A stretch of DNA of 52,358 nucleotides, the filler included, from Bipalium vagum (taxonomy: Eukaryota), in assembly GCA_037834085.1 (NCBI GenBank). It is 3 parts of 3 records of this genome, joined end to end, with 100 filler letters (N's around TTAATTAATTAA, not from the genome) between each part and the next. Parts side by side here need not be neighbours in the genome. Positions count along the whole stretch, not along the records: positions 36,211 to 52,358 come from JBBMKC010124975.1; 2 more parts are not named here. One strand, written 5' to 3'. Shown here piece by piece: positions 1 to 52,358 of the stretch (its first letter is position 1; the number at the start of each line of letters is the position of its first letter). The translations under genes and the position numbers were made by a program. The notes beneath the pieces are model-generated. The model searched no databases. It saw nothing but the letters and a program-made list of their open reading frames with translations, and was not told where the DNA came from.

Positions 1-318
1 ATCGAAAACTAGAAATTATTTAAAAGTTAAAAGCCATACACCAATAGTGTTGCGAGCTAATGTCGTGTACCAATTTAAATATGACTATTAATATATTAAA
101 TAAATATAATTTTATACCAATAAAGATAATTTATCCTTATGATTATGTTCAAGGAGTAAACTTTAATGTTACCCAATTATTTTATTATGAACATCGTCGT
201 AACACTTAGCTTGCAAAGTTTACTGGCCCTTTCATTTTGTCAATACGTGTACGCAATGAATGAATCAAAGCAATTACGAACAACACTTTATTACTATAAT
301 AACAATAACAACGCAATG

Positions 319-875
319 TGTCAGATAATCAATAAAAATTTCTTCAATCAAATGTTCAATAGTCAATCGCACTAAAAATTAATTAATAATAATCAATTGA
401 ATAATTAAATCAAATAACAATAAAAAAAATTAAATGCCAAAATCAAATGTCAATTAAATAAAAAACACAAAGTGTAGATACTCTCACTAGTTGTGACGAC
501 GAGAGGTCCAAAGAGTGGTTTGCTGAGCAAAATCCGGGTTGCTCAGAGACCTCCTAACAGTACAGGACCCGCCGTGAGCTCCTGTCGCAGAGAGGGCATA
601 AGGAATTATTACTAAATACCAAATGACGCAAATATTGTAGTCTTCTAACGAATATCGTAGTCACGAACGAAAATTTCTCTTGGAGAATTTTATGGCAATT
701 CACTACATATTCCAACTCCTTACATACTCTTCTGGTCAGACGATTAATCAATCGTAGACCAGCTTTATCAACGGGGAATGTCAATTCCCTTTTAGCTCGT
801 TAATTCTAAATCGGTCCGTCCTTGCGGGCCCTGATCTAATCTTGGCAATTTAGGTTCGCCATTGTCAAGATTACA
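319..875 (-). mobile_element. Solo-LTR-like segment 1
   Basis: Minus strand starts TGTAAT and ends TGACA. Two palindromes (774-789, 732-762) precede a TATA-like GTATGTAAGG, followed by a GC-rich structured stretch. No TSD seen. Confidence 0.5.
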
Positions 876-1299
876 TCATTTTTAGGAAATAATTAATTGC
901 CCCTTTTTTGTTTTAATAAATGTTGCACTTTTTAATTCAGTATTCTGCTTTATATACAAATATTTTAAAAAAATATATATTTATTTAAAATATATTAATT
1001 GTAATAAACCTGTTGCCCAATAGTAAATTACATTTTTTAATTCTGTTAATTATATTAAGGTACCTTCAAAAAAGAAATGTTTTCTGATGAACACTAAAAA
1101 ATTATATTTTATCCAATTCTTATTATAACTCCAGCCAAGATTATACTTATTTTTACTTGTTTTCTTTACAATCCTTTACCTTGTTAAGCAATGCATTTTC
1201 TATCATTCGTTTGATAAATCAGACGTGCTTTTACTAATAAAAAATTAAATATTAGCATTTTAAGTTATCAAGACTGCTAATTGTTCCCCTGGGTCAATT

Positions 1300-1954
1300 A
1301 AGAATAGAAAGATAATTATGATGCTGGACAATTGCAGTTCTCATATTGACATAGAGTTATCTAATGTCAAATTGATATTTTTACCTGTTAACACCACCAG
1401 TCTTATTCAATCATTGGATGCTGGCATAATAAAAATTTTTAAAGATAACTACAAAAATTATTAATGGATAGGATCATGTTTTCAGAATCCAGTAACATTC
1501 CAAAGATAATGAAGTCTATAACAATATTGGATGCAATAATGTGGTCTAAGATTGCATTACATCAGATAGCTATAAGTAGTATAACGAAATGTTTTGAAAC
1601 AATACTAAATTTATATGATCGGGATTCGAAACAAGAACTTGTCAGAATTGAAACTGAAGATTTCTACAACATTATTGAACATGAAATAAATGATGTTATG
1701 ATGTATGATTTAAAAAAAATATGCTACTGAATACTGCCCTGATAATTTAAAGAGTATATACTTGCTAGAAAGTACGCTCATGCAGTCGTCAAGTCACAAA
1801 ATGAAAATATATTAAGATATTTCTTGAAATAAATGTTTGACATACCAATTCTGCTTTTAATTTTATTATTCTTTACATTTTTTTTAGAAAAGGTATCACC
1901 TCTCAAAATGTGACCAGCACTTTAAAAAGTGGTCTCTTTTGAGAAATCCTATTG
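1300..1954 (+). mobile_element. pogo/Tigger transposase 3' relic
   Basis: Translates KIIMMLDNCSSHIDIELSNVKLIFLPVNTTSLIQSLDAGIIKIFK (DDE_1 signature) and continues into ORF 1464-1730; TIR-like end ...CTATTG|TA. Confidence 0.8.
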
Positions 1955-2529
1955 TATTTGGGTTTTCCCACATCAGTATTTTTTAATTTTTCTTCAGTAA
2001 TTTCATTATTCATTTTTTTAATGAATAATTTAGAAAAAAAAATTATTTAATATGACTTTCAGTGGATTTTTAAATAATCCACTAAAAATATATTATTCAC
2101 TAGCTTGGTTAGGAGAAATTCCAGTTAAACTATGAATTTTATTATTGTAAAAATTATTTAAGTTTGGTAAAAGATGTTACCATTTTCCATTTCCTTTTCT
2201 GTAAATTTTTTAGAGTTTTATCAAATCTTTCTATAACAATTTTTTCTTCTTTTTCTGTAGAATTAATTTCTATTTCGCTTCTTTAAAACATTTTTGAATT
2301 AAATATATTTTTTCTATTAGATATTTATATGTAGTTTAATATTTATTTATTTTAATTTCTTTTTAATTAAGCTACATGTGATATTCAAAAATCAAATATA
2401 TTCAAAACTAAAAATTTATGTATATATTTAATCTACCAGATAGGACATCTTTAAATCTATAAACTCATAAAATTCCAACTAAATGTCTTTAACAGGACAA
2501 ATTTTTTAAGCATTAAAAGTTAAAATATA

Positions 2530-2720
2530 CAGGGTGTCCATAAAAGAATCGTACAAAAGTGAAAATTTAATATTATTATGAAATGAATAAATTACATAAT
2601 TTATTTACATAGACAATTAACAGATCTATATGGTATATTTATAACATTAATCATTATCAATACATTTCAAGATGAGAGTGTAGTGTGTCAGCCCAGGTGT
2701 TTTGCAGAATTTTATGGAGT
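2530..2720 (-). mobile_element. maT/DD37D-like transposon end fragment
   Basis: TA|CAGGGTGTCC terminus; weak transposase C-terminal trace (ILQNTW...HLE) on the minus strand. Confidence 0.4.
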
Positions 2721-3169
2721 ATTTTTATAATACCATATTCAATAAATTCAATAATGATCGGATCATTATTGAAATTTAATTATGATATAGACAATATAAA
2801 TAATTCTTTAAAATAATAGATTTAAATTAAAGATTTTTCTAAACAAATATTTTTGCACAATATTAGCGGTTAGTGTTTGGTTTTTTTAACTAACGATCCA
2901 AGAGTTGGTTGAATTTTTTTGTTCGGGTAAGATTTCATGATTTCAAAATTTCCAAGTCATTTTTCATTTTTATCTAATTGTTTGTTATTTATTGACTTCA
3001 TATTTTAATTATGATACTGATTTCATTATTTTATTTAACTTATTTATTGAACTATCGATCTATTTTTATTGCTATTGATTTATATTCTTTTTGGGTATAC
3101 TTATTTTTTACATTGGTTTCGAGTGATAGTTGACCTATCTGAATTGATGATTGTGGAACATTCAACAAT

Positions 3170-4515
3170 TGTGTATTTCTGTGGAGACTCCCAGGTTCGG
3201 TCCCAAATTCAATCCCAAATCCAATCTCAAATTTTAAAAACAATAAATGACAATTTTGTGCTTTAAAAAAAATTCTAGTATTTTAGTGTTTTTTATGTTT
3301 ATGTTTTTGTGTTGTATAAAAATATTTTTTTTATTTTTATATAAATATAATTTTTATTTTTATATAAATATAATTTTTATTTTTATATAAATATAATTTT
3401 TATTTTTATGTAAAGTTAAAACCAAAAGTTTAATTAATTATCCTTCCTATCTAAAATATAAAATAAAATATAAAATTATAGTAAAAATTTTTAACATGAA
3501 ATCTAAAAATAGTAACATAAAGCTACTATAATTAAAAATACAGAAAAATAAAATAATATAAAAACTGAAGTATTTCAGTATCAAAACTCACAAAAAAGAC
3601 AGAATAAAAGCGAACAAGAGTTCTAAAGAATAACTCAGTCAGGAAGAGCAAGCGGACTAAAACCAACAATCAATATTCGAATCAAAATTAATCAGAAGGG
3701 CGCAATAGACACAAATAAACCTGAAGACGCAGATAGCCAGAGGAAAGCAGCAGACTCTAATCTAGAACAAATAACGGACTATTAAACCATTCGTCTCGGT
3801 GACTAACTTCAAGAAGAAATCTTCAATAATTAGTAAATTATTTTATTTGATAAGTTTATTAGATTTGATTATAAATCTAAATAAACTTTTATTATTAAAC
3901 TAAATAAAAATAAAATAAATATTTGGTCTCACATTGTTCACTGCTGAACCGATTACCAAATAAATAATAATAATTCAAAACAAAAATTAAAAAACTATAA
4001 TTCGATTACGAATTTTAAGTTATTAATTAAATTAAATAAATACTAAGGATTGGACAGATACTCCAATACCTTAAATAAAATAAATAAGATCAAATAATTG
4101 TTATCTTTTTTCTTACTTCCCAGTATTTTCTTTTTTTGTGTTCTTCACATCTAGTAGGACAGAGAACCGAATTTTTATCTGAGGGCCCTTGAGAGTAAAA
4201 TACCGAAGGGTGATCTAACTTTTCTTTTAACTCTTTATCTCGGGTCTTAACTCAAAAGTAAAATTGCATTAAAATATAAAGTTGTTAGATTTATATAAAA
4301 TATATTTTTTAAAACAACGTGTTAGCTCAGTTGATCGATTAAAAGTTTATCGTGTCTCGTTTTAAAAGTTAAAAAGTTTTGCAAACAATATTTGTTTAAA
4401 AGGTTCAAGCTTAGTAATCAACATTTTTATTGTCACTCAAATTTTAACTTCGAACGTATGCGCACTAAATCCTTTTGAATTTACATAAAGTTTATGTTAA
4501 GTTCCTAAAAAGTCC
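3170..4515 (+). repeat. Composite repeat copy A (unknown repeat plus mariner 5' end)
   Basis: Reverse-complement similarity to about 20450-21735. Core 4115-4260 is nearly identical to 20700-20850 (gtaggac.gagaaccgaattttt.tctgaggg.ccttgagagta.aatac.gaagggtgatct.acttttctt). Confidence 0.75.
3328..3413. repeat. 23-bp minisatellite, about 3.7 copies
   Basis: TTTTTATTTTTATATAAATATAA repeated in tandem. Confidence 0.85.
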
Positions 4516-6011
4516 TCTATCGATCTTCTTAACCCGATTAAATATTAGCAATCATTTTCATTTTCATATTATATTATCTTTTTAATAATCTTTTTCTAAT
4601 AAAGGTTTATTGTTGAACTGATTATTTTTCTTTTATCATTAATACAAATTCATACTAGTTTAATAATATATTGACAAAGGATTGTGTCAACAATTCTTTT
4701 TCTTACTAGTCAGATGCCTTAGTTTATAACAAATCATTCTAGAATTTTTCATGAAAAAACTATTTCTCAATAAACTTTTACATAATTTTGTTATTGCAAT
4801 CCACTATCATGACGTTCGTTGCAGAAAAAATTATAATATTAACGAAATCATTATTTTAATGGGATAAAGAAAATGGTTTTCATTTTTTGTTATATTAAAC
4901 GAGTCATGACATTAAGAAAGGTGATATTAAGTAACTTACAATATATATTATTAACTTGATAAATTATTTCCATATTTTGCGCATATATTCTGTACCCCAA
5001 ATAATTTGACTTTTCAGGAGAATAAAAGCTATATTTCTCTTAATCATTCACTTAAAATATAAAAAAGAATGGAAAGATGAATGAACAAAGCAAATCATTC
5101 TTTTACTGCTTTAACGAAAAGCAAGTTATTCAGAAATTTGTACTTCGATAACATAAATGTCTGGAATGTTATATCTCCAAGCTTGATAATTAATGGATTT
5201 ATAAAATCTGGTATAATAAACAATTATGATCTACATGAAGATTGTGACAATTCATATCTGAAATTGAAGAGGAGTTTGATTTCAGTGGATTTACATCATA
5301 AGTCAATTTAAAATAGTTATAAATAAATTATTAAAATATGTTGCGTAATATTTTTTGCTGAATTATTTACGTATCATCCAGATTTGGTAAAACTTACCAA
5401 TAAACCAGTAATGTTTATTGTAGAAAATGTTTAAACCGTGAGATAAATGTGCGGTATTTATTGATAATTTTAATGCTCATTATATTGAAGAACACATTTA
5501 TCAAAGAATTTCTGAAATTATGAAATTAAATTTAAATATATGTGTACATGTTTCTTGAGAAAACGAAACAGAAAGATTGACTAAATAAATAAAAATAAGT
5601 AAGCATATATATGTAGAAATAAGTATAAAATATCAGATGAAGTTAAAATTAAATTTATTTTGACCACGATCTTTTATTGTTTCTGATTTTGAGCAGGATG
5701 AAATTAAAAGTATTTTTTGGTTATTAATCCAATAATATTAAAGTCATTGATAAATAGGACTTAATTTTCTTTGTTTTTTCTGTAAATCAATTAGATGGAG
5801 TTGAAATAATCTTTTTATTCTATAAAAAATTTTAAATGCGTTGATTTCGCCAAAGGCACGAACCATAGACTTGGAGATCACCAAGAGCCAATAATAATAA
5901 AGTTTTAATTAAAAAACAATTTTATGGGAAAATTGAATAATTTATTATAATATTATCTCGCAGTCAAGATAATTATTTTTTTATTAATTGTATTATTATT
6001 ATTATTATATA

Positions 6012-6636
6012 AGTAATTTTATCTCGACATCGATATATTAAAAAAAACTAAATATCCTAATTAATGGCTATTAGAGGAAATAGCCTTTCAAACTTAGAGA
6101 TTAACGGTCGTAGACCAATCTCTATTACTATATAAGGAAAAGAATTCAATCACAAATTCACTTTAAAAAGATTGCACAATTTTTTTCCTGTTTAAGTGAA
6201 TCAATAAAATTTTTTGTCTGAGAACAGTACGAGGAAGATCTGAGATATTTTCGTTCGAAAATTATTTTTTTATCGACAATTCAGAAATTTTTTATTATTA
6301 TGGCGTATTCGCAGCAGGATCTTACAATGGGACTCATCGAATTTAGAATCCCCAGGTGACCGAACAGGGCATAGCGGATGACTCGAGCACCCATTTATTG
6401 ATATTTTTCGTGAACTTTGAAGATTTATCTTGATCTCAATGATTATTGCAAATTGTTATAACAGTAATGAAGTTTTCTGTGATTGTTCTGATTCACTTTG
6501 GTGAGAACCGAAAAATGATTTTTATTGGGGTTATTTTGATTCAACAAAGGATAGGTTTTTGTAATAGTTTAAATCAAACGAACCAGATACTAACGAAGTG
6601 TGAGGTAAAAGTTATAAATAGAGGAAAATAGTAACA
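6012..6636 (+). mobile_element. Solo-LTR-like segment 2
   Basis: Homologous to the minus strand of 52170-52285 (tatctcg.c, GGCTATT..ATAGCC, TAG.GATT..TCGTAG.CCAATC.CT, ACTATATAA). AATAAA near 6203; ends GTAACA. Confidence 0.55.
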
Positions 6637-7157
6637 AACGTAAATATCAAAATAAAATGGATATTAAAAAATCAGGCAAAAAATGAAAGTTAGAACCTTT
6701 TCAAAGAAAGTCTTCATGGCTCAATTTTTACTCGTAATGATACTCAACAGTGTCCAAAGTAATATCGATAATTATTGAATTTAATTAAATTAACCATCAC
6801 CAAAATTTGTTTAACCAACTGTTTTTGCAATAAGATACTTCTAAATTTCTTTAATTCTTCCCATAGGGAGTTCCGACGGTCCCTAAATACCGGACTACGA
6901 ATAACGATTCCTCTCTCAAACTAATAAAACAACTTGCAACTGATCATTCATTTCACCATGTTATTTCATAAAAAATCTGAACATCATACTGATCACTTTA
7001 AATAATTGTTTTTCTTTCCATTATTCACTATTTCAAACACGACACACCAATCTTTCAAAGACAAATTTTCTTTCAAAACATATAAACAGTAGCCATAATT
7101 GAGAAAAGCTAAAAAATGTTTCCTAAATATCGTAAGATTACTGATTTCAAATAAATA

Positions 7158-7163
7158 TTTATT
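7158..7163 (-). terminator. Candidate polyadenylation signal of CARS1
   Basis: AATAAA about 95 nt downstream of the stop; a second AATAAA overlaps the stop codon. Confidence 0.4.
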
Positions 7164-7254
7164 GCACCAATATAGTGCACCATTCACATTTCGACATGAA
7201 AAAAAGACCAATCAGTGAAAGTAAAACCGAACACCCTTCTCATATCACAACGGT

Positions 7255-8111
7255 TTATTTCTGCAGGAACTTATCGTGAAGCTTTTGCTGTTCCGCCATC
7301 AACTTTTTCAACTTGCCCGTCTTATTTTTCGACAACTCCACTCCGCTGGCGTCACGAGTTGGCAATCCTTCGTCATCGTATTCCGAATAGAGACCCTCGT
7401 ATTGTCCCTTTGAAAACATCACTTTCGGATGGATCGATGCATCGATTTTCTTTTTAACAGCGGGTTTCGATTTAGCGGAACTTGTATCACCTGCCTTGGA
7501 CGTTTTCTTGTCTTGAGCCCACACCGGGATCAACCCAACGGCCGAATACTGATCGTCCGTGTCCTGCAATCGAATACCGATTGAAGCCAGACTTGTGTCG
7601 CGGAGAAGGTCACACTCCTGCAAAAACGAGCGCCACTTCATTTTAATTGACACGGCTCGGATATTCTGTCGCAGACTGGCAATGGAATCGAGGAATTTGT
7701 CCAATCGGTATTTCGAACATGGTACTCCATCCAAAATCCCGTTTTCAACGACCATGGATTCCAAATCGATATCAGCTTTTCGACATTCATCGAAAAACCC
7801 AGAAACAATAGGCAATATGACTTCCTTATTATCATCGACCAACAACTTGTTGATTGAACCAACGAATTCCTTGGCAACAGTGATTGCACCGTTCATAATG
7901 ATTGCCAAGTCACGTTCATTGTAATGGATGAGACCGAACTCATCACATTGATCAGCCACTCCAAAAATGAACAGCATTTCGTACAAATATTTGGCAATTT
8001 CTTTCAACGAAGTTGCAGAGGAATTTTTTGCTCCTGATGTTGTATAGTGTAGGTTGCCTATGGTAACCAAATCTTTCATAATGAACATCACTTCTCTAGT
8101 ATCGATGGAAT
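7255..8111 (-). CDS. CARS1: Cysteinyl-tRNA synthetase, cytoplasmic, exon 2 (anticodon-binding and C-terminal region)
   Basis: Acceptor tttgttcccag|AT; splicing restores EALC-D-SIDTR. Contains CDLLRDTSLASIGIRLQD and the eukaryotic tail YSEYDDEGLPTRDASGVELSK..KKLKKL. Confidence 0.93.
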
Positions 8112-8166
8112 CTGGGAACAAAGAAAATTATTTTCATATTAAAGGAGGTAAAACTCAAAAACTCAC
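8112..8166 (-). other. 55-nt GT-AG intron of CARS1 (phase 1)
   Basis: G|GTGAGT donor and CCCAG| acceptor join the two ORFs in frame (1453+857=2310 nt, 769 aa). Confidence 0.9.
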
Positions 8167-9619
8167 CACACAAGGCCTCGTATACTTTTTCCTTGGCCTG
8201 TGCCAGCTTTTCTTTCAAATTGATATTTTCTGTCTCTGAGATCGATAATTTTCGCTGAAATTTTAAAACGTGTTCTACATTATAGAAAAAATCCATAATC
8301 ATTTTTTCGTAACTGATAGCAGCCGTTATGCTTTCATCGCTGTAATCCAGCGTGTCCTTCCAAGAATTGAGCAGGAACATCAGTCTCAACTGGCGAGCTG
8401 AATGTGTGGCCAGTGCCGCTTTGATGGTGATGAAGTTCTTCAAACTTTTACTCATTTTACAGCCAGATATAGTTAAATGCCCAGTGTGCAGAAAATAATT
8501 AACCCACTGAGGGCTAGAGAAGTGTGCTTCGCTTTGGGCTAATTCGTTGTCATGGTGAGGAAATTTCAAGTCCACTCCACCGGTATGAATGTCTACTGGA
8601 ACTGAACATTTATCCGAAGCCATTGCTGAGCACTCAATATGCCAACCCGGTCTCCCTTGTCCCCAAGGACTTGGCCACGAAGGCTCACCGGGCTTCGAAG
8701 ATTTCCACAATGCAAAATCATTTTCCGACCGTTTTTCGCCGGTATCAAAAACCGTCAATACACCCTCACCTTCTCGCAATAACGTTTCGTTCCCGTATGC
8801 ATTGGGAACTAACTTGGCATAATAAAATCCCGGAGTTGAGTTGAATTGTTCGGTATCGAAATACACAGATCCATTGCTTTCATAAGCAAATCCGTTGTCT
8901 ATTATCTTTTTCACAAACGAAACTATACGCTCAATGTATTCACTGACCCTAGTAAGATCATCGGGGGGTAAAATGTTGAGATTTCTCATGTCTTCCATGA
9001 AATCATTTTCATAAAAACGCGGGAGCGATTCAAAAATAGAATTGTCAACAATTGAACTGCCTCGCTCTTTGTCCAGCAAATCGGAAATTGAATCTTTAAT
9101 ACTTATTAAATCATCTTCAGACACCTTAGACTGCGATATATTTTTCAAAAATTCTTTTATATTTTTAATGCTACTTTCAAACATGTTACGCTTATCTGAA
9201 TCATTTTCTTTTCTTAACTTTTCTTCCATGTGCAAGAGAACACGTGTAATGAAATTCTGAATTTCTTCAGAACTATTTTCTGATATTGCACTGGACAAAT
9301 ATTCATTAAATAAAAAATTTTGCCTTGCTCTTTTTATTATCTTATCATCTACATCAGTAATATTCATAACATAATGAATATCAAAATGAAAATAATTCTG
9401 CATTACTCGTCGCAAAATATCTATGGATATATATGTTCTAGCATGTCCCATATGAGAAGAATCATAAACTGTTGGACCACAACTATACCATTCAATGTAT
9501 TTACCATGACTTGGTTTAAATAATTCTTTTTGATTCGTCAAACTGTTGTAAAGTTTAATTTCTGGAAGACTGGTATCGTTAACTGGTGCGTACCAAACCG
9601 GCTTTTTTCTTTTGTCCAT
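8167..9619 (-). CDS. CARS1: Cysteinyl-tRNA synthetase, cytoplasmic, exon 1 (class I catalytic domain)
   Basis: WYSCGPTVYDSSHMGHAR (HIGH-like), NITDVDDKIIKRA, DFALWK, GRPGWHIECSAM, DLKFPHHDNE, KMSKS. Confidence 0.97.
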
Positions 9620-10199
9620 GTCTTAAAATATTTTAATTAAAATTTCATAATAAATTAAAATACTTACTTAATTTTCGTATTTTTAAATTGTTTACGAGAA
9701 AGCGTATTTGAAAATTAAATTTAATTGAAAAAATCTGAAATGATGAAATAATTTATATTAACAATTAGTGCAATAAATATTTAAACAAACCATTTGATAT
9801 TTTTAATAAAATACTTAGAATTTAAAAAGCAGTTGTATATTAAAATACTAAATATTTATTTAATCTAAAAGAGGATTTAGATTTAGGAAATAAAAAATAT
9901 AAAAAGTTTAAATATTCTTTATTAATTTATATTCAAAATGAATCTATTAAAATTAAAAAATACAAAAGAATATTAATTTTCTTGTTATAATAAAAAGCGG
10001 TTAAAATAATATTAAAATATTTTAATGATCCAAAAAAAAAGCTGAATTTTAAACTTTTAGAAAATTTAGTATTTTACACTGGATCAATTAAATACAATAA
10101 AATATCAAAATAGTAAAATAAAAACTGAAATCACAATTCTTTTGGCTTATATCATGACTTATAAAATAAACTTTGTTTAAGATTTATGGTTCTGAATTG

Positions 10200-13100
10200 T
10201 CTTTCTAACCATTTGTATTGTGATGGTATGAACTCGAAAAACAGAGATTGGCATTAAATCTCTTTTCAAAATCCTTCATGCCTTTAGATTCAAATGTTTT
10301 ACTACAATTTACATTAATGTTTTCGGATTTCCGAATTTCAGTATCCAATTATTCATAATTATCTTTTGCACAAAGTTTTCATCTTGTCTTACTATCGCGG
10401 CCTAAAATATATTTGCTATATTTATCTATAATACTAAGGATATTTTTTTCTACCTGTAGTTTCTCTTAGAGGCCCACATATATCTACATATATGTCTTCA
10501 AAAAGTTCTGACTCTTCTATCTTCTGTACCTCTTACTTGGTACTTGTTGCGATGACTTTATATGTCTGACAAGATCCACACACGTTTTAATGATCTCATG
10601 AACTTTTTCCTTTAAATTTAGAATTGTATAATTGTCTTTCATATAATAGGAAACTTTTTCAGCTCCAGTATGTGCTAACATGTGATGAGCCGACGAAACG
10701 ATATTTTTAAATGTCTTATCTTCGTACATTTAGTGTTTTCCGCACCCGTCTTCAGCTGACACCTTTCTGTTTTTACCGCGTATAAAATCTTGTCATAACT
10801 CTACCCATTTGCGGTTCTTCATACTTTGTCTGACATTGCGAGTATGTATCGCATTTCAGCATTTTTTTTTGTTTTTTGTTCATTTTTTTTGCGATCCATT
10901 TCCTGTATTCTAGTCTCACGTTTAGACTACTGAGATAATTGATCCACGTTTGAAATTGTGACGTAATTGGTTTCTTTGTTATCAGCATAAAAGTTATTGC
11001 TTTGTGATCCGAAGGTAATGTGAACCGTTTCCCATATGGTTGAAATGGTTACAAAAGTAATACACAGCCAACAGCTTTTTGCGTGTTACATAGTAACCTT
11101 TTTCATGAGCTTTCATTGAATGCGAGCCATTTGCTACCACTCTTTCGTGACCATTTGAATCTTTCTGTGACAAAACTGCCCCAATTGAGTTGAATTTTGC
11201 ATTAGTATCAAAAATGAACTCTTTCTTCATATCTAGAAAGCATAGTATTGGGCTGGATATTAGTGCCTCTTTTAGTTCTTCAAAAGCTTTATTTACTTCC
11301 AGTGTTCAAATCAATTTTTTATTACTTATTCCGCATAATCGCTTCATAGCTTTTGCTTTCTGTGTATACCCTTTTATGAATGGTCTATAGTAATTGCACA
11401 TACCCAAAAGCTCCTCAGGTTTCTTACACATTTTGATTGTGTAAATGTTCGGATAAAATCTATTTTTGATTGGTCTGTTTGAACAGCATCTTTGTTTACA
11501 ATATGGTTGAAGAATTTGACTTCCTCCTTTAATAATTAGCATTTCTCGGAATTAATTCTTAAACCTGCTTCTTTGATGCTCATTAATACTTGATTTAAGA
11601 CATTATAATGATTTTCCAAACTGCTCGTAAAAACCGGAATATCATCTAGATATATCATAGCTTCTTTGATTTTACCGATGACTTTTGTTATTACTTCTTG
11701 AAACGTTCCTGGTGCCACTGCAATGCTAATGGTATTTTATTAAATCAGTACTGTCAATCTCTAGTAGGAAAAGCAGGTTTTTCTTGCGAATATTTGTCCA
11801 ATTCAACTTGATAATAAGCATTACCCAGGTCTATTGAGCTAAAATAACGTGCTCCTTCCAACTCATCTAACATTTCGTCAACCTTTATCATTGGAAATGC
11901 TTGTCTTTCGTTCACTGCATTAGGTCTTCTAAAGTCCAGAAATATCCGAATGTCTTTCATCTCTTTTTTTCAAACGCATATCGATGGGGGTTCCAAGATG
12001 AATTACATTTTTTGATGATATTATTATCATCATAAAGATTCTTTATCGTCTCATTTATCTTTTCTTCTAAATTCATTGGTTGCCTGAATGGTTTTAAATT
12101 AATTGGCTCACCTTTTGTTTTTATTGTATGTTTTTTTAGATGGGTACATCCAAAGTCCCATTTATCGGCGATGAACGCGTCTTCGTTTACCTCAATTATC
12201 TTTCGTAATTTGACATCTTCATTAACATTTAATAATTTCAATGCTCTTTTCAGCTGTCCTTTCTGTATTGCTATACCAAATCTTCCTTCACATCACACAG
12301 CGTATTGCCCAAATCTTCTTCCTTGTTGGTTTTACTTTCATATTGTTGCTTCCAAACATATCAGATTTTTTAAAGAAATTCCATCCCACCTATCAACTCA
12401 GGAGTGATACTTTCAGCCACTATGAATCTTACTACTTTTCTATCTTGCCCAACACTGACCTCTACGTTTATTGACCCTCTTGTCTCTAAATAACTATCGT
12501 TTGCACATCTCAGTTTTTCACTGTTGAATCTTAACATCTGTCAGTTTCTGGGCAATCTTCGTGCTCATTACATTAATTCCTGCTGCCGTATCCAATAGAA
12601 TATCCAATTCAAAAAAATCACTCTTACTCTCACTTTTGAACGTCCCTGCATTCTGTCATACGAAATAACTGTCTCTTCACTTTCTACAATCGCATTCACT
12701 TGATTACAATTTTAATCTCAAATTGTTTCTTCAAAAATCTGTAAACTTTCTCTGCCTTTCGCGTCACTCCTTGATCAGTCTCAATTCTTTGGGAATATGT
12801 GTTCTTAATTTCTAGTATATGGCTCCCACTAGCTTCCCTACTAGTGAAGCCTTGTCTTTTGGGTACACCGATGCATTCTCAAATTCTTCTTTTATATATA
12901 TATATATATGTATATATAGTCTACTTTGGATATCAAATCACAACTTCACTAATAGCATTAACTCTTTTATTTCCACTGATCTCATGATTGATTTCGTACC
13001 GATTCCGGTTTCTTCTCTGACCTTTATTTACATTTGTGTAGCACTCAGAAGCTTGGTGACCATTTCTTTCACACCTTTGTCATTTGTGAACTGTGCAATT

Positions 13101-13880
13101 GCTTTTTTTGTGTCCTGCTTTTCCACATCCAAAAAATGTAGGGATTTTCTTCTCTGGACAGTCTCGGCTAAGATGTCCGATTTTTTTACACGTCCAGCAT
13201 TCTTTTTGTCTTCTTGTTGGCAATCGTTTTCTGTGTTACTAGATCTTTTGCAAGAATGACATTCTGATCTGACTTGCTCTACAACAGGTCGAACTCCTGC
13301 TTTGGGCCTCCGTACATTCTGATATCTACCTTTCGTCGCTACGTCTCTATAGATCCTGATGGTATTGACTTGATAGAGTGTTTCTGTCGGATTCCATCTA
13401 TTAATTTGATTAAATCTTCCATTTCTTCTATGATTCCTAACTTCCTCAATTCGATCTCCTTCTCGATTTCTGAATCTTTTATGCATCTAATAAGAGTTTT
13501 TTTCAAAAGGCTTTCCTTTGTTATTTCCTGTGACAAGACATATTCCACCATTTTACGGACGTTCTGGAGAAAATTTTCCACACTATCGGCTCCTCTACGA
13601 TATTTGATTAACTTTTCCCAATCACCTATCATATCTTTTGGTTTGGAAAAGGCCAAACGTAATCTTCGAATTCACTAACTTTTCCGGCTGTGCTTTTGTA
13701 CTTCTCCACTAAATCTAAGTCTAATAGACAATAGATCAAGGTTTCCCTTCTTTTCACTGGTGTCTCATTCACTGTGAAATACCTTAAACACTGCGTGATG
13801 AATTTTTCAACATCGTCACCCTTACAAAACGTTTTTGGATAATAAAAAATAATTAAAAAAATTCCCCAGATCTGTTTAGC
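10200..13880 (-). mobile_element. Decayed Ty3/Gypsy LTR retrotransposon (gag-pro-RT-RH-INT, many frameshifts)
   Basis: Gag with degenerate knuckle CHSCKRSSNTENDC; protease LLDTAAG (~12590); RT LDFR..N, YFSSIDL..AYYQ, YLDD; RNase H DTNA..IGAVLSQ, TRKKLLAV; integrase HHMLAHTG and VDICGPL. Domain order is Gypsy-type. Confidence 0.93.
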
Positions 13881-14776
13881 CTCCTCATATCTGAAATTAT
13901 ACCTGTTTTATAATTAATTGTTTTGTCTGTAGAACTCCACCACGCATTATTTAGACATGTTACATGATAGAAATCTTCGATACCCAAGGTTCCAAAACCT
14001 CACGATATGTTAATATTATCTTCGTTTTTGACAATTTTCAGACAGATTCGGAAGTTTACAGAAAGCTTCCCCCTGTAAAAATTTTATGCTGGATACAAGC
14101 TACGGAATTTCAGAATTTTCTCCATGTAGATGGTAACATCTTTTGTTAAAGGAGCATTAATTTAAAAGAAAAATGTCAATAAAAACAAAGCGAAGACCCG
14201 ATATTAATTGGTAAGTAGCCAATTTTATATTCCAGTAACTTAAATGTGCTTTATAAATTAACATAAAAATAAAATTAATTGTGATTATATAAAACTGAAT
14301 ATTTTCTGTTTAAAATAATAATAACAATAAATAAATATTCGAAATATTTTTTGAAAAGCTAAATATATTTTAAATTATCTGCCTATTACAAATAAGATAA
14401 TTTTTCTGGAAAAATTATATATGCAATTTAAAATTCTTAAATTAAAGATTAAGGAATTAACTAAAGAAGTATTATTTTACAATTCTGTAAGAAAATTATG
14501 TAAAACAATATTTTTCTTATGAAAATGATTTGAAAAATATTTTTATAATAATATATTTTTTTGAAAACCTAAATTAACCTATTGAAAAAATTTACATTGT
14601 ATAAGATGGACTAAGGCTGCTTTAAATACGGAATATATTTTTCGAAAATGTATTCAAGAATGGAAAACATTGAATAAAATTTCATCTCATTTCAAACATA
14701 CAAAGTTTAGAAAAATATAAATAAACTATAATATGTAAAATTATATTTTTACATTTTTATAAATCATTCCAAATCT

Positions 14777-14987
14777 TCATCTGAAAGTGTTTTGGTTGAT
14801 CTGGGCGTTGTTTATCCTAAAAACCAAAGTCACCCATTTGGAATTGTCGAAACCAATCTCGAGAGCACGGTTGCCATAAATTTCTGAAAGCATCGTATGC
14901 CTTTCTCCAACAACGCATCCTATAAATGTGCTTCTTTTTGGAATAAAATTAGTCAAATTAAATCGATCGGTTTTGTTTGCCGTACAC
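14777..14987 (-). CDS. Putative terminal exon of an orphan spliced gene
   Basis: About 70 open codons, GC above flanks, ttttgttaag| acceptor; no recognisable family. Confidence 0.35.
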
Positions 14988-15479
14988 CTTAACAAAATAA
15001 TATACCATTACTTTAACATTCAAATATTAACCACTAATAAATCTTACCAATTGATTAAATTATGGTTGAATTATTTATTAAATTAGTTAATTAAAGCACA
15101 TATCACCTAATATAGAACATAAATAAAAGATCTAATGTTGCTATTTTTTTTTGGTAAAATCTTCTTTTTAAGAAAATTATTGAGATAAGATATTGTTTGT
15201 TCCCCCTTAAGGATGAGATCCATTGTATAAACCTTGAGACTCGTATATTACTAAAGTTTTTAGATGATCTTTTTATAATTGTTGGCGTGGAATGACGATT
15301 AAAAAATGATCAGGAACTGTTACATCTATTTTTATCATAAAGATCAAAATCCCTAAACGAAAAATAACTACCGTATTTTCGCGCAAGGAATTTTTAAAAA
15401 AAGTAAAAATTAACTAAAAAAATACCAATAATTTATTTACAAAAGACGTATATCATAACAAAAAATACATTTTGAATTA

Positions 15480-16745
15480 TTTTTTGATTGTTAATATTTA
15501 GTTCAACTTCCATGGGAATAATTCACTTCATAAATCCTATTTGGCATAAAATTTACTAGTGCTCGCAGGACGCTGTTATGGATTTTTTCCCAACAGCGAA
15601 TTATCTCTCGTTCCAGCTCTGAAATTGATTCATATTGTTTCCAATTATCATATAACGGGCGTGCTAGTATCCCCCAAAGATTTTCTATGGAATTCAGGTC
15701 TAGTAAATAGGGCGACAAAGACATAACATCGATATTTTTGTCTTGTAGTCATTGCGAAGTGGAACGTGCAACATGGCATCGACAATTATCCTGTTGGAAA
15801 ATTGGTTTGTCTCCCCGCCAAAATCATTCATAAAGGGAAGTAAATGTTCTCCTAAGAGCATTTGATAATCAAATTGATTTAATCTGTCGGTAATAATCGC
15901 GACAGTCGACTTCCCGTTGTAATTGAAACCACCCCAAATCAACAAGGAATCTCCTCCAGTGTGTCTATTCGAAAAAGATATCTAACCGGGTCCATCCAAA
16001 TTAAACTTCTGTTCGTCACTTCAGATGACCTTTTCCCATTCGGTGACCCACGTCATTTTCTCTTTAGCCCAAAAGGCACGATTGATTTTATGTTGTGGCT
16101 TCAAAGGGGGTTTTACCAACATCTTCTTATACCGGATCTCTACGAACCAATTTAGGTTGAATAGGGGGTTTTTTTCGCACAGAAATATGCTTTGGTTGCT
16201 GGCATTCCTAATAATGGAACGCTTTTTTGCTGCGGAAATCTTTGCCTTAGAACCCAATATCTTCTTTTCTTTATTTTTTATCTTCAAAAAGTATCTTATA
16301 CTACTTTCATTCTTCCCTAACTTGGAGCCGATCCATCTGTTCGATTTTCCGGCGTCGTGGTAGGCATAGATCATTCCATTTTCGGTGTCGGTTAATCTTG
16401 CAATTTTACTCATCTTACTACATAATTTTTTTATAAAATCTTAGTATTCGTCAGACAGAAGTAGTTACATTTAGTATTTAATCTTCAAACGTTTAAATTA
16501 TATAATTAGATTTAAATAATTTCACTTTTAAATAAGTGCGGCAATAATTAGTTGGAATTAATTATTTGATATATTATAACAAATCACTTTTATGTTAAGT
16601 AAATAGTTGATTTGTTAGGAAAAATTTATTTTAAAATCTTAAAAATATTTCATGCATAATACAACAATCAAAAAAATTATTTTAATTTAAATTAGTTAAG
16701 ATTTATTATATTCTCAAGGGGCGGCAATAATTAGTTGGAGCACTG
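15480..16745 (-). mobile_element. Tc1-family (IR/DR type) transposon, degenerate, one end lost
   Basis: HTH N-terminus, SDE..FNLDG, LIWGGF, PYLLDLNSIENLWG. Terminus TA|CAGTGCTCCAAC; 19-bp repeat GCGGCAATAATTAGTTGGA at 16538 and 16721. Confidence 0.9.
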
Positions 16746-17644
16746 TATTAATTATTAAATATAAATTGGTGACTAATAGAAAAAAAATGATCACAATCTT
16801 GATTTAATATTGCCGAAGAAATGTAGACAATATCTGATCACAAAATGCGTAAGATTTAATTTTATAGCTATTGATAATATATATCAATAGTTATGAAACA
16901 CATTGGAAATATAATTTTTTTAGCTGGTGGGAAAATAATAAATGATTTTACACTCAACTATAAACTTAAATAAATCAGGTCTAAATAAATTTTATTAGTC
17001 AAAATAACAACCACTAAAATTTTTTGCCCAGGGGAAATAAGGTTATTTATCCCAACATTGTAAAATTTGGCAACACCCTGATTATTGAATATTTTTTCAG
17101 CAATGTCAATTATGCTTTGTCAAACAAATGTTATCATTTTACTAAAATACAATTATTTGATATATGTAAAATAATTTTTATTTCATTTAATAAAGTTCAT
17201 TTGAACTTAATTGATTTGAGGTTAAAGTTGAATTTCAAAATCGGACATTATTTTCCGACTAAAATAGAAAATTTTCAATTCAATTTTTAATTTTTGAAGA
17301 TATTACCTAAAACAAAATGATTATATCTTTAGAAAAATTAAAAATTGTATAAAAATTTCAACAATTATAAAATATAAACAGAAGAAATATAATTGAATAA
17401 ATTTTTGAAGAGATTTTTTTCTGTTAGGTTTTAAATTATAATTAAAATTTAATGATTTGAAAAGATAAAATCTAGCAGAAATCAACTGATCACTGTTTAT
17501 TTTAGATTTTGTTATAATTATTATAACTAATCACTTTAATCAACTAAAATGAAAACTTCACGTAAAAATCACATACCCAACATTTCCCAGAATTTTGAAG
17601 AAATAATATATACGTTTACAAAGAAAAACTTTCGAACCACTTAC

Positions 17645-17761
17645 CGAAATGAAATTGTGAAGGGAAAGGCTTTGAGAATAGTTTATGTAGGTTTTAAAGA
17701 GGGTCACTTTATTGTTAAATAAGAATAGCGAGAATAGAAACCAAATTGACTCTGTACGCAT
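17645..17761 (-). CDS. Putative first exon of an orphan gene (hydrophobic N-terminus)
   Basis: ATG to perfect GTAAGT donor, 39 codons (MRTESIWFLFSLFLF...); a phase-compatible acceptor cag|GGT lies at 17077. Confidence 0.4.
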
Positions 17762-18899
17762 TAATAACAAATAAAAGTTAAATGTCAATTAAAAAAATGA
17801 TAAAATGAAGTATATTTATTAACATTATTAATTTTAATCTTTTTAATTTCAAAACAAATATAATAATATTTGTAAAAAATAAAATTAATATATATATAAA
17901 AATATTATTTTAAAAAATTTTACTAACAAAATATCTTTGGAACAAAAAATCATTCATTGAGAAAATTGGCAGCATGTCTAGAAGATCTTAAGTTTCTTTG
18001 GTTTTCTAAGCAATTTTTTTTATTCAGATTTTAATTCCAGTTTACAAATTTTATAATGTAAAAATTGTGGATCAAATTTATTGATCATTTAAAATTTAAT
18101 AATAAATTAAAAAAAACCTTTTTTCACATTGACATAAACACAGTTGTACTGATAATTTTCCTAAATAATAATTTTTTAAAATTTATATAAAATTTATAGT
18201 GGCTCCTAGAAAACGAGATGGGCACTTTCATTAAACTATTTTACCAATTGATTCCCCTAGGAGGCCCCTTTTTATGAAAATAAAAAGTACAAATCGAAAA
18301 TCAATATGAAAAAAAAAAAATTTCAGTCAATTGAAGTATGAAATAAGTTTTTCAAAAAATCAATAGAAAAATTATCAAATATATTAATTAAAAAATATTT
18401 TAATTATTTTCAGAAAATGTGATCCAGAATTATGGGATCAAGGAAAATCAATTTTTGCTATAAACAAGTTTTGTCATGTAATTTTTTGTTAGAAAAATAA
18501 ACATTGAAAAGTTCTGAATTTATTAATAATATTTTTTCAATAAGAATAACCCGGGTACCGTAATAAGGATTTTTAAATTGATTTTTTAAAATATAGAATC
18601 TAATAAATTAAAATTTATTGTACTTGTTTCAAAAATTAAATCATTTTAAGCAAATAAATATTTTATTTATTTCATATATTAATGTTATTACTACTAAGTC
18701 AATTTCTAATTACTCTTTAATATTAAAATTTAAATGTGCAGTAATAAATTGAAAATATTTTAATAAAGTGTAATTCTGGTAAATAGTAACTCAGAAAATG
18801 ACTAAATATAATAATTATATAACTAATATTAATAACATTGACCAATTTAAAATACTTTTATCTTAATGTTATGTTGAATTAATAAAATAAATGTTTTTT

Positions 18900-19250
18900 G
18901 TTTTTCTGAGTTACTCCCAATTGCTTAGCAAGTTCCGCATGTATCACTGCTGTATTATCAGGGTATTTGTTCCAAACCAATAAGCTAAAATCACCACTTT
19001 CAAAGCGTCTGAACCAAAATGCGTATACGTCCGACGACGTATTCATCATCTTATTTTAATCATCTTTACCAAGAAAAGAACAAATAGATTTAATTACTGT
19101 TGTTGCACTTTCTCTTACTGAAATTCGTATAGATTGCAGTGGCGAAAATGTAGTTTTTTATATATTATAAGTACATTGTCTGTTCCTATGTTAGACACTG
19201 CTGGACCGTATTTTTTGACATTTCTGTTTAATCTTCTTGAAAACCTGATA
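18900..19250 (-). mobile_element. mariner transposase N-terminal relic
   Basis: FWFRRFESGDFSL and ELAKQLGVTQ motifs. Confidence 0.65.
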
Positions 19251-19670
19251 TTAATATATTATTAATCGATAACCTGATTAATATAATATATTAATAATCG
19301 ACTTGAATATTAATCGCAGATTGAAATATTAAAACAACTATATTAATTATATATAATAATTAAAAATTTGGATTATTTATTTGTACACCTAATAATTTTT
19401 TAAATTATTTATTATTTTAAATAACAAAGTTAATTATAACATAATTTTAAAAATATTTAGTGAAAGAATAAAGGAAAATTTCTGTGAGAAACATTTAAAA
19501 TAAAACAAATTATTTAAACAAACCTTTTTTGACATTTGTAGGGAACAAAAATAACAAACAAATTAATGAAAATCAAATGATATTTAGGAAAAATGTAATC
19601 AAGACAATTTTTAGTTTTTTTCATAAAAACATTTATGCTTGTCTTCAGGTTCTTGTCGGAATTTGGTTCT

Positions 19671-20197
19671 TCACGGCTGGGATCTTATGACATAAGAGAT
19701 TCTTGATTTCAGAATTTTCGGTAAGTTCTCATGTTTTTGATAAGTATTTATTTCTTGCGGTGAAATGTAAGCTAAAAATAGCAGGATCCCCACTCCAGTA
19801 ATTATTTCTAAAATAATAATATTCCTGACCCGTAAGATATTAATTGATAATTAAAAATTAAATCAATCAGCACTGATTACGCAAATTACACTACCAATCT
19901 CTATTGTTCCATGGGTTAGTTTGCGTAATCCAAGGGCAATAAAAAAAATCCAAGTTCCATATCCAAGAAGAGGATATGCAATTATGAAAAGACGAACAAA
20001 AAAAGAAACCAGAAAAATTATCAGCTAAAATTTTTAACGATTTAGGTTCACAAATAAAAAATTATTATTTTCGATAACTTAAAATTAGAAAAAATAAAAT
20101 CACACATTATGCAAATATAACGACATAAACAAAATGTTTAAATCAAATAAACACAATAAAAGAAAACTTTTATGTTGTCCGTCTACTTTCTTGGTAC
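19671..20197 (-). CDS. 3' exons (20106-20197, 19895-20024, 19671-19807) of a polytopic membrane protein; 5' part lost at the gap
   Basis: Three phase-compatible exons with GT-AG introns (81 and 87 nt) give ...FLLLCLFDLNILFMSLYLHN-LIIFLVSFFVRLFIIAYPLLGYGTWIFFIALG...EIITGVGILLFLAYISPQ...SQP*. Both donors (GTGTGA, GTAGTG) are weak. Confidence 0.55.
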
Positions 20198-20229
20198 CTA
20201 TGATAAGTTCAAATTTCAATTTATATTTT

Positions 20230-20329
20230 NNNNNNNNNNNNNNNNNNNNNNNNNNNNNNNNNNNNNNNNNNNNTTAATTAATTAANNNNNNNNNNNNNNN
20301 NNNNNNNNNNNNNNNNNNNNNNNNNNNNN
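20230..20329. other. Assembly gap linker
   Basis: 44 N + TTAATTAATTAA (stops in all frames) + 44 N. Confidence 0.97.
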
Positions 20330-21735
20330 AAGGATTTTCATTCAATAGGGCTTGGATTTCTTGATCTTCAAATGATAAACTTCGACCTGGGCGTTCAATA
20401 TCTTTGTACTTTCCGGTACACCTAATACGACTGGGCATGTTATTGTTAAGTTTACTGAAAACAGTGAATTTTAAAAACGATTAACTTTGTGGACTGTGAT
20501 TGAGCAACTTGACATAAACTTTTTTATAATTCAGTAGGTTTTAGTGCGCGTATGAACGGAGTTAAATTTCAAATGACAACTTAAATAAAAATCGATTGTA
20601 AAATTAAATTTTTAAACGTGACAATAATATAGTGAGATAAAAAATTTTTTAATTAAAAATATTTTTAAATAAATCTAACAAATTTATTATTGTTACAAAT
20701 TATTTTTAAGTTAAAACCCGAAATATATGAAGATTGCCAAGAAAAGTCAGATCACCCTTCAGTATTCTACTCTCAAGGACCCTCAGAGAAAAATTCGGTT
20801 CTCCGTCCTACTTGACTTGAAGAACTCAAAAAAGGGAATACTGGGAAATCAGTAAAAAGCAAAAATTTATATTTTTTACTTGGAAATCTGTTCACGTAAT
20901 AGTGTGAAACCAAAATTATTTTTGTAATCAAATCACCTAATGATTAATTTAACAAACAAAATGTATTTAATACAATGCTTAATTTTTTCCTCTACTGATG
21001 CAAGTTCTGGTTCTCTTCATTTTGCACTGAAATTTGTCGTTTCTTTTATACACCTGAATATGCGGGCTGCATGCGGGTTCTAATCTATTTCTTGCGGGCA
21101 TCTGATAATTAGTTTTTTATTTTTGTTAGAGTTCTGCTGATAGTTGGATATATTGTTCTTTTTCACCTGTTATTGTAATTTTTTGTGTGTATCTTTTAAT
21201 TAATCTGATTATTTATATTATTTTATATTATTTATTTTTTAATAATAGTAACTTTATGTGACTAATTTCTAAATTATTATATAAAATATTATTATATATT
21301 TCTATTTAGAGTAAGTTATATAAAAGTTTTTTACTTCATTTATTTATTTAAATACTTTTTGTTACTACTAAATTTTCTAACAAAATTTTTATTATTAGTC
21401 ATCTAAATACGATATTAATTAATTATTATATTATATTTTTTGTTTTAATAAATACTAAATACTTTTTATATTTTAGTTTGTAAAGTTTTACAATAATTTT
21501 TATATTTTATATTATTTTTTTAACCAGATAAGAAAGAAAAATAAATAATTAAATCCGGGCTTAACTTTAACATGAAATATTGAAAAATAAAAACTTTTTC
21601 CAAATAATAGCAGAACAAATAGCAACAAAATTAAACACAAAAAGTTCGGATAAATTTTATTGTTATTTGATATTTGAATTGGATTGGGTTGACAAACTGG
21701 GAACTGGGCCTGAGAATCTCTACATTAATAATACA
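20330..21735 (-). repeat. Composite repeat copy B including mariner 5' part (20330 to ~20765)
   Basis: Inverted homologue of copy A; minus strand encodes DIERPGRSLSFEDQEIQALLNENP (Mos1-like linker) up to the gap. Confidence 0.75.
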
Positions 21736-22648
21736 AATTTGACATCTTTAAATTTCTCTGAATGATGTCAAAAAGTTTTATCTTAACATATTTCCTTTTT
21801 AGTAAACTCCTTCCACTATTCGATGTGGTTCATATGTGGAGCATCCAACAATAAAAATTTACTTTTTGTGTGATCATTAGGTATTGAATTAAAAAACATT
21901 TAATATTGTGATTTTTATTTCCTGTAAAAGATTATAACAGTCGATCTTTACTCTTCAAATAATAATAATAATTATTATTATTAATATTATTATTATGAGA
22001 AATTATAAAAAGAAATATAATAGTAAAACTAAAATTAGAAACCTTAGGTTACTAAATATAGAAAAAATATAAAAAAAAACAATAAGTTTTATAATAGAAA
22101 ATAAAATATAATAAATTATATTTTAAGTACTTTAGTACTTTACAAAAATAGAAAAATTAAGAAAATAATAATATAAATAAGTTAACAAATCACGGATCGT
22201 TTATGCCCTCATTGCATTCAAGGATTATCAATGTAGAGTAAATATTAGTGTTATTGTTATTATTATATAAAATCAAACTCATTTTCCGGTAATTACTAGC
22301 AATTAGGATTACCTATTTCTTTTTTTTTTCACATTCTCTCGTTCTGCTATTTTTGTTAGTAATTTACACAGCAGTTAGGACAGGTATGTTACCTCAGAAC
22401 CTTTCCACAGATTACAGAATAACTATGAAAGGATATCAGAGTTTCTCATTTAAACTACTTTGTCATCCCCAATTTTTGCAAAAACCTGATTTTGAAATTG
22501 TTTTTTGAGTTTCTACCGACCATTTTCGATATTTTTAACCTCGTAAAATCATTTTAGTAGGAACTTAACAGTATTTTAATTACTTAAGATTAAAAATTAT
22601 ATTTTTAATTTTGATGACATTCAAAATCTGTCTATGTAATTAAAATAT

Positions 22649-22778
22649 AGAGGGGTCCATGAAAATGTCGTTTTTTTAGAAATATTATTAAGAAAAATAT
22701 TTCAGTACATAAATATATCATTATTATGTACTTTTGTGTCACCAAATACTTTATTTAAAAAAAATTTTGGACCCCTCT
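22649..22778. mobile_element. 130-bp MITE
   Basis: Perfect 11-bp TIR AGAGGGGTCCA / TGGACCCCTCT around an AT-rich interior. Confidence 0.6.
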
Positions 22779-22899
22779 TCTATAGATGAATATAACAATT
22801 CCCTTCACGTCCTTCAAGAGCTTTTATGACTAAAATTTTTGATTTTGATGTTTAAAAAATATTTTCAAATTATTCAAGAGTACGAACAAATACAATCAC

Positions 22900-23345
22900 A
22901 TATCGTTATAAGGGACCAGTTTTGAAATTTAAAATGTCTGTTATAAAGAGGGTTTTTAAAACGGGGAATTTTGATCACATAACATACACGGATTACACAG
23001 TCAATAAAATATTTAAAATTAAATTTTTTTTAAAAAACCAAATTGTGTGTTTGTTTTCATTTTGGAATGCAAAACCATTTTTATTTTTTCTTCAAAATCA
23101 TTTATATATTTTCATCAGTTGATGTTTTAGTCGATGATATAAATCTCTTAACAGTATCACGAGAGGCTAGAACTTCTTTTTCAGTTGAAATATCTGGTGA
23201 TTCTTTCATAAATTTTTCGTCTGAAGACATAGAATCACTTGATTTGATAAGTTCTACAATATTTTCAATGTTAAGCTCTTCCCACGATTGAATATCTTCA
23301 TCAAAATTAACTTATTCACAAGCTGATATCGGATCATCATTTATT
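22900..23345 (-). mobile_element. pogo/Tigger C-terminal relic
   Basis: Acidic tail VNFDEDIQSWEELNIENIVELI...EVLASRDTVKRF; CGTTATAA-type subterminal motifs. Confidence 0.5.
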
Positions 23346-23559
23346 CATTTAAAAATTCTAACAAATATAATAATTATTTAAACAATTCCAGTAAAAAAAC
23401 GTTCTAAAATAAATTTAAAATTTGACAACAGCTTGCTCTAATACATAGGGTACCTTATATATAACAAATAGGGTAATTTTCAGTCAATTTTTAAAAAAAA
23501 TATTTCATTCCAATTTGTCCCTTAAAATAGGTATTCCTTATAACGATCAAATAATCTGT

Positions 23560-24030
23560 AAATTGGATATCTGTTTAAATGCATAAGAACCTGAAAGAAT
23601 TTTAAAAAATCGCTGAGATATTGAATACTTATTTCAAAAACATTGTAACAATGGACTCCTTTATAAGTCACAGTAAAAATTTGGATCGCTTCATTTAAAT
23701 GTGGTAGTAAATTGATTGAGCATGGTCTAACCAGTGGTCGTTTCTCAGTTAACATATTTTTGTTGTTGAAATAGATGATATTGGTAGTAAAACACCAGAT
23801 CTTATTACTTGTGAAATAGGTAGTACAAAGAAAATCTCGTATGAAATTTGCCCCATAATTTGAAACATAAACTACACTTGAGAGTTTTCCTGGAAAAGTA
23901 ATGTCACTATCTCAACAATTCAATAAAGAAGTGTGTGAAAAGAATTTTTTAAAGAGTGGTTGAAATGTTTTAAACAGAATTAATCTGATTTCATACGCTG
24001 TTTTATAATTGCTGACGAAATATTGATTAT
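23560..24030 (+). mobile_element. mariner 5' relic
   Basis: TVKIWIASFKCG..SGR and FIRCFIIADEILI (first catalytic D) traces. Confidence 0.6.
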
Positions 24031-24342
24031 CAAAAATTTATCTAAACCCTTCAACTGCAAAAATTTTTTAAAAAATGTTAAGAAGAAAAATTGACTTATG
24101 AGACGAAGTATAAATTAAGAAAATATTTTTTTATCATCTGCTTTAGTTATAAGAAAACTGGATAAACTTTTGTTCAATATTTCTCTTTAAAATAAATACA
24201 GGGTGTTTCATAAATATGTATACGCGTTAAAAGCACAAATAATAATCTAATATCAACCGGATTTATTAATCCAAGCATTTTTTGTACAAAAACTATCCAA
24301 ATAAGAAATGGCTATCAACAAATAATAAATTAATTAATAAAT

Positions 24343-25657
24343 TAATTAATTGCCGCACTTACAAAAATTACATTATCTTTTGTCCAAAGATTTCAAAATA
24401 TTTATGCAATGTAGCTATAAGTGTCTTATTGCAAACGTAAAAAAATAATTGAAAAATTCTTAACATAACCAACTATATTAAGCAAAGAATAAAAATATCA
24501 AGAAAAAACCGACACAAATTAAATGCCACAATTTCGAAAAAATTGATTTTTATTTACAAAAAGTGTACCAATACGATTCTAATAGTTTATTGAGCTGCCG
24601 TGAGCATAAATTCTATTTGGCATTGAAGTTATCCAATTTTCCAGGATGTATTGATCCATGTCTTCCCAACAGCCAATAACTGCCGATTGCAGCTCATCAA
24701 TGGAATTGAATTGCTTTCCACCAGCATATACCTTCCGAACCAACACTCCCCATAAGTTTTCTATTGGCTAGTCCATAACTTCAATATTTTTACCTTTTAG
24801 CCATTCCATAGTTGAACGGGATACTGAAAGACAGGGCTGAATCCGCCAAAATCTTTTATAAAAGATAGTAGATTGTCTTTCAGGAGTCTCTGATACCCCC
24901 AGAGACTGATACCCCCATTGATTTAGATTGCCGGAAACAGTCGCCAGACTCGACCTCCCACTGAAATTGAAACAGGCCCAAATCATTAAAGATCCTCCGC
25001 CCGAGTGTCTTTTGGAAAATTGCATGCTTTCTTTTCTCAAATCATGCAAATAGTATGCATGGCCATCTGGTCCGTCTACATTAAATTTCTTTTCGTCACA
25101 ATAGATAACCTGCTTCCATTCGTCGCCCAGTGCTACTTTACTTTTCGCCCATTGCAAATGCTTCAATTTGTGTTCAACATTCAGTGGTGGTTTATCACCA
25201 ATTTTTGTTATTTTAAGACTTGGGAATTGTTGATAAAACGGCGGATAGTCTCCTTGCTTACGTTTAAGTTAAGTTCATGTTTAATTGTCGAGTTGGAAAT
25301 CGATTTATTGCTGGCTTTGCGAATAATCAATCGTTTCGTTTTTGGCGAAATCTTTGTGTTTGGAACAGGCTTACGATTTTTGATATCTCCATTTTTCAAA
25401 TAATATCTTATAGAGCTTTCATTTCTGTTTAACTTATTTCCGATCCATCGGTTTGATTTTCCAGTTTCGTGGTAGGACTTGATCATGTCTTTCTCAATGT
25501 CGGACATTTTGCTTAAATTTGGCATGGTAAGAATTTACTAAACAGTTTAAATAATAATTTTTATAATTATTAATTCTCACTTATTATATATTGTAAAAAT
25601 TTTAAGTTTAAAATTGATAAAGAAAATCCAAATTCAATTTAGTGCGGCAATTAATTA
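24343..25657 (-). mobile_element. Tc1-family transposon related to the 15.5-16.7 kb copy
   Basis: ORFs 25208-25525 (HTH) and 24768-25166 (CDEKKFNVDGPDG, MIWACF), PIENLWG; perfect 17-bp inverted repeat 24343-24359 / 25641-25657. Confidence 0.9.
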
Positions 25658-26874
25658 TGGTCAACAAAAATTTTGAACTATATAAACAAATTAAATTTAG
25701 TTAAATTACAACTTAATTTAAATAATATAATGCTGTTGAAATAAGTTCTTATATCTTGTACTTTCATCAATTTTACTCAAATCAAAATTCCTGGCTACCA
25801 AAATTTTAGATTTTATATTGCTTAATAATGTACATAATATGTAAATGTATTAAAAAAATCGCCAGCTTATTAAAATTGCAGATTTTTAAAATTAAAAGAA
25901 GCCGTGCTCTAGTTTGAACATACTCATATAAATATGAAACAGACTGTAAGAATTAATATTATTTAGGGTCATTAACTTGAAAATGTTTAAAAAAAGAAAG
26001 TGTGAACAATCTTCTATTCTATATTAATTTTTTTCTTAAAAATTTGTGAATAATTAATAATTATTGATTTTAGAATTCAGTGTTTTCTTAATCAATTTTT
26101 CTCTATTTTATTATGTAGCTTCATTAAAATTATATTTACAGAAAAATGTTTTTAAGTCGAGTCACGATAAAAATAAAAGTAATACATCAAAAAACAATTG
26201 ATTTAAAGTAATTTTTAATGGAATTTGATTATTGAAATATCCATAATTGTTGTTACAATTCTCTTGTCGTGAGAGTCTCCACATGTTCCTAAATTTCTCT
26301 ATTTATAAGATTAAACAATATCATGTGGGTTCTTTTTTCAATTGTAAAAGAGTTTAAATTAAAACAAAATAAATATTTTTTTGATTTTTTTAAAACAAAA
26401 TTAAATGATTTTACTCTGGACTTAAATGAAATCTCATCAAACAAATTAAAAAAGTTTTTCTGTGAAATTTTTTTTCCTTATTTATAATAATTTTTTACTT
26501 AATTAATAAGTTAGAAATAAAAACCTGTAATTTCTCACATAACAAATTTTATTTATTTTTTAAATAACTTTTCTTATAAAATACTTTTCCAGTTTTCCTA
26601 ATTTTGTTTCTTAATTTTTTGCTTAATAAATTAAAATTTTGTAGATGATTTGTTAAACTTCAAATCCTAATTGTGCATAATCCTTCACATTTTCTTTCTC
26701 TTGTACTGTATTCTGTTTCTCTTTGGTTTCTCTATTCAATCGACTGAAATCATTAAATGAAGTTTTTTGTTAACCTAATTATTTGGGAATACTTTTTAAA
26801 TAATTATAATTATATTAATAAAGATAATGGTAATCATTAATAGACCTTAACTCACTTAAACGATTGGATAAGTA

Positions 26875-27190
26875 TTAAGTTGGTGCAAAATTAAAGTCCT
26901 TTAATAACCTTGTAGTTAAGACGTCATAACTCAGCTAAAAATAAACTTTCATAATCAAAATAAAATCCCCGAGATGCATCGAATTTCTGCCAACGATTAA
27001 CAAAATTATTGATTTCGGATGAATAAAAGTCTTTTATGTAGATCACGAATTTATCTTTTGTCATTTTGGCATTGGTTATGTTCTTAAAGCACCAGTTATA
27101 AAGGACGTTGTCCAGTGGCTTAAAAAAGAAAATCTGTTGACAACAGGTCTGTAAGTGAGTTAAAAAGTACCTCAAATCATTACATTTTTG
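26875..27190 (-). mobile_element. mariner 3' end fragment
   Basis: TA|TTAAGTTGGTGCAAAA TIR; C-terminus FYSSEINNFVNRWQKFDASRGFYFD. Confidence 0.75.
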
Positions 27191-28183
27191 CAAATTAAGA
27201 AAATGTAATTTTTATATTTCATTTGAAATAATGAGGATAGAATTAATTTAAAAAATGAATTTTTTAAAAAGTTTTTTGAAAACTATTTTAATTTTTGCTT
27301 ATGTTTTTAAAAATAATAATTGAACTATTTTTGATAATTTTCTAAAAATCCAATATATTATTACAAGTTATATTAACAGAGCAGACTTTAAATATGTTAT
27401 AAACACACAAAATTAACAGGCGCCTTTTAAACAGAAGATATCTTATAATAGAAGAAACACGGTACCTATTGAAATATATTTGGGTGTATTATTATATAAT
27501 AATTATTATATTATTATTATATAATAATTAGATTTTCTGGTGCATTTATAACAACATTAATGTAAGACATTTTTCTTTAAAATTCATATTTTTAAAAAAA
27601 ATTACAAAACGCAAAACACAGAGAAAAATTAATATTACTCTTTGAATTACTTTTTAAATGTTTGTTAAACCAAGATTTTTTTCTACTATAAATTATTGCA
27701 GACACAATTATCTTTTAATTAAAAATAGTGTTTATCTAAATACTGTAAATAACGACTGCAGAAATGTTTGTTTTATTTTATGAGAATTAAGATTAGGGAA
27801 AAAGAAATAAATAAATTAATTTGTCAGTATTTGTCAACTTAAATAAACAAATTTATACTGATAACAGAATGAGGGCTGATTTAATAAAAGACTAAATAAT
27901 ATAAAAATATAAAAGGATACATACAGATCGAAAAAAAAAACTAATTTTGAAGTCAATAAATAAATAATATTAAAAATTAATAATTTTTTGATCGATAAAA
28001 TTAAAAAAAACATTAAAAATCGAATAATATCTATTTGAAATACATACACTTTAAATTCTAACTGAGCTATTCACAAATAATAAAGAATAATAACAATAAT
28101 AAAAATAATAATATTAATAAATAATTACAAAAATCTAAATTTGTAAATGAATTAGGAAACTATAAAACAAAGTATGTACAGAA

Positions 28184-29778
28184 TTAAATCTCACTGTGTG
28201 AAATTTCATAATTCATATCATCTCCAAACTTATTACTTTTTGTTCTCGAAGATTTTTTACATCTTTCTTTCGCACAAGGCTTTTCATGATGAATCTTTTC
28301 CTCTCTTTTCTTTTTATTTGCTTTCAGATTTACGGATTCGATACCATTTGAAAAATACTTTGTTCTGAAAATAATATCCGGCTCAATCTCTCTAGTGTTA
28401 TAATAACTAAAAGTATTCATATTTTCTCTTGAATGACTGTCCAGACTGTTGGGAGCGGCCTGCTTGACAATAACACCAATGTCATCATGTTTGATTATTT
28501 GCTTTCTTTTTATCATTTGCTTGTGAACATTAGATTGAGAAGATGATTTCTTTGCTTCAGGATAATACTTTTTGTATGGCTTTTCATGAGAAATAGACTT
28601 GTCCAAGTTGCTAGCTGATATTTCAAATAGACTTGAATGATAAGGTCGGTCAGTTTTTTTCAAGTAAGTTTGAAATTTGGAAGATGGAGTATCCACAAGA
28701 ACAGCGATATCATCTACTGATATTTCATCAACATTTTCAGAATAGTACTGTGACTGTATATGATTATAGCTCTGGCATCCAAGGTTATGCTTGACCTTCA
28801 CAAGAGCAGATTTTTTGCCTTTTTCAGTTGGCAGAGTATAGGTTCGGATTTGGTTGTCAATATCATATAAATACTTTGAATTTCGAGGAGAAGATAACTG
28901 AGTTGAAAAAGTTGTAGTAGAATCAAAACTGGCTTCCCTTTGTAAAGATTTTGTTCTTTTTAAAAATGTATTGTTATCGAGAGACTGGTTGATTTCATTT
29001 TCTCTAACGGAATAGAAATTAGATAATTCATTTGTTGGAGCGTCATAGGGTTTCGGTGTTGTATTTTGTATGAGCGAATTGCCAAGACATTTGGGACTAG
29101 ATGTCGGTGACTTAGACATTGAAGAAAGGAAATTTTCTTTAGATAAAGTTGAACTGTGAGTACAATTTTTACGTTTCCACACGGAATCGTTATCAGAATT
29201 GATATTCATCTTTTGACTAATATATGATTTATCACATATTTTACTACTGGATTCTTCAGAAAATATTCCGTTACTATTGTCCTCATCAAGGAGTGGAGAC
29301 GTTTTCTTTTCTAACAGCAATAATGGATTGAACGGGGAAACTTTATTAAGGGGTTCAGTAACCTCTTGGAAAAAGTTTGATTCATTAGTCTCTTCAATTG
29401 ATTTCAAGTATTCTATTAACGTGTAAAATAGATGCCAATCTCCAAAGGACATTCCTAACTCTTTTCGTAATTCTTTAGGATCACAAGTTGCCAAAACCAA
29501 ACCATTTGCATTAATTTCTTTTATTTTCTCTTGATATTTGCTAACATTTTCTCGGGATATCTCGTCTATCTGAGAAATCATCCAGACAACATTGTCAAGG
29601 CTAATTTCACTTAGTATAAGGGAGGAAAATAGTTCTTTGATGTTTTGAATGCATTTTCGAACGTTTTTGGGCGTTTTAACAGTCTTGACAGATTCTATGG
29701 TAGAATCTTTGGCCATAATAGTTGGAAATACCGTACAATTGTTAGACTTCGAAGAATAACTTCTATCGGAATAACCAT
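28184..29778 (-). CDS. KIDINS220: Kidins220/ARMS-like terminal exon (SAM domain, long Ser-rich tail, PDZ-type C-terminus)
   Basis: IKEINANGLVLATCDPKELRKELGMSFGDWHLF matches the Kidins220 SAM signature (IKKANINGRVL..C..ELKKEM.MNFGDWHLF, recalled). Frame is open up to the acceptor tttttattag|AT at 29778; ends -SEI. Confidence 0.82.
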
Positions 29779-30499
29779 CTAATAAAAAGACATAATATTA
29801 TTTATTTTTTATTAATTATTTATAAAATATTAAAAAATTAAAATCATTTTCGTCAGAAAGAAAAATAACAAGAACGAGGATTTACTTTATTTTGACAAAA
29901 ATATTTAAAAAGAAAATGGTTGTAAAAGCAAAATATTAAATAGTCTGAAAAGTCTTTTCTTTATTTCGTATAGCCTTAAATAAGAAAAACATAGATGTAT
30001 GTTTCTTTTAATACTCAAACTTTTCTCAAACGAATTATTTCGGACGGTAAAAGAATGAATTTTATATAATAATGTCCACCGCAGAGGATCTTGGGGAAAA
30101 CGTAGTGAATACTCACAAATCAACAGTGAAGAAATTTCATCAAAAAGATATTGCTGTGTATTTGGTTGGAATGGAAAGGAATCATATATTATGAATTGAT
30201 TGATTCAAGCCTATGTTTACATTAAATCCAATATGTCTTAAGTAATTTCTACAAACTTCAAATACATTCTTATTTTTTATAGTTTTACCTAGAGGAAATG
30301 ATTTAAAGTGATTCAATATGTGAGGCTGAGTTTCTACGTGTATATTTTCTGCATTGTAATGGGAGCTTAGCTTTAATTCTATTTGGTTTATAGTATAATG
30401 GAAGATTATTTGTCCTGGCTTTAATGAGAAAGCGTCATTGTTTATCATTTAAGTCTATATTGGTAATTATTTTATTTTATTTTAGAATTAAGGTAAAAT

Positions 30500-30978
30500 T
30501 TCTAGTATGTACTGCACCAAGCTCGATAATTTGAAGGCTGCTATCGAAGTATAGCGACAGGAATTGAGGAATAAATATGTTGTAATCTTTCAACAGTATA
30601 ACTCGAGACCATAGGTTTCTCTACAGACCACATAAAAGTTATTGCAATTTGGCTGGGATGTTTTGTCTCACCCTTCTTACTCACCTGATTACTCACTGAT
30701 ACGAACCATTAAATTTTTATTTATTCCAATCCTTACAGAATTCTCTTTATGGAATTAGATGATTTATATTCCTTAGATGATTTCCAAAACCACCTAGAAG
30801 AGTTTATCGATCTAAAACCAGAGAAATTCTGGAAGGATGAGATTTTAAAATTACTTTACAGATAGCGAAAAGATGTTGATTTAAATGGTGATTATATTTT
30901 TGAATAACATTTTTTGTAGTAATAAAAAATCAACTTCGAATTTTTCTTAAAAATACGAAAACTTTTTACTCAACCCAA
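30500..30978 (+). mobile_element. mariner 3' half relic
   Basis: LDNLKAAI, QKLLQFGWDVLSHPSYSPD-like motif; TIR ...TACTCAACCCAA|TA. Confidence 0.8.
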
Positions 30979-32070
30979 TAATAAAATTGAAATTAATTTG
31001 TGACATCACGGTTGTAGTGATACAATACAATAACTAAATACTTTCCCCCTTTATTTCCTTATCTATTGAACTAGTGCAGTATGTAAATATGAAAATTATT
31101 ATTGTTGGGAAAAATAATTTTCTGTTTGTCTTTATATTAATCAAAATTTTCCTCATACTGAACGAAATAATGACTTGAGGCATTTTCTTCTTGAAATAAA
31201 AATCGTATATATAATCTCGTTCGATATTATCTCCAGTTTTCATGTCATTATAAATGTCTCCTAAGGCAAAAGCTTTTTGTTAATAAATATATGAAATTCG
31301 TACAATATTATATCTCTCAGTTGAATGGAATCTAAATATGAAAAAGTCCAATTTGTGGATAATATAAATAATATTTTTAAAATATCCTTTTGACCTCGCC
31401 AATTATTAACGAATAAAAATTATATAAAATATTTAATAATTAATCTAGTACGATTGGGACTTTCTCGGTAAAACACAAAAGAATGCTTAAATGTATACGA
31501 GAATTTTATGAAATAAGACTATAATTTTGGTTTAAGATGTGATCTGGAAGACTTCGGAATAAGTCCCTGTAGGTTTTGAGGTCTAGTTGATATCTTGAAT
31601 TGCTAGACATAGGGTACTTTAATATTTTATAATTATTAATAATTTACGATAATAATCTTTTTTCTCTCGTTTAAACCAACCGATATTTAAAATAATTATT
31701 ATTAATAGGAATGATTTTTCTCGGTTGCCAGGTCGTAATTACTTAAATTCAAATTGATGAAAAATTTTTAATTAATTTGTAGTTTTTATGAAAAAATTTC
31801 CACTTTAAAGAACAAATAAAATAATTAATTATTTTTTGAAATGTACAAATGAGGAAACAGGGGAATTTTGTATAATAAAATGATTTAATTTTGGCGACAA
31901 AATGATTTATATTTAGTCTATGATAGAGAATTCTATTTTCAATAATTTCGTTAATTTTCGAAAAGTATAACATTCCTTACAAATACGTACTGAATATTCG
32001 ATAAGGCAATATATCATATATAAACAGCTACCAGAATAATAAGAAAAAAAAAACTATGATGAGTCCGAAG

Positions 32071-32300
32071 TACATTTGAACCTGCTTAACTTGAACACTA
32101 TTTAACATGAACATTTTTTAATGGAACAAATTAATTTTTTTGTAAATATTGATCTAAATTACTATACATTTTGTATCTTAAACTAGAAAATTGTGTAACT
32201 TTGAACATGAACATTAAGATTTTGAAAATTTTTTGCATTTCTTATAAAAAAATTTAAAAATTGTTGGTTTAACTTGAACATTTAAAAAAAGCAAAAATAT
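32071..32300. mobile_element. pogo/Tigger-type terminus with subterminal repeats
   Basis: TACATTTGAACC end; four AAC(T/A)TGAACA repeats. Confidence 0.5.
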
Positions 32301-33299
32301 CTTAAATTTAAATAGTTTTATCATTTGATGAAAAATACTACAAAAGGGCAACCAGATGACGGTCGACACCAAGAAGGAAATACTTATTAAATATCGTGAG
32401 TCAAGTACTCCACAAAGAAATCTGAGTGAAGAATACGAATGTTCTTTGGGATAAATCAACCAATTGAAATTATTAAGGAAGCCGGCGACATATTGAATTT
32501 AAATAATCTAGTTTAAAAAAGAAACAGAATCTGTACAAAAGTTGATGACCATTTATATAAAAGATTTCAGTTTATAAGACTGAAAATGTTTATCATTACC
32601 GATGATAATAAAGTAATCATAATAAGGACAAAAATAATCTTCCCTGTGGCTGCAATCTTTCATAAGATGGCATCAGATTTAATCCTTTAAACTGACAGTG
32701 GAAGCTGACCTAATAGATACTAATGTAGTAAATGATTTTCTTAACTACTCTTATAATCAGGTTAAATATTCATTGGATGGGGGAAATATTTTCTTGTTTT
32801 ACTAAAACATTGAAAATAAGTATTATATTTAATTAACTGTTAATTAAAAAGAGATGATTGGTTTGAAATGATATTGTGATGCAAGTAAAAATTTTCTTGT
32901 AAAAGTAAGTTGATTTTTCTTAGGTGCTTATGACAACATCAAAAAAGAAAGTTGATATCTTTAAAATTTTATTAAAATAAGAATAAGAATACTAAGCAGG
33001 CTCCAAGAAAAATTATTAAAGTTTATGGAGATGATGATTATTGAGAGTAGTATCATATTGGTTACCAATGTCAATAATGTTCGAACTATATAATAGGTCA
33101 GTTCTACAATTGGCCATTAGAGATTTCTCAAAGGGTAGCAAAAAAGAATTGTTCTGTGTCTGGTGAAATTGAAACTTTTGTCGTACAACAAAACAAATGA
33201 ATCTGATCCGTATTGTGACAAAATAATATGATTGAAGTAAGAGATTGGAAAATTCCAATGAAATCTGATAAGCATGTCAATACAATGTCATATCACAAC

Positions 33300-33814
33300 A
33301 TATCTTTGAAGTCCCGATAAAGTTTGAACGAGTTTAGTTGGGAAGTTATAATGAATCTACCTTACCACCCCGGATCAAAACAGAACCAGATTATTATCTA
33401 TTTAAATCTCTGTGCAACACAGTCCGTGGGTTTTAACCCAAAGCTTCAATTTACCCGGTCAATATCAAATGTACGGTCACGACCTTTGTAATATTCAAAG
33501 GTCTCATAATCTTGGCAAAAATGTTTATGATCATTAACTATTCTTTAGTCAAATAGTTATTTATTTTTGCAAGCCATTTCAGTAGCTCTTTTGCTCAGTT
33601 TGTATTCGTATAAGAAAAATGTTCTAATTTGACTTTATATATTCCGATAAGTCATATAGAAAAATAATAATAATTATTATTAATTAAAAATTATTTATTA
33701 TAAAAAATACATTATGAAATTTAAGCTTTCGAAAGGTACCAAAACAGCAACCTGTACTTTTAAATCTGATAAGTAAGTTAAATAAGCAAAAAATTCTTGT
33801 TTCCACCAGCCTAA
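33300..33814 (-). mobile_element. mariner 5' relic
   Basis: TIR TTAGGCTGGTGGAAAC; KSQIRTFFLYEYK...KRATE N-terminus. Confidence 0.65.
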
Positions 33815-34606
33815 CATTTTCAAGTTACTTTACTCTCATCAATAAAAAGATTGAAGGAACTTTTTATTGTAATTTAATTGTGTAATTTTTATTTATCAAA
33901 ATTACTTTCTTAATTAAAATAATTAAAATAATGTATTTAAATATAACAATTAAATTATATTAATTAATTAATTAATTAGTTTTCAGTTTTCGATCTTTCA
34001 ATTTCATATTTTATTTTAATTTTTTTACTTTAATGAAATGAATAAAAAATAATATTAACTGGAGTTTAATTTTCAATTTAGAGTATATAGTCGACATTGT
34101 CTCTGTTAAATTTTATTTATTATACTTTATAAGGGATAAGCTACATAATAAAAAGAAAATAACTTTAGAATTTTAAAGCAATAAATTAAGCAAAGTATTG
34201 TATAAACATTTAATGTAATCATTAACAGAATTAGTAGGAGGGAGTGCAATGAACAGTTGCTGAGTGAAAATAGAAAATAAAATTATATTCTCATGGAATA
34301 AAAAATAAACTCCTAAGGACAACTGGGGAATCCATATTTAATACCCTTGATAATAAGAAAAATATTTTAAAATGGCTTTTCCATGAGTCCTTGGAGCAAA
34401 AAATGAAAAGTTCGAAGTAATCTCCTATAAGACACGTATAAAACTTTTACAATTTCATTTGAAATGAACTATAATGATTTATATATATTCTGTGGACTTG
34501 AAAATGGAACATCAATTACAGGAAAGGAAATATGTGGTTTATTATCTTATCATTTTATAATCATTGTAATTATTATGTGGTAATATAATTTTTCAAGATT
34601 TTATTA

Positions 34607-35823
34607 CCGGGTTGTCTAAAAAGTTTTACCAGATGAAAAACGTAAGAAAACTAAGACAATCTTCAGAACTTTAATCAAATACATATACGCCATCTTGTTC
34701 GACAATGTCTTGCCATTTCTTTGGTAAAGCTAGAATTCTGTCAGTGTAGAGGTTCTCTAATTTTTCTCTGAAAAACTGAGATAAATAGTTTTTGGTGTAT
34801 TTCTGAATTCACTTTTATACCATCAAGGAAGTTCTGCAGTGAACGAAACAAATGATAGTGCAATATCAGGACTATATAGGGAATGCAACCAAATTTTACA
34901 ACCAGGGTCCTTCCATTTTTTCTGAGTGATCAAAGGCACGTGTCATGGTGAAACACATTGCATTTCCTACTTATCAATTCTAGGCATTTTATTGCAATTG
35001 CCTGCTTTACCCTAGTTAATTGTTGACAGTAGAGAACAGAGTCAAAATTTCGACCTGGTTGTAGTATTTCTTGGTAGATGATTCTTTTGTAATCCCACCA
35101 GATGCAAAGCAGTATCTTCCTTGGCGGCAATTTCGACTTTGCCACGGTTTGTGGGATCTCATCACGTTTTGTCCAAGATTGTTTTCTAACATTGTTCTCG
35201 TATCTGATCTACTTTTCTTTACCTGTAATAAGACCTTTCAAAAATAGTTCTATAGTTTCTTTTCAGCAATGTTTGGTATATTAAAATTCGGTCTATTAAA
35301 ATTTTCTGTGTTAAATCATAATTTTTAAAATCAGCTTTCTTTCAATGATTCAAAACGATTTGATTATGAAAACCAAGGTCTTCTAAGATTTCACGGCTGC
35401 CAATGTGCCTAAATTTCTCCACCTTCTGAATGATTTGATCGAATTTTTGAAATTTTAGCCAGGCAGAATAAAAGTGCGTCTTTGACGTCGAAATTTCTAG
35501 AGCAAAATCTATGGAGCCATTCACACACTATTCTATCACATACAACATCTGTACCATAAATCGCTGCATTTTTTTCTTTAAGGAAATAAAATTTCATAAG
35601 GTATTGAATTTCTTCATTATTTATGTTCATTTCTATATAAATAATACGTATAAATAAATTTTTATTTTTTAATAAAATGCGAAATCTCCTTAAGCAATTT
35701 GAATGGTGTGATTATTAAATTTATATAATTGAAATATTTAAACAAATAAAATATCAATATATATCTGTAGACGTGTTTTGCCACCTATTAACAAAATCGG
35801 CAGAAACGTTTTAGACAACCCAA
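34607..35823 (-). mobile_element. Full-length degenerate mariner (1217 bp)
   Basis: TIRs GGGTTGTCTAAAA at both ends, TA flanks; KILLCIWWDYK, YCQQLTRVKQAI, VFHHD, PYSPDI motifs. Confidence 0.92.
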
Positions 35824-36036
35824 TATTTTATGGTTTTGTTTACGGTATCATAATTAGTAAATAAAAAATACATTTGATGAAAGGTCTTTTTCTAATCTAA
35901 TAAATTTGAGGGTAAAAGTACTGTATTCATGTATGTTGAATTAATATTTTATAAGATATAAAATAAATTGGTATCAAATAATTTACAGAAACCTGTAATA
36001 TAACGATATAATATACAATTAATGTATATTCTGATT

Positions 36037-36054
36037 AATAATAATAATAATAAC

Positions 36055-36110
<56 letters not shown>
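36037..36110. repeat. (AAT)n microsatellite running into the gap
   Basis: Direct reading. Confidence 0.95.
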
Positions 36111-36210
36111 NNNNNNNNNNNNNNNNNNNNNNNNNNNNNNNNNNNNNNNNNNNNTTAATTAATTAANNNNNNNNNNNNNNNNNNNNNNNNNNNNNNNNNN
36201 NNNNNNNNNN
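36111..36210. other. Assembly gap linker
   Basis: 44 N + TTAATTAATTAA + 44 N. Confidence 0.97.
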
Positions 36211-36257
<47 letters not shown>

Positions 36258-36263
36258 TAAAAA

Positions 36264-36300
<37 letters not shown>
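36211..36300. repeat. (TTA)n microsatellite after the gap
   Basis: Direct reading. Confidence 0.95.
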
Positions 36301-36301
<1 letters not shown>

Positions 36302-37547
36302 TAAAATTTTATAGTCAAATATTAAATTTTTTAAGGTGTTATTTTAAATGGTGTCATTAAAAAATATTTCAATTAAAAAACTATCAAATAAAATTGTGAC
36401 AATAATTGGTAAGAGTAAATCACAAAAAATCTTCCGAAAATCTTTCGAAGTTTCCTAAGACTGTTATAAATTTTGGAAAAGGCTACTCGGCGCAAGTAAT
36501 AGATTCACATAAGTAAAAAAAGTATTTAAAAATTAATTATTGTCAGTACTAGAATATAATTTCCAGTTTCTTGAATTTTTCTCATTCTTCCTTTGTTATC
36601 TTTGGAGCATACCTTCTAGAGAACTAGTCGCTTCATTCAAATTATTCACTTCATAAACAATATTCTTAATTATTATTTTAAATTAATTAATTAATGGTTT
36701 TTAATTATTATCAATTATTTATTTTTTGTTATTTTCTTTATTAAACTAAATATTATAAAATCGGATTTGCAGTGTTTAGGCAAATTTTTATTTTTTTAAT
36801 ATAATTTCTATCAGTAATTATATACTTATAAATAAAAATAAAGCCATAGAAATGAAAAGGATGAATATAAATATCCAAAGAAATCGGAAAACAATGATTA
36901 ATAAGGTAATTGAAGATTCAAAAATATTTTAGTGAGCTAAATAGTTAAAGGCATGGGAACAAGTAATAATTTCGTAACAGTAATTTTTCGTAAAGAATCC
37001 ACACTTTTCCGACAACCCCGTATATTACACTATAGTTTTAACTAAGCTGACCTATTTATTTGTTTTAACTAATTATTTTATTTTAAAAATATCTCAATCT
37101 TAAAATTTTATTTATTATTTCTTTTAATGGCTCTTCCCGAAACAATGAGAATTATTTTTCAAAAAATTGATCTTTAAGTATTTCCAAATATAAAATATTT
37201 CAAAATTCTTTTAAATTAAAGTAATATTAAAAAACATTAAATCCTACAGACATTTAAATGACAATAAATTTTCGTTTAATTAATTAAAAATTAAGAGAAA
37301 ATGTCAAAATTGAATAATACTTCTTTTTCCTCAGACATCACTAAGTAGATTAGAAATACTGTTCTATTCAGTTCAATAATTTGGAATGGGTCCTGAAATT
37401 AATAAAATTAATAAATAAAAATTATTCTTTTTAGTGTGAAATTACTTAAGCTAATCAGAAATATATGAATTTATATGATGTAGATTAAAATTTATTTTTA
37501 AAGACAATTATTGTTCTCATATTTAAAATATTTAAATTGGTATAATA

Positions 37548-38822
37548 CTAGGTTGGCCGTACAGTTCCTGCCCTACTTAAGAAAGAACAATGAAATCAAA
37601 CAACGTAATCAACAGGCATTTATTTTAATCAAAATAATACCCTTATGGATAAATACAACGATACAAGCGATTTTCAATTTTTTATGCCTTCTAAAAAGAC
37701 GTTGAAGGAAATCCTCCAAAATACTATTTTGTTTCCTATTTCACTTCCTCATTTAAATTGAATCTCTTGCCGGAAAAAAATCTTTTGAAATTAGGAAATA
37801 AAAATGTCACTGGGTCCCAAATCCGGATGTTTAGATATCAATCCAAAGCATAATTCGTTTAATTTTGCTAGACTAAGAATTGGTTTTAAGAGGATTCATT
37901 GTTAGGATGAAACAGCAAATTTTTCTTCATCAAATGGGGTCGACTTCTCTTGAGTTCATCCTTCAAACAATCAAGCAGCGCTGCATAATAATAAGATCAT
38001 GTGATAGTTTTATCTTTCTCAAGATAGACTATGAGTAATATACCCTTGGCATCCCAGAAAATCGTAGCCATAATCTTACCAGCCTTTGTTGAGTTTTTGG
38101 TCTCTTCGGCACACTTTCTCCAAGTAAAATCCATTGCTTCGATTGTTGAGTAGACTCTGTAGTGTAATAATGAATCGTTGATGTATTAACGCAAAATATC
38201 GTTTGAATTTTTTTAGAACAATGCCAAATTTCTCTCTAAATCATTAACATGTTGCTTCCTTTGATCAATGGTTAATGAGCACGACACCCATTTTTCAATA
38301 ACCTTTTCATGTGTAATTTTTCATGTATTGTACGCTATACACTATCCTTTAAAAGATCCTAACCTCATCAGTCCGTCTTATCTTCACTTTTTGATCTACC
38401 ATTATCATTTTCTGTATTAGTCTGGTATTTTGATCAGTTTTTTCCTTCCATTAGACGACCACTACGACATTCATCTATATTGCATGTGCGATCTCGTTTG
38501 AAATCTGAATATCAATTTTTAATAGTGGGATACAATAGTGCTGCTTGACCATAATGCTTATCCAAACTTTTTTTTGGTTTCCATTGCGTTTTTCCTTTTT
38601 ATAAAATAATTTTTCATTATTATCCTAATTTCGTATTTGTCCATTTTCAAAAATGCAGCTATTAAGAATATTTAATTTGACTGTATAAAACAAAATAGTA
38701 TATCGAAATCAATAAAATTTTATATTCATTAATTAAGAAGATTGTTCTTTAAAATAAGCATATAAATTTTTACTTATTCTTGTTATTGATTATCAAGGCT
38801 AGGAACTTTTCGGACGGTCTAG
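37548..38822 (-). mobile_element. Full-length degenerate mariner (1275 bp)
   Basis: TA|CTAGGTTGGCCG..AGTTCCT and AGGAACT..CGGACGGTCTAG|TA TIRs; MDKYEIRII, AGKIMATIFWDAKG, PDLGPSD motifs. Confidence 0.88.
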
Positions 38823-39241
38823 TATAATAAGATTATTAAATATTAAATGCCAGAAGAAAAAGCTTAGATTTAAATAATGAGTCACAAAATAATTATATTT
38901 ATATGAACTTTTCATCGGAATTAAATATACTGTTTATTATTATTATCATTATTATTATTATTATTATTATTAAATTTAATATGAAAATCTTCTTTTGATC
39001 TCAAAAAATCAAAATAAATCTTAGGTCATCAAAAATTAAATTCTGCGATTTCAATAATATAATAATAATTATATTATAATTATCAAAGTACAGGAATTTT
39101 CGAAAAACCAGATGTTACCCCTTAGACTCAAGATTGACTCAAGATAAGTTTTATAATATGTCAAGGGCTTATTACTTTATCTTGACGGGAAATATTTGAG
39201 TAAAAAGGAAATACTTATTTCTAGATTTTTCATAACTAACG

Positions 39242-39304
39242 CGTAAATTCATTAACTGATGAAGAATTTCTATTAAAGAATATTCGAAATATTTTGATCA
39301 TACG
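39242..39304 (+). ncRNA. Minimal type I hammerhead ribozyme (Penelope-like)
   Basis: Stem I ATTAA/TTGAT (extended by CGTA/TACG), core CTGATGA+A, stem II GAATTTCT-ATTAA-AGAA(T)ATTC, GAAA, palindromic stem III ATAT, NUH = AUU with predicted cleavage after 39293. Confidence 0.68.
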
Positions 39305-39899
39305 AGATAACTGTGTTTAATATCTTGTGATTAAAAGAACATTTTATTTGAAATTTTATTGCCACTTCCGACATTTTTAGTGACTACGAAAAGCAATTGT
39401 GAATTTAAAAATTATTACAGGTCCATTTATTTTGTTCAAGCCACACAACAGTATTATACTTGGGTTCCGATGGACTTGACTGCTGAAGAGTTATGCATAA
39501 AGGCTTTTCAAGTATTTCAACGACTCACTTTATTTCTCGTATCTCTAAGATGTTAGTAGTTATCTCATTTCTTTTTATATACTTTATTTTGAGTGATTAT
39601 GGTGATTTGACTTTATGGTATTTATTTATATGTGATATAAATTTTATATCTATAAATTTATATTATAAAGCTATATTCTAGAGCGATTTTATTGATTAGG
39701 TCGATTCTATATGTCTGTACTATTATTTGTATTGTGATTTTTGTTTCTTGATAAGGATACTTAATAAATAGAGAATTAGTGTTTAGTTTTATTTGGTTAT
39801 TTGAATATGATTTTCTACATATGAATCTCGATTCGAAAATTGACATCATTGGATGTTATTTTGCAAATTCAAATTTTCATTCAACTGAAATTAGGCAAA

Positions 39900-40503
39900 T
39901 CATGAGGAAAGGAAATTTAATCGAAAATTCATGAACCTCTTCGGCAGTAACCAAACTTATTCTGAAATTTAGAACAATTGGCAATGTATTCCATTGGAGG
40001 CTATTAAGTAAAACCGCTATTAAAGATGTATTGAATGATACTGATGGAAAACGTCCAGTCGAAGATTATCCATAGAAACTAATATTCCACCAACCTTGGA
40101 TTCAAAGAGTTTAGAAAGATGAGAAGTTGAAGCCATATTAAATACAACTGGTTCAGGAGTTAATTCATGACCTTTTCGTTCACCAGATCTGACACCATTT
40201 GATTATAGGTTTTGAGTTGAAGGCAAGGATTTTCCATTACAAAACACGAAAAAAATTATAGAAATGGAAAACCGAATAAAAGAAAAATGCTGTCGTTTTA
40301 TTCCCGAAGAGCTACAAACTGTAATATTGTTCTTCCAACGAAGAATGGAAGAATGCTATCCTCTCAAGGCAAGCATTTTAAGAATATATTATAGGAAAAT
40401 CTTTTGTATTCGACTTAGTAAATACATTATGTGTCATTAATAATATCAATTTTTGTCAATTTTATTCATCGTTTACTTTTTTCTTTGGTTTTGAAATAAC
40501 CTG
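39900..40503 (+). mobile_element. maT/DD37D-like transposon 3' relic
   Basis: PFRSPDLTPFDY motif; end ...GAAATAACCTG|TA. Confidence 0.65.
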
Positions 40504-40617
40504 TATATGAGATAAAATTCAACCAAAATTGAAAGGGTTTAGATTAGAATTTGATTGAAAGATGAATATTTAAAAATATTACTTTATTTTTTTTATTTAA
40601 TATTTTATTGTAATTTA

Positions 40618-41568
40618 CTTAGTAGGCTAAAAAGTACTTAGACTCTACCAGAAATAATGAATATATTTGAATAAATTTTACACATAAAATAACAATTGTG
40701 TACATGCATGAAATATATGATTTATTTAAAGATTCTAATTTTTGTTTCCACTAGGTATGATAAATTTTTAAAAATTTCAAAATGTAGAATTCCTAAGTGC
40801 TATCTGATTTTTACTACTGAATGGATCTACCAAGTAGGAAATTATTTATGAGCTGAAAGGGGAATAAGGTGACGAAGCCCCATGTAAGGCTACCAATTAT
40901 AAATGAATTTTTCATCTAACCGTACAAATGTTTATAAAACATTCAAAAATGGAAGACCTGTCGAAATTATTACAAAATTGAAAGAAATTTTAACGTATTT
41001 ATAACAAAAATGAAAATATTTATATTACTAAAATGATTTTTATAGAATACCAAAAATTAAAAAATAGCTATGACGATAATATAAACGCTTTTTAATAATA
41101 TAAACTCCAATACTCTCTAGCATGTTCTGCAGAGTCTTCATGCTTAAATCAAGTTTAGTTGAACGCTCTCTCTGGATAATTTGCCTTTCTTCTTTGACCA
41201 TTATCTTCAATTTTTCTAACTTTTGTTCCCAAATTTCTCGAGGTCATCCACTTTTTTCTTCGTCAAAAAAACAGGAAAACTCTCTGATTCAATTGTATAC
41301 AGTAGCCTTGCATGGTGCTTCATTTCCATATGCTTCATCCAGTTGAGAAATAATCTCCTTCTTTTCTGTCTTCTTCAACAGCAAAAACAGTATGGCGCTT
41401 CGGAATTCAACTTGATGATATATTTTTTCAAAAAAGTCGTACCTTATCACTTAAAACCAATATAGTAATACTTACCTATATATTTCCTATAAAACTTACC
41501 TATATAAATTTCATGAAATTCTTAATTATATTTCTATGCGAGTCTAAGGACTTTTTATTCACACCAAG
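40618..41568. mobile_element. Two convergent mariner 5' halves with TIRs at the outer ends
   Basis: Matching TIRs (CTT.GT..TAAAAAGT.CTTAGACTC) at 40618 (+) and 41568 (-); both halves encode EF.SAI.FLLL...EII...G.EAPCKAT. Confidence 0.75.
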
Positions 41569-41959
41569 CACCATTCTTTGACATATTATGAGAACCAGGT
41601 TTGGTTTTAGCTATCAAAAATTTAGTATTGTTGTTTCTTATTTTCAATCTCTTTTAATTCATAGGCCATATCCGAAAACTGAATTCTAAAAATGTTATAT
41701 ATTTTGTTTTATTTAACTTCATTGCATTTCTCAAAATATTTGAACTTGTCATCAAAATAAAATGTGGAAAATACCACATTATGATAATAAAACCAAATAA
41801 TTTAAAATTCAAAGACCTCTTCATTCAATTTTTCCTCATAATAAAACAAATTAAACGGTTTTCGCTTGTTTATTTGTCATTTTTATAATTTAAACAAAAC
41901 GGACAAAAAATGAACAGTCAGGATAATATTCGAATTTTTTTATGAATAGTTCCGTTTTG

Positions 41960-42004
41960 ATTGGTTGACAAATTATTCGTTCAGGATTTTGTTTTGCATA
42001 AATA
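41960..42004 (+). promoter_or_regulatory. Candidate CCAAT (ATTGG) and TATA-like boxes of the LRR gene
   Basis: GATTGGTT at about 41960 and CATAAATA at 41997, just upstream of ATG 42043. Confidence 0.35.
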
Positions 42005-42042
42005 TTAATTAAACAGATTATTTTTATCTTCCTAAATTCCTT

Positions 42043-43017
42043 ATGATAACATTAAATACTTCGAAAATAATCATTCTTTACACTTCGGTTTTTTTTTCCG
42101 AAATAATTTTCGTTTTATGTGAAATTAGTTGTCCTAACATCAATTGCTACATTGTAAAATCAGACGATCAATTGGTTTTGGACTGTTGGTCCCAATCTAA
42201 TTCAACCACATCGGAAAGGTATCGCTTGATCAAGTGTCAATTTGACTCGGAAAGAAAAGCCGTTTTTCTCACTCCGTTATCTGCAAATGATAATCTTGTA
42301 GATCGAATTGCAACCGGAATCTTTAGGACAATTTTGAATTCAACTTCAGATATACAAGAGTTAGTTATCAATCACATCACGATCAAAAAACTGACCAGAT
42401 CGGATTTTACATATTTATCAAAGCTTAAAGTGTTAAATATAATGAATCCAGTCGAAATGGAAGAAGATAGCTTGATTGATGTTATTTATCCAGAATATTT
42501 TCAGATTTATATTTATTGCACCGGGGATCACCGGGAAAATTCAGGTATCTCAAAATTGCGAATCAACACAGAAAAATGGAGAATCATTATAAGAGGTTGT
42601 ATGTATACTCACCAGTGTACGTTCTATGGTTTCCCAAATGATTTGAAGATAATTAATGAGTTTTATCTAAATCTTCAGTGGAACAGCGAATTTGTGCAAT
42701 CTGAGAAAGTGATTAAAAGTAATTCGTGTCGAAAGCAAAATAAAAGTCGAGCATTAAGCACCAAGTCCAGTGTAAGCATGGGAAATACGCTTTCTAAAAT
42801 TAACAAAATTCTGAATATCAGTTTAAACAGTTTAAAATTAGAAAGAAACAAAAATGAACAAATGGATAAAACTAATATGTTTATCATCTTTTCAGGTCTC
42901 TTAAGCTCGATTTTGATAATCTGTTTTGTTATCTTCGGCATTTGGGTGTTTCGTGAAAGGCAAAAAAGTAAACCTTATGGCGCTAAACATACAATTGTTC
43001 TTTACGAAGACCGTTAA
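42043..43017 (+). CDS. Intronless type I membrane protein with LRRNT-like Cys cap and 1-2 degenerate LRRs (324 aa)
   Basis: Hydrophobic leader; SCPNINC...LDC; IQELVINHITIKKLTRSDFTYLSKLKVLNI; TM MFIIFSGLLSSILIICFVIFGIWVF; basic stop-transfer and a 21-aa tail. Confidence 0.8.
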   Translation: MITLNTSKIIILYTSVFFSEIIFVLCEISCPNINCYIVKSDDQLVLDCWSQSNSTTSERYRLIKCQFDSERKAVFLTPLSANDNLVDRIATGIFRTILNSTSDIQELVINHITIKKLTRSDFTYLSKLKVLNIMNPVEMEEDSLIDVIYPEYFQIYIYCTGDHRENSGISKLRINTEKWRIIIRGCMYTHQCTFYGFPNDLKIINEFYLNLQWNSEFVQSEKVIKSNSCRKQNKSRALSTKSSVSMGNTLSKINKILNISLNSLKLERNKNEQMDKTNMFIIFSGLLSSILIICFVIFGIWVFRERQKSKPYGAKHTIVLYEDR

Positions 43018-43242
43018 TTTATAGATTGACTGTTATTTTATTTGTCTCAAGTGTAGATAGCATCATTATTTTATTCAGTTGACATTTAAAAATGACTTAT
43101 TGGTATGAAATATAAATTATTATTATTATCATTATTATTGTTTTAATTTTAATTAATTAATTAATATTTAATTATTGGTCTATTTAATCGTTTTTTAATC
43201 GTTTGTTAAGTAAAAATATATGGAGAATTAGTGAAAATTAAT

Positions 43243-43310
43243 TGGAGATACTGGAATTCGAATCCAGGACCTTTCACATGCGCATGGACTGCTCTGACCC
43301 CAGAGTGAAA
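43243..43310 (-). pseudogene. tRNA-Ala-derived pseudogene or SINE head
   Basis: Minus strand ...GCGCATGTGAAAGGTC-CTGGA-TTCGAAT-TCCAG-TATCTCCA has an intact T arm and an Ala-type 3' end; the acceptor 5' strand and anticodon stem are broken. Confidence 0.7.
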
Positions 43311-46162
43311 TCATTTTTCGACAATATTTTTAATATTCATTATTAAAGATTTTATATTTTGATATTTTCACAATGATTAAAAAATATAATAAAAGATTTG
43401 TTTTTAATATTCTGAAATTGTTGAAATTTATTTTTCAGGATGATGTTTAGCCTTGCGAACTAAAATTAATGCAGCCATTATCAGGTTACCAAGAATTTTT
43501 ATGTCTGTACTTGATGAAAACCATTATTATTTTAAATAAATTTACACAAAATTATCGGAAAAATTTATTTAAAAATTGAATTATAATTAAAGAAATAAAT
43601 AAATTGTGGGAAAATAGATATCTGTTATCTATGTACCATCACTATTTAAATCTATCTGTCGATTTTTTAGATAAAAATAAAATAAATGAAGTTAAATTGT
43701 TGATCACATTTATCACTGATGACATATTTTTGTCAAAATGTATTGAATATTGCAGGTAATGATCTTAAGATTTGATAAGGGAAGCTTTGGTGAATTGTTA
43801 ACAAGGCTGATTCAGGAACCAATGTATAACATAAATAGATCAATTAACGTACCACTGTGCTAGAGTAAACATATTTTCATACCTTTAGTAAATATGAATC
43901 TTTTCTAACTGACATGAATATTATTACGAAATTATATGATTGTATGAATTTAAAAGTTCAGAGGTTTTATCTGTATTCGATGAAAACAATCTGGTCTTGT
44001 TTGAATAATTATGTTCTCTAAATTCCATTCTGCGCTATTCAAAAAAATATTCATTATTGCAAATTTTTTTTTCTAAGTCAAACCAGTATTATTTATTCAT
44101 ATAATTTATTTATTTATTAAATTTATATTTTTTTATTAATAATATAAATATTACACTTAATTAAATTATTATTATATTAGTACCCGCGATATCGAACAAT
44201 TTATTTTGTGAAATTGAAGAAATTCAATTAATTATTCATAAAAGTTTTACAATAAAATTTTTCTGATCGTAATTAGAAATAAATAGTTTATGATGATGAT
44301 GAAGAAGATGAAGAAGATGATATTATTGAAGGCTATTTGTGCATAATTCGATTAAGAAAAAAAAAGTTTTTTAGGAACAAACCTAGTGATACTTATCGAG
44401 CTGTTCTATCTAATTCATTTTTGGGAAATTTGGCTGATGAAATAAAATAAAAATCTTTTTGTTATCGGTAAATAACGAAAAATATAGTTAACATTTAGAA
44501 TCATGTTTATGTAACTTGAATGGAAAAAACTTAGATCTACTTCATTTGCGTTTCTGAAGATAATCACGAAATACGTCCTCACAAAAATGAATCCGATAAA
44601 TATGTTTGGTATTCTTTAGTTAAGACATTCATAGTGTTAAAGACCTTATCATTTTTCAAGTGAAGATCATCATTGCTAACTATGTTTAAATATCCACATA
44701 AAAAACCTAAGATTCAATATTCCGCTTCTTGTAATAAACATTTTGAAAAGCAACCCCGGGTCAAGAGTATCAATACAAACTGTTAGTTTGAGGAAGTAAA
44801 TTATAAACAAAAATTATGCATCTACCATATCCATTTAATTTAGAATATGTCGATTTTCCATGTTTTGAACATGTAACTCAAATGATAGAGTGAAGAATTT
44901 TTAACATACAAGAAATGATAAAATAACTGTCCAAGATTTTTAATTTTAATTTTAATTTGAAGGCCAAAATTTCTTGAAACTGTAATCTAAACACTGTTAA
45001 AGCTACGCGAGATTATTAAAGCTGGTGAAACTTATTTTGAATAAATATAAACGAATTTCGTAGCGAAATCAAATCGGACATGTTATAGTCACCAATCTAC
45101 TAATTAAATATTTTAAAATTTTATTAAATTAAAAAATATATTTATTTTTATTTATTTAATAAATAAATAATTCATTTTATGCTATATTATTGGGAAAATT
45201 TTGTTCAAGATATTAAATAAATATTTATAAATTTTATAAAAATTTTAAAGGTTTTTATACTTTGAACAGGGTCTTGAAAAATTGATTAAATGAACAAATA
45301 TCTGATAAATTTAAAAATATTATGAATTGGTTCAAAAATCAAATGATTAAATAGAATAAATATTTATTCTTGCACTTTAAAATATATCATAAACTATTGA
45401 ATCCGGTATGAGATGGATTAACATTGGTAATATAATAAACCCAGGCATGGCTGAGTGAAATGCTGAATTTCCTGTAAATTATTAATAATCACTTTAAATT
45501 ATGTATAGATTTTTAAATTAATGATTTTATTTATCAATATAAATGTGAATATATCATGTGATTATCAAAGGTTTGATAATTTAAATAAAATACATTTTAA
45601 TTTTAAAAGTGCTTTATATTTTATAAAAACATTTTTCTGTAAAAATAACCTTTCGAAGTATCACCTATGGATTATAAGAATACGATATAATCAATCTAGT
45701 TGAATAAGAGATTAAAACAAATTGAAGTCTTATAATGATTTCTGTATTCTTAACTTTTTAGCTCTTATACCAATGTTATTATATTGTATGTATTATTATA
45801 TTATAATGTATCTTCTTATACCAACACTGTTAGATCTTCAATAGGAAATCCTTCGGTATCAAGAATACTCTGTAAGAGATTTTCTCTAATTCAAGGTCAA
45901 TGACACATTCTCTGAAATGTGTTTAATTTAATTCGTAAGAAGATTTTCAAAATTAGATGTCCAATTTGATTATTTCTAAAGGAAATTAATATTATTGCCA
46001 CGAAACATACATATTGCCAGATTTATGTGAGAGAATTATTTTAACGATGAAAAGAACTGATTAATTTTATTGTATCTATTTATCATTAAAAGTTGTTTAA
46101 AAAGTATAAAATTAATGCACCGTCATATTATTTTGGCCGTTCCTTTTCCTAGGCATATTACA

Positions 46163-47462
46163 CAGGCCCCGTCAAAAGTCTGAGCCCACCTTCAAAAATT
46201 GAATTGATTTCATTTTTTATCCATTGGCATGACATTAATTTAGATGTATGTATTTATATAATTCTGACCTATATCAATTTATTGTTTTTTCATTAATATT
46301 ATATAATTATCAGTATTATTCTTGTCAAATAAATACTTTTGTTTAAATAATGACTGAACTATATGCTAAAAAAGGGCTAAAATTTTGATTTTTTCGCGTC
46401 GAAGGTTATTCGCAGAGACAAATTGCGACGAGAATGAATGTGTCAGGGGGAGCTGTTTGGCGTTCAATCCCTATATGACTTGGATAAATTATTCAAGTCC
46501 AAGCAACGATGTGAAAGGCCAAAAGTAACAACAGTTCAAACTGATAGATTGATTCATCGGTTGTCCTGTACTCGACCTTTTGCACCAACAAGTGAAATTA
46601 GATTACAACTTCCTCTAGATGCACCAGTAAGCATCGACGGCTTAGACACGATTTCTCGTTGCACTCCAGAAAACCTGCAATAAACCCGAGACTTTCTTTA
46701 AAAAAAGTTAAAGACCGTCTTCTCTTTTGTAACAAATATAAGAATTGGAAGCCCATAGATTGGCACATTTTTTCAGACGAATGTAAGATCCAGCAATTCT
46801 CTCCCAATGTTATACGCGTCTGGAGACCTGACGGCACAAGGTTTGACCCAAAATATACTGTCATGAATGTAAAACATTCTCCTTCGGTTATGGTCTGGTC
46901 ATCAATGTCATATGATGGTGTGGGTAATTTATGTTTTGTTCCTGCTGGTACAACTATTAGATCTACGGAGTACATTGACATATTAAGCCAACACCTACCA
47001 ATTGAAACTGGTAAAATCTTTTAGCATGATGAGGCCACTTATCATAAAGCTAAGGCCGTAAAAGAATTTATCTCTCTTCACAATATGGAGGTACTTTGTC
47101 CATGGCCTGGAAATTCCCCCGACCTCTCACCAATTGAAAACCGCTGGTCCGAATTGAAGAAAAAAGTCTCAAATCTCAATTCAACATCAATTAATGACCT
47201 AAAAATGAAAATTAATCAAGTGTGGAGAAATGATATCTCGCTTGACTATTGCAAACATTTAATTAAGTCAATGCCTAATCGTATTGCAGCAGTCATTAAA
47301 GCTAAAGAACAGATCACAAAATATTAAATTTGTTTAATAATGTTCATTCATAATAAATGTTGTACATAATATATACATTTTTTGGAATTAATACGTCTTT
47401 TCAAATGTACAATAGAAATTTACATTTTTTTGAAGATGGGCTCAGACTTTTGACGGGGACTT
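46163..47462 (+). mobile_element. Full-length degenerate Tc1 (DD34E-type), 1300 bp
   Basis: TIR CCCCGTCAAAAGTCTGAGCCCA.CTTCAAAAA at both ends; FSDECK, VKHSPSVMVW, WPGNSPDLSPIENRW; frameshifts and stops. Confidence 0.95.
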
Positions 47463-47479
47463 TAGATGATGATGTGATC

Positions 47480-48360
47480 CCCATTGAGGCTTAGTTCTAT
47501 GATGAGAGATAGCAGCTCTTCGATTTCATTAGTTGAAATTATTAATTAAACATCCAATTTCAATTTTTACAGCTTTGATCGATCGTTGGGTATCAAGATG
47601 TCCAATGACATTCTGTTCCTGGTTCATGTCAGGCCTCTGTTTACACATCCTTGACCATAGATAAATTAAAATCGACGTGGTTAGGTCTCCAATCTGGTGA
47701 AAATGTTAATGAATAATTATATAAATCATGTACCTTCTCTATCCGTAAAATCAGGTAGAGGCAAACTGAGTGATCATGAAACCGTGCTTTTTAAAAGAAA
47801 TTATGAACATTTATTTATGATATTGTGAATTATTTTTCTGAGCCTATGTTAGTTATCAAAGTACTCTGTTTTGACTAATCATAGTTCAGTGATGTATTTT
47901 ATTAATAAACAAAATTAATTAATATGTTCTCCATTGCTTATTTGATTTTATTAAAACATTTTGAATTTGGCTTCCACAAGCAGGTAATGATTTTATTTTT
48001 ATCGATGTTTTAAGTATCTCTTAATTCTTCTCTTGTGAAATTGGTCTCTGTAGACACTTGAATCATTATGATCATCAATCATTTTAAGAGTTTTTAGTAC
48101 CATCTTGTTGGTCTTTCTTGTCTTTCTCCAATAATTTTGTCATGAACAAAAATTTTAATTCGATTAGAATTACTTTTTTCTCCTTTCTAATCATAGTACT
48201 GTAGTCTACCACGTCTTCTAGGCGTCATGTAAAAAATTGAACTATTTCTATATCATGCCTTTCTTGCGTCAAACAAAAACAATATCTCTATAAAATCTAT
48301 ACGTCTTTCTTATTATTGTATAATGAGTAAACCCGTTGTTCGTGAGGTACATAAACATTC
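47480..48360 (-). mobile_element. Highly decayed Tc1/mariner-superfamily relic
   Basis: SPD...TTSDF-like trace near 47680 and PRRRGR linker near 48210. Confidence 0.35.
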
Positions 48361-48649
48361 TTGCTTGTATTCCCCTTTGACAGCATTTCAACAATTAAAT
48401 TAGAAAGGCTGACTCGAGTTTTCTTGTGTTCATTCAATTAGTTTACATAGCACTGTATAGATATTAGAAATGAAAATATGGGAATATTATTTTTAATTAA
48501 AAAAGAAAATTTTTTCCAAACTATATATAGGCACCTAAAATTTTGAGCAATGGTCTGCCGCTGTTTTCTTGAATTTTGACTCTTTTTAACTAATTTTTTC
48601 CATTTCAAAAATGTTTTTCGAAAGGCATTCTCTGCTTTTCATCTTCATT

Positions 48650-48652
<3 letters not shown>

Positions 48653-48682
<30 letters not shown>
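48653..48682. repeat. (AT)n microsatellite
   Basis: Direct reading. Confidence 0.95.
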
Positions 48683-48684
<2 letters not shown>

Positions 48685-49743
48685 CGACATCCTGATTGCT
48701 GAATCAGAAGCCCTGATCTACGAACATCCCTTACAGTCAATAATGCTTAAACGAAAGATGCCAGATCTGTTTTTTTAAAACATAAATGATTAATAAAAAT
48801 AAGACAAGCATAAATAAATATGACAAGTTGTTATTATTTAATAAAGTTTAACTGCTATTCTGCTTTAAATTATTTTGTGTATAGGGGGATACGTAGGGGG
48901 GACGTAGAGGACGACCCGGGGACCCATTGTCGCTCCGGGCGAGAATATTTTCGATTTTGTTGTTTTTTATTTTCATTTTAATCTTTAATCTTCAATCTAA
49001 ATTTCATTTAGATCATATTGTATTGAGTTTTTGCTTTGACATGAAGATTTTTATAGAGTTGATAAGAAATCCGTTTCAAACATTTGAACTATTTTGATTT
49101 AGTAACGAGTGCAAAAGGTGGTTTTGAAGAATTTAATAAAGTTTTATTGTGATTGTTTTAATTCAGTTTTTGGGTGCGAAAAATGTTTTATTATGGAGAT
49201 TTTGATTCAATTGAGGCAACTGTAAAAGTAAAGCGAACACATCATTAGAAAGTGATGGATCGTGCCTCTACAATACTAACAGTACAAAAATAGTTTTTAC
49301 ATTAAATTTTAGTCCCATGTACATATACTATACTTTTTAAATAATTCAATTAAAATTTAAGTAAACTTATACAAATAAAAGCTAAAATATATATTAATGT
49401 ACCTAGTAAATTAAAAAATCGAAAAATAAACATTTATTTTTCAATTTTTAGTTAGATTTTATATAATTATTCTAGAAAATTATCCGAGAATATCAGTTTG
49501 AAATTAATAAAATAAAGACAAAAAGTAATTAGTGATTTTAATTTTTTATTTTGTGATATAAATTGAATTACAAACGAAAATTTGATTTTAATTTTTGTAT
49601 TTTTATTACAGGAAAATTGTTTTAAATGTTGTTATAACAGAAACTTAATTTCTATGTTGATGTTTCACAATATTTATTTTCGTTGATTTATAAATATGTA
49701 ATTTAATTTAGAATTTCTTATAATTTCATAATCTATTTAGATA

Positions 49744-50238
49744 ATGCAAGTAAACAATTATCCACAATTACCTACCAGTATAAACGAAAATGTTAGACGT
49801 TGATTTTATGTTGTCTCACTGTAAAATAATGTTTAGGATAGAATAAATCGAATTCAAAATTGGATAAACAATTTATGGGAAACAGAATCAACATCATATG
49901 CACCTTCAGCTCCAGATTCTTCCGTATCCAATTTTTCTAACGTAATAAGATCCCATGTACAAGCATCAGATCAAATGTATGTGCAGCAAAACGATTTCGA
50001 TGATAATAACATCATCAAAACTTCCGATGGCATTAGTCGTCGGTTATTTACGGATAAGGAGATTCGACTGTTGGTCTTAATATTTAAAGAGTATTTTGAA
50101 AGTAATTCCACCCCAACATTGGCAGATGTTCGCCGAAAAATCAGCCGCACCATTCTCGAGATTAATCGAGGCGCAAATAGTGTCCGTTCAAAGTTTAAGC
50201 GCTTATTAACCGATAATCAGTGGACCAGTTATTTGTAA
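49744..50238 (+). CDS. Spliced 149-aa protein with C-terminal Myb/SANT-like HTH (exons 49744-49791, 49837-50238)
   Basis: 45-nt GT-AG phase-0 intron (49792-49836) joins the frames; RRLFTDKEIRLL...F...PTLADVRRKI...RGANSVRSKFKRL pattern. An acceptor at 49740 suggests a further upstream exon. Confidence 0.65.
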
Positions 50239-51491
50239 CGCAAGTTGGAATGTGTTTGGCATTTCCTTATTTCTTTAAGTCAATAGATTTCTGCGATCAT
50301 TGTTGAAACACGAACATTGTCAGATTTTCCTATCTTAGAAGTTATCACAAAATATCGATTATAATTTTGATTTTAAGTATGTCCTGAGATGATGCTTTTG
50401 AAAATTATTTTAAGATTTACTTTCCGTTTTGTTCGGAAATAGCTTGCCATTGTTTTCGTTAAATTCTTTGCGAAAGCCAATTTTTTTCAGTGTAACACTG
50501 TGCAATGTTGTTTGTTTTAACAAAACTATTCGCATTTTTATCCACATTGCTCCTTGTACCGTTGTGTGTTTGGAGATGAAATATTCTGCCTTATCTTTAG
50601 CGTGAAATTTCTGCTCATTTGGATGATTTTATTACTCTATCTAATCTGTGCTCTGCTCGCGGTTTCTGGTGTCCAATGTTGTGTTTGGCTGTTTGTTGAT
50701 TCTTCAGTGAAATGTTCAGCATTTAATTATTATTCCGTTTTAAAATAGCAGAAAAATCGAAAGGCTTGATATATTAAATAAACGGAATTATGCTTTATTA
50801 AAGTCAGATAAGTTTAAAGCTTTTTTGAACGTTTACTTGTCAAATTTTGTGAAATCAGTTTAAGTAGTTAACCAGGTTTACGTATGTTATGATATTGAAA
50901 GTTGGTCAATTGATTATTGTTGTTCTATGTTAAAACTTCCTTTCAAGCACAATATATCTGTATTCTAACTGAAATTTTTTATGGCCGAGTTGAAATCAGT
51001 AACATAATATTCTGAAGTTGTTCCCTTGTAAAATTTATATAAGAAATTAAATTGATCCATTTTAAATTATTCCAATGTTTATATTTTAAAATGATTTGTT
51101 TTTTATCCGAAATTTTTTTGGTTACATAATAATATTTTGTAGGTGACTAATTTGTTAAATTAATTAAATATTTAAAAGGTTTATTAATATTCTTATATTC
51201 TTGCACTTTTACGAAACTTATAATATGAAGGCTTCTGTGATGATTTGTAAGACTTCGTTTAGTTAAAATTTTTCAGACCGAAGTTTAATTAATTTGATTT
51301 CGTGTCTAAAATTGTGAAGCCAGCTGAAATAAAGTTTATTAATGTTTGATATTAAAATATCCATCGAGATATATATGTAATGTAAGAAGATTAAGTTTGT
51401 ATTAATATTAAATTATCAAATACAACCTAATATTATTCAAATAAATTTTTACAAACAAGATGATCAAATGTTAAGCGTTTAGGAATAACTC

Positions 51492-52285
51492 TGTCGTCAA
51501 AACAATACTTTTTACTAGAGATGACAGGTGGTGATTAGATGATACAATAATAAGATCTTGAACTCAAACATTTTTTTACTATTATACCTTGACTTAGTAA
51601 CGTGTGCCCGTTTACTTGTAACTCCTCACTTTTATAAAATGTTGTGCCCGTTCCCTTTTCAACCTTATCTGAATCAAAACACCCGCAATAATACTGTATC
51701 CGCACCCTAAGAACTGAATCAAAACGTCTAAAATAAAACTTTATTGATAAAAAACAATCCCTAATATACTGGTCACCACGATAAGTCTCTAATAAGTCCA
51801 ACAACAGAAAATAAATAATAAAATAAAAAACCTACTATTAATGAGATAAGAGAGAAAGAGAAAATCACCAAGAGAAGTGTGGAAAGTATCACCAGAAATC
51901 GAAAATAAACGGTCTCACCAAGAGCGACAAGGGGTCTCCATCAAGGCCGTTTCCAAGCTCGCTAGGTCCCCTTGTGAAATTCTTCTGCGTTGTCATGTCT
52001 ACGGAAAGTTTGATATACCTGCGTCATCGTCCTAAATTCGTAGTCTCCGTAATCGTCCTGAATGCGTAGTTGTCCGTAATTTTTCTTGCATCGTCGTCCT
52101 GAATTCGTAGTCTCCGTAGTTTTCTGCTTTCTTAGCATTAGTGGCAAACTGATGGGATTAGCCGTCTCTTTATATAGTCGCAGGGATTGGCTACGATCAC
52201 CAATCCCTACCCTCCGAGATGGCTATCTCTATCAATAGCCTTTTATTACTTTCCCTGTCTCTACGACGAGATAGAAAGAACTACA
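51492..52285 (-). mobile_element. Solo-LTR-like segment 3
   Basis: Minus strand starts TGTAG; two palindromes then CTATATAAAG; internal ~24-bp repeats; 3' end either ...CCTGTCA (51522) or ...GACGACA (51492). No TSD found. Confidence 0.6.
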
Positions 52286-52358
52286 GTAGTGTTCGAATTA
52301 ATTGGGACAAAGATAAAATTCAAGAAAATCATTGATATATTGAAGTACATTACAGAAA

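Follow-up and report, generated by a model that had tools for sequence, protein, structure and literature searches.

A hammerhead-like motif within an old repeat copy of Bipalium vagum is most likely not a ribozyme

The window (the whole stretch of 52,358 nucleotides of Bipalium vagum DNA analysed here, filler included) carries at positions 39242-39304, on the plus strand, every element of a hammerhead ribozyme in the described order. The motif is most likely no ribozyme; at best it is a dead representative of a known type. From the sequence comparisons, it is probably a non-functional chance look-alike that would have arisen by decay of one copy of F1, an old non-coding repeat; this grading, like those given to the alternatives below, is a rough judgement that weighs priors and scores. 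The motif lies on contig C124975 (JBBMKC010124975.1), the third part of the window (36211-52358). The source assembly is fragmented and has 441 Mb, and the three window parts have a G+C content of 26-29%. The interval 39177-40090 was found in one DNA run with 0 other letters, this run being possibly the assembly's own sample.

Table 1. Elements of the hammerhead-like motif and of its host repeat (window coordinates).
Feature	Position	Strand	Basis or remark
First core box (C3-A9)	39256-39262	+	sequence
Extra A after A9	39263	+	sequence
Stem II, inner part	39264-39267/39282-39285	+	4 Watson-Crick pairs, with G10.1-C11.1
Stem II, outer part	39268-39271/39277-39280	+	4 Watson-Crick pairs, 5-nt loop
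Bulged T within stem II	39281	+	sequence
Stem II look-alike, whole	39264-39285	+	AU-rich; interior resembles the TATA-like stretch of F1
GAAA	39286-39289	+	sequence
4-nt palindrome A15.1-U-A-U16.1	39289-39292	+	sequence
U17	39293	+	any predicted cut would fall after 39293
Stem I	39251-39255/39294-39298	+	5 bp: 4 Watson-Crick and 1 G-U
Distal helix	39242-39245/39301-39304	+	4 bp
F1 copy	39040-39835	+	old, non-coding; ends approximate
F1 right-hand remnant	40504-40581	+	continues past the insertion
Insertion splitting the F1 copy	39836-40463		about 630 bases, 25-nt inverted ends
Mariner relic left of F1	37800-38825	-	PF01359; left end not mapped

The sequence-only reading had described the core elements, a bulged stem II, a stem I with one G-U pair and a distal helix, and all of them are present (Table 1). 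The anatomy is that of the minimal hammerheads (min-HHR) of Penelope-like elements: the core boxes CUGANGA and GAAA, U16.1 and an H at position 17 are in place, as are an extra base after A9, the G10.1-C11.1 pair and the palindromic 15.2-16.2 positions. As described in the text consulted of Cervera and De la Pena 2014 (PMC4209133), the natural min-HHRs have the same core order, extra base and G10.1-C11.1 pair, palindromic 15.2-16.2 positions, a stem I of 4-5 bp and a stem II of 7-8 bp, and they allow U17 (text and Fig. S3); the same U17 tail is seen in genuine Penelope hammerheads of the B. vagum genome. Stem III of the motif, a 4-nt palindrome, could form solely between two molecules. The descriptor given in that paper asks for a stem II of 3-7 bp and a loop of 3-10 nt, and the motif fails it, since with the bulge loop II counts as 14 nt against a maximum of 10; it passes solely when a bulge is allowed. 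Unlike the min-HHRs portrayed there, it has a bulged stem II, AU-rich stems, no family, no recognisable pLTR or ORF of its own, and a host repeat that lacks the core. The nearest parallel in the same source is the Drosophila virilis Penelope variant, which shares a mid-helix II bulge that escapes the descriptor and an AU palindrome, but is represented by 130 conserved pLTR copies and has a 2-nt insertion in helix III, whereas the motif is one copy with no recognisable element around it.

The host repeat is about 1 kb long and has a conserved palindrome with a TATA-like stretch after it, as well as a long 3' hairpin; the corresponding stretches of the window copy are at 39231-39262 and approximately 39435-39520. 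Searches with the DNA just upstream of the motif found 4 and then 20 similar places, and a pattern search for further copies and distant subfamilies gave 37 matches versus 4 in the control; the copy number is a lower bound. The F1 loci (L049-L074 and L146-L172), some of them flanked by TAA microsatellites, share no common ORF by eye and have no match in Rfam. A profile of 19 F1 copies, with the window excluded, aligns to 39123-39607, across the whole motif (E 4.6e-34), with its best block at 39171-39241 (88% identity to the majority), and the homology is colinear on both flanks. The distance between anchors is 268 in the window and 253-390 in the 7 copies that show both, so the motif adds no surplus length, and no displaced F1 segment, as a clean insertion would leave, was found 3' of it. 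Because of the flanks on both sides, the lack of surplus length and the lack of a displaced segment, F1 is the only family with a positional prior. The F1 tree is a star in which the window branch measures 0.27 versus a median of 0.26, and the window copy is thus as decayed as the others; in a tree with 4 mis-anchored rows it is placed among the main F1 set, with support 85/79 and not starred.

Two other features suspected in this repeat were discarded. A hidden exon at 39421-39512, presumably JAK-like in look, is the F1 3' hairpin block and has no Pfam match, and a second degenerate hammerhead near 39480 falls in the same block and has no GAAA. The insertion that splits the copy also has no Pfam match, and from its protein likeness we take it to be Tc1/mariner-like. 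Elsewhere on the contig there are a Tc1/Tc3-type transposase relic at 46602-47327 (+; PF13358, PF01498) and a further mariner relic at 41043-41450 (-) with a Mos1-type HTH, below cut-off. An open frame of 334 aa at 42013-43017 (+) is hydrophobic at its start and again in a stretch near the C-terminus; it has single-copy depth and no Pfam family above cut-off, and is probably a genuine gene for a membrane protein.

None of 34 other F1 copies has both core boxes in the register of the window. The first box occurs somewhere in 3 of them and is followed by GAAA in 2 (counted by eye in other registers, with one row mis-anchored), which indicates that the F1 family yields such boxes by decay. Among the 19 copies, the column of A13 reads A in 3 of 17 filled rows and that of A14 in 1 of 17. 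The columns of the first box (39256-39263) are in other copies the 3' arm of the palindrome, where 70.9% of cells are paired versus 22-42% when slid; covariation in this palindrome has no clear excess over shuffles except in one score (7/500). As the window copy lacks the symmetry of the palindrome, its state is probably derived. Ordinary neutral, AT-biased decay of one F1 copy probably produced the hammerhead-like letters: the palindrome arm would have become the first box through the loss of one base and a few C/G-to-A/T changes, "stem II" would derive from a weak hairpin at the TATA-like stretch, and further changes would have supplied GAAA and stem I.

The 63 bases themselves fit F1 unevenly. 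Their non-core letters match F1 better than core-fixed shuffles do (4/1000 and 2/1000 shuffles as good), and stem II with its loop was not equalled by any of 500. A pairwise-sum test of F1 homology is weak (36/1000), the 14 bases upstream are no better than chance (144/500), and in a local-alignment test with the core fixed F1 is not significant (316/2000). Under the F1 profile 39242-39304 scores 8.6 bits, a poor fit for a member, against 5.6-48 in 14 members of which one is lower, and 24 of 150 simulated F1 copies score as low as the motif. Identity to F1 is 0.40, tied for the lowest, compared with a median of 0.57, partly owing to a one-base register slip; it falls exactly at 39242, as at a junction.

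Such a junction is what would be expected if a dead scrap of an old Penelope pLTR had landed in F1 at about 39242 and F1 bases had later been lost, a possible origin to which we give less credence than to decay of F1. The scrap would once have aided dimer cutting of tandem transposon RNA and would now be inert. Its putative source would be related to F2, a genuine high-copy Penelope pLTR hammerhead family of this genome, with 806 candidates and an intact core in the majority; F2 occurs in loci L174-L185 and L204, and older decayed subfamilies exist. F2 lies at 1072-1425 and 1574 of L175, where a GIY-YIG ORF is directly upstream of the hammerhead; our first guess that F2 was a MITE was discarded because of the intact core and this ORF. 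Two inverted F2 copies are present in L009, and in another part of the window, 60 bases at 17-76 (+) match the start of the F2 GIY-YIG ORF (80% over 20 residues). Hammerheads are described as typical of pLTRs, with an insertion bias for microsatellites, in the portion consulted of PMC8557442, and the text of PMC4209133 has most min-HHRs as single truncated copies, as a lone scrap would be.

For these bases, direct scores favour F2. In the same local-alignment test F2 is significant (11/2000), forward scores of the 63 bases are 14-19 bits for F2 versus -6 to 10 for F1, and 39242-39365 has 21.1 bits for F2, with older F2-like copies included, versus 2.7 for F1. The motif reaches 19 bits under F2, above the 71 lower-scoring matches to the core pattern, whose maximum is 16.6, and just below the cloud of decayed F2 copies, which starts at 19.6. 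The upstream flank is weakly like F2 (7/150), and 39294-39365 is weakly like an old F2 tail (1/200 and 9/200 shuffles) and unlike F1 (64/200 and 73/200). Motif and F2 have in common the first box with the four letters that follow it, the letters on either side of GAAA and the weak likeness of the flanks. F2 differs in its 4-nt palindromic tail, its stem II of 5 bp and loop of 10 nt, and its 3-bp stem I, compared with the stems and 2-nt tail of the motif, which pairs better than F2 does, an improvement that decay would not favour. The F2 3' tail of 105-160 nt is not clearly present at the motif: of 13 old F2-like copies, 9 give it at least 11 bits, but it scores -3.6 here, and a profile search for it downstream gave no match. 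A Penelope origin also needs an insertion, the loss of an equivalent stretch of F1 and a likeness to F1 that is in register by chance, which none of the 500 shuffles of stem II attained. A distant relationship of F1 itself to F2 is not supported: one test gave 30/1000 shuffles and another 342/1000, with no profile match. The suggestion of the sequence-only reading that the motif is a pLTR remnant therefore keeps its footing in the anatomy, which copies the Penelope min-HHRs, and in the reality of such elements here, and is possible without being the preferred origin.

Other min-HHR-like sequences are present in the genome. Seven loci found through GIY-YIG (L187, L192, L193, L195, L198, L199 and L203) have a first box of the U3-A8 type and a stem II of 4-9 bp, while another locus found in this way, L197, has the standard first box. 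Further families are represented by L029, L076, L084, L089, L090, L098 and L100, by L017, L030, L079 and L103, and also by L020 and L083, mostly on contigs of 230-310 bases.

Likeness leaves the origin unsettled, since an unrelated family fits as well. This is F5 (L207, L209 and L213-L232), a transposase relic family that we take to be hAT/GTF2IRD2-like. Over 39242-39304 its majority sequence reaches 18-20 bits, more than any of the other three families tried. It follows that the best match in a whole genome can by chance show a likeness of 15-20 bits to a family chosen after the fact, and this, with the lack of any sister copy, tells against F2 too. F5 codons become the first hammerhead box by one G-to-A change (3 of 20 copies), which makes F5 a second source of look-alikes. 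It is unlikely that the motif is a short piece of other DNA captured in F1, such as an F5 relic, in which the first box would be codons and the rest would have decayed into a look-alike. A 21-base exact match in L209 and the first box followed by GAAA in 3 of 20 F5 copies are in line with a capture, but F5 was picked by a search with 24 bases that found 5 other places, none of them a sister, and whose reversed control also gave 2 matches; outside the bases searched with, F5 shows no significant likeness (11/100 and 53/100), and no other F5 sequence was seen nearby.

A core pattern has 111 matches in the genome versus 18 for the reversed control. In 100 of these 111, both stems have at least 4 bp in 2 only, the motif being one; 5 of the 100 pass the published descriptor, and 6 if it tolerates a bulge. 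Simulated single-strand DNA, 400 Mb from a model trained on the fetched loci, some of which contain hammerheads, gave 28 bulge-tolerant matches, 9 of them palindromic, with counts to be multiplied by about 2.2 for both strands of the B. vagum genome. Two palindromic matches had both stems of at least 4 bp, and one match had a stem I of at least 5 with a stem II of at least 7. No match combined palindrome, extra base and G-C closure, which speaks against a look-alike born of F1 decay. A stricter simulation of 100 Mb gave 0 matches with both stems of at least 4 bp. Look-alikes of the grade of the motif are thus expected at well under one to a few per genome, depending on the strictness of grading, and the motif is, genome-wide, not beyond the chance supply. 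We found no usable false-positive rate in the hammerhead literature.

The sequence-only reading had also proposed a retrozyme-like repeat that is possibly still active. A working hammerhead, retrozyme-like or host-adopted, with a cut after 39293 made in dimer form or with the aid of a protein, is very unlikely, even though the conserved core letters are all intact and the motif is one of the two pattern matches with well-paired stems. DNA and pattern searches of the genome gave its own locus alone, though common words are passed over in these searches and the assembly is in fragments; read depth across the motif is that of a single copy, and no tandem unit was found at the locus. The motif is the sole match in the window, where no second well-paired hammerhead was found, and no pairable partner was found on the contig. 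Consistent with the remark that no RT ORF is nearby, 25 ORFs from Penelope loci had no match on this contig. Non-LTR retrozymes, as defined in the part of bioRxiv 10.64898/2026.07.22.740005 consulted, also carry type I hammerheads in non-coding DNA, but they are tandem repeats in which two or more consecutive units contain a hammerhead, and no such unit was found at the motif. As a single copy it has no consensus family with covarying stems, and single copy and absence of conserved pairing are two observations that the same reading had itself set against a ribozyme. A search with Rfam gave no match at the motif, an uninformative result, since six other min-HHR loci of the genome are missed likewise. 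No RNA runs that contain the locus are listed.

Predicted folding also counts against activity. The fold of 39242-39304 is no better than that of shuffles (z 0.17) and has the core bases paired. Mean pair probability is 0.02 in stem I and 0.23 and 0.34 in the two parts of stem II, with 0.44 in the distal helix; the G10.1-C11.1 pair has 0.23 here, compared with 0.62-0.99 in six of seven comparison motifs and 0.0 in the seventh. As a dimer, the double hammerhead has -2.0 kcal/mol versus -21.4 for the best fold, a gap of 19 kcal/mol. Fold models take no account of tertiary contacts, and for the comparison motifs, too, they prefer other structures to the full hammerhead; these predictions therefore weigh against activity and are no proof of inactivity. 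Together with the absence of the core from other F1 copies, they leave little of the claim of activity. According to the text consulted of PMC4209133, even a natural min-HHR had no activity as a monomer and low activity as a dimer. Hammerhead cleavage sites follow the NUH rule, with GUC the best, in the section consulted of PMC2238771, and we found no cleavage rate for an AUU site in the hammerhead literature. Since no second copy was found with which the obligatory dimer could form, and other folds outcompete the AU-rich stems, the motif is predicted not to cleave RNA and to be a sequence that does nothing today. The two leading readings, decay of F1 and a dead Penelope scrap, both predict no cleavage. 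That a dimer-cleaving hammerhead was born de novo, in one copy, from the F1 palindrome arm and the TATA-like hairpin is highly improbable.

If the motif is a look-alike, as we think probable, it illustrates in detail that AT-rich repeats can give rise to convincing lone hammerhead motifs, and that a motif of this sort needs to be compared with paralogous copies of its host repeat as a control. A Penelope scrap would add another example to a group known since 2014. As it stands, the motif matters little; only measurable cleavage by a motif shown to come from a repeat that is not a ribozyme would matter, as it would, if true, represent a natural de novo origin of a ribozyme.
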